Shown one piece after another: positions 1 through 64,000 of a stretch of 64,000 nucleotides of DNA. A program made the translations under genes and the position numbers. This DNA comes from Nitrospirota bacterium (GTDB lineage Bacteria > Nitrospirota > Thermodesulfovibrionia > Thermodesulfovibrionales > SM23-35). The DNA is taken from positions 17,312 through 81,311 of the forward strand of contig JBFMDQ010000003.1 in assembly GCA_040753955.1 (NCBI GenBank). Reading direction: 5' to 3'. The notes beneath the pieces are model-generated. The model searched no databases. It saw nothing but the letters and a program-made list of their open reading frames with translations, and was not told the DNA's origin. Numbering within the stretch: position 1 is the first letter of the stretch; every line of letters starts with the position of its first letter.

Positions 1-57
1 TTTCCTGTTATATACTTATTAAGGTAATATCACTATATCTGGCGTAGGGAGGAAGAG

Positions 58-2343
58 ATGGAGGTTGTGGACCCCGTTTGTGGCATGACAATTAAAAAAG
101 AGGATGCTGTGGGGACGTCTACATATAAAGGTGTTACCTACTATTTCTGCTCAGAGGTATGTAAAGAGAATTTTGATAAAGACCCAGAGGCCTTCATCAG
201 TGAGAAAATTGTTATCCCCTCACCAAAGATACTTCCAAAGATGGCAGAAATGGCAAAGGATCCTATATGTGGAATGGTTATCCCGAAGGAGCGGTCCATA
301 AAGAGGGAGGTCGGAGGAAGGGCATATTATTTCTGTAGTGAAACCTGCGTAAGGACTTTTGAGGCTCCTGAGGCTGAGTTGAAGGCCATGAAGAGAAGGG
401 TGACCATCGCCCTCACAGGAGTTCTTGCCCTTGCAATTTTCAGGGCCGCGGTCTTTTTGGGACTTGCTGCAGGAGCAACAATTCTTACATGGGTTCCTGT
501 ACCATGGCTTCCATGGTTCACATGGGGTGTATGGCTTTTTATCATCACAACGCCGATTATGATTTTTGGAGGAAAAGGATTTTTTGTTGGTGCTTATCAT
601 GCTATCAAAAAACGCGTAGCCAATATGGATCTTCTCATTGCCCTCGGCACATCCACTGCCTATACTTACAGTGCCTTTGTCGTCTTCTTTCCCGGCATAT
701 TGCCAGTTGAGGAAAAGAATGTTTATTTTGAGGTCTCAGCTATCATAATTGCTTTTGTCCTCCTTGGGAAATATATGGAAGAAATAATCAAGAAGCGTAG
801 TTCTGCTGCAATTCGAAAGCTCCTTGACCTAAAACCACAAACAGCGAAGGTAATAAGAGATGGTGCTGAAGTAGAGATACCTGCTGAATCGGTTATGGTG
901 GATGAGATCGTGATTGTTAGACCGGGTGAGAAGATACCAACAGATGGCATAGTGATAGAAGGTCATTCATCAGTTGATGAAAAGATGATAACAGGAGAAA
1001 GTATTCCTGTAGAGAAAAAACTCGGTGATGAAGTAATTGGAGGTACAATAAACAAGGTTGGCTCTTTCCGATTCAGGGCAACAAAGGTAGGTGCTGATAC
1101 AACATTGAGCCAGATAATAAAGATGGTAGAAGAGGCCCAGGCATCGTCTTCAAATATTCAAAGGCTTGCTGATAAAGTAGCCTCTTATTTTGTACCTGCT
1201 GTTATTGGCGTTGCTTTTTTAACGGTTGTTGTTTGGATTCTTATCGGGAATTTCACGATGGCACTCCTTTCTTTTGTCGCAGTCCTTATTATCGCCTGTC
1301 CTTGTGCCCTCGGGATTGCAACCCCTGCTGCTTTGATGGTTGGGGTAGGCAAGGGTGCCGAACTGGGGATTCTGATAAGAGGGGCAGAATATCTTGAAAA
1401 GGCAGAAAAACTTAACGCCGTTGTTTTCGATAAGACAGGCACACTCACAAAGGGAGAACCTGAGGTTACAGAGATAGTGGCCTTTGTTGGAAGTGAAAAG
1501 GATGTCATCCTTCCTGCCTCTATTGCAGAGAAAGGTTCAGAGCACCCCCTTGCAGAGGCCATAATCAAAAAAGCAAATATGATGGCTCTCACTATACCAG
1601 ACGCTGAAGCTTTTGAAGCCATACCCGGCCACGGGGTCAGGGTAAACTTTAATGAAGAGGAGATATTGATAGGAAATAGGAGACTGATGAAAGACAGGGG
1701 TATCTCTATAGAAGACAGAGAAGCAGAATTATCAGACCTTGAGGAAAAGGGCAATACCGTGATAATTGTGGCAGTAGACAACAAACTGAAAGGTCTGATC
1801 GCCGTTGCTGATACCCTGAAGGGATATGTAGAAGATGTAGTGAAAGGGCTTAAGGCCGAAGGAATTCAAGTTGTCTTGCTAACCGGTGACAATGAAAGAA
1901 CAGCAAGAGCTATAGGTGCAAAGGTAGGGATAGACAGGATCATAGCCAATGTTCTTCCAGGTGATAAGGCAAAAGTTATAAAAGACCTTCAAGCAGAGGG
2001 AAAGGTTGTAGCAATGGTTGGAGATGGCATTAACGATGCTCCTGCCCTTGCTCAGGCAGACATTGGAATAGCCATAGGAAGTGGCTCGGATGTTGCTAAG
2101 GAGACAGGGGGAATTATATTGGTCAGTGAAGACCTGAGAAACGTCATTAAAGGGATAAGGCTTAGCAGGGCAACGATGCGGAAGATAAAGCAAAACCTTT
2201 TCTGGGCGTTCTTTTATAATACTGCTGCTATTCCTATCGCTGTCTTTGGTCTTTTAAACCCTATTATTGCAGCTGCGGCTATGTCTATAAGCTCATTGTC
2301 TGTTGTAAGTAACTCAGCTTTACTAAAGACAGTAAAGATATGA
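58..2343 (+). CDS. copA: Heavy-metal (Cu/Ag-type) translocating P1B-type ATPase with two N-terminal TRASH/YHS-like domains
   Basis: The 761-aa ORF has two N-terminal CGM...YYFCSE.C modules. It also has the membrane CPC motif ([11 protein letters not shown]), DKTGTLT, SEHPLA and GDGINDAP. The SD GGGAGGAAG lies upstream. Confidence 0.9.
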
Positions 2344-2385
2344 TGTCTTTTTTAAGTCCAATCCTAAAACCATTTTTCTTCGACC

Positions 2386-2414
2386 TTGACATAAAACTAT
2401 ATGTTAACTAAATT
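2386..2414 (+). promoter_or_regulatory. Candidate sigma-70 promoter (TTGACA-17 nt-TAAATT) ending 7 nt before the tpiA ATG
   Basis: TTGACA lies at 2386-2391 and TAAATT at 2409-2414. No Shine-Dalgarno sequence sits between it and the ATG at 2421. Confidence 0.3.
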
Positions 2415-2420
2415 ATCAAA

Positions 2421-3170
2421 ATGCGAAGGCCCTTTATAGCAGCAAATTGGAAGATGAACAAGACTGTATCTGAGACACGAGAGTTTATATCCAGTTTTAT
2501 TCCTGAAGTAAAAGATGTAACGGATGTTGATATTGTTATTGCACCGCCTTTTACCTCTCTGGTGGTAGCTGCAGAAGAACTTAAGAATTCTAATGTTATA
2601 CTTGCTGCACAGGATGTATTCTATGAGGAGAAGGGCGCATATACAGGCGAGGTTTCTCCTCTTATGCTTGCAGATATTGGTTGCAGGTATACAATTATCG
2701 GCCATTCTGAAAGAAGACAGTATTTCGACGAGACAGATGAAATCGTAAACAGAAAGATAAAGGCCGCAAAAAGGGGAGGGGTTGGCGCAATCCTCTGTAT
2801 TGGTGAATCCCTTGAAGAGAGGGAGGCAGGAAAGACCTTTGGTGTCCTTGAGAGAGAAATTGATAAGGGGCTATTCGAAACTGATACCGCAGACATAGTC
2901 ATAGCATACGAGCCTATCTGGGCAATAGGTACGGGGAAGACAGCAACACCCGAACAGGCCCAAGAGACCCATGCCTATATAAGAGAAAGGCTCGGGGTTA
3001 AATATGGTAATAAAGGTGATGAGGTTCGTATAATATATGGAGGTAGTGTAACTCCTGAGAATATAGATTCCCTGATGGCTTGCAAGGATGTAGACGGTGC
3101 GCTCGTCGGTGGTGCAAGTTTAAAGGTAGATAGCTTTGTAAGAATAGTAAAATTTAAGGCTCTTTCGTAA
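2421..3170 (+). CDS. tpiA: Triosephosphate isomerase
   Basis: The 249-aa ORF carries the TIM signatures FIAANWKMN, IGHSERR, AYEPIWAIGTG and GGASL. Confidence 0.95.
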   Translation: MRRPFIAANWKMNKTVSETREFISSFIPEVKDVTDVDIVIAPPFTSLVVAAEELKNSNVILAAQDVFYEEKGAYTGEVSPLMLADIGCRYTIIGHSERRQYFDETDEIVNRKIKAAKRGGVGAILCIGESLEEREAGKTFGVLEREIDKGLFETDTADIVIAYEPIWAIGTGKTATPEQAQETHAYIRERLGVKYGNKGDEVRIIYGGSVTPENIDSLMACKDVDGALVGGASLKVDSFVRIVKFKALS

Positions 3171-3200
3171 AAAAGTTGAGATACTAAATCATAACTTAAG

Positions 3201-3346
3201 AAATCCAAAGCACGAAATACGAAACAATCTCAAAATGCAAATGATCAAAACTCAAGATACTTACTTTTGATGGCAGAGTGTTTGGGGCATTTGTATTTCG
3301 GTCATTTAGATTTGTTTCGAATTTCGGGTTTAGATATTCGAATTTT
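3201..3346. repeat. Imperfect inverted repeat built from A/T-rich 7-nt-periodic words (CGAAATA/CGAAACA type) in the tpiA-secG spacer
   Basis: The left arm (about 3212-3238) matches the reverse complement of about 3305-3333 (cgaaat[a/t]cgaaacaa.tct.aaatg). The centre is about 40-60 nt. Confidence 0.6.
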
Positions 3347-3428
3347 ATTATCCTGCTTGGTTTTCAACTAAAATACGAAAGAGAGAAATTTAAAAGAGAT
3401 TAAGGTATCATAAAAACATGGAGGAACA

Positions 3429-3806
3429 ATGACGACACTTCTAGTAATAGTTCACGTGCTTGTCTGTTTTTTTCTCATAGTTATGGTCCTTCTCCAGGGT
3501 GGTAAGGGCGCTCAGCTCGGTGCTGCCTTTGGAGGTTCAAGCCAGACACTTTTTGGAAGTCGGGGTGCTGCAACATTTCTAAACAAGATGACAACAGTTG
3601 CTGCAATTGTTTTTATGATTACATCCCTTACATTAGCGGTTGTTACTGCGAAAGAAGGCTCCGTTGTTAAGAAGACACCCGTAACTCAAGAGCAGAAGAA
3701 GGCCGTCCCTCAGACTCCTGGTCCTATTCAAGGCGGGGGAGGGGTGCAACCAGACCAGTCACCTACGCAGCAGCAAGCACCGCAAACACCTGTACCAGCA
3801 AAGTAA
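3429..3806 (+). CDS. secG: Preprotein translocase subunit SecG with a P/Q-rich C-terminal tail
   Basis: The 125-aa ORF has two TM segments and the LLQGGKGA..GAAFGG...LFG motif. It sits in the conserved position after tpiA, and GGAGGAA lies upstream. Confidence 0.85.
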   Translation: MTTLLVIVHVLVCFFLIVMVLLQGGKGAQLGAAFGGSSQTLFGSRGAATFLNKMTTVAAIVFMITSLTLAVVTAKEGSVVKKTPVTQEQKKAVPQTPGPIQGGGGVQPDQSPTQQQAPQTPVPAK

Positions 3807-3841
3807 ATATGGCTTTTACCGAAATTTAGACAGGCGATAAT

Positions 3842-4510
3842 ATGCCTATTGAAACAGTTCTTCTTGTCGTTGAATCAATATTGCTTCTTGCTACCATTAT
3901 ACTCCTTCTTTATAGTTTGAAAGAAGGCAGGGGGAGGAAAGCCCTCCTACTGGAAGTAGGAAGGGCTATAAAGATCCTCACACGACAGGAGTACTTTCTT
4001 GTAGTCACTGATTCCATGATGGATGCAAAGGTTGAAGTTATAGGGTCTATCACAGGCAGAGTTCCATTAAGTGACGATAAGAAAAGGACCAGAGATGTTA
4101 TAAATAATATTGAGAGATTAACAAGGAATGAGGTACGGGTTAAATACCTCCTGCCAAAATTCCCTGATAGACTGCATATAGGCTACTTGTATACGAAGGC
4201 CGGCGCTGAGATCCGCTACAGCGACTGCCCTATTGTACATGATATCCGCTATATGGTTGTAGATGATAGATTGGTTGTGATTGGTATTCCCGAGATTACA
4301 GGTGAACAGGAAGCGACCAGAAAAGGTTATAGAATACCATCTGAGGGGCTCGCAACTATGCTCAAAGAGTATTTCAATAGGTGTTGGGAAAAAAGCATTA
4401 GTTATGAGGAATATGTTAAAGAGGTAATGAAACAGACAGGCGCTACGCCAAAGCTACTTGCACGAGAATTTCAAATAGATGAGAAAGAAATGGAAAGGCT
4501 TGCTGGATAA
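3842..4510 (+). CDS. Hypothetical N-terminally membrane-anchored protein
   Basis: The 222-aa ORF has one N-terminal TM helix. I recognise no family; VHDIRYMVVDDRLVVIG gives only a weak PLD/TrmB-like resemblance. Confidence 0.5.
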   Translation: MPIETVLLVVESILLLATIILLLYSLKEGRGRKALLLEVGRAIKILTRQEYFLVVTDSMMDAKVEVIGSITGRVPLSDDKKRTRDVINNIERLTRNEVRVKYLLPKFPDRLHIGYLYTKAGAEIRYSDCPIVHDIRYMVVDDRLVVIGIPEITGEQEATRKGYRIPSEGLATMLKEYFNRCWEKSISYEEYVKEVMKQTGATPKLLAREFQIDEKEMERLAG

Positions 4511-4512
4511 TC

Positions 4513-6105
4513 ATGTCTGCTCGCTACATATTGATTTTTACCCTGATAATAGTTCTGATTTCTTGTTCTTGTACACGTGAGCCAGAGGTTAAGAATCCAA
4601 ATACAATCACCATAGGTTTTCTTGCTGATGCAAAAAGACTACTTCCTTTACTTGCTTCAGACAGCGCATCAGGTGATATAAGTGGCCTAATATATAACGG
4701 CCTCACAAAATATGATAAAAATATAAAAATAACAGGTGACCTTGCCGAGTCATGGGAGATCTCTCCTGATGGTCTTAAGATAACCTTCAATCTAAGAAAG
4801 GGTGTCAAATGGCACGACGGTGTAGAATTTACTGCTGACGATGTCATGTTTACATATAAGACCGTTATAGACCCAAAAGTTCCAACACCATACAGTAGCA
4901 ACTATGGACCTGTTGAAAAAGCCGAGGTTCTGGATAAATACACTATAAAGGTTACATACAAAGAACCATATGCTCCTGCACTCGAGTCGTGGGGGATGGG
5001 CATAATACCTAAACATATACTTGAAGGAAAAGATATAACTGCTGAAAAATACAATAGAAATCCAATAGGGACAGGCCCATATAGACTTAAGGAATGGGTT
5101 ACAGGTCAGAAGATAGTCCTTGAAGCATTTAATGATTATTTTGAAGGAAGGCCAAAGATTGATAAATATGTTGCGAGGGTTATTCCTGATGCTGCAACAA
5201 TGTTTCTCGAGCTTAAATTTGGAGGTATAGATTTTATGGGTCTTACACCCCCGCAGTATAAACTACAGGCAAATACTAAATTCTTTAACAAATACTTTCA
5301 GAAATTCAGGTATCCTTCTTTTGGATATACATATTTAGGATATAACCAACTTGATCCGAAATTTTCGGACAGAAGGGTTAGGCAGGCTTTAACATATGCT
5401 ATTAACAAAAAGGATATTATAGATGGTGTTCTGCTCGGCTATGGAATACCTTGCACAGGACCATTTCCTCCAGAATCATGGGCATACAACTCAGAGATAA
5501 AAGACCTTGAATATGATCCTGAGAAGGCACGGATGCTTTTTGCTCAGACAGGATGGAAGGCGGGGAAGGGTGGTTTCCTTGAAAAGGATGGTAAGCCTTT
5601 CAGTTTCACAGTCCTTGTGAACCAGGGTAATGAGGCGAGGCTCAAGACAGCTCAGATAATAAAGGAGAACCTTAAGAGGGTCGGGATTGATATGAATATA
5701 AGGGTGCTTGAATGGCAGGCGATGTTACATGAATTTATAGACAAGAAACGCTTTGAGGCAGTCATTATGGGATGGGCTTTATCAAGAGACCCTGATGCCT
5801 ATGACATCTGGCATTCTTCAAAGACCAGGGAAGGGGAATTTAATTTTATTTCATACAAAAATGAGGAGGTTGACAGGCTTCTCCTTCTGGGAAGAAGGAC
5901 ATTTGATATTGAAAAAAGAAGAAAAATTTACCACAGGATACATGAAATCCTCGCGGATGGTCAACCCTACACCTTCCTTTATGTCCCGGATGCCCTTCCC
6001 GTACTTCACAAGAGATTCAAGGGTGTAGAGAAGGCACCGCTGGGCATATGGTATGACTTTATACACTGGTATGTGCCAAAAGAAAAGAATGAGTGGTATA
6101 GGTAG
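4513..6105 (+). CDS. ABC transporter substrate-binding lipoprotein, family 5 (peptide/nickel type)
   Basis: The 530-aa ORF has a signal peptide with a Cys lipobox region (LISCSC). Its length and motifs are typical of the OppA/DppA/NikA family. No permease gene is adjacent. Confidence 0.8.
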   Translation: MSARYILIFTLIIVLISCSCTREPEVKNPNTITIGFLADAKRLLPLLASDSASGDISGLIYNGLTKYDKNIKITGDLAESWEISPDGLKITFNLRKGVKWHDGVEFTADDVMFTYKTVIDPKVPTPYSSNYGPVEKAEVLDKYTIKVTYKEPYAPALESWGMGIIPKHILEGKDITAEKYNRNPIGTGPYRLKEWVTGQKIVLEAFNDYFEGRPKIDKYVARVIPDAATMFLELKFGGIDFMGLTPPQYKLQANTKFFNKYFQKFRYPSFGYTYLGYNQLDPKFSDRRVRQALTYAINKKDIIDGVLLGYGIPCTGPFPPESWAYNSEIKDLEYDPEKARMLFAQTGWKAGKGGFLEKDGKPFSFTVLVNQGNEARLKTAQIIKENLKRVGIDMNIRVLEWQAMLHEFIDKKRFEAVIMGWALSRDPDAYDIWHSSKTREGEFNFISYKNEEVDRLLLLGRRTFDIEKRRKIYHRIHEILADGQPYTFLYVPDALPVLHKRFKGVEKAPLGIWYDFIHWYVPKEKNEWYR

Positions 6106-6120
6106 TATGGGAGGGCTACC

Positions 6121-8105
<1,985 letters not shown>

Positions 8106-8372
8106 TTATATGCGGATTTTATATTCTTTTATTTTTGTCCTCAGAGTATTTCTATTTATACCGAGGGTCTTCGCAGTCTTGAGCTGGTTACCTTCAGTCT
8201 CCTTAAGGACTATTGTAATGAGTGATCTTTCGACCTCTGAAAGAACAGCCTTATAAAGATTGGATTTTTCAAGTTTTGTCAGCTCTTTTAGGTAGCGCTT
8301 CAATTTCTCTTCAAGAAACTCATTTATCGAGCATGAGTTTGCCGCTTCGATGAGAAGTTCTCTCTTATCCAT
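8106..8372 (-). CDS. fis: Fis-family helix-turn-helix DNA-binding protein
   Basis: I start it at MDKRELL, preceded by AAAGGAGG. The C-terminal HTH reads GNQLKTAKTLGINRNTLRTKIKEY. The longer tracked ORF runs through a tRNA gene. Confidence 0.8.
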   Translation of the reverse strand: MDKRELLIEAANSCSINEFLEEKLKRYLKELTKLEKSNLYKAVLSEVERSLITIVLKETEGNQLKTAKTLGINRNTLRTKIKEYKIRI

Positions 8373-8619
8373 TAACCGGCCTCCTTTAGTAGGTCTTCCC
8401 TTTCTTGTGCAACTTCTGCTCATGACATCATCATAAATAAAAATATAACCCGTTAATCTGATAAATTTGCAAGCATTAAAAGAAGAATTATTGGGAATAT
8501 GAACATCCCAAATTGCAAGATAATTATCCCATAGAATTATCAGGAATTCAACAAGATAGTGGAGAGTAGTTACTTTTTGGCGGAGGGGCAGGGATTCGTC
8601 CCGCACCAAAAGCTTTTTT

Positions 8620-8707
8620 TGGCGGAAGGAGCAGGATTCGAACCTGCGAGGCCTTTCGACCTGGACGCTTTCGAGGCGTCTGGATTCAACCACTCTCCCA
8701 TCCTTCC
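8620..8707 (-). tRNA. tRNA-Ser (anticodon CGA), CCA encoded
   Basis: The 88-nt cloverleaf was folded by hand. It has acceptor GGAAGGA/TCCTTCC, anticodon arm GACGC-CTCGAAA-GCGTC, a long variable arm and T arm GCAGG-TTCGAAT-CCTGC. Confidence 0.9.
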
Positions 8708-8749
8708 AGTTTTGGTGCGGGATTCGAGACCGCCTCATTCTTTAAAACC

Positions 8750-9178
8750 TTATCTTCTCTCTTTAAAAAACCTTTTCAGTATTAAGGCACACTCTTCTTC
8801 AAGAACACCTGATACAACCTCTACCTGATGGTTAAGCCTTTTATCTGAAAGGAGGCTGTAAAGACTATCAACGGCACCGCCCTTTTCATCCTTACATCCA
8901 TAGACAAGCCTGCCGAGTCTTGCATTCACCACTGCACCTGCACACATTATGCACGGCTCTTTTGTTACATAAAGTGTTGCACCTGTCAGGCGCCAGCTGT
9001 CATTTTCATTTGAGCCATATCTGAGTACGAGGACCTCAGCATGCCCTGTCGGGTCTTTTAAAGTCTCCCTCTGGTTATGTGCCTTTGCAATAACCTTGTC
9101 ATCTTTTACAAGGACTGTGCCTACAGGGACTTCCCCTTCAATAAAGGCGAGGCTGGCCTCTTCGAGTGCAAGGGTCAT
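8750..9178 (-). CDS. tadA: tRNA adenosine(34) deaminase
   Basis: The CDA motifs HAEVLVL and PCIMCAGA are present. The start is set at MTLALEEA; the tracked ORF extends 80 codons further upstream (to 9418), and that extension is uncertain. Confidence 0.85.
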   Translation of the reverse strand: MTLALEEASLAFIEGEVPVGTVLVKDDKVIAKAHNQRETLKDPTGHAEVLVLRYGSNENDSWRLTGATLYVTKEPCIMCAGAVVNARLGRLVYGCKDEKGGAVDSLYSLLSDKRLNHQVEVVSGVLEEECALILKRFFKERR

Positions 9179-9410
9179 AAAATAGATATCTTTTTCTTTT
9201 TTTACTTTTTTCAAAACTTTAACTTTAACATTATTTAAAATCCACGCAACTTGAAGGCCTCGGCGTGAGCTCAGCCGAACGGTTGCGGCTACGTCCTTTG
9301 CGTAATTTAAGTTTAAATAGTCTTCCATGGTGCTGTCAATGAAGCTCATTGTCCTGTTAAAGAAATGGCACCTAAAAACTATCAAAGATGAATTATAATT
9401 AATTTTCAGG

Positions 9411-10202
9411 GTGATCAATTATGAACCTAACAGACGAATCCAAGGCGATCCTGTGACTAAAATCTATGTCATAGGAATAGGCTACAAGCCCTTTGATAAA
9501 AGACAGAGGGAGATTATCTATAACTCCGAGTTCATCCTTTCCTCCAGCAGGCTTTTTGAGGTCTTTAAAGGATATGAAGAGTTTGAGAAGGTGAAGGAAA
9601 GGGTGCTCATAATTGATAATGTGGATGAGACCATCAACTTCATAAAATCCAAAATTCGTACACAAGGGGGACTGTGTCCCCCTTGTGAAATCCCCCTTGA
9701 AGAAAAGGGGCTCACGAGGGAAACTATGTTTCCCCCGTGTGGTATAACTGTCCTTGCCTCTGGAGACCCTTTGTTCTTTGGTATTGGTAGAAGGGTCATC
9801 AGTGAATTCAGGAAAGATATGATGGAGATAATCCCTGATCTTTCAAGCATTCAGGTGGCATTTTCGAGGATAAAGGAGCCCTGGGATGATGCCTTTCTCA
9901 TGAGTCTTCACAAAGGCCCGGACCCTAAAAAGAGAAGGAAGTTAAAGTATGAAATTAAGGATATCCCTGCTTTGCTTAAAAGGCACAAAAAAATTGCAAT
10001 CCTTACGGATAAAGAAAATAACCCTACAGGGATTGCAAAAATTCTTACCTCATCACCCATCACCCGTAATTTATCGCTCATAATGTTTGTCTGTGAAAGA
10101 CTTGGTTATCCTGATGAAAAAATCATTGAGGGGACACCTGAAGATATTGCAGGTAAATCCTTTTCAATCCCTAACGTAGTTATTGTTCTGATGAAAACGT
10201 AG
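9411..10202 (+). CDS. cbiE: Precorrin-6Y C5,15-methyltransferase subunit CbiE-like tetrapyrrole methylase carrying an internal ~29-codon insertion
   Basis: The ORF has IYVIGIG, VLASGDPLFFGIG and IPDLSSIQVAFSR blocks. An alternative GTG start lies at 9453. The insertion spans 9657-9743. Confidence 0.65.
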   Translation: MINYEPNRRIQGDPVTKIYVIGIGYKPFDKRQREIIYNSEFILSSSRLFEVFKGYEEFEKVKERVLIIDNVDETINFIKSKIRTQGGLCPPCEIPLEEKGLTRETMFPPCGITVLASGDPLFFGIGRRVISEFRKDMMEIIPDLSSIQVAFSRIKEPWDDAFLMSLHKGPDPKKRRKLKYEIKDIPALLKRHKKIAILTDKENNPTGIAKILTSSPITRNLSLIMFVCERLGYPDEKIIEGTPEDIAGKSFSIPNVVIVLMKT

Positions 10203-10267
10203 GGTTCCCTTTTTATCCAAGTGAAAACTGGAATTCCTTCATAAATATAAATACAATAAAATCGAAG

Positions 10268-11053
10268 ATGACCAAGGATGACTTAATCTTCTTCAAAAAC
10301 TGGTTCTCTGATTACTGCAAATCCTTCTATTCATCAAATAGGGAAGACCAGAGGAATATCCGTCTCAAGGAAGTTCATACCTTTAATGTTTGCGAGAACA
10401 TCATTGAGATAGGCAGGGAATTATCCCTCAGCGATAGTGAGATGATGCTCGCCGAGACAGTAGCCCTTTTCCACGATATAGGGAGATTTCCACAGTATGT
10501 AAAATACAAAACATTTGTGGATAGCATATCCGTCAATCATAGTCTTCTCGGAGCTCAGACACTCCTCGAGGAAAAGACCCTCCAGAATCTCCCAGAAGAT
10601 GAGCAGGAATTGATTATCCAGGCAGTGAGGTTTCATAACGCCTTTTCGATACCAAAAATAGAAAAAGAGGATATTGTTTTCTTCATCAAATTGATAAAGG
10701 ATGCGGATAAACTGGACATATGGCGGGTATTTATAGAATATTATGAGAGTCCTGAAGAGAATAGGGCTTCTGCAGTCGGTCTTGGATTGCCAGATACAAC
10801 GGATTATTCAGAAGAGGTCCTCTTGAATATTTTTAAAAAGAAGATGGCTTCTCTTTCTAAAGTAAAGACATTGAATGATTTCAAAATCATGCAGCTCTCA
10901 TGGGTGTATGACCTCAATTTCAGGACCTCTTTTAGGTTGCTAATGGAAAGGAATTATATAGAAAGGATTGTCTCAAAGTTGCCAAAGACAGAGGAGATTC
11001 ACAGGGCCTCAGCGTACTTAAAGGAATTCGTTTACAGTAAATTAAAGATTTGA
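10268..11053 (+). CDS. HD-domain metal-dependent phosphohydrolase
   Basis: The 261-aa ORF has H...HDIGR (ALFHDIGRF) and the downstream DADKLD motif. Confidence 0.75.
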   Translation: MTKDDLIFFKNWFSDYCKSFYSSNREDQRNIRLKEVHTFNVCENIIEIGRELSLSDSEMMLAETVALFHDIGRFPQYVKYKTFVDSISVNHSLLGAQTLLEEKTLQNLPEDEQELIIQAVRFHNAFSIPKIEKEDIVFFIKLIKDADKLDIWRVFIEYYESPEENRASAVGLGLPDTTDYSEEVLLNIFKKKMASLSKVKTLNDFKIMQLSWVYDLNFRTSFRLLMERNYIERIVSKLPKTEEIHRASAYLKEFVYSKLKI

Positions 11054-11169
11054 ATAGAAAATGCTCGTTCTAAGAGCATTTTTCAGTCGGGTAATTCAAA
11101 AATAAACTTTAAGCAAAAAGTTTTGATCTTACATTTGAATATAAAAAGCAGATATTTTCAGGAGGAAAC

Positions 11170-11604
11170 ATGAAATATCAGGTAGGGAAAACAGGACGAG
11201 TCGTTGCGGCAAGATTTGAAGATAGAGAGGACCTTCTCAAAGGCATCAATGATATAGTAAAAAAGGAGAAAATAAAAAATGCAGTATTCTTTCTCCTCGG
11301 AGGCATGAGACAGGGGAAGATTGTTGTTGGCCCTGAAAAGGATAAAATACCTCCTACTCCTGTATGGAGGGAATTAAGAGAGGGTCACGAGGTTTTGGGT
11401 CTCGGCACAATATTCTGGGAGGGAGAGGAACCAAAGGTTCACTTCCATGGTGCCTTTGGAAAGCAAGACAAGGCCAGCGTTGGATGCCTCAGAGAGGTGT
11501 CAGAGACATTTCTCATTCTTGAGGCAGTTATTATAGAGATAGAAGGGATCAATGTAGAAAGGGAGTTTGACCCAGCATCAGGGCTCTCTCTGTTGAAGCT
11601 ATAA
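11170..11604 (+). CDS. PPC/DUF296 domain protein
   Basis: The 144-aa ORF has the pattern typical of DUF296 (..GGMRQG...HFHGAFG...). GGAGGAAAC lies upstream. Confidence 0.6.
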   Translation: MKYQVGKTGRVVAARFEDREDLLKGINDIVKKEKIKNAVFFLLGGMRQGKIVVGPEKDKIPPTPVWRELREGHEVLGLGTIFWEGEEPKVHFHGAFGKQDKASVGCLREVSETFLILEAVIIEIEGINVEREFDPASGLSLLKL

Positions 11605-11812
11605 ATGAAAAAGGTTCTCCTCATTAATCCCAATGCCAACAAGGTCATTGAAGATGCAATAAAGAGTGGTTTTAAAGGGGCCTTCTGGGACATTTTGGCT
11701 ATGTATCAGAAAGATAAGTCAGATAAATAACGCCTTAAATCAAGAAAATGTGCTGTATATGGTTGCAGGAGGCATAGCTGTTAATCTCGAGCTCATCGAG
11801 ATGAAAGAGAGG

Positions 11813-12271
11813 TTAAAAATAATCTTCCCAGTGAAATGCTAATGGCTTTTTCTGAGCATTCAAAAGCTTTGCGTTAATAACCTCTCCGACAAAGAGTGTA
11901 TGGTCTCCTGCAGTAAAAGTATCTACTAATCTGCATTCAAAAAATGCAAAGGCCCCATCGATGACAGGTGAACCTTTGGGAGCATCGAAATAGGTGATTC
12001 CTTTGAACTTATCTACTTTTCTGCCACTCTTGAAACCGAAATGTCTGGCGTGGTCCTTCTGGTCTTCAGTTAGAGTATTTATCGCAAAGTAGCCAGATTC
12101 TTTGATCAGACCATGTGTATACCTCGCCGGGGCAATGGAGGCCATTAACATGAGCGGATGAAGGGAAACCTGTGATACCCAGGCTGCCGTCATGCCATTG
12201 ATTTTTTCTTTCGTCCTTACGGTAATAACATAAACCCCGTGAGAGATTCCTTTTGATACTATGTCCTGCAT
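11813..12271 (-). CDS. Flavin reductase-like FMN-binding protein
   Basis: The 152-aa ORF has the flavin-reductase split-barrel pattern (GVYVITV...GMTAAWVSQVS..P). AAGGAGGAAACC lies upstream. Confidence 0.75.
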   Translation of the reverse strand: MQDIVSKGISHGVYVITVRTKEKINGMTAAWVSQVSLHPLMLMASIAPARYTHGLIKESGYFAINTLTEDQKDHARHFGFKSGRKVDKFKGITYFDAPKGSPVIDGAFAFFECRLVDTFTAGDHTLFVGEVINAKLLNAQKKPLAFHWEDYF

Positions 12272-12648
12272 GGTTTCCTCCTTGTTATCTCTCAGAAGTT
12301 CAATCTTTGCATTAATCTTCTACAATGTAATCCTTAAGTTTTTCCTTAAGTGAATCTGGTTCGAAGATTTTTTTGACCATAAACTGCTCCTCAATGCAAA
12401 TTTATAAATCATTATATAATTATAAAGCAAATTCAGTAATATTTTAACCCAAATTATGCAAGCCTATGTTTTTATCTAAAATTACATCCACCTCAGGTAG
12501 CGCCCCAAAGCCACAGGTGTAAACCCCACCACCAATGTATTGGTGAGGGGGTTACAGACTAAAGGTGCCAGGATATTGTAAAATGTTTTATGCCGATTCG
12601 CCGAGGCAAGAATACACTAAAACAATATGGTAAAAAGATAGTTTTAAG

Positions 12649-13728
12649 ATGCTAAGGACAGGTACTGCAACATTGCCCCTTCATTACGGTAAGGCTCCTA
12701 AATGGCTCTTTTCGAGGATGACCACCCTCTCAAGGGAGATCATTATTGCAGTTGTTACAGAGTTTGGTGTAACAGAACTCCTGAAAAGACTCTCTGACCC
12801 TTACTGGTTTCAGGCCCTTGGCTGCTTGCTTGGTTTTGATTGGCATAGCAGCGGTCTAACAACAACTGTAACAGGTGCATTAAAAGAAGGTATTAAGGGT
12901 ATGGAGAATGAGCTTGGAATCTTTATGGCTGGGGGTAAAGGCTTGACATCAAGGAGGGCACCTGAGCATATTCTCAGTTACGCTGATAAATATTCCATCA
13001 ATCCTTCACCCCTGATTTATGCAAGCAGAATGTCTGCAAAGGTTGACAATACAGCCCTTCAGGATGGCTACCAGCTTTATCACCATGCCTTCATTTTCAC
13101 ATATAAAGGTAATTGGGCTGTAATTCAGCAAGGGATGAATCTGGTGAATAAGACAGCGAGACGCTATCACTGGCTGGGAGAAGATGTTAAGGATTTTGTT
13201 ATAGAGCCACATAAGGCAATCTGCTGTGATACGAGGCAGAGGACCTTGAATATGGTTGCCCTGGAGAGCGAAGATGCAAGAAAGATTTCTGTAGCCTTAT
13301 CAAAGGAAGGCCCGGACAGGGTTATAAAGGAAGTGAAGGCAATTTGTGAATTACCCTTACCTGAAAGACATAATGTGACAGTAACTGACATAGACACAAA
13401 AAGACTCTACAGGATTTTCACAAAGACTTATGAGAGGCAGCCTGAGGATTTTGAGAGGCTTCTTGGAATTGAAGGAGTCGGGCCAAAGACAATAAGGGCG
13501 TTGAGCCTTGTATCAGAGTTGATTTATGGTAAGCCTCCGAGCTATCGTGACCCTGCAAGGTTTAGCTTTGCCCATGGGGGAAAAGATGGAACACCCTTTC
13601 CCGTTGACAGAAACACATATGATAAGACTATAGAGATCATGAAGAATGCAATACAGTCAGCGAGGATAGACAATACTGACAAGATAGAGACAATAAAGAG
13701 GCTTAATAAATATTTTGCTGCCCTTTGA
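12649..13728 (+). CDS. DUF763 domain protein with a helix-hairpin-helix motif
   Basis: The 359-aa ORF has an N-terminus LPLHYGKAPKWLF typical of DUF763. An HhH-like GIEGVGPKTIRAL lies near the C-terminus. Confidence 0.65.
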   Translation: MLRTGTATLPLHYGKAPKWLFSRMTTLSREIIIAVVTEFGVTELLKRLSDPYWFQALGCLLGFDWHSSGLTTTVTGALKEGIKGMENELGIFMAGGKGLTSRRAPEHILSYADKYSINPSPLIYASRMSAKVDNTALQDGYQLYHHAFIFTYKGNWAVIQQGMNLVNKTARRYHWLGEDVKDFVIEPHKAICCDTRQRTLNMVALESEDARKISVALSKEGPDRVIKEVKAICELPLPERHNVTVTDIDTKRLYRIFTKTYERQPEDFERLLGIEGVGPKTIRALSLVSELIYGKPPSYRDPARFSFAHGGKDGTPFPVDRNTYDKTIEIMKNAIQSARIDNTDKIETIKRLNKYFAAL

Positions 13729-13730
13729 GG

Positions 13731-14603
13731 CTAATCCTTCCATCTGTACTGTTCCTCCACATGGCTGTGAAGCCTGAAAGGTGTGATACATTCTTTGATG
13801 GATACACCGACAACATTAATCTTATTTATATCTGCCTCACCCAGTCCTCTTTCTGCACAATAGTAGAGGTATCCTACTTTCAAGAGGTCAATTCCCATGA
13901 TCTCGCAGGCCACCCTATCTGCCGCCAGGGGGTCAGTACTGGATATTGCAATACCGACATGAATGGGATCACCAAAGGTCGGCCCATTCCCTTCCATACC
14001 AACAAGGCCGTCAATAACAGAGAGGTCTGGCCAGATATGTTGTGCAAGTTCTGCTATATTCAGATTTGTCTGCCTTAATCCTTGATGAACCTTTCCTTTA
14101 TCAAAAAGGAAGACACTTCCCATCGCCATATTCTTTATTGAGAGTGTAACGACTACCGCATCATGGGTCTTGAGCTTTGCTGCAGAAATGAGGTAATTGT
14201 CTTCTTCAAGGAAGAGACTTGAGACCCTTACATTGATAGGCCTTCCCTTTGAATCTCTTATAGAGATGAGTTTATAAGGTCCTCGATTGAGGTCCGTCAA
14301 TTCAACATTGTATTCATCGAGGAGACTATAGTAGCCGAAATTTTTAAAGGCATCCTGTGTATCACCGCAGGCTGCCTCAGCGATGATAACTTTCTCTTTA
14401 TGAAAGCCCCTCAAGAAATCCAGTATGCCCCGTATCTGATCTATATGGCTCGCAGCAAGCTGAATAGATGTAGACACGAAGTTTGGCTTGATTATTATCT
14501 GCCTTTTACCGATGCCTTTTTTGACATCATCAGTAAGAAGCTCAAGGGATTTCTTGATATTATTCCTTCTGCTTTCGCCTTTCACGATAGAAACCTTCAC
14601 CAT
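13731..14603 (-). CDS. DUF362 domain protein
   Basis: The 290-aa ORF has the IIIKPNFV...and ...DGLVGMEGNGP pattern characteristic of DUF362. Confidence 0.65.
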   Translation of the reverse strand: MVKVSIVKGESRRNNIKKSLELLTDDVKKGIGKRQIIIKPNFVSTSIQLAASHIDQIRGILDFLRGFHKEKVIIAEAACGDTQDAFKNFGYYSLLDEYNVELTDLNRGPYKLISIRDSKGRPINVRVSSLFLEEDNYLISAAKLKTHDAVVVTLSIKNMAMGSVFLFDKGKVHQGLRQTNLNIAELAQHIWPDLSVIDGLVGMEGNGPTFGDPIHVGIAISSTDPLAADRVACEIMGIDLLKVGYLYYCAERGLGEADINKINVVGVSIKECITPFRLHSHVEEQYRWKD

Positions 14604-14636
14604 AATTGACTAATGTTAGCTTATCACCGAACCGCC

Positions 14637-15320
14637 TTAATTTATTTTATAAACCTCTTTTGGTGTAACAATAATCAGTATCCTCCTGTCCTTCTCCCCC
14701 ATAAGATATGAAAAATCCTCAAAGACCTGAACTTCATGCACAAGAGCAACCCTTGGAGTCTTTTCATCTATAAGACCTGCCTCGGAAAGGATTATATCTT
14801 CCCTGTCGCCATAACCAGTGCCCTTACCAATCCTGTTTCCCTTTTTATCAACAGCCACAGCACCAGTAAGATAGAGGTCTACTCTGGGAAGATAGGGTTT
14901 TATTTTTATAGCTCTGCCAAACCTTGGAAATCCTCGGATGCCTGATGCCTCAAACGCCTTTTCTGGAGAAATATCTTTGAGGAGATAGAAACCTGTTAAC
15001 TTTGGTGCTGCCACGAGGAGGATTTTGCCTTCTTTCAGAGTCTCGCATCTTGCAGGATGTAAAGAAGAATCGGGTGCTGAAAATATAACCCTCGCCTCTT
15101 TCCATTCTGTAAGGGTTTTCAGTTTATCTGTTGCAGTCTGGGAGCCAATAAAGTTGGGTATCCTTCTATAGCAGGGTCGCGGAAAGGTAACAAGGTTATT
15201 ATTTTCCATATAGACCCAGACAGCCTGCCTGATTTCTTGTTTACTTTTAAAGACTGTGTTCTTCAGATTGGCCAATTTTACCTCGTTATAAAATCTTACA
15301 ATAAATTTATCTAAAGACAA
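14637..15320 (-). CDS. 5-formyltetrahydrofolate cyclo-ligase family protein
   Basis: The 227-aa ORF has a C-terminal GAVAVDKKGNRIGKGTGYGDRE motif of the MTHFS family. Confidence 0.7.
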   Translation of the reverse strand: MSLDKFIVRFYNEVKLANLKNTVFKSKQEIRQAVWVYMENNNLVTFPRPCYRRIPNFIGSQTATDKLKTLTEWKEARVIFSAPDSSLHPARCETLKEGKILLVAAPKLTGFYLLKDISPEKAFEASGIRGFPRFGRAIKIKPYLPRVDLYLTGAVAVDKKGNRIGKGTGYGDREDIILSEAGLIDEKTPRVALVHEVQVFEDFSYLMGEKDRRILIIVTPKEVYKIN

Positions 15321-15380
15321 ACCTAAAAATTTTTCGTTTTCCTGAAGTTAGGGCATGGAGTAAAATGAGAGATAGATGAA

Positions 15381-16163
15381 ATGGAAGAAGAATATCCAGG
15401 ATATGTAAAACCTGGCTTCAAACCTTTTGACCCCATTGCCCTTGCATCATGGACAAAGGATATTGTCTGTAAGGACTCGATGAGAAGATATACAGACTTC
15501 TACTGCACAGGAGTCTATGGAGGCATATCCACGGGCTACACCGTCGGTTGCTGCCTGAGGTGTATCTTTTGCTGGGTTGATTTTTCGAGGGATTTCCCTG
15601 AAAAGTTCGGAAGTTTCTATTCTCCTGAAAATGCCTTTGAACAACTCCTAAAGAACGCAAAAAAAGAAAAGGTAAAGAGGATGAGGATATCGGGTGGAGA
15701 GCCAACCCTCTGTCGTGATCATCTCCTTAGCCTTCTCGACTTGATTGAAGGAAAAGGTTATCTCTTCATCCTCGAGACAAATGGCATACTTTTCGGTGCT
15801 GATGAAGGATATGTCGAGAGACTGACTAAATACACAGGTATCCATGTAAGGGTATCACTTAAGGCAGGCACACCACAGGGATTCCAGAGGAGGACAGGTG
15901 CAAAAGGTGATTTTTACGAGCTACCTTACAACGCCATCAGATATCTTGTGAAGGAAAAGATATCCTTCCATGTGGCAGCCATGAGCGACCCGAGACTAAT
16001 GCCTCCTGAAGAAAGGGTAGCCATGTTGAAGAAGCTCAGTGAAATTGGCTATAAAGACTCCCTGGAGGAAGAAACATGCGACCCTTATCCTCATACAATC
16101 TACAGACTAAAAGAAGCGGGGCTGGAGATATTTAACAAGGAGAGTAGAACCTGGAAGGCCTGA
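15381..16163 (+). CDS. Radical SAM protein (small, archaeal-like)
   Basis: The 260-aa ORF has a CxxxCxxC cluster (CCLRCIFC) and the GGEPTL glycine-rich SAM motif. Confidence 0.8.
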   Translation: MEEEYPGYVKPGFKPFDPIALASWTKDIVCKDSMRRYTDFYCTGVYGGISTGYTVGCCLRCIFCWVDFSRDFPEKFGSFYSPENAFEQLLKNAKKEKVKRMRISGGEPTLCRDHLLSLLDLIEGKGYLFILETNGILFGADEGYVERLTKYTGIHVRVSLKAGTPQGFQRRTGAKGDFYELPYNAIRYLVKEKISFHVAAMSDPRLMPPEERVAMLKKLSEIGYKDSLEEETCDPYPHTIYRLKEAGLEIFNKESRTWKA

Positions 16164-16522
16164 AACGATAGTATTTCCTGTGGTCATTTTTGCATACAAT
16201 ATTTCTGGCAAGTACTGTTATTCCAAGAGGGTTAAACGTATGAAATTATATCATTCTGAAGAGCTACAAAGGACGGAGTCTTCACTACCGGGTTTATCTA
16301 ATAACATAGTAAATCAAAAAATCTAATAACATCGTAAACTAATTTTAACATCGCCTGAACCTCTTCCAAAGACTCTTTGGAGGAGAGAAAGGCGATGAAG
16401 ATTTTTGATGAGGCAATTCGTAACGTTGACCTCTTGTCATGTAATTACTATAATATTTTTAAAACCTGTTTCACATCAGTTTATTTGTCTCATAAAATTA
16501 GTCTATAGGTGGGTGAACTGAC

Positions 16523-17494
16523 ATGGGACTTCAACTAAAGATGTGGTTATTGGTAGTAACGATGTTCGCCATCCTCTATGGAGTGATTACTGGAGTTGGA
16601 AGTTATCTGGGAGTAGGAGGTGCCGGTAGCTATATAATTCTGGCTGTGATGCTGACAGGCATTCAGTATTTAATAGGCCCTTCTCTGGTATCAATGATGA
16701 TGGCAGTAAAATATGTTTCAGAACAGGAGGAACCTGAACTTCACAGAGTGGTAGAGGAATTATCCCGGAAGGTAGGAATCCCAAAACCGAAGATAGGAAT
16801 TTCCCAGCTTTCAATTCCCAATGCCTTTGCCTTTGGAAGGAGTCAAGGTGACGGAAGGGTTTGCATCACACAAGGAATCAGGAGATTACTCAATAAAGAT
16901 GAACTAAAGGCAGTAATCGGTCATGAGATCGCCCATATCAAACACCGGGACATGATGGTTATCACCTTGCTTTCAGTTATACCTTTGATTTGCTACTGGA
17001 TTGCCTGGAGCCTTATGTGGGGAGGAATTGGCAGAAGAAGAGAAGGCGGAGGTTATGCTGCTTTAATTGGTGTGGGAGCAATGCTGGCTTACCTCACCAC
17101 CAATCTTCTTGTTTTAGCCGGTTCCCGCATCAGGGAATATTATGCTGATGAGAAAAGTGTGAGATTGGGAAACCCACCTCATTCTCTGGCATCAGCTCTC
17201 TACAAACTGGTTTATGGCTCAGCAAAAGCAAGAGAAACTGCCCGGGGAGAGGAAGAACTGCATCGGGTAGAAGGTTTAAAGGCCTTCTTCTTGAATGATG
17301 TCGGCAGGGCCTATAATGAGATAGCTGATTTAAAAGCAATTGATAGAGATTACTCAGGCACAATTGATCAGGGTGAGCTTATGGCTCTGAGGTCAATGAA
17401 GGTAAAATTGGGAGCAGGGGAAAAGATAGCAGAACTTCTCACTACACATCCGAATATATTAAAGAGGATTGGACGTTTAGCCACTCTAATTTAA
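16523..17494 (+). CDS. htpX: M48 zinc metalloprotease HtpX homologue with an EF-hand-like loop in the C-terminal region
   Basis: The 323-aa ORF has four TM segments, HEIAHIKHRD, a third ligand in EYYADE and a C-terminal THPNILKRI. DRDYSGTIDQGE lies at 17342-17377. Confidence 0.85.
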   Translation: MGLQLKMWLLVVTMFAILYGVITGVGSYLGVGGAGSYIILAVMLTGIQYLIGPSLVSMMMAVKYVSEQEEPELHRVVEELSRKVGIPKPKIGISQLSIPNAFAFGRSQGDGRVCITQGIRRLLNKDELKAVIGHEIAHIKHRDMMVITLLSVIPLICYWIAWSLMWGGIGRRREGGGYAALIGVGAMLAYLTTNLLVLAGSRIREYYADEKSVRLGNPPHSLASALYKLVYGSAKARETARGEEELHRVEGLKAFFLNDVGRAYNEIADLKAIDRDYSGTIDQGELMALRSMKVKLGAGEKIAELLTTHPNILKRIGRLATLI

Positions 17495-17500
17495 ATTTCC

Positions 17501-17941
17501 TTGAAATCTGATAAGCCTCGTGAGGTATATGATGGAGTCGGAAGGGCCATGATGCTCGTTCCTGCTGGCCCTTTTTTATTTGGGCCTGACAATCTAACGG
17601 AAGTAATCGAATATAATTTCTACATTGACAAATATCCAGTGACGAATTTGGATTTTCTGCAGTTTCTTGAAGATATAAATATCACATCTAAAATGCCCCC
17701 TGGATTTCATGATTATCTAAACTATTTGAGAATGATCAGTGAGAAGAAGCCAGACCACCCTGTAGTGAATATCAACCGGTATGTAGCATCTCAATATTGT
17801 GAATGGGCAGGTAAGAGGTTACCGACAAGTAAGGAGTGGGAGAAGGCTGCGAGGGGTATTGATGGTCGTCTTTATCCCTGGGGAGATACATTCCAAATAG
17901 ACAAATGCAACTGCTTAGAATCTGGATATAATGAAGGATAA
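17501..17941 (+). CDS. Formylglycine-generating-enzyme (SUMF1/EgtB) family protein, C-terminally truncated (possible pseudogene)
   Basis: The 146-aa ORF has a TTG start. It carries FIDKYPVTN and YCEWAGKRLPTSKEWEKAARG..YPWG blocks, but the C-terminal third of the domain is missing. It overlaps the next gene. Confidence 0.5.
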   Translation: MKSDKPREVYDGVGRAMMLVPAGPFLFGPDNLTEVIEYNFYIDKYPVTNLDFLQFLEDINITSKMPPGFHDYLNYLRMISEKKPDHPVVNINRYVASQYCEWAGKRLPTSKEWEKAARGIDGRLYPWGDTFQIDKCNCLESGYNEG

Positions 17942-19412
17942 AGCCTTTGCTATGGGTGTAATAGGAGCTCTACTACTTCTGTTATTAGGTCTCTTTTTCC
18001 TTCCTTACTGTGCGGTTAGTCCTATAACCAAGGAGCGGGAGTTTGTACTGGTAAGTGAAGGGGAAGAGATAGAGATCGGCAGAAAGGTGGATCCAAAAGT
18101 CATAGAGGAATATGGCCTTTATGAAGATAGAATGCTTCAGGAATACATTAATAAGGTAGGTCAAAGGCTTGCACAGGTTTCTCATCGTTCTGATTTGATC
18201 TATCGGTTTAAGATACTGGATTCCCCCGTAGTTAATGCCTTTGCCCTGCCAGGAGGATATATCTACATCACCAGGGGGATGCTTGCGTGGCTAAACAGTG
18301 AGGCGGAGCTTGCCTCTGTGCTTGCTCATGAGATAGGACACGTCACTGCCCGCCATGCAGTGCATCAGTTGACCAAGGCAAGAAGTTACCAGATACTCTC
18401 CACCTTAGGTGCAATCTTTATTGAAGAATACCGGGTGGCTCAGAGAAGGTATGGGGATCTTTTCGACCTCCTTTTTGTAGGAATCTTACAGGGATACGGA
18501 AGGAAGAATGAGTTTCAGGCCGATTCACTCGCAATAGAATATGCCTTTAAAGCTGGCTATGACCCTGAGGCATCGGTCTCTTTTATGAAGACATTAGAGA
18601 GGATGAAGGATGAACCCAAGAGGGAAAGGAGCTTTTTTGAGGGTCTCTTTGCAAGCCATCCACCCATAGAAGAGAGGATTGATAAAAACAGGGAAATGTC
18701 AAAGGCTTACCTTGTGGAGGGGAGGGAGGTTATTAGACTTTCTAAGGAATATAAAAGCAAAATTGAAGACCTCCTCTACGGAGATGACCCAAGGTACGGG
18801 ACGGTTATTGGAAACGTCTTCAGGCATCGGGATTTAGCTATTGAGGTTACCTTTCCAGAGAAATGGAAAATAACTAATGAAAAGGGTCGGCTCCTTGTGA
18901 AAAACCCTAAGGCAGAGCAGCTCATGGAGCTAACCAGCCATGACATGGCTAAAAGGATTACAGCTGAGGTATATGCCAGGAATTTCTTCAGGAAGAGGGC
19001 ACTCAGGCCTATCTCAGGCACCTCAGTCCGCATTAATGGCCTCGATGCCTTTGTCGCATTAGCAGATGGCCGGGTGGAGCCATTCGGGCCTGTCAGATTA
19101 AAGATAGTTTTTATCCTTAAAGGAGACAAAGTCCTTCACCTGGTTGGGCTTGCCCCGCCTCACGAATTTAAAGGATTAGAGGAGGTCTTCTCTCAGAGCA
19201 TCTTAAGCTTCAAAGTCCTTTCTGTAGAGGAGGCAGAAGCAATCAGAGGTTTGCGTATAAGGATCTATAAAGTTCAGAGAGGAGACACAATCACCTCTAT
19301 TGCTGAGAGGGAATTGGGTGAACCTGAGAAGGCCTCTGAGATTGCTAAACTGAACGGTATAGAAATCGAAGCCACATTAAAAGAGGGGGATTTGATAAAG
19401 CTTATTAAGTAA
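17931..19412 (+). CDS. Periplasmic M48 family metalloprotease (BepA/YfgC-like) with a C-terminal LysM domain
   Basis: The 493-aa ORF has an N-terminal signal anchor and HEIGHVTARH. The C-terminal YKVQRGDTITSIAE...AKLNGI....LKEGDLIKL is LysM-like. Confidence 0.8.
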   Translation: MKDKAFAMGVIGALLLLLLGLFFLPYCAVSPITKEREFVLVSEGEEIEIGRKVDPKVIEEYGLYEDRMLQEYINKVGQRLAQVSHRSDLIYRFKILDSPVVNAFALPGGYIYITRGMLAWLNSEAELASVLAHEIGHVTARHAVHQLTKARSYQILSTLGAIFIEEYRVAQRRYGDLFDLLFVGILQGYGRKNEFQADSLAIEYAFKAGYDPEASVSFMKTLERMKDEPKRERSFFEGLFASHPPIEERIDKNREMSKAYLVEGREVIRLSKEYKSKIEDLLYGDDPRYGTVIGNVFRHRDLAIEVTFPEKWKITNEKGRLLVKNPKAEQLMELTSHDMAKRITAEVYARNFFRKRALRPISGTSVRINGLDAFVALADGRVEPFGPVRLKIVFILKGDKVLHLVGLAPPHEFKGLEEVFSQSILSFKVLSVEEAEAIRGLRIRIYKVQRGDTITSIAERELGEPEKASEIAKLNGIEIEATLKEGDLIKLIK

Positions 19413-19465
19413 TTAAGTAGATTGCTCTACCTTCTACTGCCGTAATGTAGAGAAGAGACTGAAAA

Positions 19466-19783
19466 ATGGCCTGTGAGATAATAGATATTAAATACCTCTC
19501 AGATTTAGAGTCATGCCAGCTTTGTGAACACCGCTGTGGTATAAACAGGCTTAAGGGCGAATTAGGTGTATGCCGCATAGGTTTACCAAAGGGGGCATCA
19601 GCCACGCTTCATCCAGCTCCTCCTAAAAGCTACACAATCTTCATGGCTGGCTGCGACTTCAAATGCCTAAATTGCCGGAACTATTTCTATTTCTTTGCCC
19701 TCTTCCAGAGTAACGATGAGCATCGATTTGGGAAAAGAACCGGGATTGAGGTAGTAAACATCTTTTTTCTTTTCCTTTCTTAG
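19466..19783 (+). pseudogene. Remnant of a PflX-like (PFL-activase-related) radical SAM gene
   Basis: Only about 70 N-terminal codons resemble the family (CQLCEHRCGINR..GELGVC, degenerate HPAPP and GCDFKCLNCRN). The frame then runs antisense into the convergent phosphoesterase gene. Confidence 0.55.
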
Positions 19784-20125
19784 TCGATGGGTATGGCCAT
19801 AAAGATATATATCAATCTTTTCTCCTTTGAATTTATTTTCTAATTTTTTATCAGTAAGAAACAAACCGTGCCCGTGAAAAATCCCAATCCTTTTTCCCTC
19901 TACTTCAACAATTTCTTTCTCCTTTAAAGTCTTTCTGATTTCAGAGGGATCCATATTCCCTGCCACGCCGCAAAAATTTCCCAGTGCCTTTAATTGATGA
20001 ACGACTTTGATATCGGTATAATCACCACAATGGATTATTAAATCTAAATTCAGACTTTTGAGCTTTTCTAATACCTCAAGAGATAAACTCGAAGCATGAG
20101 TATCTGAAATCATTCCTATTCTCAT
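19667..20125 (-). CDS. YfcE-type metallophosphoesterase
   Basis: The start is set at MRIGMISDTH. The motifs DTH, GD(Y), GNMD, HGH and GHTH are all present. Confidence 0.85.
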   Translation of the reverse strand: MRIGMISDTHASSLSLEVLEKLKSLNLDLIIHCGDYTDIKVVHQLKALGNFCGVAGNMDPSEIRKTLKEKEIVEVEGKRIGIFHGHGLFLTDKKLENKFKGEKIDIYLYGHTHRLRKEKKKDVYYLNPGSFPKSMLIVTLEEGKEIEIVPAI

Positions 20126-20169
20126 AACTCTTTCAGTATAACGTCGATATTTATCCTTAAAGGGATAAT

Positions 20170-20418
20170 CTATTCCACTTCGATTTCTTCTCCTTCTTCT
20201 AACTTCCTTGGCCATTCAATTTCTAATATGCCACCTTTTAACAGCCTTACCTTAAGGTCTTCTTTATTAGGTTCTGGATCGAGCCGTAATCTGATGATAT
20301 TGGAATTTTTTGTCTGTGAGTAACTCACTTTGAAAGGCCTCAGAAAAGGTCCGATCCCCATTCTAAAAGGTCCGAATCTAAAATCTAAAAACTCATCTTG
20401 GTATTCCTCAAATGGCAT
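20170..20418 (-). CDS. Small hypothetical protein with weak Hsp20/alpha-crystallin C-terminal resemblance
   Basis: The start is set at MPFEEY, preceded by GGAGG. The C-terminal LKVRLLKGGILEIEWPRK resembles the small-HSP beta9 region. Confidence 0.35.
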   Translation of the reverse strand: MPFEEYQDEFLDFRFGPFRMGIGPFLRPFKVSYSQTKNSNIIRLRLDPEPNKEDLKVRLLKGGILEIEWPRKLEEGEEIEVE

Positions 20419-20619
20419 AGAAAACCTCCTCTCTTTCAAATTTATTGCTTAGTGCTTTCAATAATTGCCCTGAGTAAAGAAACAGACATTGCTACCTGTC
20501 AAGATTTAGAGGTATTATACTTAGAACCACTATATAGAGTAAACTTAGATTGACTCTTAATTTAATAACCTTTTGGAATTTTAGATTATTAATAGCTTAT
20601 CTGAGAGAGGTGAGACGTT

Positions 20620-21186
20620 ATGTTAAAAGATTTGATTCAAAGAAATAGAAGCTGTCGCCGTTTTTATCAGGAATTTAAAATAGATATCCAAATCTTAAGA
20701 GAGCTAATTGATCTGGCCAGGCTTTCTCCCTCGTCAGGGAACCTACAACCATTAAAATATATCCCTTCTTGCGATCCTGAAAAGAACAATCTAATATTCC
20801 CTTGTCTCAGTTGGGCTGGTTATCTAAAAGACTGGCGTCCACCTGAGGGAGAAAGACCATCTGCTTATATCATTATCCTTGGTGATAAAGAGATTGCCTC
20901 TTTCTTTGGATATGATGCTGGAATCGCTACCCAGAGTATTCTTCTGGGTGCCAGAGAGAAAGATTTGGGAGGTTGTGTAATTGGCTCAATACAAAGAGAG
21001 AAACTTAGAACTGCTCTTAATATTCCAGAAAGATATGAAATACTTTTGGTTTTGGCTCTTGGGAAGCCAAAAGAGAAAGTGTTGATCGAAAGAGTTGGTC
21101 CAGAAGGAGATATTAAGTATTGGAGGGATAGTGAGGGTGTTCACCATGTTCCAAAGCGATCATTAGATGAGTTGATTGTTGACTAA
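20620..21186 (+). CDS. Nitroreductase family protein
   Basis: The 188-aa ORF has RRSCRRF at the N-terminus, PS.GN.QP, and a conserved C-terminal part. Confidence 0.8.
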   Translation: MLKDLIQRNRSCRRFYQEFKIDIQILRELIDLARLSPSSGNLQPLKYIPSCDPEKNNLIFPCLSWAGYLKDWRPPEGERPSAYIIILGDKEIASFFGYDAGIATQSILLGAREKDLGGCVIGSIQREKLRTALNIPERYEILLVLALGKPKEKVLIERVGPEGDIKYWRDSEGVHHVPKRSLDELIVD

Positions 21187-21335
21187 AGATTTTGCTCTAT
21201 TGTTGTTAGAACCACGTCGACGACCTGCACAAATCGGTGGTAAGGTCTACTAAGGTTTAACAGAGTCAAGAAAGGAAGCTCAGGGTATGGGGGGTATTCA
21301 CTCCAATATTTTTTCTAAACTACAGTAAAATAAAA

Positions 21336-22037
21336 ATGATTTATGGCTATAGAGTGATAAGAGAAGAGGAGGTATGTCTTTACCCCGCGGGTCTGATTCA
21401 GATATCCATATACAGAGGTTTTGGGGAAGGGATAGACCACATGCTGAAAGCAGCCTCTGCTTGCCGTTCCTTAAATCTAAGATATGTGATACACCCGGTT
21501 GGGTATTTTCTTTCTGAGACAAGGCATAACCATAGGGCTGAGACATTAGAGACAGTGCGCAAAATTGCCAAAAATGTAGATCTTGCTCTTATTGTCCATG
21601 ATGAAACTACACCATGGGGCACACGGCTTGAAGGTGTTTATGAGGAGGCGTACAGGGAGGCCCTCCTCGAACTTTCAGAAATGTGTCCTGTATCGATCGA
21701 GAATGCGAACAATACGCATGACATAGAATGGTTCTGGAGGCGATTTGCAAACTCTGTAACTCTCGACATAGGGCATGTTGAGGCTGCAGGTATAGACTCT
21801 GAGGAATTTGTAATGGAACTCGAGGAAGATATTATTGATAAGCTGAGCTTCGTCCATATCCATAGATATAACGGCCCTCATGACGGTCTTATGGATCACT
21901 GGAGCCTTTTAGAAGGCTGTAAAGAATTGAAGGCCCTCAGGCGTCTTCTCGATAAAAAGCAAGATATAGGTGTGATTCTCGAGATTAATGATATGGAGAA
22001 CCTCGGAGAAAGCCTGAAACTCCTCGATAGATTATAA
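21336..22037 (+). CDS. Xylose-isomerase-like TIM-barrel (sugar phosphate isomerase/epimerase family) protein
   Basis: The 233-aa ORF has alternating beta/alpha patterning with HP, HDE, ENA, DIGH and H..D metal-site-like residues. Confidence 0.5.
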   Translation: MIYGYRVIREEEVCLYPAGLIQISIYRGFGEGIDHMLKAASACRSLNLRYVIHPVGYFLSETRHNHRAETLETVRKIAKNVDLALIVHDETTPWGTRLEGVYEEAYREALLELSEMCPVSIENANNTHDIEWFWRRFANSVTLDIGHVEAAGIDSEEFVMELEEDIIDKLSFVHIHRYNGPHDGLMDHWSLLEGCKELKALRRLLDKKQDIGVILEINDMENLGESLKLLDRL

Positions 22038-22047
22038 TGAGCCCATA

Positions 22048-22599
22048 GTGAGGTGGAATATATTGAGGAAAATTATTAATACATTTATGGTTGCACTTAT
22101 AGTCATTTCATTCTTTGCATCCCATGATTCTTTTGCAGCTACAAAGTACTTAAAAACAGAAGGGGCAAGAGCTGACGAAATAAAAGGTACTTTCACACTT
22201 ATATTGTATGGGGGAAGACATATTAATGACTTAGAAACCATTGCCTTTCTTGATAAAGAAGGAGACCAGTATGAATTTGAGCCTTACGCACCTGAGTTTG
22301 ACTACAAGATAAAAAGAGAGAGCCCTGCTGAAGATGCCTTGAATGAAGCGAAAAAATTTGTCAGTTTTCACAATGCTTTCTGGCATTCTCAATTAAGCAG
22401 GATTATTGATGACAAAGGGAATACTATTGGATATGAATTGAGGCCTCTGTATTATCCTTTTGTTTATGGTAGGGATGATGTCCTTGAAGTATATTACAGG
22501 ATTAAGGACGATAAGGTGATTGTTGAAATAAGGCTTATACCAGAAATTTTTAACACGCTCTTTTTTGGAGACCTACCAGATTCTCCGGGAGGGTTTTGA
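22048..22599 (+). CDS. Hypothetical secreted protein
   Basis: The 183-aa ORF has an N-terminal signal peptide ending SFAATK. I recognise no family. Confidence 0.5.
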   Translation: MRWNILRKIINTFMVALIVISFFASHDSFAATKYLKTEGARADEIKGTFTLILYGGRHINDLETIAFLDKEGDQYEFEPYAPEFDYKIKRESPAEDALNEAKKFVSFHNAFWHSQLSRIIDDKGNTIGYELRPLYYPFVYGRDDVLEVYYRIKDDKVIVEIRLIPEIFNTLFFGDLPDSPGGF

Positions 22600-22688
22600 T
22601 AAGCATATTTTTCCATACGGCCTTTAGGGATCCGCAATATTTTGTTAGTCTTCTTGTTGTAACAATACGCATAAAATTATTACTTCAA

Positions 22689-23615
22689 TTAAAACGGCAT
22701 GAAGAACTTGTATTCCCTGATAAATTTCCTGAATGTCCTGGCGGCTACGGTTGAAGGCTCTTCATGAAGACTAATAAGATAGAACTTTCTCCTGAGCCTT
22801 TTAGTTGGCATATGCAAGAGCTTAATTGATCCATCCTTTAATGCACTGAAAACTGACCATTTTGAGACAAAGGATATTCCCATTCCCGACTGCACCATGC
22901 GAACAATCAACTCTGGATTGCCGAGCGTCATCGATACCTTTATGTTACCCGGCTCTATCCCTAAGTTATGTAGGAAATCATCTACCAATTCCCTTGTGCC
23001 TGAACCAGTTTCTGGCATTATGAATGGTTGGGAAATAAGATCCTGAGGTGTCAGAGGTTTTTTCTTTGTCAGGAGATTGTCATCAGATGCAATAATGACC
23101 ATCTCATCCTCAGCAATTTCCTCAAGATGAATCGTTGTCTTCTGGGGATTTCCCTCTACAATTCCTATATCAATCATTCCTTCACAGAGGTAGTCAATGG
23201 TAGATTCAGTATTTGAGACAGAGACTTCTATCTGGACCTCAGGATAATTTTTAGAAAAACTATAAAAGACTTGGGGGAGCAGGTATGTTGCTGCCGTTGG
23301 GCTTGCGCCTATAGAGAGTGGACCTCTTGCCTTGTGAACGAGGCTGTAAACATCATTTTCCATTTTTTTGTAGAGTTCGAGTATCTGTTTTGCATAGTCA
23401 TAAAAAAGCCTTCCGGCAGGTGTTGGTGTAACTGTCTTAGACTCCCTTTCCAATAGTTTAACGCCAAGTTCGTCTTCAAGATTTTTTATGAGGTGGCTCA
23501 TTGCAGACTGGGTCAAAAACTTTGCCTCTGCTGCTTTTGAAAAGCTTTTCATCTCAACAACGAGACAGAATGCCTTTAACCTGTGGTCTTCCATAACATT
23601 ATTGTAAGTAGTCAA
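22689..23615 (-). CDS. LysR-family transcriptional regulator, divergent from the porin/tungstate-uptake genes
   Basis: The 308-aa ORF has an N-terminal wHTH (FSKAAEAKFLTQSAMSHLIKNLE) and a LysR substrate-binding domain. Confidence 0.85.
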   Translation of the reverse strand: MTTYNNVMEDHRLKAFCLVVEMKSFSKAAEAKFLTQSAMSHLIKNLEDELGVKLLERESKTVTPTPAGRLFYDYAKQILELYKKMENDVYSLVHKARGPLSIGASPTAATYLLPQVFYSFSKNYPEVQIEVSVSNTESTIDYLCEGMIDIGIVEGNPQKTTIHLEEIAEDEMVIIASDDNLLTKKKPLTPQDLISQPFIMPETGSGTRELVDDFLHNLGIEPGNIKVSMTLGNPELIVRMVQSGMGISFVSKWSVFSALKDGSIKLLHMPTKRLRRKFYLISLHEEPSTVAARTFRKFIREYKFFMPF

Positions 23616-23723
23616 AGCAAGAGTGTCAAACAGCTAACTTATGAAATTAATTCATTCTTTTGATGAAAATTAAGAATTTGCCTTTCACTGTTAGCAAAAG
23701 TAATTTAATAATTGAAGGTACTG

Positions 23724-23822
23724 AGCAGGATTCTTATCGTAAGTTGCTTTATCTAATTTAGCTTGTCTTAGGCATAGGCTACAATCGGCTTGAGGTCAAA
23801 TACGTCAAATAAGAATCCTGCT
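23724..23822. promoter_or_regulatory. Perfect 14-bp inverted repeat pair (AGCAGGATTCTTAT / ATAAGAATCCTGCT) spaced 71 nt in the LysR-porin divergent region
   Basis: The arms lie at 23724-23737 and 23809-23822 and are exact reverse complements. Confidence 0.5.
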
Positions 23823-23911
23823 TTGGTTTTCTTCGCAATTAGGATAACCAATGATACTTTATGGATTTCAACATTCCACTTACACTCTAAATAAAAAAGG
23901 GAGATATTCAA

Positions 23912-25423
23912 ATGAAGAGATTATGTGTTTTTCTGCCTCTTTTCGTTTTTTCACTTTCAGTATGGATTTTGCCTGTTATGGCAGCAGACCCATCTATAGA
24001 GATAGAGCAACTTAAAAAAGATATGCAGCGACTTTTAGACGAGCAGACGATCCTAAAAAAGAGGATAGAGGAGTTAGAAAAAACTCAGACCCAGACCGAG
24101 ACAAAAACTATCGAAACAGAAAAAAAGGTTGTAGAAGCAGAGAAGAAAGGGATACTAGCCGGATATGATAAAGGTTTTTATATAAAGTCCCCTGATGAGA
24201 ATTTTCTCCTAAAGACCAATCTATTCCTCCAGTTTCGTTATACATATCTCCATTTTGACAGAACAGTTAATGTTAATGATGAGGACTGGAGCAACTTCTT
24301 CATAAGACGGGCGAGGGTCTTTTTTACAGGCAATGCACCTAATAAAGACTGGACATATTTCTTCCACATTCAGTTAGAGCCTACAAGCGCAGTTAACCTG
24401 CATGATGCATACGTGACATGGAAAAAATATCCTTATGCCCAGGTTCAGTTTGGCCGTTCCAAACTCCCTTATGGACTTCACTTCTGGCAATCTGCAAGCC
24501 TTCTTAACGGGATTGAAAGAAGTATCTTCTCAGGGGAAACAGATGTAGACGGCAGATCAGATACGAGGAAATGGCCTGGTGGGAATGCCAATTTCCCTGT
24601 CAGTGATGAAGATTCTGTTACAAAGTTTCCTATAGGTGGTTTTAATCTTTTCAGGTCTCAAGGGGTTCAGCTACAAGGTGATATTGATTTATTCGATCAG
24701 AATGGATTTTTACAATACTGGGCTGGAGTATATAACGGGAGAAATACGAAAGGAGGCATAAACATTGACAGCACATCTCTTTGGGTAGGCAGGATCTCTA
24801 TAAATCCATTCGGCAAATATAACCTGCTCCAGCAAGGCGACATAGATTACAGCAAAACCCCTAAGGTCTGTTTTCTTGTCTCAGGCTTCCATAATACAGA
24901 TCGATTAAGTAAGATTCGCAGTTCAACAGATGGAAAGGAACAATCAGTAAATCTCTATGACATTAAAGGTTCAGGTTACGATCTGGCTGCTTTATTCAGG
25001 TATAGGGGTTTTTCTGCGGATGCTGAATATGGCTATGACAGGTTTGAGCAGGATAGGGAAGGTGGAAATACCTGGGATCGTTTCGCCTATAGACTTGATG
25101 CTGGTTATTTCTTAATACCTAGGAAGTTTGAAATAGTAGCGAGGTATGCTTATGTTGAACGGCTTAAAGATAACAATATAGAAAGATCCCTTGCTTCAGG
25201 TCTGGGTCTTGTAAGTGTCAATGGTGGAACAAACAATGCTATTGAGGATAATCTCAGGGAATACACAGTTGGTTTAAACTATTATTTTTATGGACACAAC
25301 CTGAAGTTCTTTTTAGATTATAGTTATCTAACAAGGGAGTTTATCGAGGTTCCTGGTGCTTCAGTTTCTGCCGAAGACCAGCATGACAATAGGTATAGAG
25401 CGATGATACAGTTTTACTTCTAA
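23912..25423 (+). CDS. Outer-membrane porin (phosphate-selective porin O/P-like) with an N-terminal coiled coil
   Basis: The 503-aa ORF has a signal peptide (...LPVMAAD), a coiled-coil segment, alternating beta-strand patterning and a C-terminal aromatic residue (QFYF). Confidence 0.7.
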   Translation: MKRLCVFLPLFVFSLSVWILPVMAADPSIEIEQLKKDMQRLLDEQTILKKRIEELEKTQTQTETKTIETEKKVVEAEKKGILAGYDKGFYIKSPDENFLLKTNLFLQFRYTYLHFDRTVNVNDEDWSNFFIRRARVFFTGNAPNKDWTYFFHIQLEPTSAVNLHDAYVTWKKYPYAQVQFGRSKLPYGLHFWQSASLLNGIERSIFSGETDVDGRSDTRKWPGGNANFPVSDEDSVTKFPIGGFNLFRSQGVQLQGDIDLFDQNGFLQYWAGVYNGRNTKGGINIDSTSLWVGRISINPFGKYNLLQQGDIDYSKTPKVCFLVSGFHNTDRLSKIRSSTDGKEQSVNLYDIKGSGYDLAALFRYRGFSADAEYGYDRFEQDREGGNTWDRFAYRLDAGYFLIPRKFEIVARYAYVERLKDNNIERSLASGLGLVSVNGGTNNAIEDNLREYTVGLNYYFYGHNLKFFLDYSYLTREFIEVPGASVSAEDQHDNRYRAMIQFYF

Positions 25424-25607
25424 GTTAGGTGATTATTTTTACTGATAAGGTTCTTTTTTGTAATTTTTACGTTGTTGATCTGTTTCTATGCTAATATTAG
25501 AAATCAAAACTTGGGTTAAGGTTTAATTGATAAGTGAAATATCCTTTGTAGGAAGCTAAGGGCATTGTCCTATCAAGTAAACTGCGTATAGAATTTAAGG
25601 AGGTTAT

Positions 25608-26390
25608 ATGCCAAAAGAGAAAACAAAACTTGTGATTGCGTCGACCACAAGTACTCAACAGTCCGGACTTTTTGACATCCTCATACCGGCATATGAAAAA
25701 TCTTCGAAATACAATATAAAAGTGGAAATTATTGCTGTAGGGACGGGAAAAGCCATTAGGGTTGCGAAAAAAGGTGAGGCTGATTTACTCTTTGTTCATG
25801 ACCCTTTCAGAGAGGAAAAATTTGTTACTGAAGGATATGGTGTTAACAGAAGAGCTGTGATGCATAATGATTTTGTCATAATTGGCCCTGGGAATGACCC
25901 TGCAGGGATAAAAAAATTTAAAAATGCTGTAGAAGTCTTCGAAGAAATTGCAGAGAAGGGATCTCCCTTTGTATCGCGAGGAGATGACTCAGGCACAAAT
26001 ATCAAGGAATTAGATATCTGGGATAATGCTGGTATTAATCCAAAAGGTAAGGGCTGGTATTTTGAGACAGGTGCCAAAATGGGAGATACCTTACTCACTG
26101 CAAGTCAAAAAAGGGCCTACACAATGACTGATATAGGGACATTTCTAAATTACGAATCAAAAATCAATTTAAAGATACTCTTTAAAGGTGATCCTATATT
26201 GAGGAACAATTACAGTGTCATCGCAGTCAATCCCGAGAAATTTCCTGAAACCAAATATAGAGAAGCAATGGATTTTATCGCCTTCGTTACATCACCTGAG
26301 GGTCAACGTTTAATTGCGAATTATAAAAAACACGGTATTAATCTTTTCTATCCAGATGCTATCCCATCAGTGATGACCAAGGGAAAATAG
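25608..26390 (+). CDS. TupA-like tungstate/molybdate-binding protein lacking a signal peptide
   Basis: The 260-aa ORF has the ASTTSTQQSGL anion-binding motif and SRGDDSGT. AAGGAGG lies just upstream, and an in-frame stop 4 codons upstream excludes an N-terminal extension. Confidence 0.75.
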   Translation: MPKEKTKLVIASTTSTQQSGLFDILIPAYEKSSKYNIKVEIIAVGTGKAIRVAKKGEADLLFVHDPFREEKFVTEGYGVNRRAVMHNDFVIIGPGNDPAGIKKFKNAVEVFEEIAEKGSPFVSRGDDSGTNIKELDIWDNAGINPKGKGWYFETGAKMGDTLLTASQKRAYTMTDIGTFLNYESKINLKILFKGDPILRNNYSVIAVNPEKFPETKYREAMDFIAFVTSPEGQRLIANYKKHGINLFYPDAIPSVMTKGK

Positions 26391-26414
26391 ATAATCCGGT
26401 CTGTGGAGGCCAAG

Positions 26415-27278
26415 ATGAGATTACAAAATTGTTTTCTATTTTTATTACTGATTATTGTCTTAAATGAAGGAACTTCAGTTTCTTATGCACAGGAAAAATG
26501 TGCAGAAGTATATGGAAGTGGTCCTAACAAATTTTCTCTTGCTACAGGGAGTCCCGGAGAACTTGGTCTCTTAAAAGTCTTGGGAGAAGCTTTCGGAAAA
26601 GAGATGAATACAACTCTCTGCTGGATAAAGGCCGGTTCAGGAGAGGCTTTAAGGCTTTTGAAAGAAAAGGCTGTCGACATGATCATGGTACATGATCCTT
26701 CTGCAGAGAGGAAGGCAGTGGCAGAAGGGTGGGCTACGAAAAGGATACTTATTGGTTCAAACGAATTTTATATCGTTGGTCCTCCTGATGACCCTGCAAA
26801 GATTACAGAAGCAAGTGATGCTCGGGATGCTTATACTCGTATAGCAAAAGCAAAGGCCAAATTCTTTTCCAGAGGTGATAACTCAGGGACTCACAAGAAG
26901 GAGATGGAAATTTGGAAGAAGACCGGCATTTTGCCTTCTGGGGACTGGTATGTTGTCACAAAAGATTTTATGACAGCAACCCTAAAAAGAGCTAATGATG
27001 AAAAAGGATACTTCATGACTGACAGCAGTACGTGGGTGGCAGAGAAAAAGAATATGCCTAATCTGAAAATACTTTTTAGAGGGAACAAATTTCTTGTCAA
27101 TACATATCATGCTCTTTGCCAACCTGAAGGGGCAACACCAAGGGGAACGACTGCGACAAAGTTTATAGATTTTGTATCCTCTGAGAAAGGACAAAAACTT
27201 ATTAGAGAGTATGGAAAAGATCTTTATGGCGATGGACTTTATAATGATGCAGCTTATGCACGCAAGTATGAGGAATAA
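26415..27278 (+). CDS. Divergent TupA-family periplasmic binding protein
   Basis: It has a signal peptide. The paralogous fold shows SRGDNSGTHKKE, but the first anion motif is changed to ATGSPGELG. GGAGG lies 5 nt upstream of the ATG at 26415. Confidence 0.7.
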   Translation: MRLQNCFLFLLLIIVLNEGTSVSYAQEKCAEVYGSGPNKFSLATGSPGELGLLKVLGEAFGKEMNTTLCWIKAGSGEALRLLKEKAVDMIMVHDPSAERKAVAEGWATKRILIGSNEFYIVGPPDDPAKITEASDARDAYTRIAKAKAKFFSRGDNSGTHKKEMEIWKKTGILPSGDWYVVTKDFMTATLKRANDEKGYFMTDSSTWVAEKKNMPNLKILFRGNKFLVNTYHALCQPEGATPRGTTATKFIDFVSSEKGQKLIREYGKDLYGDGLYNDAAYARKYEE

Positions 27279-27306
27279 TATATCACCGAAAAAGGAGGAG
27301 GAAAAA

Positions 27307-28128
27307 ATGAGATTACTGAAAGTCATTTTAACGTTAGCTTTTGTTTTAGTGGTTGGCATAAATATAGGTGTTTCAGCAGATAAGGAAATAATCCTGGCGT
27401 CCACTACAAGCACAGAGAACTCAGGGTTATTTGATTATATCCTGCCTATTTTTGAAAAGAAGACTGGGATAAAGGTAAAAGTCGTTGCCCGTGGTACAGG
27501 AGCAGCTATTGAGATGGGAAAGAGAGGAGATGCTGACGTTGTCTTTGTTCATGCTAAGGAACAGGAATTGAAGGCTGTTGAGGAAGGGTACTTTGTTAAT
27601 CACCATGATGTTATGTATAACGATTTTGTTATTATTGGGCCTATTGATGACCCAGCAAACATAAAAGGGATAAAATCAGCATCTGAGGCATTTCGAAAAA
27701 TAGCAGAGAGTGGACGTCCATTTGTTTCACGTGGAGACAATTCAGGCACGCACACAAAGGAACTTGCTGTATGGAAAAAGACAGGGATAGACCCGAAAGG
27801 GCAAAAATGGTATCTTGAATCCGGTCAGGGAATGGAAAAGACACAGAGGATTGCAAATGAAAAAAGGGCATATACCCTTACAGACCGGGGAACGTGGCTT
27901 GCGACAAGGGAGAAGGACAAACTTGAAATGGTGATTGTTCTCGAAGGAGATCCTGCCCTCTTTAATCAGTATGGAGTCATGGCTGTAAACCCTCAGAAAC
28001 AAAAACATGTAAAATACAAAGAGGCTATGGAGTTCATCAACTGGCTAATATCAAAAGAAGGTCAAAAGGCCATAGCATCATTTAAGGACAGCTATGGTAA
28101 TCAGCTTTTTTTCCCAAATGCAAAATAG
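27307..28128 (+). CDS. tupA: Periplasmic tungstate-binding protein TupA
   Basis: The start is set at MRLLKVIL after AAAGGAGGAGG. It has a signal peptide plus ASTTSTENSGL and SRGDNSGTH motifs. Confidence 0.8.
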   Translation: MRLLKVILTLAFVLVVGINIGVSADKEIILASTTSTENSGLFDYILPIFEKKTGIKVKVVARGTGAAIEMGKRGDADVVFVHAKEQELKAVEEGYFVNHHDVMYNDFVIIGPIDDPANIKGIKSASEAFRKIAESGRPFVSRGDNSGTHTKELAVWKKTGIDPKGQKWYLESGQGMEKTQRIANEKRAYTLTDRGTWLATREKDKLEMVIVLEGDPALFNQYGVMAVNPQKQKHVKYKEAMEFINWLISKEGQKAIASFKDSYGNQLFFPNAK

Positions 28129-28134
28129 ATAAAA

Positions 28135-28848
28135 ATGGATTCTATCATAGAGGGTTTTAGAAAGGCATTTTACCTTATATTAAATTTCGATCCAGAGTTT
28201 TTAAGTATTATCGTTCTATCCTTTAAGGTTTCTGGTACAGCCCTTATAATAGCAACAGTTTTAGGTTTGCCGATTGGTGCCCTGACAGGATTGAAGAGAT
28301 TTCCGGGAAGGGGATTAATCATCAGTCTCCTGAATACTTTTATGGGTCTTCCACCTGTCGTTGTTGGACTCTTTCTATATCTTCTACTATCAAGGAGAGG
28401 ACCCCTCGGCTTCATGGCCTTGCTCTATACACCTTCAGCAATGATTATTGCCCAGAGCATTCTTGCTTTTCCTATCGTGGCTGCCCTTTCCCACTCAGCT
28501 ATTAAAAAAATTGAGCCTCTCATTAAACAGGCTTCACTTACCCTTGGTGCAACGCCTTTCCAGGTGATGATTACTATTATAAAAGAAGCAAGGTATGGGA
28601 TTATGTCAGGGGTAATTGCTGCCCTTGGGAGGGTGATGGCTGAGGTAGGGGCAATACTTATTGTAGGTGGCAATATTGCTGGTTATACACGTGTTATGAC
28701 CACGACCATTGCCCTTGAGACGGATAAGGGGAATTTTGAACTTGCCCTCGCACTTGGTATTATACTTTTAATGTTGTCATTTATTATAAACATGTTCTTA
28801 TATTTGATTCAGAAAAAAGGCGTAGTAGAGACTGCTATATGGACCTAA
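28135..28848 (+). CDS. tupB: Tungstate ABC transporter permease
   Basis: The 237-aa ORF has 5-6 TM segments and an EAA-like loop (KQASLTLGATPFQ). Confidence 0.8.
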   Translation: MDSIIEGFRKAFYLILNFDPEFLSIIVLSFKVSGTALIIATVLGLPIGALTGLKRFPGRGLIISLLNTFMGLPPVVVGLFLYLLLSRRGPLGFMALLYTPSAMIIAQSILAFPIVAALSHSAIKKIEPLIKQASLTLGATPFQVMITIIKEARYGIMSGVIAALGRVMAEVGAILIVGGNIAGYTRVMTTTIALETDKGNFELALALGIILLMLSFIINMFLYLIQKKGVVETAIWT

Positions 28849-29495
28849 AATTGATTACTTCAAATATTTATAAGAGTTACGACGGAAAGCCTGTCCTAAA
28901 AGACTGTTCCTTTTCATTTGATAGAAGTGGAACCTACGTTCTGACGGGTCCTAATGGTAGTGGCAAGTCAACATTCTTCAGGATATGTGGCCTTCTTGAA
29001 GATCCTGATGAAGGGGAAGTTAATTATTTTTCAGGGGTACATATTTTAAAGAGAGACATTGAACTAAGACGCAGGATAACCCTTTTATTGCCGAAAGTTG
29101 GGATTTTTAACACTACGGTATTTAAGAATACGGCTTATGGGCTGAGGATAAGGGGAATGAAAGGGCCTAAAATAAAGGAAAAAGTTGATAAGGCATTGGA
29201 GTTTGTTGGACTGACTCATAAAAAGAATCAGAATGCCCTGACCCTTTCAAGCGGAGAGACACAAAGGCTTGGTATTGCGAGGGCGATGGTTATTGAGCCT
29301 GAAATATTTTTCCTCGATGAACCAACAGCATCTGTTGATCAAGAAAATACAGAAATAATAGAAGATATTATTTTAAAAATGAAAAAAGAGGAAAGGTCAA
29401 TTGTTGTCATTGCAACCCATGACATGGCCCAGGCAAAAAGACTCGCAGACTGGTTACTCTTAATGAAGGACGGAAAAATTATTTCCTCCTGGTGA
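28839..29495 (+). CDS. tupC: Tungstate ABC transporter ATP-binding protein
   Basis: The 218-aa ORF has Walker A GPNGSGKST, signature LSSGETQR and Walker B FFLDEP. Confidence 0.85.
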   Translation: MDLKLITSNIYKSYDGKPVLKDCSFSFDRSGTYVLTGPNGSGKSTFFRICGLLEDPDEGEVNYFSGVHILKRDIELRRRITLLLPKVGIFNTTVFKNTAYGLRIRGMKGPKIKEKVDKALEFVGLTHKKNQNALTLSSGETQRLGIARAMVIEPEIFFLDEPTASVDQENTEIIEDIILKMKKEERSIVVIATHDMAQAKRLADWLLLMKDGKIISSW

Positions 29496-29803
29496 TTGCA
29501 CCGGACTGTCTCTGTGCTAATATTTTAGACCCTTGTTCAATACGGGCTTGTGACCCTTGCTTTTCATGCTCTGTGCATTAGGCACATCATAGGTTTACCC
29601 TGTTGCTGCATAAATTTATTTGATTACTAAAGCTCAATATAGGAATATCAGGCATTTATGTCAATTTTATGTCTTATCGCAGGACTTAACTTTTAGTGAC
29701 ATCTATGAATACATGTCTGATTGACTTCAAACGTTGTATTTTAGCCATAACATGAGTTTCAGTCATATGTATTATTGCAACAACAGGGTTTAGATATATC
29801 CTG

Positions 29804-30403
29804 ATGGATGAGATCATATTTATCTCTCTTGGCCTTTTGGTAGTCCTCGCTGCCCTGAAGATTGCCTTTGCCCTCCTTACTGGTCTATCATCATTTAAGA
29901 CGGGAGGGGCCATGTTTACTACTACCCATCGCTCAAAGATAAAAAAGATCTTAGAGGCCATACCTATGTGTCCCGGGCAGGTAGTCTATGATCTGGGATG
30001 CGGGGACGGAAGATTCTTGATAGCTGCAGCGAAAAGATATAAAGTAAAGGCCATTGGCTTCGAGATAAACCCCTGGGCCTATCTACTATCCAAGTTCAGA
30101 GTGGGACTCTGTCAAGCAAATGTCTCCATCCACTTTCAGGACTTCTGGAAGACAGACCTCAGCGAGGCAGATATAGTCTTCTGCTACCTTTTCCCTGATG
30201 TGATGGAAAGATTGAGAGAAAAGCTTTCCAAGGAACTCAAGGCTGGGGTTAAGGTCATAAGCTGTAACTTCGAAATACCAGGATGGAAACCTGAAAAGAT
30301 AATCACCGCCTCCCATCCCACACACACAGATCCCATTTTCATATATACCAATTTGCTATGGTGCGCCCAGGAGGATTCGAACCCCCGACTTTCGGATTCG
30401 TAG
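29804..30403 (+). CDS. Membrane-anchored class I SAM-dependent methyltransferase
   Basis: The 199-aa ORF has an N-terminal TM helix and SAM motif I VYDLGCGDGRF. Its last 15 codons are antisense to tRNA-Arg. Confidence 0.7.
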   Translation: MDEIIFISLGLLVVLAALKIAFALLTGLSSFKTGGAMFTTTHRSKIKKILEAIPMCPGQVVYDLGCGDGRFLIAAAKRYKVKAIGFEINPWAYLLSKFRVGLCQANVSIHFQDFWKTDLSEADIVFCYLFPDVMERLREKLSKELKAGVKVISCNFEIPGWKPEKIITASHPTHTDPIFIYTNLLWCAQEDSNPRLSDS

Positions 30404-30435
30404 TCCGACGCTCTATCCAGCTGAGCTATGGGCGC
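30359..30435 (-). tRNA. tRNA-Arg (anticodon ACG), CCA encoded
   Basis: The 77-nt cloverleaf was folded by hand. It has acceptor GCGCCCA/TGGGCGC, anticodon loop CTACGAA and T arm GGGGG-TTCGAAT-CCTCC. Confidence 0.9.
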
Positions 30436-30443
30436 GCAGTTCT

Positions 30444-31034
30444 TTACCCTTTTTTTGCAACCCCTTGCTTCAGTCTGATGCTGTATTTAGGATGGTTAAG
30501 TGGATGTACCGATGGTAACTTGGAGAATAACCATCCCCATTTTTTCCCGGATGTAGGAAATATTTGTTTATCGTCCTCAAAAACCCTTATATTGACTGCC
30601 GGATTATTAGGCTCGTTGGAGGCCGAGGTCAGAACAAATCCATCCATCCTAAAGTCAGGTAGGAATTCTCCAACATGGATGTTAAGATTGGAATTCGGGA
30701 TTTTGAAATCGCTATTTAGATTTACTGTGTATTCCAGGGTTTTCTTTGTAATCTTATCTTCAACGATAATCTTTACCGCAGCCCATTTGCCCTTAACAAA
30801 ATCAGGCACTAATATCTGTGATTCTCTCATTGGCATCATCATGCCAGGTCCTGGAACTGGCTGCTGCCCCTCTGGCGATATCGGCCCCTGCATTATAGGC
30901 CCTTGTGGTATCTGTCCAGGTGCCATTGGAACTTGAGTTTTTGGGACAGGTGGCTGAGTTTCCTTCTTCTTACATGCACTTACTGAACCAGCTAAAACAA
31001 AACACAATGCCACTGTCAACACCCTTTTTTTCAT
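30444..31034 (-). CDS. Lipoprotein with a P/Q/G-rich linker, function unknown
   Basis: The 196-aa ORF has a signal peptide with lipobox LAGSVSAC and a proline-rich low-complexity segment followed by a globular domain. Confidence 0.6.
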   Translation of the reverse strand: MKKRVLTVALCFVLAGSVSACKKKETQPPVPKTQVPMAPGQIPQGPIMQGPISPEGQQPVPGPGMMMPMRESQILVPDFVKGKWAAVKIIVEDKITKKTLEYTVNLNSDFKIPNSNLNIHVGEFLPDFRMDGFVLTSASNEPNNPAVNIRVFEDDKQIFPTSGKKWGWLFSKLPSVHPLNHPKYSIRLKQGVAKKG

Positions 31035-31073
31035 CCAATCCTCCCTAATTTTTAGTTATGAGTTAAAAGTTGC

Positions 31074-31166
31074 TGGCGGAGAGGCAGGGATTCGAACCCT
31101 GGGTGAGGTTTTACCCCCACAACCGCTTAGCAGGCGGCTGCCTTAGACCAACTCGGCCACCTCTCC
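31074..31166 (-). tRNA. tRNA-Ser (anticodon GCU), CCA encoded
   Basis: The 93-nt hand fold has acceptor GGAGAGG/CCTCTCC, anticodon loop CTGCTAA, a long variable arm and T arm CAGGG-TTCGAAT-CCCTG. Confidence 0.9.
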
Positions 31167-31260
31167 TTAAACTATATTATATCTAAATCAAGTGATTTTT
31201 TCGTCTATATCATGGCAAGTCAGTCCGCCTCTGGCGGATGCCGCTACCTGAATTCAAGTC

Positions 31261-31384
31261 AAAATTATCAATGAGTAATTATCAATTAACAATGAGCAAT
31301 TACCAAGTTAAATTTTCAATGATAATTTTGCATTGATAATTGCTAATTTTTATTTGATTATTATTTGGTCATTGGGTATTTTAG
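31261..31384. repeat. Heptamer-periodic AT-rich inverted-repeat element (AATNNNN words)
   Basis: Six in-phase heptads run AATTATC AATGAGT AATTATC AATTAAC AATGAGC AATTACC (31263-31304). They face an inverted arm ending at about 31384. The element shares an identical 17-mer and 20-mer with the hypB-hypF spacer. Confidence 0.7.
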
Positions 31385-31418
31385 CTTAATTTGCACATTG
31401 CAATATTTTATCGAGAGT

Positions 31419-32267
31419 TCAACCTATATCCCGATGGATGATGTTAAGGTCTATCGGATGTTTTTTAAGGTGGCTTTGTAGTTTTTCTACAATAGCAGGA
31501 GAACGATGAATGCCACCTGTACAACCGATACCAATTGTAAGATAGGACTTGCCTTCTCTGATATACAGTGGAATAAGGAAGTCCACAAACTCTTTTACCT
31601 TGGTCATAAATGCCCTTGCCTCTGGCTTTTTAAATATATAATCAGAGACCCTTTTATCCATCCCTTTCAGTGGTTTTAATTCGGGAACAAAATTTGGATT
31701 GGGCAGAAATCTCACATCGAAGAGCAGGTCAATGTTTTGGGGTGTGCCGAATTTAAAGCCAAACGAGATAAGGACAAGGGTCATCGCCTTTTTGCCTCTC
31801 TGTATCTCGTATATAGACGTCACAAATTGTCTCAACTGATGTGGTGTAAATGGGGATGTATCAACGACCCTGTCGGAGGTCCCCCTCAGGAGAGAAAGTC
31901 TTTCTTTTTCGATCTGAATGGCCTCCTCAATATCCCCTCCAAGTGGATGGGGTCTGCGGGTCTCCTTAAATCGCCTCAGAAGTACATCCTTTTCTGCCTC
32001 GAGAAAGAGGATTTCCGTCCGATATTTATTTCTGAGGTTTTCCAGGACATCGCTGACTTCAGATAAAAATCCTTTTTCTCTAATGTCAATACCAATTCCT
32101 ATTTTTTTAATCTCCCTGTCACTGGATATAATTGAAGCGAAGGAGTCGATAAGTGTAATAGGAAGGTTGTCCACGCAAAAAAAACCAGAATCTTCAAGGG
32201 CTCTCAGTGCAACGGTCTTGCCCGAGCCGGAGAGCCCGGTGATTATGACAATAATCGGCTTTACCAA
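31419..32267 (-). CDS. rapZ: RNase adapter protein RapZ (P-loop NTPase)
   Basis: The 282-aa ORF has Walker A GLSGSGKT, FCVDNLP and a C-terminal GCTGGIHRS motif. Confidence 0.9.
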   Translation of the reverse strand: MVKPIIVIITGLSGSGKTVALRALEDSGFFCVDNLPITLIDSFASIISSDREIKKIGIGIDIREKGFLSEVSDVLENLRNKYRTEILFLEAEKDVLLRRFKETRRPHPLGGDIEEAIQIEKERLSLLRGTSDRVVDTSPFTPHQLRQFVTSIYEIQRGKKAMTLVLISFGFKFGTPQNIDLLFDVRFLPNPNFVPELKPLKGMDKRVSDYIFKKPEARAFMTKVKEFVDFLIPLYIREGKSYLTIGIGCTGGIHRSPAIVEKLQSHLKKHPIDLNIIHRDIG

Positions 32268-32271
32268 TATC

Positions 32272-32805
32272 TTACTTCTTACTTCTCAGCGGTTCTATAA
32301 GGCCGAAATTGCTATCTTTCCTTCGGTATATAACATTTATGTCTCCGCTACCTACATTTGTAAAGACAAAGAAGTCTTTGTCAAGAAGTTCCATCTGCAT
32401 GGCGGCCTCATCTGGGCTCATAGGCTTCAGTTCAAACCTTTTATTTTTTATAATCCTGCCAGTCTCTGCTGTGGCTGCAGCCTCAAGCTGTGTCCTGCTT
32501 GCCTTTCCTTCGTTCTTCCTATGAGAGACGAGTTTCTCTTTATATTTCTTTACCCGTCTATCGAGTTTTTCCACTACCTCATCGATTGAAGAGTATATCT
32601 CACCTGTAATCCCTTCTGCTTGGATGAGGACTCCATTGACCTTGAGAAGAACCTCTACCTTATGTCTGTACTTTTCTATGCTGAGCGTAACGATGGCCTC
32701 GGATATGTTTGGTAGATAACGGTTGAATTTTTTAATCTTCTTTTCAGCATATTTTTTTAGAGCTGGCGTGATTTCAAGGTGTCTTCCTGTCACAATGATA
32801 TTCAT
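32272..32805 (-). CDS. hpf: Ribosome hibernation-promoting factor, long form
   Basis: The 177-aa ORF begins MNIIVTGRHLEITPALK.Y and has a C-terminal dimerisation domain (KRF.LKPM...EA..QMELL...F..F). Confidence 0.9.
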   Translation of the reverse strand: MNIIVTGRHLEITPALKKYAEKKIKKFNRYLPNISEAIVTLSIEKYRHKVEVLLKVNGVLIQAEGITGEIYSSIDEVVEKLDRRVKKYKEKLVSHRKNEGKASRTQLEAAATAETGRIIKNKRFELKPMSPDEAAMQMELLDKDFFVFTNVGSGDINVIYRRKDSNFGLIEPLRSKK

Positions 32806-32820
32806 GACTCCCTCCTTTAA

Positions 32821-34260
32821 TCAGGTGAACTTCTTCCGCCGAGCCTGTGATGGGATTCCTATTTCCTCTCTGTATTTTGCCACGGTTCTCCTGGCGACTA
32901 TGATGCCGCTGCTCTTTAGCATCTCTACTATTCGCTGATCACTCAAGGGCTTTCTGGAATCTTCTTCCATCACAATCTTCTTTATCATACTCTTTACGGA
33001 TGTAGATGAAATATTTCCCGTGCTGCCATGGAGTGCACAATTAAAGAAGAATCTGAAGCTTAAAATACCATGTGGACATGACAGATATTTGTTTGATGTG
33101 ACCCTGCTTACTGTGCTTTCGTGCAAATTCAGTTTTGAAGCAACATCCTTGAGGGTTAAGGGTTTGATGTATTCTATGCCCCCATCAAAAAACTCCTTCT
33201 GGAAATTCAGGATACTCTCCGTTACCCTGTATATTGTCCTGTTCCTCTGCTCGAGACTTTTAAGAAGCCAGACTGCAGATCGCAGCCTTTCAACGAAAAA
33301 TTGCCTATCTTCTTTGGAGAAGGCATCTTTCTGTCGAATGAGTTTTTTGTAAAAACTACTAATCCTCAATCTCGGTAGCCCCTCATCGTTGAGAACTATC
33401 TGATATCCATCAGGTGTCTTGATCACGTATACATCGGGGATAACGTAGTTTATAGTGGCATGGGTAAAATTTCTGCCAGGTTTAGGTTCAAGCCCCTCGA
33501 TAATCTTTACAGCAGTTATGATCTCCTTCATGTGCAGGTTGTGCTGCTGTGCAATCCGCATATATTTTTTCTTTTCGAGTTCATCCATGTTGTTAATAAT
33601 TATCTTTTCAGCGAGAGTCCCCTGAAGGTCCAGTGCCTCGAGCTGTAAAAGCAGACACTCTGTGATGTTCCTCGCACCTACCCCTGGGGGATCAAAACTC
33701 TGTATCAATCTGAGCGCCTTTTCTGCTGTCTCCATGTCAGTCTTTGCCTCATCGGCGAGCTCCTCAATAGATTCCCTCAGATATCCATTCTCATCTATAT
33801 TGCCTATCACGATCTCTCCTACCTTTCTTATGTCTTCAGGCTCATTCGAGAGTCTCAGTTGCCATAAGAGATGGTCGTAGAGGTTTGGTCCTCTGGTAAG
33901 AAGCTGCTCATATGGAAGGGGGGTTACAGTGCCTGGATTGAAATAACCGAGGTCTCTTCCATTACTCCCCCTCTCTTCAAAGTATTCGTCTACTGTAAAG
34001 TTCATCAGCCTTTCAAGAGGAGCCTCCGCATCTTCGTTTATTTCTTCAACCTCGATAGAGTCCTTTTCCTCCTGTGTTAAATCTTCTGTGTTTATCTCAT
34101 CAATAGATTCTTCTAGAAAGGGATTTTCTATAAGTTCCTGCCTGAGTGTCTGGGAGAGTTCGAGCTGGGACAGTTGCAGCAGTTTTATTGCCTGCTGAAG
34201 CTGAGGCGTGAGTATCAGCTTCTGCGTTAATTCCAGCTCAATCCTGCTTTGAAGGGCCAT
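32821..34260 (-). CDS. rpoN: RNA polymerase sigma-54 factor
   Basis: The 479-aa ORF has a Gln/Leu-rich N-terminal region I, an HTH, and the RpoN box ARRTVAKYRE. Confidence 0.95.
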   Translation of the reverse strand: MALQSRIELELTQKLILTPQLQQAIKLLQLSQLELSQTLRQELIENPFLEESIDEINTEDLTQEEKDSIEVEEINEDAEAPLERLMNFTVDEYFEERGSNGRDLGYFNPGTVTPLPYEQLLTRGPNLYDHLLWQLRLSNEPEDIRKVGEIVIGNIDENGYLRESIEELADEAKTDMETAEKALRLIQSFDPPGVGARNITECLLLQLEALDLQGTLAEKIIINNMDELEKKKYMRIAQQHNLHMKEIITAVKIIEGLEPKPGRNFTHATINYVIPDVYVIKTPDGYQIVLNDEGLPRLRISSFYKKLIRQKDAFSKEDRQFFVERLRSAVWLLKSLEQRNRTIYRVTESILNFQKEFFDGGIEYIKPLTLKDVASKLNLHESTVSRVTSNKYLSCPHGILSFRFFFNCALHGSTGNISSTSVKSMIKKIVMEEDSRKPLSDQRIVEMLKSSGIIVARRTVAKYREEIGIPSQARRKKFT

Positions 34261-34982
34261 TAAAGTATAAACTCCTCTCCGAGAAATGCCTCTTTGACCC
34301 TCGGATCTGCAACAATTTTATCAGGTATGCCCTCTTCGAGTATCTTGCCGTTGCTTATGATATATGCCCTGTCTGTTATGGAAAGTGTATCTCTTACATT
34401 ATGGTCTGTTATCAGTATCCCAAGGCCTTTGCCTTTAAGATAATTGAGCATCTTTTTGAGTTCTACGATCGTAATGGGGTCTATGCCCGTGAAGGGTTCG
34501 TCAAAGAGTATGAACAAGGGTTTTATCGCAATGGCTCTTGCTATCTCGGTCTTCCTCCTCTCACCTCCGGAGAGCTTATAGCTATCCTTTTTTGCATGGT
34601 CTACAAGGTTAAACTCCTTTAACAAGCGGTCTACTTCAATATCGATCTCATCCTTGCGGAGCCCCCTTATCTCGAGTACTGCCCTGAGATTATCTTCAAC
34701 TGTGAGTCTCCTGAATATGGATGGTTCCTGGGGTAAGTAGCTTATCCCCATCATAGCCCTCCTGTACATCGGAAGTTTGGTTAGATCCTCATTGTCGAGA
34801 AAGACTTTTCCGTAGTCAGGCTTTGTAAGTCCTACAATCATGTAGAAGGTGGTTGTCTTACCTGCGCCATTGGGACCAAGGAGGCCTACGATCTCACCCG
34901 TAGAGAGATAAAGGTTAAAATCCTTGACGACATACCTTCTGCCATAATTTTTTGAAAGCCCTTTTGCCTCAAGGAGGTGCAT
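34260..34982 (-). CDS. lptB: LPS export ABC transporter ATP-binding protein
   Basis: The 240-aa ORF has GPNGAGKTT, LSGGERRK and ILFDEP. It sits in the conserved position upstream of rpoN. Confidence 0.9.
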   Translation of the reverse strand: MHLLEAKGLSKNYGRRYVVKDFNLYLSTGEIVGLLGPNGAGKTTTFYMIVGLTKPDYGKVFLDNEDLTKLPMYRRAMMGISYLPQEPSIFRRLTVEDNLRAVLEIRGLRKDEIDIEVDRLLKEFNLVDHAKKDSYKLSGGERRKTEIARAIAIKPLFILFDEPFTGIDPITIVELKKMLNYLKGKGLGILITDHNVRDTLSITDRAYIISNGKILEEGIPDKIVADPRVKEAFLGEEFIL

Positions 34983-34997
34983 AGTTAACTCCGCCCC

Positions 34998-35468
34998 TTA
35001 TTGCTGTTTCCTTGTTTTCAGAAAGACCTTACTGCCTTCAACAAGAAAGCGGTCTTCATTCAAAAGATATGTTATCTTTCTGCCTGTGACTACATTTTCA
35101 CCCTCTACAGCACGCGGTTCTCCTGTAAAGATAATCTTCTCTCCATCGGCACAATAGGTAGCTTCCTTCGAGGTAATAGTCCTCATCCCTTTAATTAATT
35201 TAATACCTCCCTCTGCCTCAATCTTTGTTATATTTCCAGTATCCGCATTATAGTAGACGAGCATCCTGTCTGCATGAAGTGTCATATCTGTTGTCCTTGC
35301 AACGACAGAATTTTCAAAGAGTGCGGTATGGGCCTTGTTATCCGCTGTCAGCATCTCAGAAGTTATGATTATCGGACCTTTTATCTGTTGGGTCTTTTCT
35401 TCAGAGAAGACATTTGTTGATAGTAAAAAGAGGATTAAAAGACTACTTATAAAAAGTTGCCTTGACAT
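34998..35468 (-). CDS. lptA: LPS transport periplasmic protein LptA (OstA-like)
   Basis: The 156-aa ORF has a signal peptide and an OstA-like beta-jellyroll pattern. Context is lptC-lptA-lptB. Confidence 0.75.
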   Translation of the reverse strand: MSRQLFISSLLILFLLSTNVFSEEKTQQIKGPIIITSEMLTADNKAHTALFENSVVARTTDMTLHADRMLVYYNADTGNITKIEAEGGIKLIKGMRTITSKEATYCADGEKIIFTGEPRAVEGENVVTGRKITYLLNEDRFLVEGSKVFLKTRKQQ

Positions 35469-35967
35469 CTTTAAGTATCCTCAGCTTCTGTTCGGAATCT
35501 ACCGTCATGCCTTTGCCCTCGACCTTGAATCTTTTGCCTTCAACCTTTATCGAGTCTTCTGTCTTAATTTTTCCAGGAGAGGCTTCGTAATCAATCGAGG
35601 TGGTTATTATTTTATAATCCTCTGCCTCAGCCCTTATCTCACCTTCTGCAGTAAAGTTTCGGGTAAAAAGATCATGTGTACCTTTATCAGCATAAAGTCT
35701 CATGCCGTTTTTCTGAAAGACGACGGTAACATCACTGAGCTCAACCATATTTTCACCTTTGGTAAAATTCGCTTTCCGGGCAGTTAGCGCCCAGATAGCA
35801 TTACCATCCTTTTCATGTAAGATCTTGAGACCGTCGATGAAAGAATTCCCCTTTATTTTTAAGTCTTCACTACTTTCTCTCTCACTTCTGAGCATTATGA
35901 AAAGTATACATGCAAAAAAGAGGGAAAGGCCAATCATGAAAAACCTTTTCATAGAAAATTCTATCAT
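35443..35967 (-). CDS. lptC: LPS export system protein LptC
   Basis: The 174-aa ORF has a single N-terminal TM anchor, and the call also rests on context. An alternative start lies at 35952 (MKRFF). Confidence 0.7.
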   Translation of the reverse strand: MIEFSMKRFFMIGLSLFFACILFIMLRSERESSEDLKIKGNSFIDGLKILHEKDGNAIWALTARKANFTKGENMVELSDVTVVFQKNGMRLYADKGTHDLFTRNFTAEGEIRAEAEDYKIITTSIDYEASPGKIKTEDSIKVEGKRFKVEGKGMTVDSEQKLRILKDVKATFYK

Positions 35968-35984
35968 ACAGAGAAAGCTGTGTA

Positions 35985-36016
35985 AACCCCGTTAGAAGAA
36001 ATATTTCTAACGGGTT
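35985..36016. repeat. Hairpin AACCCCGTTAGAA-7 nt-TTCTAACGGGTT, member of a CCCCGTTAGAA repeat family
   Basis: This is a perfect 12-13-bp stem in a divergent promoter region. The same word recurs at 48965-48978 and, inverted, at 49055-49069. Confidence 0.6.
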
Positions 36017-36078
36017 ATTTTTACCCCATTGAAGGTGTTGCAGTGTCAGCAGATGGTATATATAATAAAGAGGTTTCT

Positions 36079-37128
36079 ATGATAACTAACAGATTTTACC
36101 TTTTTGCCTTGATAGCCCTCGTATTAATTCTGGGTTTTCTAAGTTACCGAATATTAAGGCCTTTTTTATCTCCCATAGCATGGGCAATCGTCCTTTCTAC
36201 AGTTTTTTATCCCCTTTTTGCCCTCGCTACTAAATATATAAAATGGAAATCGGTAGCATCCCTTATTACCCTCGGTATCATACTTTTAATAATTCTTGGC
36301 CCCTTTTCATATCTCACATATTTACTTATTAATGAACTTAAGGCCTTAGCAGATTATCTGGAAGTTGAAAGGATTAGGGCCTTTCAAGATCTGCTACAGC
36401 ATCCGAGTATCAAGCCGATATTCGATAAGTTACTATCTCTATTTAATATTACCGAAGCAGAACTCAATAAGGCCATTGCTGATAATATATCGCGATTTGG
36501 GAAAGAAGTGGTTGACAGAATTACAGAGGGAATGGCTAATATTGTAACTTTCTCATTAAACTTTGTTTTTATGGCCTTTTCAATCTTTTTCTTTCTGAGG
36601 GATGGACCTGAATTTCTGAGTAAAGCTCGTGATTACATGCCCTTTTCAGAAGAACAGAAGGATAGACTGGTAAAACGGATAAGGGATATTGTCATATCAA
36701 CGATTTATGGTGGCGTTGCTGTCTCGATCGCCCAGGGAACCATAGCCGGAATTGTCTTTTTCATACTCGGAATCTCAACACCTGTTGTCTGGGGATTGGC
36801 CACTTCCATTGCCTCCTTCATCCCGCTTGTTGGCGCATCTGCAGTATGGGTGCCTGCCGTTATATATCTGTTTATAAAGGGTGCGGTAGTAAAAGGAATA
36901 GCCCTTGCAATTGTGGGGATATTTGGGATAAGCTTGATAGACAATATTTTAAAGCCCATCATAATAGGTGGCAGGACAAAGATGCCCATTCTTGTCATCT
37001 TTTTCAGTATTCTCGGAGGAATAAAATTATTTGGATTGATAGGTCTTATAATGGGACCACTGGTACTGGCACTGTTTGTATCGGTTATCGAGATATTCAG
37101 GAGTGTAGAAGGAGGACAAAATGCTTAG
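36079..37128 (+). CDS. AI-2E family transporter (PerM-like permease)
   Basis: It is a polytopic membrane protein with the typical AI-2E C-terminal region. The start is set at MITNRF after AAGAGG; the tracked ORF begins at 36043. Confidence 0.8.
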   Translation: MITNRFYLFALIALVLILGFLSYRILRPFLSPIAWAIVLSTVFYPLFALATKYIKWKSVASLITLGIILLIILGPFSYLTYLLINELKALADYLEVERIRAFQDLLQHPSIKPIFDKLLSLFNITEAELNKAIADNISRFGKEVVDRITEGMANIVTFSLNFVFMAFSIFFFLRDGPEFLSKARDYMPFSEEQKDRLVKRIRDIVISTIYGGVAVSIAQGTIAGIVFFILGISTPVVWGLATSIASFIPLVGASAVWVPAVIYLFIKGAVVKGIALAIVGIFGISLIDNILKPIIIGGRTKMPILVIFFSILGGIKLFGLIGLIMGPLVLALFVSVIEIFRSVEGGQNA

Positions 37129-38242
37129 CAGGGCAGAACTGAAAGAGATCGCATCTATGGAGAGAAAGGATGGTTATTTTGTTAGTCTCTATCTCAATGT
37201 TGACCCTATGTTCAATAAAAAGGGAGACTATATGGTGCATCTCAAAAATATGATGAAGAACACTGTAGAGTCGCTGGATAAGACTATATATAAAAGAGTA
37301 AAGGTTGACCTTGAAAGAATTGATAATTATGTCCTTACAAATAAAAGGATGTTTAAAAAGGGACTTACCCTTTTGAGTTCCACTGAGAATTCCTTCTGGA
37401 AGGAATACCATCTCGGAATTCCAGTAAAGAATGAATTGATTATTGATAAGACTCCTTATACAAAACCTCTTATGGATATTCTGGATAATTACCAGAGGTA
37501 TGCAGTTTTGCTCGTGGATAAAGAGTCCGCAAGGATCTTTGTGATTCACCTTCGTGAGATTGTAGAATACGGTGAGGTCCACACCCCTGACGTTCCCGGA
37601 AAACATAAAAAAGGTGGATGGTTTGCCCTTTCTCAGAATCACTATGCGCGGCATATAGATTATCATATAGGCATGCACCTCAAAGAGGTGATAGAAAAAC
37701 TGGATTCCTTCCTTGGTGGCGAATATATTGGTAGGCTGATAATAGGTGGCTCTGATGAAGCTGTTTCTATGGTCAAAGGTATGCTGCGCAAGATAATTCT
37801 TGACAAGGTTATAGGAACAGTAAAGATAGAGATGTTTGCTAAAAGTTCTGAGGTTCTGGCCAAAGTAGAACCGATAGTTTTTAATTATGAGAAAAAGAAA
37901 GAGGAGGAAACAGTAGAAAAACTTGTCACAGGAGCTATGAAGAACAAAGATGCTGTATTGGGTTTAGAAAATGTTCTAAATGCCCTGCAGGAACAGAAGG
38001 TGATGAAATTAGTCTTAATAAAGGATTTCAGGACATCTGGATACTCCTGTTCATCTTGCGGATTTTTGACTATCCAAAAAGTCGAACCCTGTCCTTACTG
38101 TAAAGGTGAGATGGAGATAGTTGATTATATAGTTGATCTTGCAGGTGAAAAGGCAATACGGCAGGGCGCTCTCGTTGAAGCCATAATAGAGAACAAGAAG
38201 TTGGCAGATGTTGGAGGGATTGGGGCATTCCTGAGGTTTTAG
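37121..38242 (+). CDS. Bacterial eRF1/Pelota-like (aeRF1 superfamily) protein with a zinc-ribbon insert
   Basis: The 373-aa ORF has KKGGW...SQ in its central domain and a C-terminal eRF1 domain-3-like end ...GGIGAFLRF. A CxxC...CxxC ribbon (CSSCG...CPYC) is inserted. Its start overlaps the AI-2E stop by 8 nt. Confidence 0.6.
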   Translation: MLSRAELKEIASMERKDGYFVSLYLNVDPMFNKKGDYMVHLKNMMKNTVESLDKTIYKRVKVDLERIDNYVLTNKRMFKKGLTLLSSTENSFWKEYHLGIPVKNELIIDKTPYTKPLMDILDNYQRYAVLLVDKESARIFVIHLREIVEYGEVHTPDVPGKHKKGGWFALSQNHYARHIDYHIGMHLKEVIEKLDSFLGGEYIGRLIIGGSDEAVSMVKGMLRKIILDKVIGTVKIEMFAKSSEVLAKVEPIVFNYEKKKEEETVEKLVTGAMKNKDAVLGLENVLNALQEQKVMKLVLIKDFRTSGYSCSSCGFLTIQKVEPCPYCKGEMEIVDYIVDLAGEKAIRQGALVEAIIENKKLADVGGIGAFLRF

Positions 38243-38958
38243 TGGGTAGCCTCTTTTATTAACTCCTTCATTTCCCTAACAGCCCTCTCCATTCCCACAA
38301 GCACCGCCTTTGAAACGATACTGTGTCCTATGTAAAGCCCCCTTATGCCCTGTATAGAGGCTATTTTTGTAACATTAAAATAGTTAAGACCGTGCCCTGC
38401 ATTGACCACAAGACCAATATCAAGCGCGTGTCTAACTGCATTCGTAACCCGAATCAATTCTTCTTCCTGCCTTTTACCTTTTACATTTGCATAAATTCCT
38501 GTGTGTATTTCAACCATATCTGCTTCTATCTGTTTCGATAGAGTAATGTCTTCAAGATCGGGATTTATAAATAGACTCACGGGTATGCCGACACCCTTAA
38601 TCTTTTTTATTGCATCCTGAATGTTTTTTTTCTGCGATTTTACATCGAGTCCACCTTCTGTTGTGAGTTCCTGCCTTTTTTCTGGTACCAAGGTAACCAG
38701 ATCAGGTTCTGTCTGGGTAGCGATCCTTATCATCTCTTTTGTTGCTGCCATCTCGAGGTTTAATTCAACAAGTATAAACTCCTTTAACATCTTCAAATCC
38801 TTATCCTGAATGTGACGCCTGTCCTCCCTTAGATGAACTGTGATTCCATCTGCACCACCGAATATAGCTAAGGTTGCAGCCATAACAGGGTCAGGCTCAA
38901 TACCCCTTCTTGCCTGTCTTATAGTAGCCACATGGTCAACATTAACACCTAATATCAT
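38239..38958 (-). CDS. pdxJ: Pyridoxine 5'-phosphate synthase
   Basis: The start is set at MILGVNVDHVATIRQARR. The motifs HLREDRRHI and GHGL are present. The 22 upstream codons of the tracked ORF are repeat DNA. Confidence 0.9.
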   Translation of the reverse strand: MILGVNVDHVATIRQARRGIEPDPVMAATLAIFGGADGITVHLREDRRHIQDKDLKMLKEFILVELNLEMAATKEMIRIATQTEPDLVTLVPEKRQELTTEGGLDVKSQKKNIQDAIKKIKGVGIPVSLFINPDLEDITLSKQIEADMVEIHTGIYANVKGKRQEEELIRVTNAVRHALDIGLVVNAGHGLNYFNVTKIASIQGIRGLYIGHSIVSKAVLVGMERAVREMKELIKEATH

Positions 38959-38965
38959 AAAAGAA

Positions 38966-39190
38966 CTCCAATGATCAATAACCAAATACCAATAACCAAA
39001 TAAATTCCAATAATCAAAAACCAATAACCAAACAACATTAACCCTTAATTAGCAACTGAACCACTTGCACGGATTAACTGTGAAATGAGTTCTCTGTGGT
39101 TCTCTCTTCAAGGTCGAATTTTTGTTTGGTTATTGGAATTTTCTTCATTGGTTATTATTTGGATCTTGGAATTTGGTGTTTGGTTATTAT
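38966..39190. repeat. Long inverted repeat of ~70-nt heptamer-periodic arms (ATAACCA/AATACCA words) filling the hypE-pdxJ spacer
   Basis: The arm at 38966-39036 faces the inverted arm at 39121-39190, with an 84-nt centre. A third copy of the arm lies at 46935-47000. Confidence 0.75.
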
Positions 39191-39195
39191 CTGCA

Positions 39196-40194
39196 TCAGC
39201 ATATTCTCGGCAACTGGTCTCCTGAGAGCATCTCAACTATTCTGGTGCCACCTATAGATGTCTTCAGTAAGACCATTCCTGCTGGTGCCTCCTGCACATA
39301 TCCGATTAAACGGGTTTCCTTCCCAAGTGGATGTTTTCTCATGATACTAACAAGCGTTTCTGCTACGTCAGGGCTTATTATTGCAACAAGTATCCCTTCA
39401 TTGGCTACATAAAGTGGGTCAAGGCCGAGGAGTTCACATGCCCCCTTTACTCCTGACGGAACAGGTATAGACTCTTCTTCAATCACGATACAGTATCCTG
39501 AATCCCCTGCGATCTCTTTGAGGGATGTTGCAAGACCTCCCCTTGTAGGGTCTCTCATGGCATGTATCTCCTTAGTTGTATTCAGCATATCCCTGACGAG
39601 ACTATTCAGGGGTGCTGTATCACTTAATACGGGTGGGTCGAAAGTGAGGCCATTTCTTTCTCCAATAATTGAAATTCCATGATTTCCAATAGGGCCACTT
39701 AGAATAACCTTATCAGCAGGCATTACCCTCGAAGGCGATATATCAAGCCCCTCTTCGATTATTCCGATCCCGGATGTATTGATGAATATTCCATCTCCCT
39801 TGCCTTTGTTAACTACCTTTGTGTCTCCGGCAACTATCTTTACCCCTGCCTTTTCTGCGGCCTCTGACATAGAAGATAGAATCCTCTTTAAATCTTCGAG
39901 GGGGAAGCCCTCTTCAAGAATAAAACCTGCCGTAAGGCAAAGGGGTCTTGCCCCAACCATCGAAAGGTCGTTCACAGTGCCATAAACAGCGAGTCCTCCA
40001 ATATCCCCCCCGGGAAAGAATATAGGAGAGACAACATAAGAGTCTGTTGTTAAGGCAATCCTTCCATGATTTATCCCCTCAAGGACAGCAGAATCATTGA
40101 GTGATTTAAGCTCAAATTCAGGGGCAAAATGCCCCCTGATTAGCTGGTGCATCATTCTTCCACCACTGCCATGGCCAAGGAGAATTCTATCCAC
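39196..40194 (-). CDS. hypE: Hydrogenase maturation carbamoyl dehydratase HypE
   Basis: It has the AIR-synthase-like fold motifs HGSGG and a C-terminal PRIC. A GTG start at 40194 overlaps the hypD stop; the tracked ORF extends to 40257. Confidence 0.9.
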   Translation of the reverse strand: MDRILLGHGSGGRMMHQLIRGHFAPEFELKSLNDSAVLEGINHGRIALTTDSYVVSPIFFPGGDIGGLAVYGTVNDLSMVGARPLCLTAGFILEEGFPLEDLKRILSSMSEAAEKAGVKIVAGDTKVVNKGKGDGIFINTSGIGIIEEGLDISPSRVMPADKVILSGPIGNHGISIIGERNGLTFDPPVLSDTAPLNSLVRDMLNTTKEIHAMRDPTRGGLATSLKEIAGDSGYCIVIEEESIPVPSGVKGACELLGLDPLYVANEGILVAIISPDVAETLVSIMRKHPLGKETRLIGYVQEAPAGMVLLKTSIGGTRIVEMLSGDQLPRIC

Positions 40195-41254
40195 GATATA
40201 CCCCTGAATACTTATAATATGCTGCGCAGCTTCCTTCAGTGCTAACCATACATGCACCTACAGGCCTTTCGGGAGTGCAGGTCCTTCCAAAGAGGGGGCA
40301 ATCTGTCGGTATCTTGACTCCCCTTAGGACAGAGCCACAGATGCAGGATTTTGGTTCCTTAGAATCTGGAATATCAATATGGAATAACTTTTCGGCATCC
40401 CAGCGTCCGAACTTATCCCTCAATCTCAGTCCGCTCCGGGGAATCATCCCTATTCCCCTCCAGTTCGCATTGCATGGCTCAAAGTATTCATTCATGAGAG
40501 ACGTAGCCTTTTGATTGCCTTCCTCTCTTACAACCCTCTTATATTGAATCTCGACATCTGCCCTGCCAGATGAAATCTGTTCAAGGAGCATCATAATAGC
40601 CTGAAGTATGTCCTCTGCATCAAAACCTGTTATGACCGAGGGCACTCTATAATCAGATGCTATAAATTCATAGGGTCTACTCCCTATAATTGTACTCACA
40701 TGTCCGGGGAGAATAAAACCTTCTACCCTGACATCATCAGAATCAAGGAGGGCCTTCATGGCTGGAGGAATTGTCTTATGCGCGGAGTATATATAAAAAT
40801 TATCAACCCCTATCCTTTCTGCCTCAAAGAGGGTTCCAGCAACAGAGGGCGATGTTGTTTCAAAACCTGTTGCAAAGAATACAATATTCCTCTCTTTATT
40901 TTCTGATGCAAGTTTTAATGCATCCATTGAGGAATAGACAACCCTTATATCAGCACCCTCTGCCTGTGCATGATAAAGAGATTGCTTACTTCCAGGCACC
41001 CTCATCATATCTCCGAAGGTAGCGAGGATAAAGTCATTCATCTTCGAAATAGCAATAGCAGTATCCACATCTTTTATCGGGGTAACACACACAGGGCAGC
41101 CTGGGCCACTCAGGAAGATAATGCCTTCAGGGAGAATCTCCCTTATGCCATGTCTGAATATTGCTACAGTATGCGTCCCGCATACCTCCATGAGCCTTAC
41201 CGGTCTGCCGATTGAATCCATTAAATCCCTTATCCTTTTAATTATGTTTTTCAT
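40187..41254 (-). CDS. hypD: Hydrogenase maturation Fe-S protein HypD
   Basis: The 355-aa ORF has the motifs CGTHT, GPGCPVCV and FETT, plus a C-terminal Cys cluster. Confidence 0.95.
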   Translation of the reverse strand: MKNIIKRIRDLMDSIGRPVRLMEVCGTHTVAIFRHGIREILPEGIIFLSGPGCPVCVTPIKDVDTAIAISKMNDFILATFGDMMRVPGSKQSLYHAQAEGADIRVVYSSMDALKLASENKERNIVFFATGFETTSPSVAGTLFEAERIGVDNFYIYSAHKTIPPAMKALLDSDDVRVEGFILPGHVSTIIGSRPYEFIASDYRVPSVITGFDAEDILQAIMMLLEQISSGRADVEIQYKRVVREEGNQKATSLMNEYFEPCNANWRGIGMIPRSGLRLRDKFGRWDAEKLFHIDIPDSKEPKSCICGSVLRGVKIPTDCPLFGRTCTPERPVGACMVSTEGSCAAYYKYSGVYRG

Positions 41255-41279
41255 AACTTTTAACTTTTAATTTTTGACT

Positions 41280-43778
41280 TCATCTTCCTGCCTTTATCCT
41301 TTCCCTGATTATATATGCCTGGCCGAGGGATATCCCGGCATCATTACATGCAACCTTTTCGTTGACATAGACTTCCATTCCTATGGATTTAAGCCTTGCG
41401 ATGGTCCTTTCGAGGAGATAAATGTTCTGAAATACCCCCCCGCTCAGAACAACTTCTTTTATCATATAAAGGGAAGAGAGCTTCTGCGCAATTCTAAAAA
41501 TAGCAGTGGCTACGGTGTTATGGAAAAGAGATGCAATAACACCTTCATCCTCTCCTTTTATTGAATCCTCTATAATCCTCAGAAAAGTCTGGGAGAAATC
41601 AATCTCTATGGCCTCTCTGAATTTTATATCTACAGGATAGTCATCAACTACATCAGGTCTCGTTATGGCTTCAAGTGCAATAGCTGCCTCTCCTTCAAAG
41701 GTATTTTTGTCACATATCCCGAGTATGGCTGAGACCACATCGAAGAGTCTCCCGGCTCCTGATGAAAGGGGCGAAAATTGTTTTTTATCGATAATCCTCG
41801 ATATGTTTTCCGTCGTCTCATGACCATACTTATCAAGAAAGCCTATGGACTCAAGATAATCCATCGCCTTATCTTGAGCCATGTTCCAAATATAGCTCAC
41901 AGCTGTCCTCCACGGTTCCTTAATTGCCACTTCACCCCCTGGAAGGGGAATATATCTGAAATGACCTACCCTTTCGAACCCCTCTATATTGGCAATTAAA
42001 ATTTCTCCACCCCAGAGATTTCCATCAGTGCCATAACCGGTTCCATCAAAGGAGAAACCTATAACCCTCCTCTTTATCCCCTTTTCAGCCATCACAGAAG
42101 CAATATGGGCATAGTGGTGCTGTATACCTATCTTTTCAATATCTTCCTGCCGCAATGCCCATTGTGTTGATAGATACCCGGGATGGAGGTCATAGGCAAG
42201 GGCCACAGGCTCTACCCTGTAAACATCTTTAAGGTTTTCTAAGCTCTCCTCAAAAAACCTCAATGTCTCGTAGTTTTCCATATCACCTATATGCTGACTC
42301 GGTATCGCAAAACCTCCCTTTGTGAGGGTGAAGGTGTTCTTAATATCAGCTCCACATCCGAGAACCTCAGGGCCCTCCTCGTGAAAGGGAATGGGGTCAG
42401 GGACATATCCGCGAGAACGTCTTATAAAAAAAGTCGGGAGTCGGGAGTCGGGAGTCAAGGATCCTAATTTTTGATTTTTAATTTTTAATTCTTGACTGAT
42501 GACTCTTACTACTGAATCATCAACCCGCATAAAAATATCTCTATTATGAATAAGAAAGGCATCAGCAATGTCTGAAAGCGTAGAGAAAGCCTCATTATTG
42601 TCTATGACGATAGGCTCTTCCGAGAGGTTGCCACTCGTCATGATAAGGGCATCGAAGTTAGTCGTTAGTCGATAGTCGATAGTCGATAGTCCTGAAGCTG
42701 TAGCCGCAGGCTTCAGCCTGCGAAATTTTTCATTTAAGGGATAAAAAAATAATAGATAATGCAACGGGGTATACGGAAGCATGAAGCCGAGGCAGGGGTT
42801 ATTCGGTGCAATTGCATCGGGAAGAGAGTTTTGCCTCTTTTTAAGTAGCACAATCGGTCTTTTGTTAGAAATTAAAAGCTCCTCCTCTTCTTTAGATACG
42901 TCGCAGAATTTTTTAATCGTTCCAACATCAGGCGCCATCAGGGCAAAGGGTTTGTTACTCTTTCTCTTCCTTAATCTCAACGTCTTTACTGCCTCATCGT
43001 TAGTTGCATCGCAGCCTAAATGAAACCCTCCAAGCCCCTTAATAGCAACAACTTTTCCTTCTTTCATGAGTTTTATTGTCGCCTCTATAGGATTTCCTTT
43101 TTCATAGACTTTTAGCTCTTCACCTAATAATCCCCTCATTCCCTCTTTATCCCTCTTAGTCCCCCCTTGGTAAGGGGGGAAATAGGGGGGTGAGGGGGGA
43201 TTACTTTCATTCTTTACTATTAATTCAACATGTGGACCGCATGCTGCACATGCATTCGGCTGGGCATGGAACCTCCTGTCTTCTGGATTATGGTATTCTT
43301 CCTCGCATTTAGGGCACATCTGAAAAACAGACATGGTAGTGCTCGGTCTATCATAAGGAACAGATTTTGTTATTGTATATCTTGGACCGCAGTTCGTGCA
43401 GTTTATGAATGGATAGAGGTAACGTCTGTCATTCTTATCCAGCAGCTCCCTCAAGCAGTCTTCGCATAACGAGACATCTGGAGAAATGAGGGTGAAACTC
43501 CCTTCGTCCTTACTCCTGACTATCTGAAAATCCTGATAACCATGATAGGGCATGGGAATTATATCAATTTCCATTATCTGTGAAAGAGGCGGGGCCTCTC
43601 TGGTAAGCCTCTCGATAAAGGTGGAGCTATTGTTACCTTCTATCTCGATAGTAACACCCCTGGATGAGTTCATCACGAGGCCCTTGAGATTCAAAGTTTT
43701 GGCAAGGCTATAAACAAAGGGCCTGAAGCCAACTCCCTGGACAATTCCCCTGACTAATATCTTCACCCTGGGTTTCAT
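41280..43778 (-). CDS. hypF: Carbamoyltransferase HypF carrying three in-frame repeat-derived insertions
   Basis: The 832-aa ORF has an acylphosphatase domain, two CxxC-x18-CxxC zinc fingers, a YrdC-like domain (AIKGLGGFHL) and a Kae1-like domain. Extra segments lie at 43116-43211, 42651-42743 and 42426-42500. Confidence 0.9.
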   Translation of the reverse strand: MKPRVKILVRGIVQGVGFRPFVYSLAKTLNLKGLVMNSSRGVTIEIEGNNSSTFIERLTREAPPLSQIMEIDIIPMPYHGYQDFQIVRSKDEGSFTLISPDVSLCEDCLRELLDKNDRRYLYPFINCTNCGPRYTITKSVPYDRPSTTMSVFQMCPKCEEEYHNPEDRRFHAQPNACAACGPHVELIVKNESNPPSPPYFPPYQGGTKRDKEGMRGLLGEELKVYEKGNPIEATIKLMKEGKVVAIKGLGGFHLGCDATNDEAVKTLRLRKRKSNKPFALMAPDVGTIKKFCDVSKEEEELLISNKRPIVLLKKRQNSLPDAIAPNNPCLGFMLPYTPLHYLLFFYPLNEKFRRLKPAATASGLSTIDYRLTTNFDALIMTSGNLSEEPIVIDNNEAFSTLSDIADAFLIHNRDIFMRVDDSVVRVISQELKIKNQKLGSLTPDSRLPTFFIRRSRGYVPDPIPFHEEGPEVLGCGADIKNTFTLTKGGFAIPSQHIGDMENYETLRFFEESLENLKDVYRVEPVALAYDLHPGYLSTQWALRQEDIEKIGIQHHYAHIASVMAEKGIKRRVIGFSFDGTGYGTDGNLWGGEILIANIEGFERVGHFRYIPLPGGEVAIKEPWRTAVSYIWNMAQDKAMDYLESIGFLDKYGHETTENISRIIDKKQFSPLSSGAGRLFDVVSAILGICDKNTFEGEAAIALEAITRPDVVDDYPVDIKFREAIEIDFSQTFLRIIEDSIKGEDEGVIASLFHNTVATAIFRIAQKLSSLYMIKEVVLSGGVFQNIYLLERTIARLKSIGMEVYVNEKVACNDAGISLGQAYIIRERIKAGR

Positions 43779-43828
43779 TAACCATTAATCAGTTTTGCGA
43801 GATCCCATGCTCAAAGGTTTAATTGCAA

Positions 43829-44045
43829 GTTAAAATTATCAATTAACAATTATTAATTTTACTGTTTTTCACAATACGGTTAAGGTTACGATGCCGGTAT
43901 CGTTATTCGGTTACGTCTTTCGGCCTCGAACTCAATAGTATAGAAAAACGAATGACATTGGCCGTTGGACGGCACGGGCTTCTTAACCTTAAACCTCTTT
44001 ACCCTATAATACGGTTAATTTTACATTGATAATTGCTAATTTTCA
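43829..44045. repeat. AATTATC-type hairpin element interrupted by a 124-bp GC-richer insert flanked by an 11-bp direct repeat
   Basis: The 17-mer AATTATCAATTAACAAT (43834-43850) and 20-mer CATTGATAATTGCTAATTTT (44024-44043) are identical to 31277-31293 and 31331-31350. The direct repeat AATACGGTTAA lies at 43873-43883 and 44008-44018. Confidence 0.7.
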
Positions 44046-44687
44046 CCTTATGAGTGACTGTAACCATTCTGCCCATTCGCCTATACCTTCTCCTGTCTTG
44101 CATGAAACCTCAAATATCTTCAAAGTTGGGTTAAGGGATAACGAATTCTTCCTTATCTTTCCTGTATCTGCATTTGTATAAGGCAGGAGGTCAATCTTAT
44201 TCAAGATCAATGCTGAAGATTCCTGGAACATCAACGGATATTTGAGGGGCTTATCGTCCCCTTCTGTTACACTAAGGACCATAACCTTCATGTCCTCACC
44301 AACCTTGAACTCAGCAGGACAGACGAGATTTCCAACATTCTCTATGATAAGGAGATCAAGGTCTTTAAGGGATAAACCAACAATTGCCTCGTTAATCATA
44401 TTAGCATCGAGGTGGCATGCACCACCTGTATTTATCTGAATGACGGGGATGCCGAGGCCTCCTATCCTTTGTGCATCCTCTGTACCAGCAATATCACCCT
44501 CTATAACGCCTACTCTCAGTTTACCCTGATACTCTTTAATCGTCCTCTCTATTAAGGAGGTCTTGCCTGCTCCGGGGGCGCTCATGAGGTTGATAACATA
44601 AACACCTGCCTCATTAAAAAACTTCTTGTTTTCGGCAGCAATTCTCTCATTCGCCTCCATGATTCGTGTTACAACCTTAATCTTCAT
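44043..44687 (-). CDS. hypB: Hydrogenase nickel-incorporation GTPase HypB
   Basis: The 214-aa ORF has the P-loop SAPGAGKTS, ENVGNLVCPA and NKIDL. Confidence 0.95.
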   Translation of the reverse strand: MKIKVVTRIMEANERIAAENKKFFNEAGVYVINLMSAPGAGKTSLIERTIKEYQGKLRVGVIEGDIAGTEDAQRIGGLGIPVIQINTGGACHLDANMINEAIVGLSLKDLDLLIIENVGNLVCPAEFKVGEDMKVMVLSVTEGDDKPLKYPLMFQESSALILNKIDLLPYTNADTGKIRKNSLSLNPTLKIFEVSCKTGEGIGEWAEWLQSLIR

Positions 44688-44708
44688 CCCGTTAAACCTC
44701 CTCTCATA

Positions 44709-45053
44709 TCAGAATACTTCCATCTCATAAATATCTAATTCCCGTCCTGTCTCTACTCGGAATGAGGTATCTCCACACCTCGGACAAAATAAAATATATG
44801 CCTCTTCCACACTGAAATTATTGCTGCAACTGTTACAGAAACCGCTGATGGGTATTTCCTCTATAGTCAGGCATGCCTTCTCTGCAATAGTGCCAATCTT
44901 AACTGCATCGAAGGCAAAAAGGAGTGCATCAGGCATAACACCGGAAGACTTACCTATCTTCACCCTTATCGACTCTATACCTTTATACCCTTCCCTCTTA
45001 CAGTATCCTGTTGCAATCTCGAGCAGGCTGAGGGCAATCGATACCTCATGCAT
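44709..45053 (-). CDS. hypA: Hydrogenase nickel-insertion protein HypA
   Basis: The 114-aa ORF has an N-terminal MHE nickel site and the zinc motifs CxxC...CxxC (CNSC...CPRC). Confidence 0.95.
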   Translation of the reverse strand: MHEVSIALSLLEIATGYCKREGYKGIESIRVKIGKSSGVMPDALLFAFDAVKIGTIAEKACLTIEEIPISGFCNSCSNNFSVEEAYILFCPRCGDTSFRVETGRELDIYEMEVF

Positions 45054-45365
45054 TTATTCCTTAGACAGCCTCTCTTTCTCTTTCTCGTAAGCCTCCTTGC
45101 CTGCCTCAACAGCCTTTGCTATAACGGATTTTTTCTCCTCGAAAAGCTCCTTGCCTTTTTCCACAGTAGATGTGACCTTTCCCTTTACATCCTCGGCATA
45201 ATCCTTTGCCTTGCCCTTCACATCCTCAGCAAGTTCTTTTACCCTCTGTCTTGTCTCGCGGCCTGACTGTGGTGCCAAAAGCAATGCAAGGGCTGCACCT
45301 ACAATACCTCCGAGCAGGAAGGAAAGAAACATACTGCCTGCACTATACCCGCCTTCCTCTCTCAT
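45054..45365 (-). CDS. YtxH domain protein
   Basis: The 103-aa ORF has a TM helix followed by APQSGRETR and a K/E-rich helical tail. Its stop abuts the hypA start. Confidence 0.75.
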   Translation of the reverse strand: MREEGGYSAGSMFLSFLLGGIVGAALALLLAPQSGRETRQRVKELAEDVKGKAKDYAEDVKGKVTSTVEKGKELFEEKKSVIAKAVEAGKEAYEKEKERLSKE

Positions 45366-45389
45366 TGTCTACCTCCTTTCTTAAAGAGA

Positions 45390-45797
45390 TTATTTTAAAA
45401 GATTATTCAATAAAACTCCAAGGGCTGTCCTTATTCCAACCCTAAGGCCTGAAGCCTTTATTAGGGCAGAGGATGTCACATCCTCTAACAGGCTACTAAC
45501 ATGCCTTATATTCTCACCCACATCTTTTACGGCGCCAGAGAATGTCTTGACATTAACCGCAACTTCTTCAATGTCGTCCGATACATTCCTGAGACTCTTC
45601 AGTGTCTGCTGTAGTTCTTCCAGTGTTGTTTTAGTAGATTCCAGTGATGTTTTAGCTGATTCCCCTGTTGTCTTCAAAAACTCCCTCAGAGATCGGGCCG
45701 TCTTCCTCAATTCTATGAGCAGCGGAATGAGAAAACCGGCCGTCACAAGAACGGCAACTACTATTAATCCTATCCATACCTGATTCATGGTAGTCAT
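45390..45797 (-). CDS. DUF948-like membrane-anchored coiled-coil protein
   Basis: The 135-aa ORF has an N-terminal TM helix and long helical repeats, an arrangement typical of the DUF948/YtxH pair. Confidence 0.6.
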   Translation of the reverse strand: MTTMNQVWIGLIVVAVLVTAGFLIPLLIELRKTARSLREFLKTTGESAKTSLESTKTTLEELQQTLKSLRNVSDDIEEVAVNVKTFSGAVKDVGENIRHVSSLLEDVTSSALIKASGLRVGIRTALGVLLNNLLK

Positions 45798-45852
45798 TAT
45801 ATCAAAAAAAGTAAGCAGTGGGAAGTAAAAAAATTATGGTATCCTATTATTC

Positions 45853-46944
45853 ATGGGTGACGAACTTTATATAAAGCGTGCCCTTAGGCTTGCAGCAAAG
45901 GCACGCTGTATGACAAGCCCGAACCCCATGGTTGGGGCTATAATTGTCAAGAATGGGAGAACAATTTCTGAGGATTTTCATAGAAGGCCTGGGACTCCCC
46001 ATGCTGAGGCTCTCGCTATAGAAAAGGCCGGAGAAAATGCCAGGGGTTCCACCCTTTATATAAATCTCGAGCCATGCTGCCATACAGAGAAAAGAACCCC
46101 TCCCTGCACAGAGGCTATCATTAGTGCGGGTATAAAAGAAGTGGTTATTGCTATGACAGACCCAAATCCAAAGGTCTCGGGCAGAGGAATCTCAGAGCTT
46201 CAGAAGGCTGGTATAAAAGTCAGATCAGGTATTCTCGAGAACAAAGCAGAGAGACTTAATGAGGCATATATAAAGTACATGACTACAGGAAAACCCTTTG
46301 TGATACTAAAGATTGCCATGACCCTCGATGGGAAGATTGCTACCCCTGAAGGGCAGTCTAAATGGATAACATCCGAAAAGGCAAGAAAGATGGTTCACCG
46401 TCTGAGAGGCAGCGTTGACGCAATCATAACAGCTATAGGAACAGTTAAAGCAGATGACCCTGAGCTTACGGTAAGGATAAAAGATGGTAAGAATCCCCGA
46501 AGGATCGTTATTGACCCTGACCTTGAAATATCTTTGAATGCAAAGGTTCTTAAGGTACCACCCCCGACAATTATAATAGCGAAAAAGTCAGCAGTCGAAG
46601 AAAAGAAAAAAACATTGTTCAATAAGGGTGTTCAAATCATCGAGTATAAGGGAGAAAAACTAAATCTCCACTGGCTCATGAGAAGGCTTGGGGGAAGAGA
46701 AATCACATCGGTTCTGATAGAGGCAGGCTCCTCGATGAATGCCCATGCCCTCGAAGAAGGAATTGTCGACAAGGTGATATTTTTCATTGCACCGAAGATC
46801 ATCGGAGGGAGAGAGTCATTCCCTGCTGTAGGTGGGAAGTCCTTCAGGAGGCTTGAAGAGGCATACCGTTTAAAGGATGTGAAGGTAAGAAGGGTAGGGG
46901 AAGATATCTTGATTGAAGGATATATAGATAAGAATAACCAATAA
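45853..46944 (+). CDS. ribD: Bifunctional riboflavin biosynthesis protein RibD (deaminase/reductase)
   Basis: The 363-aa ORF has the CDA motifs HAE and PCxH..(x)..PC, plus a C-terminal RibD reductase domain. The last codons and the stop lie in repeat DNA. Confidence 0.95.
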   Translation: MGDELYIKRALRLAAKARCMTSPNPMVGAIIVKNGRTISEDFHRRPGTPHAEALAIEKAGENARGSTLYINLEPCCHTEKRTPPCTEAIISAGIKEVVIAMTDPNPKVSGRGISELQKAGIKVRSGILENKAERLNEAYIKYMTTGKPFVILKIAMTLDGKIATPEGQSKWITSEKARKMVHRLRGSVDAIITAIGTVKADDPELTVRIKDGKNPRRIVIDPDLEISLNAKVLKVPPPTIIIAKKSAVEEKKKTLFNKGVQIIEYKGEKLNLHWLMRRLGGREITSVLIEAGSSMNAHALEEGIVDKVIFFIAPKIIGGRESFPAVGGKSFRRLEEAYRLKDVKVRRVGEDILIEGYIDKNNQ

Positions 46945-47030
46945 CCAAGCACCAAATTCCAAATAAATTACAATGACCAAATTCCAATAACCAAACAAAA
47001 AATCTCTGTAGCCGCAGGCTTCAATCTGCG
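46935..47030. repeat. Composite repeat: one ATAACCA-type arm followed by the 24-nt motif TGTAGCCGCAGGCTTCAATCTGCG
   Basis: The arm resembles 38966-39036. The 24-mer at 47007-47030 matches 42699-42722 inside hypF at 22 of 24 positions. Confidence 0.7.
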
Positions 47031-47163
47031 TTAAAGGAAATAGCCAAAGCCATTAAAAGGGCCATAAAAGAGAGATTCGGCATCTCACTATCCTGGAGAC
47101 CATCAGGGGTTAAAAGTGTAAATGTAAAATGAGGTACAGGTTGGTATTTCCACTGAGAGTTTC

Positions 47164-47634
47164 ATGACAATTTCTGTTGATGTTCAGACAAAGGTTTATG
47201 GTTCAGAAAAAGAAGCACAGATTCTGAAGAACATTTTAATTTCTAAATTAAAGAGGGAAAATTGGAAGGTGGTTGAAAGAGGAGGTCTTAATCTTTTAAT
47301 AGTCATTACCCATTTAAAACGGGTGGGGGGATTAAAAAGGTTTGTGATGGGATTTTTAGTAGGGCGTGCCTCTGTCAAGGCAGAAGTAACCCTTAAGGAT
47401 ATAAACGATAATTTGATAACTCAATTTTCTGTGAGCGGGGAATCTGCACCCTTTGAAATAATTCCTTTGATCACCATACCTTTCACTACCACAAGGCAAG
47501 CACTTAAAAAAGCGGCAAAACAGATATTAAATTCTCTAAGAGATGAAACACAGGGCAAAGGGCTCAAAGATTTGGCATTACAAAGTTTAAAAAACATTAA
47601 GAGTGAAACACAACATTATACTTTTAGAAAATAA
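47164..47634 (+). CDS. Hypothetical protein
   Basis: This is a 156-aa ORF with no family recognised. An upstream in-phase fragment without a start codon suggests a disrupted N-terminus. Confidence 0.4.
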   Translation: MTISVDVQTKVYGSEKEAQILKNILISKLKRENWKVVERGGLNLLIVITHLKRVGGLKRFVMGFLVGRASVKAEVTLKDINDNLITQFSVSGESAPFEIIPLITIPFTTTRQALKKAAKQILNSLRDETQGKGLKDLALQSLKNIKSETQHYTFRK

Positions 47635-48889
47635 CTGGTAGTTGACGCCTTGCAGTGGACATAAAGCCAAAGAGTTCCCCAGGATCAAGGTCACATCCAA
47701 TAACGGGAAGTTTTGGTGGTTCTTCTGGATTCATGAAATACTCTTTCCAGTTACCTATTATTTCCTTACCCATAGCCAATCCCATTTGATAAAGCACTGA
47801 GCCAGGAAATGGCTTGGGAATTCCAAACCAATAGGAGTCTAAATTGAGCTCCCTGGCAAATTCTAAGGTTCTTTTACAGGAGTTGGCATCTTCGCCGGGA
47901 TAGCCAAATAAAAAGGCAGCGAAGGTTTCCATGCCATATTTTTTAATCTGTTCACATGCCTCCCGTAGCTGAGAAGTAGTAAAGGGTTTATTTGCTCTCT
48001 TGAGAATAGCATCATCCCCTGAGTCAGCGGTCCAGAATCTTACCATCCCACAGCCATGCCTGGCTATCAATTCAATCTTCTTATTATTTAGAAGATTAGG
48101 TATAGAAGTAATTTCCCATTTCATTTTCCCCTCGAGTTTTTCCCTTTTGAATGCCTGACAAAAATCTTCGAGCCATTGCCCATCTTGCGTTAACATACAG
48201 TCTACAAAATGAACATGGTCATAACCTATCTGTGAAAGATATTTGAGTTCCTGGATTACACTTTTAACTGTCCTTCTTCTTACACCTGAACCAAAAACTT
48301 TAAAGCACGAACAGCTTATGCATTTATATGGACAGCCCCTTACTACATTAATATGTATAGGGATATTCTCCTGGCTAACTCTACCTTTCATCTCACGGAT
48401 AGGGAAAGGAAGTGCGTTTAAATCCTGGTACCTTTGTGGAGGAGAAGATATAATCTGACCACCCTTTCTAAAGAATAAACCATTGACCGATTCCAAATCG
48501 AATCCCATTTCCAGTGCCTGTATAAAATTAAGGACCACCTCCTCCCCCTCACCAGCTACAGTCAAATCTAAATCAGGACATTCCTCAAGTGTTAGGCCTG
48601 GCAATGCAGAGGTGTGAACACCCCCGCAAATGGTAGTACAGGAAGGTCTCTCCTTCTTAATTATCCTGGCTAAACGATATATTTCAGGCATCAAAAATGT
48701 CATAGAGGTAAATCCAATAATCTCATATCCCCCTTCATTGATATATGCCAGAAGTCTGTCATCAGGCATACCCGCAGTATTCAATATGCCTGCCATATGC
48801 CCTGATGCCCTAAACCTTGCTGCTATATAACCTATTCCCAGAGGCGGCGAATTCAGACTTATTTGAGAAATTACTAATAATACTCTCAT
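47624..48889 (-). CDS. B12-binding-domain radical SAM protein
   Basis: The 421-aa ORF has an N-terminal cobalamin-binding-like domain and a CxxxCxxC cluster (GCPYKCISC). Confidence 0.8.
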   Translation of the reverse strand: MRVLLVISQISLNSPPLGIGYIAARFRASGHMAGILNTAGMPDDRLLAYINEGGYEIIGFTSMTFLMPEIYRLARIIKKERPSCTTICGGVHTSALPGLTLEECPDLDLTVAGEGEEVVLNFIQALEMGFDLESVNGLFFRKGGQIISSPPQRYQDLNALPFPIREMKGRVSQENIPIHINVVRGCPYKCISCSCFKVFGSGVRRRTVKSVIQELKYLSQIGYDHVHFVDCMLTQDGQWLEDFCQAFKREKLEGKMKWEITSIPNLLNNKKIELIARHGCGMVRFWTADSGDDAILKRANKPFTTSQLREACEQIKKYGMETFAAFLFGYPGEDANSCKRTLEFARELNLDSYWFGIPKPFPGSVLYQMGLAMGKEIIGNWKEYFMNPEEPPKLPVIGCDLDPGELFGFMSTARRQLPVIF

Positions 48890-49059
48890 AAAAAATTATA
48901 AATCATCAGCTGCAAAATATCTTTCATTGATATTTCTGTTAAATAAGAGATGTCTTGATCTTTTACCCCGTTAGAAGGCCCCGTCCGTGAGGGCAGAGAT
49001 GATATAAATGAATTTTAAAATCCTCTTAGAAAAGGGGGGTGTTTAAAACTCCGTCCTTT

Positions 49060-49704
49060 CTAACGGGGTTTACTTTTACATGCCGGGCAGAATTCGTAGC
49101 CTTTTCTGTCTGTATCCGCTAAGGTGTTTGAAAAAAACATTACACATCGAGGGTTGTTGCAATGACCTAATCCATAGGTATGACCTAATTCATGAACAGC
49201 TTCAGTTAAGGCTCTCTTATTAAAAAGCTCTTTGTCTTCTGGTAAGCTATAAAATCCTTGCCTTAGACGGGTTAGGGAAATTACAGCCACTTTTTCGCTA
49301 GCCTCTCCAAAGACAAAATTTAACCGAGGCACATATAAATCGTGATCAACTACTCCCAAAACCTTTTCGTATGCGTTGTATCCTTTTTGCTTTATAAGGG
49401 TATTTAATATGGCCGTGGATAAATACTGATTTCTTTTCTTATCAAAGGCGTAATCAGGCTCCGGCATTGCTTTGCCAATAAATACCTTCTTGTTAAATAT
49501 CTTTCCTAAATGATTCTTAAGTCTCTCGATAGCCTCTTTGTTTACTTCTCCAACAGGCACCAAAACAATGCCTGCGCCCTGATTCCTTTCCTTTGCAAAT
49601 GAATCAACGTTTAAAAAGATTCTCGGTAAGTGGAATAAACCCGAGCAAGAAGCGATTATAAAGCCTAATTTCATTATATCAATCACGCGCACTGAGTTTA
49701 ACAA
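49060..49704 (-). CDS. amzA: Archaemetzincin-family zinc metalloprotease with an N-terminal hydrophobic extension
   Basis: It has the full signature HELGHTYGLGHC-x4-C.M...C..C (HExxHxxGx3Cx4CxMx17CxxC). Its stop codon lies inside a repeat arm. Confidence 0.85.
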   Translation of the reverse strand: MLNSVRVIDIMKLGFIIASCSGLFHLPRIFLNVDSFAKERNQGAGIVLVPVGEVNKEAIERLKNHLGKIFNKKVFIGKAMPEPDYAFDKKRNQYLSTAILNTLIKQKGYNAYEKVLGVVDHDLYVPRLNFVFGEASEKVAVISLTRLRQGFYSLPEDKELFNKRALTEAVHELGHTYGLGHCNNPRCVMFFSNTLADTDRKGYEFCPACKSKPR

Positions 49705-49718
49705 TGTTCCGGGTGAAT

Positions 49719-49991
49719 CTATCTTAATGCATCTTTAAATGCCTTACCAGCTGTAAACTTAGGAACCTTTGCGGCAGGTATTTTTAGTTCTTCGCCTGTT
49801 CTGGGATTACGGCCTTTTCTTGATTTCCTTTTAACAACTAAGAAAGTCCCGAAACCTACAAGGGTAACCTTTTGCCCTTTCTTTAAGGCTCCCTTTATGG
49901 AGTTTAAAGTAGAATCTAATGCCTTTGCGGCATCTGCCTTACTTAATTTTGCTCCTGAGGCAATTTTGTCAATGAGTTCCACCTTTGTCAT
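49719..49991 (-). CDS. hup: HU-family nucleoid DNA-binding protein
   Basis: The start is set at MTKVELIDKIA after GGAGGGGGA. The RNPRTGE...IPA arm motif is present. Length is 90 aa. Confidence 0.9.
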   Translation of the reverse strand: MTKVELIDKIASGAKLSKADAAKALDSTLNSIKGALKKGQKVTLVGFGTFLVVKRKSRKGRNPRTGEELKIPAAKVPKFTAGKAFKDALR

Positions 49992-50079
49992 TTCCCCCTC
50001 CTTAATATTATCAAATTTAAAACCGGTTAACAGTATCAAGAAAAAATCCCTACTGTCAAGGTTACTTCAAAATCTATAT

Positions 50080-50673
50080 TTAACCCCTCGGTTTTGCGAG
50101 TATCTCGAGGACTCTCAGATCAAGGAATCTCTTTGAGGCAGTGGATCTAATTACCATCACGGTATCTGCGCCCTTTGCGGTACCGGCAACTGCAAGTACT
50201 TCCTCTCCTTCTGGAATCAATCCTGCATCAGAAGCCATCATCACAATCTCGCAGCATACCTTTGGACCTTCGCCAAACCTCCTGAGGGATTGAGCAATAA
50301 TGAGTGTCGGGTAGGAACCGCCAAACTTTGAGGCAAGGGATGTCTCGATAGAATGAGTTAACATAGAACCTGTGAATACCTTTGCACCCTTTGCTTCTAT
50401 CTTCTTTCTTATCTCCTCTGGCATCTCCTGTGTATTCGGCTCCTTAAAGCCAGCTGAATGAGTTACGACGACAAGATTAATATCAGAACCCTCCAATGCC
50501 TCTGAGAAAAGAAGACCCGTATCTCCGCTTGTTGAGGCAACAACTACATGCTTATACCTTCCCCCTTTGAGTGCATTTTTAACAACCTCAAGGCAGGCAG
50601 CCGTATTCTCACTGCCGGGCTTTTCGAAATAAATAACCCTTCTTTCTATAGTATTCTTAGGTAATGAAACCAT
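50080..50673 (-). CDS. Pyruvate-kinase C-terminal (alpha/beta) domain-like protein
   Basis: The 197-aa ORF has the VVASTSGDTG pattern typical of stand-alone PK_C-like proteins. Confidence 0.6.
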   Translation of the reverse strand: MVSLPKNTIERRVIYFEKPGSENTAACLEVVKNALKGGRYKHVVVASTSGDTGLLFSEALEGSDINLVVVTHSAGFKEPNTQEMPEEIRKKIEAKGAKVFTGSMLTHSIETSLASKFGGSYPTLIIAQSLRRFGEGPKVCCEIVMMASDAGLIPEGEEVLAVAGTAKGADTVMVIRSTASKRFLDLRVLEILAKPRG

Positions 50674-50715
50674 GCCCAGACCTCATTATGGCTAAAATTT
50701 ATTCCAATTATTTTC

Positions 50716-52194
50716 CTATCCCAGAAACCTTCTCATATGCGCTGTCTCTATTATAAGGCTTTGAAGATTCTCTGTCCTCTTTTCTTTTAAAGATTGAATG
50801 ACTTCGTCTGTTACTGCCTTATGTGGCATGTCTGATTCATAGAAGAATAATTCTTTTGACCTTGTAGCAGCATCTCTGACCTTTACCCTTATATCTTTTG
50901 GGACAATACTGAAGACATTTTCATTGAGGTAACGCAGGGCTTCTCTCATTGCATCCCCAAGATTCACAAAGACCTCCTTCAAAAAGGCCAGATCGTCAGA
51001 ATCGAGAATATTAAAAGCAAGGATCTCTGGCGGAAGCCCAATCGAGTAACAGGATGCACAAAAACTTATCACCCTCGGGAGGGTCACTTTTCCAACACTT
51101 CTTGCATAACCAAAAAGTCCTATATGGAGTTTCCTCATCCTTCTTCTAGGCACATATTCAGCAACAAAGTTTATGAGAGGTGCAAGGGACTCAACCTGTC
51201 TTGCATATTCAGCAGAAATCTTCTGGATAATATTTATGCATCTTTCTTCATCCACATCCCAGCCCCGGCGTCTCGGTATCTGCTTGAGCCTCTGGATAGA
51301 AGATATTACATCACTGGCAGGATTGTCGTACTTGTAAGCCGATTGTGCTGTAAATGTCTGGGCATCAGGAAATTCGAAGCAGAGTTTCTCAGCGGTTGCT
51401 GGTTTAAAATTACCCCTGAAAGGGGCTGAGCCAACGCCTATGATAGGGAATATCTCTTTTCCAATCTTCTCTGAGAGCCTCCTTAACCTCTGGAGCGCTA
51501 TTTTGTTTAATAGCATAGCACTTATCATCCCATAGTTCATTGCAGGATCGGAATAGGCAAGGAAAACCCTCTGACGGGGAATATCTTTATCTTTTAAATA
51601 TTCTCTTAAAATGTTATGGGACTCAAGCAGGTGCTCTTTATCCTCGAACAGGGGAATGACGTTAATCCTTTCCGGTCTAAATTTACCTATCCACTCCGCA
51701 ATGGTAATATCGCCCCGGTAAAATCTCTGGTTCTCTTTGCCTGCAACAAAATCCTTGTAGTAGTAGTAAATCCTATTCAGACATTTTGCCGATGTGGTCA
51801 TTGGAAGAATGACCTCAAATATCGGGGGTTTGGCAGATTTATAGAAGACTTTTGCAGTATCAAAGGAACGGGGTATGCTCTCAAGAGTCTCAAGAAGAAC
51901 CTTTGCTTCTTCCTTTTCTACTGTCGGGTTAGGGGTTCTTAGGGTAATGAATACATCTTTTCCAATGACATTCTCTGCAAAAAAATGCTCATACTTGGTA
52001 AGGAGCTTTCTTATGACAAAGACATCGACCTCTTTGCCTTCACAATCCCACATCTGCTCGTCACACCCGAGATGCGAAAAGGCATAGTAAGCCTCCAGTA
52101 TTTCGTCATCACCTGACATATCTGGATGTTCAGCAAAAAAGGGTATCCTGACATTGTCAGGATGCTGTGTTGACATAACTCTCGGAATCTTCAT
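50716..52194 (-). CDS. ppcA: Archaeal-type phosphoenolpyruvate carboxylase
   Basis: The 492-aa ORF has the N-terminal IPRVMSTQHPDN signature. Its length is typical of the PpcA type rather than the ~900-aa bacterial Ppc. Confidence 0.85.
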   Translation of the reverse strand: MKIPRVMSTQHPDNVRIPFFAEHPDMSGDDEILEAYYAFSHLGCDEQMWDCEGKEVDVFVIRKLLTKYEHFFAENVIGKDVFITLRTPNPTVEKEEAKVLLETLESIPRSFDTAKVFYKSAKPPIFEVILPMTTSAKCLNRIYYYYKDFVAGKENQRFYRGDITIAEWIGKFRPERINVIPLFEDKEHLLESHNILREYLKDKDIPRQRVFLAYSDPAMNYGMISAMLLNKIALQRLRRLSEKIGKEIFPIIGVGSAPFRGNFKPATAEKLCFEFPDAQTFTAQSAYKYDNPASDVISSIQRLKQIPRRRGWDVDEERCINIIQKISAEYARQVESLAPLINFVAEYVPRRRMRKLHIGLFGYARSVGKVTLPRVISFCASCYSIGLPPEILAFNILDSDDLAFLKEVFVNLGDAMREALRYLNENVFSIVPKDIRVKVRDAATRSKELFFYESDMPHKAVTDEVIQSLKEKRTENLQSLIIETAHMRRFLG

Positions 52195-52284
52195 TGATAA
52201 TTAAAAAATCCATAAACTTAATGTATGAAACCCCCGGTGTCTTCACATAAATAATTAAAAGCTACCACAGTATGGTATCAAACC

Positions 52285-52563
52285 TTAGAAAAGGATCAAT
52301 TTTCTTTCTCTGGCAAAATTCTTGATTACTATTGAGGCTTGATGGAGCCTCTGAAGCCTCATATTTCTCCTCCTGATTGCCTGAGAATCACTGTAAGGAA
52401 ACTTCCCGGCCCTGATCTCTGACTGGGCCTTCATTATCTCATGATAGAGTTCCTTGAGGGAATCATCATCGAGGGGCTTCAAGAATATGGGATTAACAAC
52501 CAGATACCCCTCTGATATATCATAGGTAATTGCCCTGAGACTCTTTCCCCTCGTAGAAGGCAC
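52285..52563 (-). CDS. Hypothetical protein translationally coupled to tatC
   Basis: This 92-aa ORF starts at the last base of the tatC stop region. I recognise no family. Confidence 0.4.
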   Translation of the reverse strand: MPSTRGKSLRAITYDISEGYLVVNPIFLKPLDDDSLKELYHEIMKAQSEIRAGKFPYSDSQAIRRRNMRLQRLHQASIVIKNFARERKLILF

Positions 52564-53336
52564 TAAGTAGCCTCTCTTCTTATAAAAATTCTCGAGATGA
52601 GTATGCCTACCTCATAAAGAACTATTATAGGTACAGCCATCAGGATCTGGTTGAATGCATCAGGTGTTGGGGTAAGAATAGCAGCCACAACAAAAGCTAA
52701 TATAATAGCGTATTTTCTGTTTTTCGCCAATGTCTTCGGAGTTACAATACCCATACGTGCGGAAAAGATTATAGCGATAGGTAGTTCAAAGATTGCCCCA
52801 AAGGCCAGTATAAACTTAAGACAAAAGTCAACATATTTGCCTATAGAAAGCATCGGAGTCATAGATTCTGTCTTATAGGTAAGGAGGAAACCCATTGCGA
52901 GGGGGAGCACCAAAAAAAAACAGTATGCGGCACCGATCAAAAAGAAGGTTGTTGCGATTATGACAAAGGGAATCACATATTTTTTCTCTTTATGTAACAG
53001 GCCGGGTGATACAAATTTCCAGAGCTGTAAAAAAATTACAGGCAGGGATATAATCAGACCTGTAATCATGGAAATCTTAAGGTGCATCCAGAAGGCCTCG
53101 GCAGGGGCAAGAAATACAAGAGGTGGAATCTTTACTTTTTTCTCTACCATCACGGCAAAAGGCGACGAGGTACTGAATGAAATATCATATTTCAATGGAA
53201 TGGTCAGAAATCTAAACAGTTCCTCGGAATAGATAAAGGCTGCAACAAATCCTATTAAAAGTGCGATAAGAGATATAATAATCCTTTTTCTCAAATCTGA
53301 AAGATGCTCTGTTAAGGGCATCTTAATGTCTCTCAT
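52563..53336 (-). CDS. tatC: Twin-arginine translocase subunit TatC
   Basis: The 257-aa ORF has six TM segments and an N-terminal HL.ELR.R motif. Confidence 0.9.
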   Translation of the reverse strand: MRDIKMPLTEHLSDLRKRIIISLIALLIGFVAAFIYSEELFRFLTIPLKYDISFSTSSPFAVMVEKKVKIPPLVFLAPAEAFWMHLKISMITGLIISLPVIFLQLWKFVSPGLLHKEKKYVIPFVIIATTFFLIGAAYCFFLVLPLAMGFLLTYKTESMTPMLSIGKYVDFCLKFILAFGAIFELPIAIIFSARMGIVTPKTLAKNRKYAIILAFVVAAILTPTPDAFNQILMAVPIIVLYEVGILISRIFIRREAT

Positions 53337-53681
53337 CTAAGCCTCTTCCCTTTCTTCTTCCTTTTCCTCTACCTTCTTATCTGCGTTCATCACCCTAAAC
53401 TCAGTCTCTACCTGCTCCTTTACATCCTGTAGTGACCTTTTAAATTCAGCGAGCTCTTTGCCAAGTGGCCCTTTCTCTCCACCCTCTACTGCCTCTTTAA
53501 TATTAGAGGTGGTCTCCTTAAACTCAGTCTCTACCTGCTCCTTTACATCCTGTAGTGACCTTTTTAGTTCAGCAAGGCCTTTGCCAAGTGCCCTGCCTAA
53601 TTCAGGAACCCTCTTTGGCCCGAAGACAAGGAGGACAACAATAAATATCACTATCAGCTCCTGCAAACCAATATCAAACAC
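53337..53681 (-). CDS. tatA: Twin-arginine translocase TatA/TatB-family protein with an internally duplicated tail
   Basis: It has an N-terminal TM helix plus the hinge FGPKRVPELGR. A 41-codon duplication carries KRSLQDVKEQVETEF twice. Confidence 0.85.
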   Translation of the reverse strand: MFDIGLQELIVIFIVVLLVFGPKRVPELGRALGKGLAELKRSLQDVKEQVETEFKETTSNIKEAVEGGEKGPLGKELAEFKRSLQDVKEQVETEFRVMNADKKVEEKEEEREEA

Positions 53682-53689
53682 TGCCTAAA

Positions 53690-54478
53690 CTATTCCTCCT
53701 CATATACCTTTTTAATAGCCTTCTTTTCAGATGGTAACAAAAATGTCACCGAGAATATTATCCTGTACTCAGGGCCTCTATTTTTAAGATCAAACCCCGC
53801 GCCTAAAGTCGTATATATCAGGTCTGTAGTCTTTATCCTGTAACCGACCCTTCCCTCTAAGGAGTCAAATTCCTTAGAGTCATGACTTTTCTTGGAGTAT
53901 AATTCAGCAAGGATCTTAACATTATGAGCTGCGGCGAAGTCCAGACCTGCTCCCAAAATTATCTCCTCATCGAGACTCCCCTTACCAGGCCTTTCGTAAA
54001 AAAAATTTGCATGCCCCTTAACTGGGCCCATCCTTTTGCTTACAATGAGGCCGCCCCCGAAACGCCCATCTGTGCTGAACTCATCCCGTCCCGATGGTAT
54101 AGAGGCATTCAGAATATATGCTATGGATAGCCCATACTTGCCCTCATCGAAAAACCTGTGCTTTAACCCGAGGGCAATATCCTCGAACCCATCCACCAAG
54201 TCAGCCCATTTATGTATATAAGGGATAGTCATGTTGAACTCAACAGCATCTGTAATGCCATATGCTGTCTTGAAAAAAAACCTGTAAAAATCTGGCTCTA
54301 TCAATATTTCGGCATCCGTAGAAAAAGCGACCTTACCTTTTGAGAGACTCTCGGCACTGAAGGTCGAAAAAACCCCATAGGGAGGAGTAGGCTGTAGACC
54401 GGTTATATCAAAACCATAGGAATCTTTATGCAGGGAAAGAATCATTAAAATAACAGGAAGCAGAAGGTACTTTCTCAT
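53690..54478 (-). CDS. Outer-membrane beta-barrel protein (MetA-pathway/transporter-like family)
   Basis: It has a signal peptide (MRKYLLLPVILMILSL) and alternating amphipathic strands. The start is set at M13 of the tracked ORF. Confidence 0.55.
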   Translation of the reverse strand: MRKYLLLPVILMILSLHKDSYGFDITGLQPTPPYGVFSTFSAESLSKGKVAFSTDAEILIEPDFYRFFFKTAYGITDAVEFNMTIPYIHKWADLVDGFEDIALGLKHRFFDEGKYGLSIAYILNASIPSGRDEFSTDGRFGGGLIVSKRMGPVKGHANFFYERPGKGSLDEEIILGAGLDFAAAHNVKILAELYSKKSHDSKEFDSLEGRVGYRIKTTDLIYTTLGAGFDLKNRGPEYRIIFSVTFLLPSEKKAIKKVYEEE

Positions 54479-54518
54479 TTTTTCAAAAATAACAGAAAAG
54501 CCCAGGACTGTCAATGAA

Positions 54519-54851
54519 CTAAATAGAGCTCTGTTTCAGAAGCTCCTGAGCCTGCGCCAGATTCAACCTGTCGCCGATTTTATCAAAGATCGTCTCAGCG
54601 CGTTTCAGAAAGAGGGGATCTCCTGTCCGTTTGCCCATTTCCAGATATGTCATACCCAGGTCACAACAGGCCCCCAGCTTTTCTGCTGCTAACAGGCTTC
54701 GTTGCCACCACTTTTTGGCAGCAGCAGGCCTGCCATTGGCCCACTCATAGGTGCCTCGCACACGAAAGGCATGCGGTAACCCACCGCGACAGATCTTGGC
54801 TTCTTTCAGGGCTGTCTGGCATGCCAGCTTTGTTTTTTTAGCATCTCGGTC
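54519..54851 (-). pseudogene. Out-of-frame C-terminal continuation of the cyclase-STAND-TPR gene
   Basis: The -1 frame is open from just downstream of a TGA at about 54851 through to 54519. It reads ...KLACQTALKEAKICRGGLPHAFRVRGTYEWANGRP...LGM.., a typical terminal TPR segment. The frames meet at an A7 run (54833-54839). Confidence 0.7.
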
Positions 54852-57800
54852 CTTTCAAGTCCTTCCGACCTCTCTGCTGAGGCGAGATAGACCTCGGCTA
54901 AAACATTGCGAAGTCTGGTGATAGGCGGACCCTTTAATCCCTGCTCTGCAGCGAGTTGTTCGCTCTTCTCCAGCGCGCCACGGGCTTGTTTCAGCCTTCC
55001 TTGATGTAAATAGCACAGTCCGATGTCACGGCTCGCATCTACCATCCCCTGGTAATCTGGAACGGTCATATGCAATTCAATTGCCTTCTGCAGGTGTGCT
55101 TCAGCCTCTTTCAATGCTCCGGTACACAACAGGTTGAGCCCTTGTCCCCACAATCTCCATCCCCAGATCTGGTGATCAGCCCCTTCCTGACCTACCTGAG
55201 CGATATTCTGGAATGTCTCAAAACTCTGAGTAAGGTTTCCTCTGAAATGGTATAATTCGGCACGTATTGAGTTTGCCGCTCCCCATCCACGCAAATTGCC
55301 TGCTGTCCAGAACGCCTCTGCTGCCTTCTGACAATCTTCAATAGCTGCCTCCCACTTACCCAGAATGTCTTCATGTATTGCCTGACCGAGATAGGAGAGA
55401 CCTACTGCTACAGGGTTCTTGATCTGCTCTGCCAGTGTCACTGCACGCCGATGGTATCTCTCAGCGAGCCAGAATATATGTATGTGGTCGAAAATCAACC
55501 CTACACCCATATATCCCTGAACAATACCCAGTGAAAAGCCACTCCGTTCCGAGAAGTTCAGTAACGTGAGTGCATCAAGTAAAAGTCGTTCCCGGTCAAT
55601 AAAATAGTTGATCCAGCCTGTCACCTCATAGATGCGTGACCGTTCTTCTACTATAGGGCCATTTCGGTCAAGTCTGTGACGAAGAGACAAGCCTGGCAGC
55701 AAAAGGTGGCCTAACTGCCTTAAAAGTTGTTTGGCGATAGCCATGCGAATACCCCAGCGTGAGGTGGGATATGGGCTTCCTATGTAGGTTAATGCTCGCT
55801 GCATGTACTCCGCGGCTTGATGGTGTTCTCCCCGTCTGAAAAAGGCCTCACCCATTTTGCGCTCGAGTATTGCCCGCTGAAATGGATCCCACTGGTCACC
55901 GAACGCGCGTGCATGGGCAGCTATTGCTTGCTGGTAATGAGAAAGGGCTTCAGCGTCTGCAGCTACCTTAACTGCACGGTCACCAATCTTAAACAGATAG
56001 TCCTGGGCCTTCTCCCAATCCTCTGCCTGTGCGAAGTGATAAGCCAGAAGACCGTAGAACTCTTCCAGGCGTCCTGCAAACAATGTCTCGAGGCATTCTC
56101 CCACCCGATGGTGCAGTTCCCGTCGTCGTTGCAAAAGAATGCTTTCATAGGTAACTTCCTGGGTCAGCGCATGCTTAAAGGTATACTCAAGTTCTGGAAA
56201 GAGGCTCTTTTCATGGATGAGTTCTAATTGTTGTAATTTCTCCAGGTGCTTATCTAATCCTTGTTCTTCTTTGCAGACGGCCCGCAGTACTCGATAGAAA
56301 AAGCTACGCCCGATGACCGAGGCAATCTTGAGCACCTCCTTAGTTTCTTCATCAAGGCGATCAATACGAGCTATGATTACCCCTCGGAGGGTATGAGGTA
56401 TGGTAATATGTTCAATCGATTTAGTGACTTGCCAGCGACCCGTCGACACATTCTGTATAACGGCTCCGACATCGATAAGTGAGCGGACCACCTCTTCTAC
56501 AAAGAAAGGATTTCCTTCGGCTTTTTGCAGGATTAACTTGGCTAATCGTGAAGTTGTATCTTTAATCTCTAACAGGTTATACAGAAGTCGGGTGCTATCG
56601 ACTGGTGAAAGGGAAGTAATGACAATCTCAGTGTAGCGGTCAGGATAGTCCCTTGCAGCTATCTCCCACAGGTGCGCTGCAGGGCTCTGAGGGTCTGGTC
56701 GGCTGATGCCACAGATCATAAGTGGGACTTCTCTGACAAGAGGGAAGGGGTGCTCCAATAGCTCCATTGAAGACTGGTCGACCCATTGCAGATCCTCAAA
56801 GACAAGAATCAACGGATACTTTAGGGAGAGTCGCTCGAAAAAGCGTCGTGTTGCTCGAAAGATATGTCTGCCCATTGCCTCCCCATCCAGGTACTTGACG
56901 CGTTCTTCTAATCCACCCCTCACTTCCAAACCCAATAAACTTGCGAGATAGGGGAGAATCTCTGCCACCTGGTCGGGAAACAAGGCTGTGACTTCCTTTT
57001 CAAGTTTTTCCCAGGCCTCTATTTCGTCATCTTCCTCAGTGATTCCTGCATAAGCCTTGAGGATCTGCTGGAAAGGCCAATAGCTGATTGTCTTGCTATA
57101 AGAAAGGGCCCTGCCTTCCAGCCAGAGCAGTTTCCATCCTTCCACTTGTTTTCTCACTTCTGCCACGAGTCGTGACTTGCCAAGGCCTGCATCTCCAACA
57201 ACTGACACGATGCTTCCCTGGCCTGCCAATAGACGTCCGATGTTCCCAATGAAAGTGGCAAATTCAATATTACGCCCTACCATTGGTGAGACTATACCCC
57301 GGACTGAACTTCCATACAAGGAATATGGCAGCTCCAGAACACCCAGTACCCTGTACGCTGGAACAGGCTTTGACTTTCCCTTTACCCGAATCGGCCCAAG
57401 TTCTTGAAAATCAAAGATACCCCTGGTCAAACGATAGGTAGTAGGTCCCACCAGGATCTGCCCGGGTTTTGCAAGATCTTTCAGCCTGGAGGCTACATTA
57501 ACGGTATCACCCATTACCGAGTAATCTTGCCGCTCGCTCGTGCCAAGGCCTCCCACAATGACCAGGCCTGTGTTGACGCCGAGGTGAAGGCTTAAACTCG
57601 TAGCATGCGCTGCATTAAAGGCCGCCATTGATTCTATCATCTCTAAGCCAGCTCGCAAGGCCCTTTCATGGTCATTCTCATGAGATAGGGGCACGCCAAA
57701 GACTGCCATAATCGCATCGCCAATGTACTTGTCGAGCATACCCCCATATTTTGTCACAACCGGTACTAACTGCTCGAAACAGGCATTTATTAAATCCCGT

Positions 57801-58012
57801 ATCTGTTCAGGGTCCATTTCCTCAGATAGTGAGGTGAATCTGGTAATGTCGGCAAATATCACGGTTACGAACTTTCGTTCCCCTTGAAAGTTCTTGATAA
57901 TTTCTCGGTCAAAAGGAGGCTGACCCTCTTGATAGGTGCTTAATTTAGACCCACACTCTAAGCAGAATTTTGCAAAAGACGTATTCTCATGTTGGCACTT
58001 AGGGCATTTCAT
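54806..58012 (-). CDS. Zinc-ribbon / class III adenylate-guanylate cyclase / P-loop STAND ATPase / TPR protein, interrupted near the 3' end
   Basis: The 1068-aa ORF has an N-terminal CPKC..CLEC ribbon, cyclase motifs (FADITRFT, KYIGDAIMAVFG, GDTVNVASR), Walker A GDAGLGKS and long TPR-like repeats. The reading frame continues after a -1 shift. Confidence 0.85.
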   Translation of the reverse strand: MKCPKCQHENTSFAKFCLECGSKLSTYQEGQPPFDREIIKNFQGERKFVTVIFADITRFTSLSEEMDPEQIRDLINACFEQLVPVVTKYGGMLDKYIGDAIMAVFGVPLSHENDHERALRAGLEMIESMAAFNAAHATSLSLHLGVNTGLVIVGGLGTSERQDYSVMGDTVNVASRLKDLAKPGQILVGPTTYRLTRGIFDFQELGPIRVKGKSKPVPAYRVLGVLELPYSLYGSSVRGIVSPMVGRNIEFATFIGNIGRLLAGQGSIVSVVGDAGLGKSRLVAEVRKQVEGWKLLWLEGRALSYSKTISYWPFQQILKAYAGITEEDDEIEAWEKLEKEVTALFPDQVAEILPYLASLLGLEVRGGLEERVKYLDGEAMGRHIFRATRRFFERLSLKYPLILVFEDLQWVDQSSMELLEHPFPLVREVPLMICGISRPDPQSPAAHLWEIAARDYPDRYTEIVITSLSPVDSTRLLYNLLEIKDTTSRLAKLILQKAEGNPFFVEEVVRSLIDVGAVIQNVSTGRWQVTKSIEHITIPHTLRGVIIARIDRLDEETKEVLKIASVIGRSFFYRVLRAVCKEEQGLDKHLEKLQQLELIHEKSLFPELEYTFKHALTQEVTYESILLQRRRELHHRVGECLETLFAGRLEEFYGLLAYHFAQAEDWEKAQDYLFKIGDRAVKVAADAEALSHYQQAIAAHARAFGDQWDPFQRAILERKMGEAFFRRGEHHQAAEYMQRALTYIGSPYPTSRWGIRMAIAKQLLRQLGHLLLPGLSLRHRLDRNGPIVEERSRIYEVTGWINYFIDRERLLLDALTLLNFSERSGFSLGIVQGYMGVGLIFDHIHIFWLAERYHRRAVTLAEQIKNPVAVGLSYLGQAIHEDILGKWEAAIEDCQKAAEAFWTAGNLRGWGAANSIRAELYHFRGNLTQSFETFQNIAQVGQEGADHQIWGWRLWGQGLNLLCTGALKEAEAHLQKAIELHMTVPDYQGMVDASRDIGLCYLHQGRLKQARGALEKSEQLAAEQGLKGPPITRLRNVLAEVYLASAERSEGLERTEMLKKQSWHARQP

Positions 58013-58221
58013 AATCTTCTACCTCACGTCTTCACTACATTCCATATTCCATAATACTATAAGCATCACTCAGAGAATTGAATGTGTCAAGAGAATTCTC
58101 TCCCTCTTGCCTCACATATAAATCTATACGAAATGATTACTGGTTGCCTCATGAAAATTATATACGAAATCTTCTTTATCTTCATGGATATCTTTCTCTT
58201 TAGCCAAGGCAATTCGGAGGG

Positions 58222-58251
58222 TTGACAAAGAGTTGTTACTAAAAATATAAT
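58222..58251 (+). promoter_or_regulatory. Near-consensus sigma-70 promoter upstream of trxA
   Basis: TTGACA lies at 58222-58227 and TATAAT at 58246-58251, with an 18-nt spacer. Confidence 0.55.
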
Positions 58252-58302
58252 TTAAATCAACTTATTTATCTCGCCTGATAGCGAGGTTTACAGGAGGTTT
58301 TC

Positions 58303-58644
58303 ATGGTAGAAGGTGTACGTGAGGTTACATCATCCACTTGGGATAGCGAGGTGATCAAGGCTCAAGGGCTCGTCATGGTCGATTTTTGGGCCGCATGGTG
58401 CGCCCCTTGTAGGATAGTATCACCTACAGTTGAAGAGTTAGCAAAAGAGTATATAGGGAAAGTGAAGTTTATGAAACTCAACACTGATGAAAATCCTGAT
58501 ATTGCCAGCAGATATAAAATTATGGGAATACCTACCCTTATGTTTTTCAAAGATGGTGGTACACTTGACTCTATAGTAGGTGCGGTCCCGAAACAGCAGC
58601 TAAAGGCAAAAATAGATTCCCTTCTCAACACCTCCGGAGTCTGA
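58303..58644 (+). CDS. trxA: Thioredoxin
   Basis: The 113-aa ORF has active site WCAPC (CAPC variant of CGPC) and the GIPTLMFFKDG motif. Confidence 0.9.
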   Translation: MVEGVREVTSSTWDSEVIKAQGLVMVDFWAAWCAPCRIVSPTVEELAKEYIGKVKFMKLNTDENPDIASRYKIMGIPTLMFFKDGGTLDSIVGAVPKQQLKAKIDSLLNTSGV

Positions 58645-58653
58645 CACAATCAT

Positions 58654-58690
58654 TAGCGGAGGTCCGGCAAGACCCGCTAGGCTTTATTAT
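58654..58690 (+). terminator. Rho-independent terminator candidate after trxA
   Basis: The hairpin TAGCGGAGGTC-cggcaa-GACCCGCTA is followed by a GGCTTTATTATT tract. Confidence 0.55.
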
Positions 58691-58719
58691 TATCAGGAGG
58701 ATTGAGCACTTTATGATAA

Positions 58720-60039
58720 ATGTTTGAAACACTCAGCAATAAATTAGAATCCATATTTAGAAGATTAAAAGGGAAAGGTCTTTTAAAAGAAGAGGATGTT
58801 GAACTTGCACTTAAAGAGATAAGACTTGCCCTTCTGGAGGCTGATGTCAACTTCAAGGTTGTAAAGGACTTCGTTCAGAAGATTAAAGAAAAGGCTATTG
58901 GCAAGGAGGTTTTTGAGAGCCTCACACCCGGACAACAGGTTATAAAGATAGTGAATGAAGAACTCTGTGAGCTGCTTGGAAAGACAAATAGCAGGATTCA
59001 ACTATCTCCCAATCCTCCAACTATAATAATGATGGTAGGTTTGCACGGCTCCGGGAAGACTACAACGGCTGCAAAATTAGCGAAGAACTTCAAGAAAGAA
59101 GGCAGGAGACCGATGCTTGTAGCAGCGGACCTTCAGAGACCTGCTGCAATAGACCAGCTTATTACACTCGGCTCGCAGATAAATGTGCCTGTATATTATT
59201 CGAAAGAGATCAAAGATCCCGTGACTCTGTGCGAGGGATCAGTAAAAGAAGCAAGGGTTGATGCAAGGGATATTGTTATTTTTGACACTGCGGGAAGACT
59301 GCACATTGATGACTCCCTAATGAGTGAGCTAAGAAGAATAAAAGAAAGTGTCTCGCCGAAAGAGGTTGTCCTTGTCGCAGATGCAATGACAGGGCAGGAT
59401 GCGGTAAATATCGCAAAAAACTTTGATGAGCAGATAGGTATTGATGGGATAATACTTACCAAGATGGATGGTGATGCAAGGGGTGGAGCCGCACTCTCGA
59501 TGAGGGCGACAATTGGGAAACCTATAAAATTTATCGGTATTGGAGAAAAAATCGACATGCTCGAGCCTTTTTATCCTGAAAGGATTGCCTCAAGGATACT
59601 CGGCATGGGCGATGTTTTAAGCTTGATAGAAAAGGCACAGAAATCTTTCGACCAGAAAGAGGCTGAGAAACTCCAGAAGGCGATAATGGATGAATCATTC
59701 ACATTTGATGACCTGAAAGAGCAGCTAAAAAAGCTACGCAGCATGGGGCCATTGGAAAATATACTCAGCATGATGCCGGGCTTTAGTAAGATTAAAAATC
59801 TGGACGTTGATGAGAAGGAACTCGTAAAGATAGAGGCGATAATAAATTCCATGACCAGAAAGGAAAGGAGAAATCACAATATAGTTGATGGAAGCAGACG
59901 CAGAAGAATTGCCATGGGAAGCGGTACAACCGTCGCAGATGTCAACAGGGTTATAAAACAGTATATAGAAATAAAGAAAATGCTCAGGATGTTTAAAGGC
60001 AAGAAGGGTCTCAAATTGCCTAAATTCCTTCCTTTTTGA
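58720..60039 (+). CDS. ffh: Signal recognition particle protein Ffh
   Basis: The 439-aa ORF has an NG domain (GLHGSGKTTT, DTAGR, TKMDGD) and a Met-rich M domain. Confidence 0.95.
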   Translation: MFETLSNKLESIFRRLKGKGLLKEEDVELALKEIRLALLEADVNFKVVKDFVQKIKEKAIGKEVFESLTPGQQVIKIVNEELCELLGKTNSRIQLSPNPPTIIMMVGLHGSGKTTTAAKLAKNFKKEGRRPMLVAADLQRPAAIDQLITLGSQINVPVYYSKEIKDPVTLCEGSVKEARVDARDIVIFDTAGRLHIDDSLMSELRRIKESVSPKEVVLVADAMTGQDAVNIAKNFDEQIGIDGIILTKMDGDARGGAALSMRATIGKPIKFIGIGEKIDMLEPFYPERIASRILGMGDVLSLIEKAQKSFDQKEAEKLQKAIMDESFTFDDLKEQLKKLRSMGPLENILSMMPGFSKIKNLDVDEKELVKIEAIINSMTRKERRNHNIVDGSRRRRIAMGSGTTVADVNRVIKQYIEIKKMLRMFKGKKGLKLPKFLPF

Positions 60040-60052
60040 GTTTTTATCACCC

Positions 60053-60082
60053 TTGACACATCAACTCGTTAATTGCTAAATT
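60053..60082 (+). promoter_or_regulatory. Sigma-70-type promoter of the hrcA operon
   Basis: TTGACA lies at 60053-60058 and TAAATT at 60077-60082. It sits immediately before the CIRCE element. Confidence 0.5.
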
Positions 60083-60083
60083 A

Positions 60084-60110
60084 TTAGCACTGAACCATCG
60101 AGAGTGCTAA
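60084..60110 (+). promoter_or_regulatory. CIRCE operator (HrcA binding site)
   Basis: TTAGCACTG-N9-GAGTGCTAA matches the consensus TTAGCACTC-N9-GAGTGCTAA at 17 of 18 positions. It lies 19 nt upstream of hrcA. Confidence 0.9.
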
Positions 60111-60128
60111 AATTAAACACATCAAGAT

Positions 60129-61157
60129 ATGCTCAATGAAAGAAGTAAAAAGGTTCTCTGTGCAGTTGTCCAGAACTATATAGACTTCCCTGGTTCTGTG
60201 GGATCGAGGACTGTGGCGAAAAGGTATTCTTTCGGACTTTCTCCTGCTACCATAAGAAACATAATGGCTGATCTTGAGGAGATGGGCTTTCTCACACAGC
60301 CTCATACATCAGCGGGCAGGATACCAACAGACAGAGGCTATAGATTCTATGTGGATTCACTTGTGGCCGAAGGCGATTATTATTCAAACATAGAGATTCT
60401 GCAGGGACTTTACAATAGACTTGAGGCCTTAAGGAATAACATAGATGTGTTGCTTAGTGAGACAACAAAAACCCTCTCTATGCTGTCCCATTACATCGGG
60501 GTTGCGATGTCCCCAATGCCTGACATATCAACCCTGAAAAGGATTGAACTTCTTAAATACAAAGCTGATAAAGTAGCTGCAATACTATTCACAGATGAAG
60601 GACTGATTAAAAACAGGGTCGTATCTCTTGATTCTGAAGTCTCCCAGAAGGACCTCAACAGGATTGCAGGGTACCTTAACTCTGAATTCTCTGGACATAC
60701 ATTTGATGAGATCCGGCTGAAGGTTATAAAAGAGATGTCAAAAGAGAAGACCAGATGCAATAGCCTTATCTTAAGAGCAATGAGGATATGCCAGGAGGCA
60801 CTTTTTTTTCTCCATAGCGACATCTTTGTATCAGGACTTTCAGAGGTACTCGAACTACCTGATTTCGCTGATCTCAAAAAAATAAGGGATTTGTCAAGAG
60901 CTATAGAGGACAAACATACTATAATCAAGCTGCTTGATAAGCTCTCGGAGTTTGACGGTGTTCAGATATTAATCGGCTCGGAAAATTTAATGGATGAGAT
61001 GGAAAAATTCAGCGTAGTGGTCTCAACATGTAAGGAAGGTGATCGGCCAATCGGTGTTGTCGGGATAATCGGGCCTACAAGGATGAACTATGCAAAGGCG
61101 ATTTACATAGTTGATAATACAGCAAAATTCATTACTAAAATGCTTGTAGAAAGGTAG
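60129..61157 (+). CDS. hrcA: Heat-inducible transcription repressor HrcA
   Basis: The 342-aa ORF has an N-terminal wHTH (SPATIRNIMADLEEMGFL.QPHTSAGRIPT). Operon context supports the call. Confidence 0.95.
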   Translation: MLNERSKKVLCAVVQNYIDFPGSVGSRTVAKRYSFGLSPATIRNIMADLEEMGFLTQPHTSAGRIPTDRGYRFYVDSLVAEGDYYSNIEILQGLYNRLEALRNNIDVLLSETTKTLSMLSHYIGVAMSPMPDISTLKRIELLKYKADKVAAILFTDEGLIKNRVVSLDSEVSQKDLNRIAGYLNSEFSGHTFDEIRLKVIKEMSKEKTRCNSLILRAMRICQEALFFLHSDIFVSGLSEVLELPDFADLKKIRDLSRAIEDKHTIIKLLDKLSEFDGVQILIGSENLMDEMEKFSVVVSTCKEGDRPIGVVGIIGPTRMNYAKAIYIVDNTAKFITKMLVER

Positions 61158-61179
61158 GGAAACATTGCAAGGGCGTGAG

Positions 61180-61758
61180 ATGAGCGAAAATCAACTAACC
61201 TCTAATAAAGAAGAAACTGAAGAGAAAGTTGTTGAAGAATTGCCTGTTGATGAAAAAGAACGACTAACTGCTGAACTTCAGGAGTTGAATGACAAATATC
61301 TAAGGCTTTATGCTGAATTTGAAAATTATAAGAAAAGGGTTAATAAGGATAGAGAAGAACTCGTAAAATATGGCAATGAAAGTCTCCTCTACGAGCTACT
61401 GCCTGTTATTGACAACCTTGAGATGGCGTTGAAACATGCTTCTAACAACGTTTCCGGAGGTCTTGTACAGGGAGTAGAGCTCACTTTGAAGGAGCTCCAG
61501 AGGACGATGGAAAAGTACGGTGTGACCCCTATAGAGGCGACGGGCAGACCTTTTGACCCTTTAGTACATCATGCTATGACACTTGTTGAGCGAGAAGATA
61601 TTGAAGAAAAGATAGTCGTTGAGGAATTCAGGAAAGGATACATGTTCAGAGATAAGGTCTTGCGACCATCTCTCGTCGCAGTATCGAAAAAACCAGTGAA
61701 CAGTGGCAGTGCCAGTGTCAGTAAAGAGACACTGACACTAAACACTGACACGAAATAA
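61180..61758 (+). CDS. grpE: Nucleotide exchange factor GrpE
   Basis: The motifs YLRLYAEFENYKKR and ...FDP..H.A are present. The start is set at the ATG at 61180; the tracked ORF starts at a TTG at 61165. Confidence 0.9.
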   Translation: MSENQLTSNKEETEEKVVEELPVDEKERLTAELQELNDKYLRLYAEFENYKKRVNKDREELVKYGNESLLYELLPVIDNLEMALKHASNNVSGGLVQGVELTLKELQRTMEKYGVTPIEATGRPFDPLVHHAMTLVEREDIEEKIVVEEFRKGYMFRDKVLRPSLVAVSKKPVNSGSASVSKETLTLNTDTK

Positions 61759-61783
61759 ATATTATTGAGGAGGACTGATAAAA

Positions 61784-63670
61784 ATGGGAAAGGCGATCGG
61801 AATTGACCTTGGAACTACGTTCTCTGTTGTGGCTGTCGTCCAAGCGGGTGAGCCAGTGGTAATTCCTAATCAGGAGGGAAGCAGGACAACACCATCTGTG
61901 GTGGCTTTCACCGAAAAGGGTGAAAGGCTTGCTGGTCAGATAGCAAAAAGGCAGGCGATAACAAACCCTGAAAACACTGTATTCTCTATAAAGAGGCTCA
62001 TGGGAAGGAAATACAATTCTCCCGAGGTAGAACATGCAAGAAAGAGACTACCCTATAAGATTGTTGAGGCACCAAATGGCGATGCCCATGTGGAAATAAG
62101 AGGTAAACGTTATTCTCCACCGGAGATCTCGGCGATGATCCTTCAAAAGCTCAAACAGGCTGCTGAGGACTATCTTGGAGAACCAGTAACAGATGCGGTT
62201 GTTACAGTACCTGCCTATTTTGATGACAGCCAGAGACAGGCAACAAAAGATGCTGGAAGAATTGCAGGCCTGAATGTGCTGAGAATTATAAATGAACCAA
62301 CAGCCGCCTCCCTTGCATATGGCATGGATAAAAAGAAGGAGGAAAGGATTGCAGTCTATGACCTGGGCGGTGGGACATTTGATATATCTATACTTGAAAT
62401 TGGGGAAGGGGTTATAGAGGTTAGATCCACAAATGGCAATACCTATTTGGGCGGTGATGACATGGACCTCAGGATTATGGACTGGATGGTTGAAGAGTTC
62501 AAGAAAGATCAGGGTATAGATCTTAAAAAGGACAAAATGGCACTGCAGAGGCTGAAGGAAGCTGCCGAAAGGGCAAAGATAGAGCTTTCAACAGCGATGG
62601 AGACTGAGATAAACCTCCCGTTCGTAACTGCTGATGCAACGGGGCCTAAACATCTGCTTATGAAGCTGTCGAGGGCAAAGTTTGAACAACTTGTTGGAGA
62701 CCTCATCGAACAGACGGTAAGTCCGTGCAAAATGGCTTTATCAGATGCTAACCTTTCTCCTTCAAGCGTTGATGAAGTCCTGCTTGTTGGTGGTCAGACA
62801 AGAACCCCAAAGGTACAACAAACAGTCCAGAGCTTTTTTGGGAAGGAACCTAATAAGACGGTAAACCCCGATGAGGTAGTTGCTGTAGGAGCTGCAATAC
62901 AGGCTGCAGTGCTAAAAGGAGAGGTTAAAGAGGTACTTTTGCTTGATGTTACCCCCTTATCCTTGGGTATAGAGACGCTTGGTGGAATCTTCACAAAAAT
63001 AATCGAGAGAAACACTACCATTCCGACAAAGAAAGGTCAGATATTCTCCACTGCAGCTGATAACCAGCCAGCGGTTTCAATCAAGGTATGTCAGGGTGAA
63101 AGGGAGATGGCTGCAGACAACAAGCTCCTCGGAAACTTTGAGCTTATAGGCATTCCACCTGCACCAAGAGGAGTTCCGCAGATAGAGGTGACTTTCGATA
63201 TTGATGCAAATGGCATACTCCATGTCTCTGCTAAGGATCTCGGCACAGGTAGGGAGCAATCGATAAGGATAACCGCATCAAGTGGTCTAGCTGAAGAAGA
63301 GATAAAAAAGATGATGCGTGATGCAGATGCACACGCGGAGGAAGATAAAAGGAAGAAACAGCTTGCAGAGGCAAGAAACGAGGCTGATACACTTATCTAT
63401 ACAGTCGAGAAGTCTCTAAAGGACTATGGCGATAAACTGACCGAATCAGAGAGGAGAGAGATTGAAGATGCCCTCGAAAAATGCAAAAAGGCAAGAGATA
63501 CAAGCAATGAGATATCTGAAATAAAATCTGCAACAGAAGACCTTACCAGGAAATCTCACAAACTGGCAGAACATATTTATAGGGCTGCTGGTGCGAAAGC
63601 GGGTGCGAAAGGTCCTGAAGAAGAGGTTGTTGAGGCTGAATTTGAGGACGTTGATAAGAAGGAGAAATGA
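61784..63670 (+). CDS. dnaK: Molecular chaperone DnaK (Hsp70)
   Basis: The 628-aa ORF carries the Hsp70 signatures [16 protein letters not shown] and VLLVGGQTR. Confidence 0.98.
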
Positions 63671-64000
63671 AGGACTATTATGAGATTCTTGGTGTGTTAA
63701 GAGAGGCATCTGAGGCTGATATTAAAAAGGCATTCAGACAGCTTGCCCTAAAGTACCACCCTGACAGAAATCCAGGAGACAAAGGGGCAGAAGAAAAATT
63801 CAAGGAGATAAACGAGGCTTATTCTTGCCTGAGCGACCCAGAAAAAAGGGCTAATTATGACAGATTTGGGATTGTAGAAGGAGTTGGAGCAGGTTTTGGC
63901 CCATTTGGGGCAGGCTTTGGTGATATATTTGAAGATATCTTTGGGGATTTCTTTGGGACATTCACAGGCCATCGCAGACCAAGACCGACAAAGGGCAATG
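63667..64000 (+). CDS. dnaJ: Molecular chaperone DnaJ, 5' part (runs off the window)
   Basis: The ATG overlaps the dnaK stop (ATGA). My translation is [10 protein letters not shown]...[10 protein letters not shown]...G/F-rich region. This ORF is not in the track because it is open-ended. Confidence 0.9.

Follow-up and report, generated by a model that had tools for sequence, protein, structure and literature searches.

RAYTs ('REP-associated tyrosine transposases') are HUH/Y1 enzymes that are generally present in a single copy. For the E. coli enzyme, TnpA-REP, binding and cleavage of the REP as single-stranded DNA have been tested biochemically, and RAYTs are not known to be active other than in vitro and in this species. 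A given REP family is usually considered to be restricted to one species or genus. Small palindromes have also been found without such an enzyme. Rickettsia palindromic elements (RPEs), which Ogata and colleagues are said to have described in 2000, are reportedly inserted in frame in conserved genes; RPE-1 is about 100-150 bp long and has, as far as we know, no dedicated transposase. The cyanobacterial small dispersed repeats (SDRs) that Elhai and colleagues reportedly analyzed in 2008 are said to be hairpins of 21-27 nt, often located within tandem heptamers, with few copies inside genes and with compensatory changes; we know of no transposase identified in that work.

GTAG REPs and RAYTs have been the subject of several studies (Nunvar, 2010; Bertels and Rainey, 2011; Ton-Hoang, 2012; Di Nocera et al., 2013). 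In the available text of the last of these, GTAG REPs are defined by an unpaired GTAG tag, a stem of 6-13 bp, and a loop of 2-4 nt, are mostly arranged as heads-out dimers, and form 'REPtrons' with RAYTs; intragenic copies adding residues to ORFs are reported in several species, and certain families are said to be shared by organisms that are evolutionarily distant (Di Nocera et al., 2013; PMC3733652). Two inverted REPs separated by 4-100 nt form a larger hairpin, the REPIN (Bertels and Rainey, 2011; PMC3116915). Heptamer tandem repeats are abundant and mostly intergenic in scattered lineages of the Beggiatoaceae, Cyanobacteria, and Bacteroidetes; the unit TAACTGA dominates, and the sets that were mapped in detail are intergenic (MacGregor, 2015; PMC4679880). 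We report here on a GTAG-headed REP located inside the hypF gene in a 64-kb stretch of DNA from a Nitrospirota bacterium, referred to as the window.

Results

An in-frame insert in the carbamoyltransferase HypF

The hypF gene, which serves hydrogenase maturation, is part of a hypA-hypB-hypF-hypD-hypE cluster displaying synteny with loci L002 and L131. Its product contains all five Pfam domains of HypF (Acylphosphatase, zf-HYPF, Sua5_yciO_yrdC, HypF_C, and HypF_C_2) and matches a Nitrospirota MAG protein at NCBI with 100% identity. An earlier note on this DNA had proposed that hypF harbors about 30 extra codons made of heptamers and a palindrome. The host gene and every feature were found as described, the heptamers reading GTCGTTA GTCGATA GTCGATA GTCGATA on the plus strand from position 42661, and the size was close, 26 codons being counted. 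The features are as follows.

41280-43778, minus strand: hypF (carbamoyltransferase HypF), an intact 832-aa ORF containing ...LPYTPLHYLLFFYPLNEKFRRLKPAATASGLSTIDYRLTTNFDALIMTSGNLSEEP...
42660-42737, minus strand: whole hypF insert, 26 in-frame codons, residues 348-373, LNEKFRRLKPAATASGLSTIDYRLTT
42660-42694, plus strand: tandem 7-nt array, AGTCGTT, AGTCGAT three times, and AGTCCTG, encoding ...GLSTIDYRLTT on the hypF strand
42699-42722, plus strand: REP copy 1, intragenic and antisense to hypF, 24-mer TGTAGCCGCAGGCTTCAGCCTGCG
42700-42703, plus strand: unpaired GTAG head of REP copy 1
42705-42711 paired with 42716-42722, plus strand: 7-bp stem of REP copy 1, CGCAGGC/GCCTGCG
42712-42715, plus strand: loop of REP copy 1, TTCA

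The insert is located after the YrdC-like block and before the next conserved block, its 26 codons extending from YYP to NFD. In the phmmer alignment, residues 345-377 of the query remained unaligned between the blocks, opposite residues 319-324 of the 3VTH chain. This position, designated site B, is occupied by a linker of 6 residues in 3VTH and corresponds to a gap between aligned blocks in 3VTH, 4G9I, and 3TSP. The insert exceeds the 3VTH linker by 27 residues and the shortest orthologues by about 22. An AlphaFold2 model of HypF based on a 22-sequence alignment had a mean pLDDT of 42 and was unusable for locating the insert, which was therefore placed by alignment to the PDB chains.

The earlier proposal that the segment was inserted, rather than being ancestral coding sequence, is supported on two counts. 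The segment matches no conserved HypF residues in 3VTH, 4G9I, and 3TSP or in insert-free orthologues, which exist (e.g. P0011 and P0093), and the 24-mer is not confined to the window (see below). The two parts that the note had joined in one insert, five 7-nt repeats (42660-42694) and the 24-mer (42699-42722), are both present, not as a single unit but as a composite of an array and a separate REP.

The 24-mer is a GTAG-headed REP

REP copy 1 is a short stem-loop with an unpaired GTAG at one end, (T)GTAGC being unpaired. Its predicted fold as single-stranded DNA has an energy of -8.5 kcal/mol (z-score of -3.8), and none of 200 shuffled sequences folded as well. On the hypF strand, it reads CGC AGG CTG AAG CCT GCG GCT ACA, which specifies RRLKPAAT. 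We identify the 24-mer as a repetitive extragenic palindrome (REP) with a GTAG head, of the RAYT-associated type. Rfam returned no known structured RNA over the motif, either in the window at gathering thresholds or in five motif-rich loci at E <= 1. A CRISPR repeat was also considered and ruled out: the copies are single or in inverted pairs, with two direct copies 44 nt apart only at L045 among the matches listed.

The note had also pointed to a second copy downstream from ribD, a gene identified here by its RibD_C and deaminase domains. This copy was recovered in the same orientation with 22 of 24 positions identical, next to a dispersed repeat:

46933-46998, plus strand: AT-rich, quasi-heptamer dispersed repeat of 66 nt abutting REP copy 2 on its head side
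47007-47030, plus strand: REP copy 2, intergenic, 63 nt past the ribD stop codon, sense orientation, two mismatches to copy 1

None of 100 dinucleotide-preserving shuffles gave a match with three mismatches or fewer. Copy 2 is degenerate, a GC to AT change in the 3' arm disrupting the stem (-4.4 kcal/mol, z-score of -1.6). The DNA preceding it, described in the note as heptamer-periodic, has a period of 7 at 46933-46948 (2.3 copies; Tandem Repeats Finder) followed by a period of 14 and is, as a whole, only quasi-heptameric. The 66-nt repeat is 82% identical over its length to 38970-39035 and 96% complementary to 39116-39141 and 39166-39188.

The window thus holds two REP copies, both singletons, one intragenic and the other intergenic and degenerate. 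A scan of the window for GTAG hairpins detected 2 versus 2.6 expected from shuffled sequence, a count that gives no sign of a high copy number. There was no second GTAG hairpin near 42699 or 47007, and neither copy is therefore part of a REPIN doublet. Comparison of the E. coli RayT with all window ORFs by phmmer detected no RAYT gene in the 64 kb.

The same 23-mer is present under many phylum names

The note had left room for a 24-mer limited to its two sites. It is not: at least 136 exact copies of a 23-mer were found in at least 120 genome loci, several genomes supplying many loci each. Among the matches listed, record titles cover roughly 17 phylum-level groups, and contexts are varied and, by eye, mostly outside long genes. 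Phages were considered as a vector, but only 8 of 2.9 million viral contigs carried the motif. Partners were scored for 130 of the copies listed: 62 were in heads-out inverted pairs, the commonest arrangement in other genomes, 51 were single, 9 in tandem, and 8 tails-out.

The conserved unit is 23-24 nt long, and flanks differ between the copies listed, conservation ending at the element boundaries except for G/T at position -1. A target-site preference at the boundaries, for which the note had suggested a search, did not emerge, no target motif being visible around the 136 copies listed. Variants display compensatory stem changes, as in GTAGCCGCAACCTTTAGGTTGCG and GTAGCCGCACCCTTCAGGGTGCG; the stems AGGC/GCCT, AACC/GGTT, ACCC/GGGT, AAAC/GTTT, and GGGC/GCCC were all found with the GTAGCCGC head retained.

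A second intragenic copy was identified in carB of another Nitrospirota MAG (L094), as an in-frame insert of 32 residues between positions that directly adjoin each other in E. coli CarB. Many long 'ORFs' that cross the motif in loci of high GC content were dismissed as spurious, and this carB was the only additional case accepted. In predicted proteins, the motif is marked by the peptides RRLKPAAT, QAEACGY, VAAGFSL, and SRRLQPA. A literature search for the 24-mer and its peptides found no paper, and the available text of PMC3733652, its Figure 1 consensus list aside, mentions neither Nitrospirota nor the 24-mer.

Members of the family flank RAYT genes

Clustering of the ORFs of the 120 listed loci for a recurrent neighbor returned only ubiquitous families (ABC ATPases and response regulators), and the RAYT link emerged only from a targeted phmmer search. 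With the E. coli RayT as the query against all ORFs of these loci and the window, two matches were obtained, both directly adjoining the motif. At L033, inverted copies of the motif are located 12 nt past the stop codon and 10 nt ahead of the start codon of the RAYT gene, the product of which scored 82.1 bits with NCBIfam REP_Tyr_transpos (cut-off of 80) and 39.8 bits with Pfam Y1_Tnp (cut-off of 23). Inverted copies of the motif also flank a RAYT gene at L024, L126, and L127, the last two being arranged as L033. The RAYT at L125 belongs to the same family and has no flanking REPs.

Among 71 metagenomic loci of the L033-type RAYT family, a GTAG hairpin was present within 330 nt of the gene in 70, and on both sides in 58. 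The pattern GTAGCCGCAGGCTT[CT]AGCCTGCG, which corresponds to the motif or to its TTTA-loop variant, was present at 50 of the 71; beside RAYT genes, the TTTA loop is more common than any other form. Most of the loci have symmetric heads-out motifs 10-45 nt from both gene ends, and RAYTs sharing this arrangement are only 37-59% identical to one another.

Site B of hypF holds different inserts in different orthologues

In 117 orthologues, site B contained only sequence derived from 7-nt repeats in about half, the REP in 13, and a different small palindrome in about a third. The closest syntenic relative, L002 (90% nucleotide identity), has a different insert, in which an unrelated palindrome replaces the REP. 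Orthologues bearing the REP occupy at least six separate places on a neighbor-joining tree, with sisters harboring other inserts (P0001/P0002 and P0003/P0014).

The hypF array itself has a period of 7, with 4.7 copies and 96% matches at 42659-42691 (Tandem Repeats Finder), and homologous 7-nt arrays are present at the same site in REP-free orthologues, such as L131 with about five units of ACTCCGA. In about half of the orthologues, the site contains 21-nt-periodic sequence and nothing else, which suggests that the array was in the hypF loop first and that the 24-mer is a separate mobile REP that landed at its edge. In other genomes, period-7 arrays were found within 45 nt of 7 of the 136 listed REP copies versus 104 of 12,000 random positions (odds ratio of 6.2, p = 2.5e-4); other periods were not enriched near these copies. 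Only about 5% of the listed copies adjoin such arrays and the control positions were random rather than random intergenic, so that a preference of REPs for arrays is only weakly established.

For analysis of constraint, the valid comparison is that of synonymous sites across six orthologues with a gene-wide nucleotide identity of 70-79%. In these genes, the REP is in the same frame and identical at 22-24 of 24 positions; 7-8 of its 8 third codon positions are identical versus 43-60% of third positions gene-wide, and the 30 nt flanking it are identical at 14-24 positions. Judged from these nucleotide comparisons, the intragenic REP is far better conserved than a neutral passenger would be, and a simple picture of a tolerated selfish insertion leaves this conservation unexplained. 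An identity of 27 nt between the window and L001 was dropped as proof of constraint; the same gene pair contains three other identical runs of 26-30 nt.

Orientation and codon phase of the REP were alike in all seven orthologues examined, four of the six reading frames being open, and four of the seven share the junctions AATGA(A/G)AA(A/T)TTT|REP|(G/T)CT. The REP is intact in L222 and L223, in which the flanks are strongly different, and has the TTTA loop in L220 and L221. Several orthologues specify decayed REP peptides (HRLKPAAA, RRLKPVAE, and RGLKPAAV), and one lineage has an 18-nt hairpin inserted inside the REP loop.

Discussion

We consider it quite probable that the 24-mer is a GTAG REP of a RAYT-flanking family, presumably mobilized by RAYTs, one copy of which became fixed in frame in an interdomain linker of HypF that tolerates added residues, at the upstream edge of a 7-nt minisatellite already present in the loop. 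If E. coli TnpA-REP and IS200/IS605 are taken as models, a RAYT of this genome or of an ancestor would have moved the REP by cutting and joining single strands at its hairpin. Mobilization in the Nitrospirota host genome is something that we infer, since no RAYT gene lies within the 64-kb window. The 7-nt arrays may attract REPs, perhaps by exposing slipped or single-stranded DNA. HypF would be left intact, with the REP translated as RRLKPAAT and the insert selectively near-neutral for the protein.

The conservation of the REP could have another origin, namely selection for a function of its own in DNA or RNA, such as a translation-pausing mRNA hairpin between domains, a transcript stabilizer, or a protein-binding site. 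Its location exactly at a HypF domain boundary, together with its near identity at third codon positions between divergent flanks, fits this explanation, which is nevertheless improbable: most orthologues lack the REP, several have a decayed one, the nearest relative has an unrelated palindrome instead, and one lineage tolerates 18 nt in the loop. Moreover, among the matches listed, the REP varies just as little in other phyla and in contexts unrelated to hypF, which points to a property of the REP population rather than of hypF. Rather than descending from a single ancestral insertion, the REP may have entered site B several times, or been repeatedly overwritten, the spot being targeted via the transposase or the 7-nt array. 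The scattered positions of REP-bearers on the tree, the differing inserts of the sister pairs, the intact REPs between the altered flanks of L222 and L223, and the presence in L220 and L221 of the loop that is commonest beside RAYT genes speak for such recurrence. We regard it as unlikely, though a serious contender, because orientation and phase are the same in seven of seven orthologues although four of six frames were open, because four orthologues share their junctions as one event would give, and because no target motif surrounds the 136 copies listed elsewhere.

That the motif spread by recombination, another transposase, or an array-making process, RAYT genes having inserted at REPs, would agree with the lack of a RAYT in the window, with no transposition having been observed, and with RAYTs being generally single-copy and not known to be active other than in vitro for E. 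coli. This is very improbable in view of the tight symmetry of the heads-out motifs, 10-45 nt from both gene ends at most of the 71 loci, around RAYTs that are only 37-59% identical. Finally, an ancestral HypF coding segment with a chance likeness to the intergenic site would be in frame and free of stop codons, as is this one, which is present in 13 of 117 orthologues; neither the solved HypF structures nor most orthologues contain the segment, no match was obtained in 100 shuffles, and the same 23-mer occurs in at least 136 copies at unrelated places, which refutes this reading and leaves it practically no probability.

If the RAYT-mobilized REP is accepted, its closest counterparts are the GTAG REPs, which the hypF 24-mer family resembles in tag, stem, loop, heads-out dimers, compensatory stems, flanking of RAYT genes, and occasional copies in ORFs. 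The available text of PMC3733652 does not mention an association with 7-nt arrays. In contrast to the usual REP families, a single 23-mer occurs here without change in records bearing roughly 17 phylum-level names, among the matches listed, and next to RAYTs that are only 37-59% identical. The commonest arrangement of the motif elsewhere (62 of 130 copies) is that of REPINs, unlike the window, in which REPs are single and the intragenic copy has no partner. As with RPEs, a selfish palindrome in frame adds a surface peptide and spares the protein; the hypF REP differs in being GTAG-tagged, RAYT-associated, and 24 nt long, its conserved unit of 23-24 nt falling short of the size of RPE-1. Cyanobacterial SDRs, compared by their reported description rather than by sequence, are similar in size, hairpin, and heptamer context, and differ in phylum and in the RAYT link seen here. 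Compared with the heptamers of PMC4679880, the hypF arrays have units that vary by site and by orthologue and are in frame inside a conserved enzyme.

A broader reading, which we offer tentatively and hold to be doubtful, is that the 23-nt REP may constitute, together with its RAYT, an ancient REPtron of many phyla, in which the hairpin stayed near-invariant while the transposase diverged to about 40% identity. Its copies, even intragenic ones, would be held or repeatedly reset to the consensus at synonymous sites, and the REP, the second palindrome family, and the 7-nt minisatellites would reshape the same surface loops again and again in a conserved enzyme of Thermodesulfovibrionales-like Nitrospirota. 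If true, this would point to an undescribed, active mechanism homogenizing or re-targeting REPs.

Insertion of REPs inside genes has precedents (Di Nocera et al., 2013), and this locus extends intragenic GTAG REPs to Nitrospirota; a mysterious-looking 'insertion' in a gene thereby gains a clear name and a likely mobilizing enzyme. What stands out is the exact recurrence of one REP sequence in many phyla, together with a RAYT family that has diverged, and the conservation of an intragenic copy at synonymous sites across orthologues. For annotation, RRLKPAAT, QAEACGY, VAAGFSL, and SRRLQPA may serve to flag the REP in predicted proteins. Small repeats of at least three kinds have landed recurrently in the loops of HypF, which offers a natural system in which to study how they generate diversity in protein linkers.

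Composition of the insert in hypF

The hypF gene encodes an 832-residue HypF displaying all five HypF Pfam domains and 100% identity to a protein from an NCBI Nitrospirota MAG. It is flanked by hypB upstream and hypD downstream, with ribD close by on the other strand; hypA and hypE are considered as neighbors in the cluster on the basis of synteny with L002, the closest syntenic relative, and with locus L131. The insert, designated site B, and the two copies of the 24-mer are located as follows.

41280-43778, minus strand: hypF
42660-42737, in hypF: site B insert, 26 codons, LNEKFRRLKPAATASGLSTIDYRLTT, between ...TPLHYLLFFYP and NFDALIMTSGN...
42699-42722, in hypF: copy 1 of the 24-mer, TGTAGCCGCAGGCTTCAGCCTGCG on the plus strand
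47007-47030: copy 2, same orientation as copy 1, two mismatches, 63 nt past the ribD stop codon

On the plus strand, the insert comprises, in this order, five 7-nt units (AGTCGTT, AGTCGAT three times, and AGTCCTG), AAGC, the 24-mer, and 15 A+T-rich bases. Tandem Repeats Finder assigned to the array a period of 7, 4.7 copies, and 96% matches. No match to the 24-mer was found in 100 dinucleotide-preserving shuffles of the window. Every element of the description of this DNA in an earlier note (heptamers, 24-mer, and ribD copy) is correct, the 26 codons counted here corresponding to the approximately 30 reported between LPYTPLHYLL and IMTSGNLSEEP.

The 24-mer belongs to a family of RAYT-associated REPs

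As single-stranded DNA, copy 1 forms a hairpin in which the arms CGCAGGC and GCCTGCG pair over 7 bp, the loop is TTCA, and (T)GTAGC is the unpaired end. The fold energy (-8.5 kcal/mol) was equalled by none of 200 shuffles; the stem of copy 2 is broken (-4.4 kcal/mol). Scanning one genome per GTDB species with the query GTAGCCGCAGGCTTCANNCTGCG revealed at least 136 copies in at least 120 loci, indicating that the 24-mer is not confined to the two sites of the window. According to record titles, the matches listed originated from many phyla, including Planctomycetota (Gemmataceae), Ignavibacteria/Bacteroidota, Chloroflexota, Verrucomicrobiota, Desulfobacterota, Nitrospirota, Acidobacteriota, Pseudomonadota, Armatimonadota, Zixibacteria, Aerophobetes, Omnitrophota, Cloacimonadota, Calditrichota, Hydrogenedentes, Clostridia, and others, all the genomes being MAGs, a few of which are possibly mis-binned. 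Many copies belong to contigs whose lengths range from 100 kb to several Mb. Among the matches listed, conservation stopped at the borders of a 23-mer, except for a G or T at position -1 (88%), and 62 of the 130 copies scored for a partner formed heads-out inverted pairs separated by 4-100 nt, the others being single (51), tails-out (8), or in tandem (9). Related copies displayed compensatory changes in the stem, such as GTAGCCGCAACCTTTAGGTTGCG, GTAGCCGCACCCTTCAGGGTGCG, and GTAGCCGCAAACTTTAGTTTGCG. This anatomy is that of the super-family of GTAG-tagged repetitive extragenic palindromes (REPs) (Di Nocera et al., 2013, PMC3733652). Rfam provided no model for the motif in the window and five motif-rich loci, and our literature search found no paper containing its sequence or the peptides that it encodes.

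The genomes represented by loci L003-L122 and L140-L219 contained further families of GTAG-headed hairpins, notably those of the GTAGGGGC-stem-loop-stem-GCCC type and GTAGCACAGGCTTTCCAGCCTGTG. In Desulfobaccales, GTAGCACAGGCTTTCCAGCCTGTG formed mixed doublets with the motif. In the window, positions 9240-9292 (minus strand) read GTAGCCGCAAC...GTTGCG, with half-stems separated by about 30 nt, possibly representing a related REP variant that has been disrupted.

E. coli RayT (from NC_000913) was compared by phmmer to all ORFs of at least 70 residues in the window and the 120 listed loci. Only two matches were obtained, each directly adjoining the motif, and no REP-associated tyrosine transposase (RAYT) was detected in the 64-kb window. 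In a Desulfobacca MAG (L033), the motif was found 12 nt past the stop codon of the RAYT gene and, inverted, 10 nt ahead of its start codon. The protein scored 82.1 bits on NCBIfam NF047646 ('REP-associated tyrosine transposase', cut-off 80) and 39.8 bits on Pfam Y1_Tnp (cut-off 23). The gene from Kapaibacterium (L024) had motif copies at both ends; NF047646 was also the best match of its product, with a score under the cut-off. With a cut-off of E <= 1e-10, the RAYT family comprised 723 protein clusters, many carrying the JGI name RayT. Its HUH motif is conserved, as is the Y-x-L-D-N-P-V region of the catalytic tyrosine. Among three members examined on long contigs, one was flanked by two exact inverted copies (L126), one by a variant with a TTTA loop (L127), and one by no copy of the motif (L125). 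A metagenome scan with the family profile returned 80 loci, and gene ends could be defined in 71. In 70 of the 71 loci, a GTAG hairpin lay no more than 330 nt from one end of the gene, and in 58 there was one on both sides. The sequence GTAGCCGCAGGCTT[CT]AGCCTGCG was present on at least one side in 50 and on both sides in 32 of these loci. The hairpins were usually heads-out and separated from the start and stop codons by 10-45 nt. The RAYTs were only 37-59% identical to each other, yet kept the same REP.

Site B is a variable linker of HypF

Comparison by phmmer with HypF structures 3VTH, 4G9I, and 3TSP placed residues 345-377 of the window HypF between aligned blocks, opposite a 6-residue linker (319-324) in 3VTH. 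Two other variable stretches of the protein, sites A and C, were also gaps relative to the solved structures. The site B peptide was then classed in 117 orthologues (66-100% identity) and was not conserved. By eye, about half contained a peptide with a period of 7 residues (21 nt), such as NSELRTPNSELRT and VTSLVPRPSSLVS; about a third, including L002, contained a different palindrome encoding proline and glycine (NPPSPPFSKGGxGG); and a few were nearly empty, as in P0011 (YYP-NLIA-NFDAL). The REP peptide was present in 13 of the 117 orthologues as RRLKPAAT, decayed forms, or, in P0009 and P0061, a form split by an 18-nt hairpin. In L129, a contig from Logan SRR21677123, the hairpin CGCAGGCTGA-TCCCGAATGCTTTCGGGA-CTGCGGCTACA occupied the REP loop with the frame kept; no further DNA case of this composite was found among the loci examined.

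The DNA agreed with this classification. Site B of L131 contained about five ACTCCGA units, the window counterpart being made of ACTATCG units. Both arrays share the ending ACTAAY-TTYGATGCC, indicating that they are homologous and that the unit was homogenised to different sequences. In every REP-bearing orthologue, the REP is located on the N-terminal side of what is left of the array; it is absent from L002, which is 90% identical to the window in nucleotide sequence. The gap in the structures, the variation among orthologues, and the absence of the REP from L002 all support the insertion proposed in the earlier note. Together with the DNA comparison, the linker position and the contents of site B in orthologues indicate that the insert is composite, the sequences pointing to a permissive linker long occupied by a 7-nt minisatellite, at the edge of which a REP was inserted.

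Palindromes inserted in frame are not new, the Rickettsia RPEs being an early example. Another clear case of the present REP inside a gene was found in carB of a different Nitrospirota MAG (CAVVUN010000001, L094), in which an in-frame insert of 32 extra residues falls between residues contiguous in E. coli CarB. The REP (4045-4067) is in the sense orientation, opposite to that in hypF, and encodes VAAGFSLR.

Origin and conservation of the REP in hypF

In a neighbor-joining tree based on conserved columns, REP-bearing HypFs occupied at least six places, and their sisters often had other inserts. REPs may have been repeatedly targeted to site B. The DNA of seven REP-bearing orthologues (window, L001, L129, and L220-L223) was compared. 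Orientation and codon phase of the REP were identical in all seven, four of the six frames being open, and the junctions AATGA(A/G)AA(A/T)TTT|REP|(G/T)CT were common to four. These shared features favor a single old insertion, which would have been followed by many losses or replacements.

Conservation was evaluated in six orthologues in which the REP is uninterrupted, L129 being left out; these form 15 pairs. Nucleotide identity across hypF was 70-79%, and 43-60% at third codon positions. In the 30 nt flanking the REP, 14-24 positions were identical. In the REP itself, 22-24 of 24 positions and 7-8 of 8 third positions were identical. The sole change in the loop, TTCA to TTTA (L220 and L221), corresponds to the commonest variant beside RAYT genes. 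This conservation is surprising, as a neutral passenger should drift as its flanks do. The hairpin may be under selection at the nucleic-acid level. Alternatively, intragenic copies may be repeatedly reset from the REP population of the genome, by gene conversion or re-insertion. Resetting is tentatively favored, considering that decayed REP peptides are found in other orthologues and that the motif is equally invariant in unrelated contexts. A stretch of 27 identical nt shared by the window and L001 is unremarkable on its own, since the same gene pair contains three more runs of 26-30 nt.

Heptamer arrays

Period-7 arrays were located within 45 nt of 7 of the 136 REP copies listed versus 104 of 12000 random positions (odds ratio 6.2, p = 2.5e-4). 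The other periods from 5 to 11 were not enriched near these copies. The association is suggestive, the random positions of the control not being restricted to intergenic DNA. At a loose threshold, three of the five short-period arrays of the window had a period of 7, two of them within hypF, and two had a period of 4. The window contains the following related repeats.

42428-42492, minus strand, in hypF (residues ~430-452): site A, a second in-frame insert, encoding SQELKIKNQKLGSLTPDSRLPT
~43125-43200, minus strand, in hypF (residues ~193-218): site C, a third insert, encoding NPPSPPYFPPYQGGTKRDKEGMRGLLG
41254-41280: hypF-hypD spacer; the whole 25-nt stop-to-start spacer is a 7-nt array, TAACTTT x3.9
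38970-39035, 39116-39193, and 46933-46998: AT-rich quasi-heptamer (CCAATAA-like) dispersed repeat of 66 nt
31255-31350, 43826-43860, and 44016-44043: another AT-rich dispersed family, …AAAATTATCAAT… / TAATTTTRCATTGATAATTGCTAATTTT

In site A, two 7-nt arrays directly adjoin each other (AGTCGGG x3.6 and TAATTTT x3.7). Orthologues have two arrays of other units (GTCATCA/ACTTTCA in L002 and ...ACTCTCA in L129), and L001, L131, and the PDB structures of HypF have none. Site C contains the palindrome CCCCCCTTACCAAGGGGGG, a C6...G6 element of a different small-palindrome family, of the kind that about a third of the orthologues have at site B. Two inverted copies of the quasi-heptamer repeat enclose a core of about 80 nt (38970-39193), and the third abuts the REP located after ribD, accounting for the heptamer-periodic DNA previously noted there. 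Repeats of the second AT-rich family adjoin tRNA genes and are present in the hypB-hypF spacer.

Relation to known repeats

We conclude with good confidence that the hypF element is a GTAG REP of the RAYT-associated type, located in a linker of HypF that also bears heptamers. Hairpin repeats of 21-27 nt embedded in heptamer arrays were reportedly described in Nostoc by Elhai et al. in 2008. Heptamer tandem repeats occur in scattered lineages (MacGregor, 2015, PMC4679880). GTAG-tagged REPs form 24 families, tagged REPs having been found in 8 phyla; heads-out dimers predominate, RAYT genes with REP flanks are designated 'REPtrons', and several species have REPs inside ORFs (Di Nocera et al., 2013, PMC3733652). 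Thus, the REP in hypF is of an ordinary kind; some of its quantitative features are unusual. It extends these descriptions to a host lineage, Nitrospirota, to one REP sequence exactly conserved over many phyla together with a diverged RAYT family, and to an intragenic REP copy conserved at synonymous sites.

Follow-up and report, generated by a model that had tools for sequence, protein, structure and literature searches.

The hypF gene in the 64-kb stretch of DNA analysed here (the window) carries an insertion between zinc finger 2 and the YrdC-like domain of its product, at a position that we refer to as site A. We think it probable that this insertion derives from a small palindromic repeat of a dispersed, non-autonomous kind, and that it is translated as part of HypF, is now decaying, and turns over by nested insertion, deletion and allele exchange. 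The locations of the insertion, its component parts and its host gene are shown in Table 1.

Table 1. Features of hypF and of the insertion at site A (window coordinates)
Feature	Position	Strand	Basis or remark
hypF (carbamoyltransferase HypF)	41280-43778	minus	832 aa, intact; host gene of the insertion
Insertion, 87 nt = 29 codons, encoding ESNPPSPPYFPPYQGGTKRDKEGMRGLLG	43123-43209	minus	DNA alignment with L201; linker lengths
TGAA direct repeat, upstream copy (coding strand)	43206-43209	minus	L201 alignment
TGAA direct repeat, downstream copy	43119-43122	minus	L201 alignment
Imperfect palindrome, 76 nt ('long form'), TAATCCCC...GGGGATTA	43128-43203		Folding; match to L002 4784-4864
Outer element, decayed C-run arm, TAAT-CCCCTC-AT-TCCCTC-TTTA	43128-43149	plus	Compared with canonical copies
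Inner 'tagged hairpin' unit, TCCCTC-TTAGT-CCCCCCTT-GGT-AAGGGGGG	43150-43179	plus	Sits within the outer element's loop
Perfect 9-bp stem with 3-nt loop, TCCCCCCTT-GGT-AAGGGGGGA	43160-43180		Pattern search
Outer element, intact G-run arm, AAATA-GGGGGG-TGA-GGGGGG-ATTA	43180-43203	plus	Sequence
Best match to the 46-nt two-tier model, overlapping both the inner unit and a portion of the outer arm	43147-43193	plus	cmsearch, model R1

An in-frame insertion in hypF

The neighbouring open reading frames place the host gene in a hypA-hypB-hypF-hypD-hypE cluster, and its product was assigned to HypF on the order of its acylphosphatase, two zinc finger, YrdC-like and Kae1-like domains together with its full-length similarity to solved structures (E 1e-208 to PDB 3vth across residues 7-826, in three blocks). 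A database protein (P0001, 'MAG Nitrospirota') is 100% identical to the window HypF and is the single member of its protein cluster; it contains the Pfam domains PF00708, PF07503, PF01300, PF17788 and PF22521. In the alignment with 3vth, residues 188-230 of the query lie opposite just eight residues (197-204) of the 3vth chain. Measured between the CGP of zinc finger 2 and the G-x-GG-x-H-L motif, the linker has 65 aa; its lengths in 80 HypF loci spread over many phyla are almost all 33-37 aa. Alignment with the hypF of the closest relative (L201, the contig of P0002, with 90% nucleotide identity) reveals one clean gap of 87 nt. The excess linker length that an earlier note on this DNA had proposed is thus confirmed, as is the presence of an insertion within the span that it gave (43116-43211), which overshoots on one side by about 10 nt; the added peptide is 29 residues long rather than the 32 put there. 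The boundaries in Table 1 are good to within 4 nt, because TGAA borders the insertion at both ends. An AlphaFold2 model of HypF made with 40 close homologues has a mean pLDDT of 54, with residues 91-522 almost all below 50, and the insertion therefore cannot be placed as a surface loop from it.

The TGAA pair could be either a target duplication or a microhomology used in a deletion. Four pairs of filled and empty sites were examined for target duplication, and an exact repeat is present only in the window copy (TGAA, 4 nt). The flanks of the other pairs have been replaced or recombined, with an imperfect repeat in L001 (AAGTGAA/AGGTAAA) and no clear one in L324 and L006, and no clean target-site duplication was found in the four pairs.

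The insertion is organized as one hairpin unit within the loop of another. On the coding strand the outer G-run arm encodes NPPSPPY and the outer C-run arm corresponds to the Gly-side sequence ...KRDKEGMRGLL, with the C-runs and G-runs having decayed unequally between the two arms. Folded as DNA, the strand has an energy of -22.3 kcal/mol (z -3.5), and folded as RNA it reaches -39.1 kcal/mol (z -2.1). The pattern CCCCCTT-N2-8-AAGGGGG occurs a single time in the window and is absent from all 100 shuffles, and no other C/G-rich perfect stem in the 64 kb is 7 bp or longer. Runs of G6 or C6 are under-represented in the window (12 observed versus 31.6 expected), and four of the 12 are inside the hypF element. 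The C-run/G-run hairpin described in the earlier note is confirmed. We also considered whether the hairpin is a transcription terminator, but the main stem is not followed by a T-run, and the one call that resembles a terminator is no more than chance would give.

A dispersed family of small palindromes

The hypF element is a member of a repeat family with the 46-nt, two-tier consensus AAAT-C6-N2-3-C6TTT-N3-AAAG6-N2-3-G6ATTT. A covariance model of 46 positions (R1; AAT-C6/G6-ATT as the outer tier and C6TTT/AAAG6 as the inner tier) was built from 17 non-identical canonical copies out of different loci, and in a cmsearch the window element scores 33.5 bits against it (E 2.2e-7), the sole significant match in the 64 kb. 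The family has 28 distinct copies in about 1 Mb of the relatives' loci, and the 76-nt form in the window has a full-length counterpart within the RibD gene of another genome (L002 4784-4864; 81.5% identity, 81 columns). Nesting of one element within another is apparent in the window copy, in L002 (4784-4862), and in P0057/P0079. The flank is conserved as AAAT or AAT, and 86-89% of pattern matches have AT or ATC before the first C-run. The termini distinguish subfamilies (AAC...GTT in L052, ACAAC...GTTGT in L123, and GATC in cyanobacteria); lineage-specific subfamilies of this kind are the pattern expected from within-genome amplification. The proposal that the segment between the zinc fingers and the YrdC-like domain is a hairpin type of repeat, separate from the heptamer arrays that occupy sites B and C of the same gene, is well supported by this match to the family.

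We infer from these relationships that the family is or was mobile, and its movement may have proceeded through a hairpin or single-strand intermediate; neither a clean target duplication nor a linked transposase was found with the copies examined. Among 150 ORFs flanking genome copies (in 8-kb stretches around the matches) each Pfam family is represented at most twice, and the 25 families listed include no transposase family. The within-genome repeats around the hairpin are 30-175 nt long, and are thus not the ends of insertion sequences (IS). Searching the window with blastn-short yields no second copy in the 64 kb. In nine loci there are no Rfam matches at the gathering threshold, and the window matches generic hairpins alone, all below threshold (for example, miRNA precursors at 28 bits versus thresholds of 63-73 bits). 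A search with a 45-aa peptide concatenate was uninformative, returning 16 candidates that are all short hypothetical proteins, and our literature searches recovered neither the hairpin strings and peptide words nor a description of such repeats in Nitrospirota.

Looser relatives of the hairpin are present in many phyla and in viral contigs, and these are mostly intergenic; across all phyla 31% of pattern matches are in ORFs, compared with 77% of random positions. Should they prove homologous to the hypF family, few mobile elements would be so small and yet so widespread. A broader and, in our view, rather doubtful extension is that the 46-nt AAAT-C6...G6-ATTT hairpin is one homologous, ultra-small mobile family that spans many phyla and is borne by phage or prophage DNA. 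In low-GC Thermodesulfovibrionales-like genomes it would then join the Rickettsia palindromic elements (RPEs) as a second system of protein-coding palindromes, independent of the first, inserting or being retained at domain borders, nesting in the loops of resident copies, and acting as a steady source of Pro/Gly-rich linkers in housekeeping proteins.

The earlier note had extended the family to two other segments of the window, neither of which scores significantly against the family model. The first is a related word at 49019-49039 (8.5 bits, E 4.8; match at 49017-49044), and the second is an insertion in cbiE (9688-9726; 9.9 bits, E 1.8). The cbiE gene apparently has about 29 extra residues that are made of small C/G hairpins.

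Reading frames, turnover and alternative explanations

Copies of the family lie in frame in several unrelated genes. The word NPPxPPFxKGGxGGF is found at four places in HypF, namely sites A, B and C and another that is rarely occupied, and also in at least nine other proteins (radical SAM, CbiG/CbiH, RecJ, GH3, phosphoglucomutase, RibD, CysRS, YjeF/Nnr and HypD proteins), where it is mostly between Pfam domains; the genomes concerned are related Thermodesulfovibrionales-like genomes. Twelve of 15 two-tier copies are inside long ORFs, as is the window copy. The possible reading frames are strongly restricted, with the AAT|CCC|CCC phase open in 33 of 34 orientation-copies and the other phases often containing stops, and the N-P-P phase is the one used by nine of the 12 two-tier coding copies checked. 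In the window insertion just one of the six frames is open and this is the frame used by hypF, which bears out the proposal that the repeat tolerates translation. It was also proposed that coding copies should be multiples of three and free of stops, and the indels of 87, 57, 171 and 72 nt agree with this. There is some circularity in the test, since a copy had to lie in an intact ORF to count as coding, and gene-disrupting copies are invisible to the analysis. From the conservation of frame, the insertion is likely to be translated as a 29-aa segment.

Site A turns over rapidly. About half of 120 close HypF orthologues have no insertion at the site and 46 have something there, with contents that derive from unrelated repeat families and vary in length from +8 to +70 aa. 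The relatives L001 and L326 are 98.9% identical but differ by a single 171-nt indel at the site, with nine differences in the next 38 nt, a pattern which, judged from the sequences, is turnover of the site by recombination. The inserts of several orthologues also have a common right boundary (LLGE, LLDE, FLGK), and much of the patchy distribution may therefore go back to a single old insertion that was later lost or recombined, and not to a series of insertions. We note that Fitch parsimony requires at least 23 changes at site A, as if there had been many independent insertions, but because of the shared boundaries and the recombination tract, which point to allele exchange and loss, this count cannot be used as evidence for repeated insertion.

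The history that we favor is one in which the element landed in the codons of the flexible link that joins the zinc fingers to the YrdC-like domain in an ancestor of the clade, with the window copy being a long form in which a second hairpin unit occupies the loop of the first. It could have persisted because its length is a multiple of three, because in this orientation and phase the C- and G-runs are read as a stop-free Pro/Gly-rich peptide, and because site A would be tolerant of extra length. The element would now be a translated 29-aa loop under decay, one arm of which has lost its former G6 runs (coding strand), and its presence or absence in close relatives would be the outcome of further nested insertions, deletions and recombinational allele exchange.

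An alternative explanation is that the insertion is retained because it is useful, either as a flexible spacer that tunes the geometry of the zinc fingers and the YrdC-like domain, or as an mRNA hairpin (-39 kcal/mol) that pauses ribosomes for cotranslational folding. We regard this as unlikely. It would be in keeping with the strong RNA stem, with the presence of something at the site in 46 of 120 orthologues, and with the tendency of copies in other proteins to be at Pfam domain borders, but placement at domain borders is equally expected from purifying selection acting on random insertions. Moreover, the closest relative lacks the insertion entirely, the site varies widely in both the length and the family of its contents, and pairing in the outer arms has decayed with no compensation. 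The 29-aa peptide itself is probably functionless.

A second alternative is that the insertion arose locally by slippage or template switching in a linker coding for Pro and Gly, with no mobile family being involved. The Pro codon CCC and the Gly codon GGG are complementary, so that such palindromes could be easily formed; the site is hypervariable and contains other slippage-prone repeats, such as heptamers, in relatives; and the insertion has an internal repeat with a period of 10 and is bordered by the short TGAA repeat. A local event does not readily account for the recurrence of the same 46-nt sequence at further sites in HypF, in nine or more other proteins, and intergenically in other genomes, nor for its retention there of details that do not look like coding sequence (the AAAT ends, the TCA/ATG spacers, and the TTT-N3-AAA loop). 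The recurrence of the entire 76-nt form in ribD of another genome, and the avoidance of G6 and C6 runs elsewhere, also argue against it, and we consider a local origin to be strongly disfavored. An artefact of sequencing or of assembly (such as poly-G noise or a chimeric join) might be suspected from the metagenome-assembled source, the single-member protein cluster and the error-prone homopolymer runs, but it is barely credible given that the insertion is structured and in frame, that many assemblies made independently in different projects contain homologous inserts, and that the hairpin family is also found in complete isolate genomes such as those of Calothrix PCC 7716 and Pseudanabaena minima.

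Comparison with known repeat systems

Palindromic repeats that colonize essential genes in frame have been regarded as peculiar to Rickettsia (review PMC10969869), and the RPEs (Ogata et al. 2000, 2002) are described in that review as being about 100-150 bp long and in frame in housekeeping genes (PMC10969869). On the description given there, RPEs and the hypF family are alike in that they are palindromic, non-autonomous, in frame in many unrelated housekeeping genes and also intergenic, and both are translated as extra peptide at positions that the protein fold tolerates. They are set apart by description and not by sequence comparison: RPEs have as hosts the Rickettsia, which are AT-rich obligate intracellular bacteria, and their conserved peptides are longer, whereas the hypF family is 46 nt in length (76-79 nt when nested), has C6/G6 runs, encodes Pro/Gly words, and resides in free-living Nitrospirota/Thermodesulfovibrionales. 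The hypF element is the phenomenon of the Rickettsia RPEs with a new and much smaller element, and we do not file it as an RPE itself because size, composition and host all differ.

The same behavior is present in a free-living, uncultivated lineage with an element that is about three times smaller, and at least 10 protein families are affected. The family explains why orthologues in these genomes vary in length by tens of residues at fixed hot spots, and its copies mark out, as a natural experiment, where HypF and other enzymes permit insertions. It also carries a warning for annotation and structure prediction, as Pro/Gly-rich loops such as NPPSPPFSKGGMGGF are derived from repeats.

REP and REPIN sequences are mobilized by RAYT (Y1/HUH) transposases and carry a GTAG or CGTC tag (PMC3116915, PMC3733652). 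They resemble the hypF family in being short G+C-rich hairpins with a conserved 5′ tag and many copies per genome, in their potential to form inverted doublets (here, for example, in L090, L108 and L142), in being mostly intergenic when all bacteria are considered, and in the apparent lack of a target duplication. The tag of the hypF family, however, is AAAT-C6 rather than GTAG or CGTC, and its copies in this clade are largely intragenic, unlike those of an extragenic repeat. The small dispersed repeats (SDRs) of heterocystous cyanobacteria are reportedly 21-27 nt hairpin repeats that are confined to one subgroup (Elhai et al. 2008, Genome Res 18:1484). Compared by description only, these share with the hypF family a very small hairpin, nested insertions, and an occurrence alongside tandem heptamers.

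Bacterial MITEs (Correia, ERIC, Nezha and others) are usually 100-400 bp long, with defined target duplications and a recognizable parent IS (PMC10969869, PMC3184786). The hypF element shares with them its non-autonomy, occasional in-frame fusion to host ORFs, and inverted-repeat termini, the entire element being palindromic (TAATCCCC...GGGGATTA), but it is 46-79 nt in length, no clean duplication was found, and the ORFs flanking its copies gave no sign of a parent IS, which may lie elsewhere in the genomes. The G+C clusters of yeast mitochondria are mobile palindromes with polymorphic in-frame copies in VAR1. They are organellar and eukaryotic and belong to unrelated sequence families, and the likeness, that of G+C-rich palindromic clusters within an A+T-rich genome, is one of analogy only.

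An extra segment in HypF and its hairpin

The flagged region lies within a long minus-strand ORF (41280-43778, 832 aa) that codes for HypF: its product matches P0001, a protein of a Nitrospirota MAG, at 100% identity, it aligns with the solved HypF structure PDB 3vth at E 1e-208, and hypA, hypB, hypD and hypE flank the gene. The alignment with 3vth is interrupted at three places, and at the first of these, which is insertion A, query residues 188-230 stand opposite just structure residues 197-204; this break falls where the second zinc finger is joined to the first helix of the YrdC-like domain. The earlier note had claimed that this linker is too long, and this is borne out: the stretch from the CGP of the second zinc finger to the G-x-GG-x-H-L motif measures 65 aa, compared with 33-37 aa in almost all of the 80 HypF loci taken from metagenomes of many phyla, and about half of 120 close orthologues (66-84% identity) have no insert here. 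In a DNA alignment with its closest relative (P0002 on contig L201, 90% identical in hypF DNA) the window gene differs at insertion A by a single clean 87-nt gap, or 29 codons. Because TGAA is present on both sides of the gap (43206-43209 and 43119-43122), the insert is 43123-43209, plus or minus 4 nt, with ESNPPSPPYFPPYQGGTKRDKEGMRGLLG as the extra peptide; the coordinates first assigned (43116-43211) and the accompanying peptide were essentially right, but slightly too long.

The insert contains a perfect stem within a larger imperfect palindrome (see table). A search for the motif CCCCCTT-N2-8-AAGGGGG finds one instance in the window and none in 100 dinucleotide-preserving shuffles, which answers the concern that such hairpins might be as frequent in shuffled sequence, and the stem is the only C/G-rich perfect one of at least 7 bp in the 64 kb. 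Runs of G6 or C6 are rare across the whole window (12 observed, 31.6 expected from shuffles), and 4 of the 12 fall within insertion A. When folded, the 76-nt palindrome reaches -22.3 kcal/mol (z -3.5) in its DNA form and -39.1 kcal/mol (z -2.1) in its RNA form. The hairpin is genuine and does not arise by chance.

Features of insertion A and places of length variation in HypF
Feature	Position	Sequences (of 120 orthologues)
76-nt imperfect palindrome, ends TAATCCCC...GGGGATTA	43128-43203	
Outer element, C-run arm, decayed	43128-43149	
Second 'tagged' hairpin unit, in loop of outer element	43150-43179	
Perfect 9-bp stem TCCCCCCTT-GGT-AAGGGGGGA	43160-43180	
Outer element, G-run arm, intact	43180-43203	
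HypF site A	after aa 190	46
HypF aa-313 site	after aa 313	3
HypF site B	after aa 355	56
HypF site C	after aa 428	40

A dispersed palindrome and its reading frames

Where orthologues have an insert at the position of insertion A, its DNA is a compact two-tier palindrome, exemplified by AAAT-CCCCCC-TCC-CCCCCCTTT-ACT-AAAGGGGGG-ATG-GGGGGG-ATTA in the relative's locus L002. The consensus AAATCCCCCCTnACCCCCCTTTnnnAAAGGGGGGAnGGGGGGATTT comes from 17 non-identical copies taken from different loci. A covariance model built on these copies has a single significant match in the window (43147-43193, 33.5 bits, E 2.2e-7), and in roughly 1 Mb of loci surrounding the hypF genes of relatives it detects 28 distinct copies. 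What lengthens the window copy is the second tagged unit, which sits in the loop of the outer element; this nested form recurs within the RibD gene of L002 (4784-4864), with 81.5% identity to the window insert across 81 alignment columns (E 1e-13). These matches place insertion A in a dispersed palindromic repeat family. The original reading, a hairpin-type repeat class that tolerates translation, was correct in its main point; insertion A is one case of a wider and apparently undescribed set of protein-coding palindromes in Thermodesulfovibrionales-like bacteria.

Length differences among the 120 orthologues cluster at four places; the word NPPxPPFxKGGxGGF is found at sites A, B and C in different orthologues, and the aa-313 site has a palindrome copy in the relative L052. 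Nine proteins other than HypF have in-frame copies (a radical SAM protein, a CbiG/CbiH fusion, RecJ, a GH3 hydrolase, phosphoglucomutase, RibD, CysRS, YjeF/Nnr and HypD), in most of them between Pfam domains. Four of the nine were found by a pattern scan blind to coding status, and all four low-GC Nitrospirota/Thermodesulfovibrionales matches listed by that scan fall within ORFs of 506-837 aa. Two separate hairpin-derived peptide copies occur in each of two single proteins, a CbiG/CbiH fusion in L095 (1609-3525, minus strand) and a GH3 hydrolase in L171 (1934-3451, minus strand), with peptides such as NPPFTKGGHGG and SPLLRGGLRGG.

The palindrome has two orientations because the spacers TCA...ATG make its symmetry imperfect. 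In the two orientations of the 17 canonical copies, the stop-free counts are 17/17 and 16/17 for the phase AAT-CCC-CCC, 17/17 and 7/17 for the second phase, and 4/17 and 8/17 for the third; only one of the six frames of the window insert lacks a stop, and it is that of hypF. Copies were scored as coding only where the ORF is intact, and these use open phases exclusively, mostly N-P-P (NPPSPPFSKGGMGG, NPPIPPLLKGGEGGF; once IPPHPPLLKGGGGD), with measured indels of 87, 57, 171 and 72 nt; to the question posed earlier, whether coding copies are multiples of three and free of stops, the answer is yes, in a test that the intact-ORF rule makes partly circular. Random insertion with subsequent purifying selection would produce this pattern, which requires no coding 'intent' in the element.

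Turnover at the hot spots and other repeats in the window

Between the window hypF and that of L201 the content differs at each of the three hot spots, although the two genes are 90% identical elsewhere; the hot spots therefore change much more rapidly than the sequence beside them. On a neighbour-joining tree, Fitch parsimony requires at least 23 state changes at site A, which are not to be read as 23 insertions. The right-hand boundary of site A inserts is common to several lineages (TTA-TTA-GGT-GAA in the window, TTA-TTA-GAT-GAA in L324, TTT-TTA-GGT-AAA in L001), and a single 171-nt indel separates the 98.9% identical alleles L001 (8840-9100) and L326 (5570-5620) at site A, with 9 differences in the 38 nt just downstream, a pattern that points to a short recombination tract and to allele exchange by recombination. 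That there were also independent events is clear from copies at different linker codons (P0029 type, L009), elsewhere in HypF and in further genes. The nested copies (window, L002, and the proteins P0057/P0079) suggest either that new copies preferentially land in the loops of resident hairpins or that composites spread as whole units. Decay is unequal between the two arms and lacks compensating changes, which argues that the hairpin is not under selective maintenance here.

Site A holds other repeat families in distant lineages, 'SRHSREGGNPE...MDSRLRTSGMT' in L024 and 'PHPxPLPxGE...PLPxGERIxVRG' in L027 and L030, and it therefore tolerates unrelated inserts across lineages. In the hypF of the metagenome relative L052 (10500-10700) the reading frame changes inside a site A heptamer array (FKIQDSRFKIQ...), reflecting either a broken gene or a repeat collapsed in assembly. 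At site B (42650-42745) the window has a second extra segment, 'RRLKPAATASGLSTIDY...', encoded by the hairpin GCAGGCTGAAGCCTGC followed by the heptamer TAGTCGA x4.7; in L201 this place has a C-run/G-run hairpin instead. Site C (42432-42490) consists of two adjoining translated heptamer arrays, AGTCGGG x3.6 and TAATTTT x3.7, where L201 has the heptamers CATCAGT and CAACTTT. Tandem heptamers are frequent in the window, and the TRF table lists many repeats of period 7.

Two further loci had been likened to insertion A. In cbiE (ORF 9411-10202, plus strand) three small C/G hairpins at 9666-9740, among them AAATCCCCCTTGAAGAAAAGGGG, encode what seem to be about 29 residues more than in PDB 2bb3; the relationship is unproven, the family model scoring only 9.9 bits (E 1.8). 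The intergenic AATCCTCTTAGAAAAGGGGGG at 49017-49044, 3' of a minus-strand ORF (49060-49704), looks like a decayed single hairpin, and the supposedly related word within it (49019-49039) reaches only 8.5 bits (E 4.8).

Mobility, known systems and wider distribution

On the evidence of sequence comparison, the element is a small non-autonomous palindromic repeat with many copies and subfamilies, nested, in frame and translated. Comparisons of filled and empty alleles reveal no clean target duplication at the insert flanks, the repeats lack by far the length needed to encode a product, no Pfam family is enriched among 150 ORFs flanking the copies, no Rfam family matches the hairpin element at its gathering threshold, and a reading of it as a terminator was rejected; because of these absences, we infer that it may move by way of a hairpin or single-strand intermediate, as REP/RAYT or IS200/IS605 elements do. 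In the literature that we searched, no paper contains its peptide words or hairpin strings. Its nesting and its co-occurrence with heptamer arrays recall the small dispersed repeats of cyanobacteria, reportedly described by Elhai in 2008. Closest in behaviour are the Rickettsia palindromic elements, which nonetheless differ in size, composition and host (PMC10969869). REPs and REPINs are similar in form (PMC3116915, PMC3733652), but their tags are absent here, as is their extragenic habit in the Thermodesulfovibrionales-like clade.

The pattern C5-N2-3-C5TT-N3-5-AAG5 matched at least 120 stretches in species-representative genomes, and the matches listed include closed isolate genomes and span Cyanobacteria, Nitrospirota, Nitrospinota, Desulfobacterota, Proteobacteria, Chloroflexota, Omnitrophota, Patescibacteria, Deinococcota and others; IMG/VR viral contigs are among the listed matches of a stricter C6 pattern. 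AT or ATC, usually as AAAT, directly precedes the first C-run in 86-89% of the matches listed, although the pattern does not impose it, and only 12-16% of those listed have the outer right arm. Most genome matches listed are intergenic, with 31% in ORFs of at least 150 aa compared with 77% of random positions; for the viral-contig matches listed the figures are 65% and 80%. Copies within one genome have 30-175 nt in common and lineage-specific ends, as would be expected of families amplifying within genomes, and the hairpin forms in different phyla are pattern matches that are either homologous or convergent. In a group of related IMG/VR contigs (L224, L232, L236, L237, L229, L225, L259) a C7-TAC-C7TTCGAGGAAG7 hairpin is kept at the same intergenic position directly upstream of a GGAGG...ATG start, a conserved placement that suggests a regulatory or terminator role there.

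Follow-up and report, generated by a model that had tools for sequence, protein, structure and literature searches.

REP hairpins stabilize upstream mRNA in E. coli operons and are usually lineage-specific, and IS1397 inserts into the loops of palindromic units. The 23S rRNA intervening sequences (IVSs) that carry an ORF of the PF05635 type are described as selfish hairpin elements, sporadic in distribution, excised by RNase III and of unknown origin (PMC4990558). The hairpin that we describe here lies in the 264-nt spacer (43779–44042) between hypB and hypF in the window, by which we mean the whole 64-kb stretch of DNA that was analyzed. HypB homologues place the source organism in the Thermodesulfovibrionales (Nitrospirota). 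Both genes are on the minus strand, with hypB (44043–44687, 214 aa, PF02492, named HypB in the sources) upstream of the spacer and the hypF ORF (41280–43778) downstream of it; the region before the hypF start is conserved with the closest relative (L002, see below) and is untouched by the block. An initial annotation had offered two readings of this block, a very small mobile element caught with an 11-bp target-site duplication or a small structured RNA gene in the middle of the hyp operon. The block is in fact one copy of a dispersed family of imperfect-palindrome DNA repeats of ∼85–125 nt. Since it belongs to a dispersed multicopy family, "small mobile element" was right as a general category, while the 11-bp duplication and the RNA gene did not withstand the comparisons given below.

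The hairpin block at the hypB–hypF junction

The repeat unit spans 43876–43996, with the 5′ arm ACGGTTAAGGTTACGATGCCGGTATCGT and the 3′ arm ACGGCACGGGCTTCTTAACCTTAAACC, as defined by predicted folds and by the score of a covariance model (R1) that was built from 13 units of the family. R1 scores this unit at 95.7 bits (E = 9e-25) on the plus strand and at 61.5 bits on the minus strand. With filters off it returns 43876–43996 as the sole copy within the 64-kb window, where blastn likewise found no further copies. Folding predictions for either strand give a single long, imperfect hairpin (z = −2.5 to −2.8) for the block, whose inverted arms, 31 nt long and 74% complementary, are terminal inverted repeats of the kind that define a MITE. 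The block hairpin nests inside an AT-rich stem, such that the predicted fold of the whole spacer is a long nested stem-loop. Coding capacity is limited to ORFs of 25–34 aa in the block, and a PF05635-like ORF is absent from the 64-kb window.

Several features reported in the initial annotation are present as described. These include local hairpins, an inverted 9-nt pair, TTAAGGTTA (43880) and TAACCTTAA (43984), and a perfect 11-nt direct repeat, AATACGGTTAA, at 43873–43883 and 44008–44018 on the plus strand, with a period of 135 nt. The left copy of the 11-mer extends into the conserved beginning of the 5′ arm; the right copy lies 12 nt past the 3′ arm. Even when one mismatch is permitted, the window contains just these two matches. 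The spacing of two anchors shared with a second site in the window also agrees, as the 17-mer AATTATCAATTAACAAT (31277 and 43834) and the 20-mer CATTGATAATTGCTAATTTT (31331 and 44024) are separated by 37 nt at the 31.3-kb copy versus 173 nt at hypB–hypF. Other claims held in part. Deleting the block together with one repeat brings this gap to the length found at the 31.3-kb copy (38 versus 37 nt) but leaves a different sequence, and a block described as GC-richer is so relative to its AT-rich flanks (46% versus 20–30% GC) but does not stand out from the window as a whole (42%).

A weak match to the Rfam family CRISPR-DR11 at 43772–43829, across the hypF start, scores 24 bits where the gathering score is 45 (E = 0.036) and is most likely due to chance. 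A promoter-like TTAACC-16-TAAAAT on the minus strand (43856–43883) spans the junction between the hairpin end and the AT-rich arm and is directed at hypF. The same promoter-like spacing is seen in two related copies from another genome (16 nt in L010 and 17 nt in L012, introduced below), and such sites are overall not above chance in the region.

Comparison of hypB–hypF spacers among relatives, which had been proposed as a check, revealed an empty site. The nearest relative by HypB is a metagenome-assembled genome (MAG) at 96% identity (GCA_030019415.1, L002), followed by many relatives at 80–87%, and an independent assembly (L003) contains the same allele as L002. The L002 locus is collinear with the window and 92–94% identical to it at the nucleotide level in the flanks (blastn). 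Homology stops at 44016 and restarts at 43859, leaving 156 nt here (43860–44015) without counterpart, versus 12 nt in L002. These bounds replace the 43884–44007 proposed earlier, and they support the block as a discrete lineage-specific addition relative to the 96% relative. Both AT-rich arms are kept in L002 around a short center that resembles the 31.3-kb paralogue, and AATACGGTTAA is absent from the empty site of L002 and L003. The difference between the alleles is therefore a replaced center of an AT-rich element and not an insertion with target duplication. It may represent either a gain here or a loss in L002; the contig of an 87% outgroup (L064) ends inside the AT-rich arm.

The filled allele was also recovered in an independent assembly (L001, Logan SRR29635779, 900 nt), the one public contig whose HypB is exactly that of the window. 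This contig stops inside the 3′ arm of the hairpin (L001 841–900, window ∼43984), a position at which an assembly graph would branch if the arm were repeated in the sample. Within hypF, the segment at window 42659–43205 has a lower identity (85%) to L002 5334–5765 and contains small indels, and the ORF is 832 aa long in the window, versus a called length of 786 aa in L002.

In this Thermodesulfovibrionales lineage the hairpin sits centrally in a second, AT-rich palindromic repeat, and the resulting ∼210-bp composite itself repeats. The inverted repeats of the outer element consist of a left arm beginning with CAAGTTAAAATTATCAATTAACAATTAT (43826–43859) and a right arm, TAATTTTACATTGATAATTGCTAATTTTCAC (44016–44046), which extends into the hypB stop codon; they are common to L002/L003 and to L010/L012. 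A short form of the AT-rich repeat without the hairpin module is located in the window at 31255–31356, where it adjoins a tRNA-Ser gene. An exact 25-mer of the block matches three genome contigs, namely L010 and L012 from a Nitrospirota genome (MAG138, GCA_040755805.1) and L011 from an Omnitrophota MAG. The full composite, made up of AT-rich arms, TTTTACTGTTTTT, the hairpin and TAATTTTGCATTGATAATT, is found in both L010 and L012, on separate contigs and in unrelated intergenic contexts. L012 aligns with window 43826–44034 at 90.5% identity over 211 columns despite its unrelated gene context. MAG138, which is present in the same sequencing run as the window's organism, has a HypB that is 87% identical, hyp genes that are 81.5% identical at the DNA level, and a hypB–hypF spacer that cannot be aligned with that of the window. 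From the higher identity of the composite than of the hyp genes we infer that the repeat is younger than the divergence of its hosts.

Elsewhere in the window, arrays of CAATAACCAAA and TTTGGTTATTG motifs at 38976–39190 and 46938–46990 constitute another inverted-repeat element, probably a further small repeat family in the source genome. An "aataaccaaa" string similar to these motifs adjoins the L012 composite.

A dispersed repeat family and its PF05635-bearing relatives

The search for other copies, which had also been proposed as a check, failed within the 64-kb window and succeeded outside it, where R1 matches dozens of copies in other genomes and metagenome contigs (E = 1e-13 to 1e-27). 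A metagenome search with a 19-mer of the block matched 33 loci. About 19 of these are hairpins of ∼85–125 nt with a matching 3′ arm, ACGGGCTTCGTTACC, for which the search had not selected; the other 14 were discarded as coding-sequence coincidences in GC-rich DNA. Tandem arrays of two to five units with a period of 120–126 nt are present among the R1 copies and show a high copy number in at least one organism. The arrays at L015 164–697 and 9739–9961, L023 2379–2729, L026 148–734, L038 82–553 and L018 1–284 have units that match at 91–98% and are located on large contigs of two metagenomes, Ga0302250 and Ga0302253. Many copies can be counted on single large metagenome contigs, with one in the 64-kb window and two composites in MAG138. 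All of the copies examined are in short intergenic spacers, 3–90 nt from gene ends, and their orientation relative to the flanking genes is unbiased (∼6:7).

The arms of the family are conserved and asymmetric, with ...GGTTACGATGCCGGTATCG... on one side and ...ACGGGCTTC(G/T)T(T/A)ACC... on the other, and the stem is conserved across the family together with its mismatches. None of 12 stem pairs was compensatory, where the 5′ arm is fixed by the way in which copies were found; copies free of this ascertainment contain noncompensated changes, and the family has no G·U strand bias. We considered a REPIN-like arrangement in which the two arms form separate small hairpins, each maintained by compensatory changes, and ACGAT-GCCGGT-ATCGT fits it. 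This idea was dropped because the small stem of the 3′ arm is not kept in L010, L012, L014, L017, L028 or the window. Plasmid and phage collections gave no match to the block by blastn, and of two exact 19-mer matches in viral contigs neither is a hairpin by R1. We found no enzyme able to move the hairpin element. The family itself appears to be undescribed.

Larger relatives of the hairpin contain a gene. In the Omnitrophota contig L011, 29 nt identical to the window are located directly 3′ of a 139-aa ORF that belongs to PF05635/TIGR02436, a family of four-helix-bundle proteins named after the 23S rRNA intervening sequence (PF05635 E = 1e-20), and is related to PDB 2GSC. The ORF sits between fabF and the next gene upstream, and an inverted arm partner is present on its 5′ side. 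Further IVP loci were sampled only through homologues of the L011 protein, and hence blind to the DNA. In L046, a Nitrospirota contig, the PF05635 ORF lies between GGTTAAGGTTAGGAAGCCTGT and ACTGGTTTCTTAACCATAACC; arms of the form GGTTAAGGTTA.../...TAACC were seen by eye in L046 and L065, those of L065 being of the same hexamer type. In the marine contigs L047–L050, two PF05635 ORFs lie interspersed among the genes of a two-component operon, and one of them is flanked by GGTAACGAAGCCCGTATCG and CGAAACGGGTTTCGTAAC, with R1 matches at E = 2.5e-4 and 9e-3. The corresponding region of L047 (1530–2950; also in L048–L051, TARA) contains histidine kinase, response regulator and HD-domain genes around the two PF05635 genes, each of which is bracketed by inverted arms, and is followed by a GIY-YIG gene. 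In L055, ORF-less R1 hairpins are found on both sides of the PF05635 ORF (R1 match beside the ORF, E ∼ 1e-4), and in L070 an R1 hairpin (52 bits, E = 1e-12) abuts the 3′ end of the ORF and the same 26-nt arm precedes it. Duplex energies of the ORF flanks were significant in three of the five cassettes first tested (L011, L046 and L047b, z = −3.5 to −4.3). The link between the arms and PF05635 draws on six loci (L011, L046, L047, L055, L065 and L070), in part by inspection by eye.

Given that family arms bracket PF05635/TIGR02436 genes in Omnitrophota, in Nitrospirota and on marine contigs, the copy in the window looks like, and is best interpreted as, a miniature form of an IVS-like hairpin cassette that lacks the ORF. 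A fixed "sense" orientation of the window copy relative to the PF05635 ORF was rejected, as L011 and L046 conflict; the near-palindromic nature of the arms accounts for the conflict. In the relatives that bear an ORF, it encodes PF05635 only, and no transposase is linked. PF05635 proteins have no known recombinase activity. No cognate RAYT (Y1 transposase) was found in the loci examined, either. The sole Y1_Tnp gene that we saw (PF01797, L055 245–745), 2 kb upstream of the PF05635 cassette, is flanked by another, unrelated inverted repeat, cagttgccagttatcagtcgtcag / ctggcaactgacgactg, and not by the hairpin motif, and the same route found none in the window; a RAYT link through this gene was accordingly rejected. 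The literature that we searched contains no account of these elements or cassettes, or of ORF-less forms, outside rRNA.

Origin of the block and competing explanations

Our preferred account, which we regard as reasonably probable, is that the block is a copy of this repeat family and an ORF-less miniature linked to PF05635 cassettes, that it forms part of an AT-rich composite, that it came to hypB–hypF through exchange between elements, and that it is selfish or neutral DNA. At this junction the window has the long composite form and the closest relative the short one. The most probable step would be recombination or gene conversion between element copies via their shared ∼30-nt AT-rich arms, as suggested by these arms and by the 12–18 nt that were replaced; exchange through the arms would fit because the center of the element was replaced, although no donor copy from the same genome was among the sequences examined. 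Insertion into the center of an AT-rich element would be the alternative step, and an older nested insertion that duplicated TAATTTTRC may first have made the composite. The element is most likely a selfish palindromic repeat and would persist here as selfish or neutral passenger DNA. When transcribed with the hyp operon, it would fold the spacer into a long nested stem-loop, which, by analogy with the rRNA IVSs, could be a processing site of the RNase III type or could stabilize hypB/hypF mRNA. At this locus the element would be a passenger repeat, which annotators can mask, and neither an RNA gene nor a regulator specific to hyp.

A broader reading, which we offer tentatively and consider to be on the unlikely side, is that the hairpin would be the noncoding form of unrecognized, cross-phylum mobile "IVS-like" cassettes. 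Their larger members would encode only an Avd-like PF05635 protein, the asymmetric arms would be recognized by that protein or by a host enzyme, and operon spacers and rRNA helices would be colonized alike. If true, this reading would explain both the origin of the 23S rRNA IVSs and the orphan four-helix-bundle genes.

Also on the unlikely side is an old nested transposition, in which the module entered the center of the AT-rich repeat once and duplicated TAATTTT(A/G)C (7–9 bp), after which the composite spread; the hypB–hypF copy would then be the composite or its conversion product. A second flanking direct repeat, TAATTTTAC, present on the plus strand at 43854–43862 and 44016–44024, is the candidate for the old target duplication and an alternative to the 11-mer, the end of which its right copy overlaps. 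This pair falls exactly on the breakpoints of homology between the window and L002. TAATTTT(A/G)C flanks the module in L010 and L012 too, while the short forms have a single copy, TAATTTTGC, at the right place, and the insertion of IS1397 into the loops of palindromic units offers a precedent. However, the short forms hold an extra center of ∼18 nt (CAAGTTAAA...TGA) that is absent from the composites, so the event was not a simple insertion. A repeat this short could also arise by chance in an AT-rich setting, and other members of the family have no consistent duplication.

It is improbable, in our view, that the repeat was co-opted as a functional cis-acting RNA hairpin and selected at hypB–hypF to process or stabilize the mRNA and set the HypB:HypF ratio. 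The predicted nested stem-loop of the spacer would suit such a role, and REP hairpins that stabilize upstream mRNA are a model for it. Also in favor of this explanation, different palindromic inserts are found at the same junction in at least five other lineages (L002, L004, L005, L059 and L061), and the stems of rRNA IVSs are RNase III substrates (PMC4990558). The inserts are located at L004 4646–4785, L005 3086–3192, L059 2146–2260 and L061 991–1119, with others in L062–L063. MAG138 and the P0004 group have yet other hairpin inserts at the junction, and among strains that share one HypB sequence (P0012), some have a 3-nt spacer and others unrelated palindromic inserts of 100–135 nt at TTAA. 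R1 gave no match to the inserts of other lineages at this junction. On the other hand, the junction is empty (3-nt spacer) in L006–L008, and in L009 it is the same up to the contig end; given lineages without any spacer, the hairpin is not required at hypB–hypF. The presence of family copies in both orientations and in many unrelated spacers, together with the lack of G·U strand bias, argues further against selection for an RNA, and an insertion-tolerant junction accounts for the pattern equally well. The junction is a hot spot, and the pattern shows that it tolerates such hairpins, or possibly favors them. Six or more distinct palindromic inserts have colonized it across related lineages, a natural experiment whose comparison could reveal whether such hairpins alter expression within an operon.

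Even less credible is the main reading of the initial annotation, a classical MITE whose transposase duplicated the 11-bp target AATACGGTTAA. The direct repeat is perfect and surrounds a block with inverted arms, a close relative lacks the block, and an 11-nt repeat arises in just 66 of 5000 shuffles of the spacer (1.3%). This frequency is only modestly unusual, and the window contains 22 exact direct repeats of at least 11 nt that lie within 200 nt of each other. Against the reading, the 11-mer is missing from the empty site, the homology breakpoints lie 13 nt beyond the left copy and inside the right one instead of at the repeat edges, and the right inverted arm ends 12–15 nt short of the repeat. 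The same pair of 11-mers recurs at the unrelated L012 locus, with one mismatch in the right copy (AATACGATTAA, 10/11), and L010 has no right copy. On the left, the 11-mer overlaps the conserved 5′ arm; ACGGTTAAGGTTACG is common to L010, L011, L012 and L014. On the right, its sequence is most readily taken as the beginning of a truncated second unit, and L022 (9 nt) and L033 (20 nt) are comparable in that a partial next unit trails a single copy there. Among the other 15 single copies examined, most lack a significant flanking repeat, although three short repeats (7–10 nt; L030, L033 and L016) stand out. With both copies of AATACGGTTAA belonging to the repeat itself, the left one opening the 5′ arm and the right one opening a truncated second unit, a transposition that duplicated it is unlikely. 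What remains of the proposed mobile element is its membership in a dispersed multicopy repeat family.

An independent small structured RNA gene or riboswitch in the hyp operon can be largely dismissed: it would account for the stable predicted structure (z about −2.5) and for a promoter-like TTAACC-16-TATAAT on the plus strand (43983–44010), but no Rfam family matches the block at the gathering threshold or at E ≤ 10, none matches in 20 related loci, tRNA and tmRNA searches gave nothing on the block, promoter-like sites are not above expectation (3 found versus 1.5 expected), there is no terminator, and the family, which has no G·U bias, occurs across phyla in either orientation, next to unrelated genes and partly as tandem arrays.

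Significance and comparison with known systems

These results tie a small Nitrospirota hairpin repeat to the arms around "23S rRNA intervening-sequence" genes in Omnitrophota, Nitrospirota and marine bacteria. They touch on two long-standing loose ends, one being the origin and mobility of IVSs and the other the role of PF05635 genes, which are very abundant, outside diversity-generating retroelements. With the arm motif defined and a covariance model in place, whole genomes can be surveyed and binding and cleavage experiments become feasible.

Integron attC sites were considered as a further class and rejected. By inspection, neither repeat copy has the core GTTRRRY/RYYYAAC (GTTAAGG and GTTAATT are found), and the hairpins and PF05635 genes are located between housekeeping genes and not in cassette arrays. 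The resemblance to IS1397-type insertion is that one repeat occupies the center of another palindromic repeat; the inner element here, however, is a noncoding hairpin and not an IS. Like MITEs of the Correia, RUP and ERIC type, the hairpin is small, noncoding and dispersed, has inverted ends, is polymorphic between close relatives and is tolerated in operons. Unlike them, its family has no consistent target-site duplication and no parent IS with a transposase, the larger relatives encoding a four-helix-bundle protein only. The hairpins resemble REP, BIME and REPIN sequences, as these too are short imperfect palindromes that are intergenic, often within operons, in either orientation, single or clustered, and conserved in their stem mismatches. 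The arms of the window hairpin are nevertheless built of GGTTAN hexamers and not of GC-rich REP cores, and the family spans phyla, in contrast to the usual lineage specificity of REPs.

The comparison with 23S rRNA IVSs of the Coxiella and Leptospira type has two sides. The window element lies in the spacer of a protein operon and not in a 23S rRNA helix, no rRNA match is present in the window or in 20 related loci, and its relatives form tandem arrays; the window copy is ∼120 nt long and has no ORF. In IVSs, as in this family, complementary ends form a stem around a loop, which may hold a PF05635 (S23p) gene. IVSs, too, are sporadic in distribution and are regarded as selfish (PMC4990558). 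In the relatives' loci, arms homologous to the window hairpin lie on both sides of an ORF of this same type.

Follow-up and report, generated by a model that had tools for sequence, protein, structure and literature searches.

The window, i.e. the entire analysed stretch of 64,000 nucleotides from a draft Nitrospirota MAG of 80 contigs, contains a ribD gene that is followed at its 3' end by two short repeats and a reading frame devoid of a start codon. Related repeats occur between hypE and pdxJ and inside hypF of the same window. The features are as follows (window coordinates):

38959–39195, minus strand: hypE-pdxJ intergenic hairpin with two inverted arms of the same heptamer family as the ribD-side arm
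42660–42692, plus strand: (TAGTCGA)n heptamer tract (C3:59960-60011), adjoining the REP copy in hypF and translated in frame
42700–42722, plus strand: copy of the REP in antisense orientation within hypF, read as RRLKPAAT
45853–46944, plus strand: ribD (riboflavin biosynthesis deaminase/reductase), from the ORF list
46933–47006, plus strand: one arm, made up of decayed heptamers in tandem (AATAACC / AAATTCC type), of the hypE-pdxJ hairpin-arm family, with no inverted partner here
47008–47030, plus strand: decayed monomer of a GTAG-tagged REP palindrome, with GTAG at 47008–47011
47028–47087, plus strand: piece 1 of the relic of a DinB-type DNA polymerase IV gene, ALKEIAKAIKRAIKERFGIS, profile positions 132–151
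47082–47132, plus strand: piece 2 of the relic, comprising the polymerase C-terminus, ISLSWRPSGVKSVNVK, followed by the stop, profile positions 404–419 (profile end)
47164–47634, plus strand: 156-aa ORF, downstream neighbour of the relic, weakly DUF4410-like (22.1 bits, cut-off 26)

The last four codons of ribD (AAT AAC CAA TAA, with the stop at 46942–46944) all lie within the C/A-rich and G-poor tract 46933–47006. An earlier note on this DNA had placed them inside a repeat arm of about 65 nt, which is correct; the tract measures 74 nt. RibD of relatives ends with EGYI-x-K/R, that encoded here with EGYIDKNNQ. Nucleotide identity to the sister species (G001) amounts to 91 % through ribD and ends at 46945; downstream of ribD, G001 carries a convergent gene for an RNA-binding protein and neither of the two repeat parts. 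The sequence ATAACCAAT at the ribD end is common to both genomes and the sequence preceding it differs by 2 nt in length, because of which the alignment suggests that the old ribD TAA has come to lie out of frame in the present genome. The gene would then read on for 3–4 codons to the next in-frame TAA, supplied by the heptamer tract. In three other relatives, ribD matches are split in pieces around RibD residue ~246–250 (G007:C248:2130-3344, G016:C9:15380-16519 and G008:C2:85036-86108). Long frames are still open in G007 and G016 (420 and 396 aa, no stops), which suggests in-frame repeat insertions within ribD itself, and the G008 pieces occupy separate shorter frames (281, 137 and 87 aa), such that ribD may be broken there.

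The ribD-side arm steps in sevens (AATAACC AATAACC AAGCACC AAATTCC ...). A repeat search of the window matched it to one arm of the hypE-pdxJ inverted repeat (38970–39035) with 82 % identity over 66 nt and to the other with 74 % complementarity over 42 nt; two blocks of 23 and 26 nt shared with these arms reach 96 %. The likeness to both arms had been estimated by eye at 70–75 %, which was slightly too low. The hypE-pdxJ pair itself folds as a hairpin of ~200 nt (-73.2 kcal/mol, z -6.0, none of 200 shuffles being as stable). Strand asymmetry of hairpin folding gave no clear sign of RNA function, the transcribed strand being favoured at three of only four informative loci.

Genome-wide, 179 tracts of period 7 (self-identity of at least 75 % at lag 7) were detected, versus 0–11 for the other periods among the control lags 4–11. 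The start of the ribD-side arm is one of these tracts (C3:64241-64275). Their heptamer units are very diverse (AAAAGTT, GAGAAGT, ATTTCGA and others), and 61 strict tracts, about a third, are located deep inside ORFs of at least 150 aa according to a crude ORF call. Arm-like loci number in the dozens: a dedicated scan for CCAA/TTGG-rich arms yielded 38 arms at 29 loci, versus five arms in the reversed-sequence control. All but two of these 29 loci are intergenic (27), and nine harbour inverted pairs, the CCAA arm coming first in each of the nine. On the REP-bearing contigs L077-L196, which stem from many phyla, period-7 tracts account for 0.9 % of the sequence, whereas tracts with a period of 6 or 8 account for 0.1 %. 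The occurrence of tandem heptamers is therefore not confined to this bacterial family or to cyanobacteria. A nested repeat locus of the present genome (G000) is found at G000:C32:14926-15131, where a gene stop precedes a CCAA-type and then a TTGG-type arm, separated by an inserted element (GTCATTGCGAGGAG...CGACGAAGCAATCTC); a consensus REP follows 8 nt after the second arm.

Directly after the ribD-side arm, positions 47007–47030 hold the motif TGTAGCCGCAGGCTTCAATCTGCG, which recurs with two mismatches at 42699–42722 inside hypF. Not one of 100 shuffles gave any match, and the claim that the motif directly following the arm is the one residing in the hypF coding sequence is thereby borne out. 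GTAG-tagged REPs and REPINs with their RAYT transposases are an established class of bacterial repeats (Nunvar 2010, PMC2817692; Bertels & Rainey 2011, PMC3116915; Di Nocera 2013, PMC3733652). The motif shares with them a terminal unpaired GTAG and a short GC-rich stem (6–13 bp) with a loop of 2–4 nt, its own layout being GTAG and a single base ahead of an 8-bp stem CGCAGGCT/AGCCTGCG that closes a TY loop (consensus CGCAGGCT-TY-AGCCTGCG), as in the layout given in PMC3733652. Seven copies with at most two mismatches are present in this genome, as singletons and one self-overlapping pair at C22, and all seven have kept the GTAG (42700–42703 in hypF), as have almost all copies in relatives. The stem sequence of the ribD-side copy is AATCTGCG; two private substitutions, by which AGCC has become AATC, remove two of the eight stem pairs, and 5–6 pairs are kept.

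The REP is present in 41 of the 57 genomes of the taxonomic family, with no hits for the reversed control, and is most abundant in G007 (56 copies), G008 (47), G034 (41) and G006 (41). Most G008 copies form REPIN-like head-to-head dimers with a variant partner (...CGCAACCTAAAGGTTGCGGCTAC) at a distance of 5–30 nt, as determined for about 12 of the 20 loci read. In a scan of one genome per species, the exact 23-mer was found in at least 120 stretches from MAGs labelled as Nitrospirota, Chloroflexi, Planctomycetes, Ignavibacteria, Verrucomicrobia, Acidobacteria, Omnitrophota, Desulfobacterota and others, labels which may include binning errors.

Candidate transposases were identified by clustering ORFs located within 300 nt of the REP at 120 loci from other phyla. 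The most recurrent ORF family comprises proteins of 155–170 aa with a HUH motif. Such short RAYT genes are flanked by inverted REP copies at three loci (L157, L131 and L124) and follow an array of 16 REPs at a further one (L145). The REP-flanked RAYTs are only 36–50 % identical to one another, and match Pfam Y1_Tnp as well as NCBIfam NF047646 'REP-associated tyrosine transposase' (83.1 and 81.9 bits, cut-off 80). Three genomes of the family were found to possess a REP-flanked RAYT, which is intact in G059, broken by a stop in G007 and reduced to a fragment in G017. This genome contains no homologue of the REP-flanked short RAYT at E≤1e-3 and no REP beside its five long Y1_Tnp genes. A search via Pfam PF01797 (28 loci in this genome, G006, G007, G008 and G034) revealed no REP-flanked Y1 transposases, and G006 has 41 REPs yet no Y1_Tnp match at all. 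Since the cognate RAYT gene is missing from the genome, the seven REP copies are best regarded as orphans with no fate other than decay. The genome being a draft of 80 contigs, the cognate RAYT may lie in a part missing from the assembly; scores near the NF047646 cut-off were obtained for the long RAYT-like genes of this genome, and it is possible that these genes act in trans on the REPs.

The five long genes (~320 aa; G000:C2:811-1209, C25:19540-19944, C58:4503-4904, C28:8956-9357 and C6:8275-8667) carry, besides Y1_Tnp, a helix-turn-helix-like region at the C-terminus. At least those on C2, C25 and C6 are flanked by long terminal inverted repeats of their own, e.g. GGGTCAAACC... and GGGGGACGTTGTTGAATAA..., which resembles the 'TIRYT' arrangement of PMC3733652. 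A degraded RAYT-like gene is located outside the window between cobalamin genes (G000:C6:58060-58560). It displays the HUH motif NHLHGIV, the stretch WQRNYYEHIIRNEDELNRIRQYIIENP and frameshifts, and contains a nested perfect palindrome, GTAGGGGCGGTTCGCGAACCGCCCCTAC, representing a second GTAG-type repeat family.

The present REPs differ from usual ones in being represented here by only seven single, decaying copies with no cognate RAYT, and in a 23-mer that is letter-perfect across many phyla while the flanked RAYTs are merely 36–50 % identical. A tentative explanation for a letter-perfect 23-mer in MAGs of a dozen or more phyla, the apparent breadth of which could be inflated by mis-binned contigs, is that the REP might be constrained beyond its own transposase or might spread alone between phyla. 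If true, the constraint could be exerted by, e.g., a conserved host factor or structure, and either option would depart from the usual picture of lineage-specific REP-RAYT pairs. In other respects the repeats resemble REPs and REP-RAYT systems: relatives harbour head-to-head inverted dimers, copies mostly follow genes, some reside in frame inside genes, some of the repeats supply stop codons, and genomes differ in their RAYT, some having one between copies of the same REP, others a broken one or none.

The start-less frame extends from stop to stop over 46977–47129 (51 codons, between TGA at 46974 and TGA at 47130), lacks any ATG, GTG or TTG, and ends with ...SLSWRPSGVKSVNVK before the stop. 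A DinB profile, built from three full-length proteins of relatives that were assigned to DNA polymerase IV (NF002677, 285 bits, cut-off 256), was searched against 2371 six-frame pieces of the window, and the start-less ORF was the only significant match (full-sequence E 7.3e-5). It contains two collinear matches, to profile positions 132–151 and 404–419, the latter being the exact C-terminus. The homology begins at 47028 and shares three bases with the 3' end of the REP. On the DNA level, 47082–47136 is conserved in many genomes of the family, and its counterpart in G006 and G004 is the 3' end of a gene for ~400–420 aa, ending with ...VISP(A/S)W(R/K)PSGVK(N/S)(I/V)NVK before the stop. When the G006 protein was compared to this genome by tblastn, its C-terminal 16 residues aligned at 47082–47129 and its residues 122–139 upstream in the same frame at 47040–47093, with 61 % identity. 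Piece 1 is weak on its own (10.1 bits, tblastn E 7.7) and convincing only because it is collinear with, in frame with and adjacent to piece 2. These matches support the interpretation of the start-less frame as a two-piece relic of a Y-family, DinB-type polymerase gene instead of a gene in its own right.

The earlier note had taken the frame for real protein sequence and for the remainder of a gene deprived of its 5' part at the element; both hold, polymerase homology starting within 3 nt of the motif's 3' end. The translated search proposed there had a divided outcome. Phmmer of the 34-aa tail against 1.84 billion representatives returned three repetitive junk proteins only, the relic being short, and Pfam gave no match to the 51-aa ORF; the profile from relatives, in contrast, recognized the C-terminus of DNA polymerase IV. 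The verdict 'no homologue' initially drawn from phmmer was overturned by the DNA search in relatives.

The polymerase gene has lost ~130 codons at its 5' end and ~250 internal codons, leaving a start-less open frame of 34 codons and ~36 of ~404 residues, none of which belong to the catalytic core. Because tblastn detected no further pieces of the gene elsewhere in the assembly, deletion is likelier than inversion. An intact, 40 % identical polymerase paralogue of 340 aa is encoded at C11:38398-39396. The gene is wholly lost in the sister species G001; G031 retains a different, longer remnant (residues ~359–404) with a frameshift and an in-frame TGA for TGG, located before the same downstream gene. 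The synteny around the intact dinB copies of G004, G006 and G032 is not common to this genome, and no relative was found to carry a REP at that codon of an intact polymerase gene.

Taken together, the stretch 46933–47030 probably represents a scar left by deletion or rearrangement, at which two small repeats of unrelated kinds adjoin each other beside the polymerase relic. The comparison of ribD-downstream regions proposed in the earlier note delimited a synteny break, as identity to G001 ends at 46945 and identity to G031 starts at 47082, with arm, REP and relic piece 1 in between; it recovered no ancestral state, since synteny 3' of ribD differs in every relative with readable downstream sequence. 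That similarity to G001 ends at 46945 and that the REP abuts the relic argues for a scar. The following history would account for these observations. The REP family spread by means of its own RAYT in other genomes, and with the RAYT missing here the remaining copies decay. A REP, or a pair of REPs, would have sat in or beside the polymerase gene. The interior of this gene would have been joined to the 3' end of ribD by a deletion or recombination with its end point at the repeats; REP insertion and deletion may have occurred either way round. Today the stretch is most likely a neutral scar that merely supplies the last codons and the stop of ribD.

The junction between ribD and the relic is present in this MAG only, a draft of 80 contigs, and the synteny break falls exactly on repeated DNA, as would be expected if unrelated contigs of a metagenome bin had been joined through short repeats. 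Such an assembly chimera is very unlikely. The ribD-side arm is only about 82–96 % like other arms, and this in short blocks only, and the REP comprises no more than 23 nt with two private substitutions; as neither repeat is long or exact enough, an assembler with typical k-mers is unlikely to have been misled. Moreover, the 51 nt of 47031–47081 are unique in the genome and carry on the polymerase relic in frame.

A further alternative, implied by the composite repeat proposed in the earlier note, is that arm and 23-nt motif form one mobile element (MITE), inserted 3' of ribD as well as into hypF. The hypF copy bears on this directly. The HypF gene (41280–43778, minus strand) has all expected domains; its linkers contain insertion sites at three places (after residues ~191, ~345 and ~445) that are hypervariable and at which each genome examined displays a different repeat-derived peptide, e.g. 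PPFAKGGQGG, SKSQISNLKSQI or KELRVKSKTQGQNSELRTPNSEQ. The second site reads here RRLKPAAT, from the antisense REP, followed by ASGLSTIDYRLTTN from (TAGTCGA)n. The REP site is also occupied in G008 and G002, in G008 without an adjoining heptamer tract, and G009 has a decayed version (RSLDPMTT); the hypF REP is therefore old and the neighbouring heptamers are a later local addition. In favour of a single element, the 23-mer adjoins heptamer tracts at three of its seven sites in this genome (ribD, hypF and C32:15109), and in other genomes a period-7 tract is found no further than 25 nt away from six of 182 REP copies, versus 0.9 % background (P 0.006, uncorrected for intergenic bias). This association is weak, 97 % of the copies in other genomes having no heptamer neighbour. 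The heptamer beside the REP varies by site (AATAACC type, TAGTCGA and TTGGTTA type), so that hypF has a different heptamer from ribD, and the REP possesses a transposase as well as a dimer structure of its own. A second copy of the arm-plus-motif unit, or any additional copy of the composite element, was not found in the genome, and the two repeat classes occur mostly apart. The composite was hence rejected as a unit, and as an explanation of both sites it is very improbable; the ribD and hypF loci are linked by the REP alone.

Equally improbable is a working 3' RNA element of ribD, i.e. a terminator or stabilizing hairpin kept for its role. REPs, mostly located 3' of genes, are believed to function as RNA elements (PMC3733652), and where arms of this heptamer family are paired elsewhere, their folds are very stable. 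At ribD, however, only a single arm is present, the REP stem is short of two of its eight pairs, and the sister species has neither repeat part after the gene. No RNA fold of 46920–47170 was stable beyond shuffles (z +0.97), no terminator-like or promoter-like sites were detected at the locus in a scan, and Rfam gave no match at the gathering threshold for the whole window or at E≤1 for 46850–47250. Continued expression of the start-less frame, e.g. as a small protein from a non-canonical start, is least probable of all: the frame is open for 51 codons, but has no ATG, GTG or TTG, retains ~36 of ~404 residues with the catalytic core gone and no Pfam match, and its orthologous piece in G031 contains an in-frame TGA and a frameshift.

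The scar thus combines repeats of known kinds, a GTAG REP and a tract comparable to the STRR of cyanobacteria. The latter, reportedly described by Mazel et al. in 1990 (J Bacteriol), are said to be short tandemly repeated repetitive heptamers of heterocystous cyanobacteria with CCCCAGT, TTGGTCA and CAACAGT as published units. Likewise, the present tracts consist of tandem 7-nt units at many loci, often as inverted pairs forming intergenic hairpins, and TGACCAA, the reverse complement of TTGGTCA, is among the units of these arms. Unlike STRR, their host is no cyanobacterium, many tracts lie in frame inside long genes, and the ribD arm is heavily decayed and unpaired. With their diverse units and with REP-bearing relatives labelled Nitrospirota/Thermodesulfovibrionales, the heptamer tracts are STRR-like, not STRR. 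The small dispersed repeats (SDR) of Nostoc, reportedly treated by Elhai et al. in 2008 (Genome Res 18:1484), are said to be often nested in other repeats including heptamer tracts. The repeats analysed here are similarly very small and mobile; they differ in the weak association between REP and heptamers, and no sequence relationship to Nostoc SDR was found. The hypF REP is also reminiscent of Rickettsia palindromic elements (RPE) in being a palindrome that is kept in frame, occupies a loop separating protein domains and is common to several genera, and is unlike them in belonging to another sequence family, being far shorter (23 nt) and having an identifiable transposase elsewhere.

The locus illustrates the fate of a REP family without its transposase, i.e. 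a few decaying single copies, one of them an orphan at the scar of a lost translesion DNA polymerase gene. Where REPs reside inside genes, these are often genes for replication and repair (Di Nocera et al., PMC3733652), a pattern which the ribD-side locus fits. On the whole, the locus is a neat yet ordinary example of genome decay associated with repeats, adding detail and no new principle. A practical warning follows from the relic, the 34 residues of which were invisible to a single-sequence search of 1.8 billion proteins and clear with a small profile from close relatives.

Orthologues of the DUF4410-like ORF of 156 aa downstream of the relic are encoded by G031 and G004. At the point where this ORF begins, a paralogue from G004 (L016) extends further, with a lipoprotein signal peptide and ~38 more residues, and the copies in this genome, in G031 and at G004:C192 are probably truncated at their N-termini.
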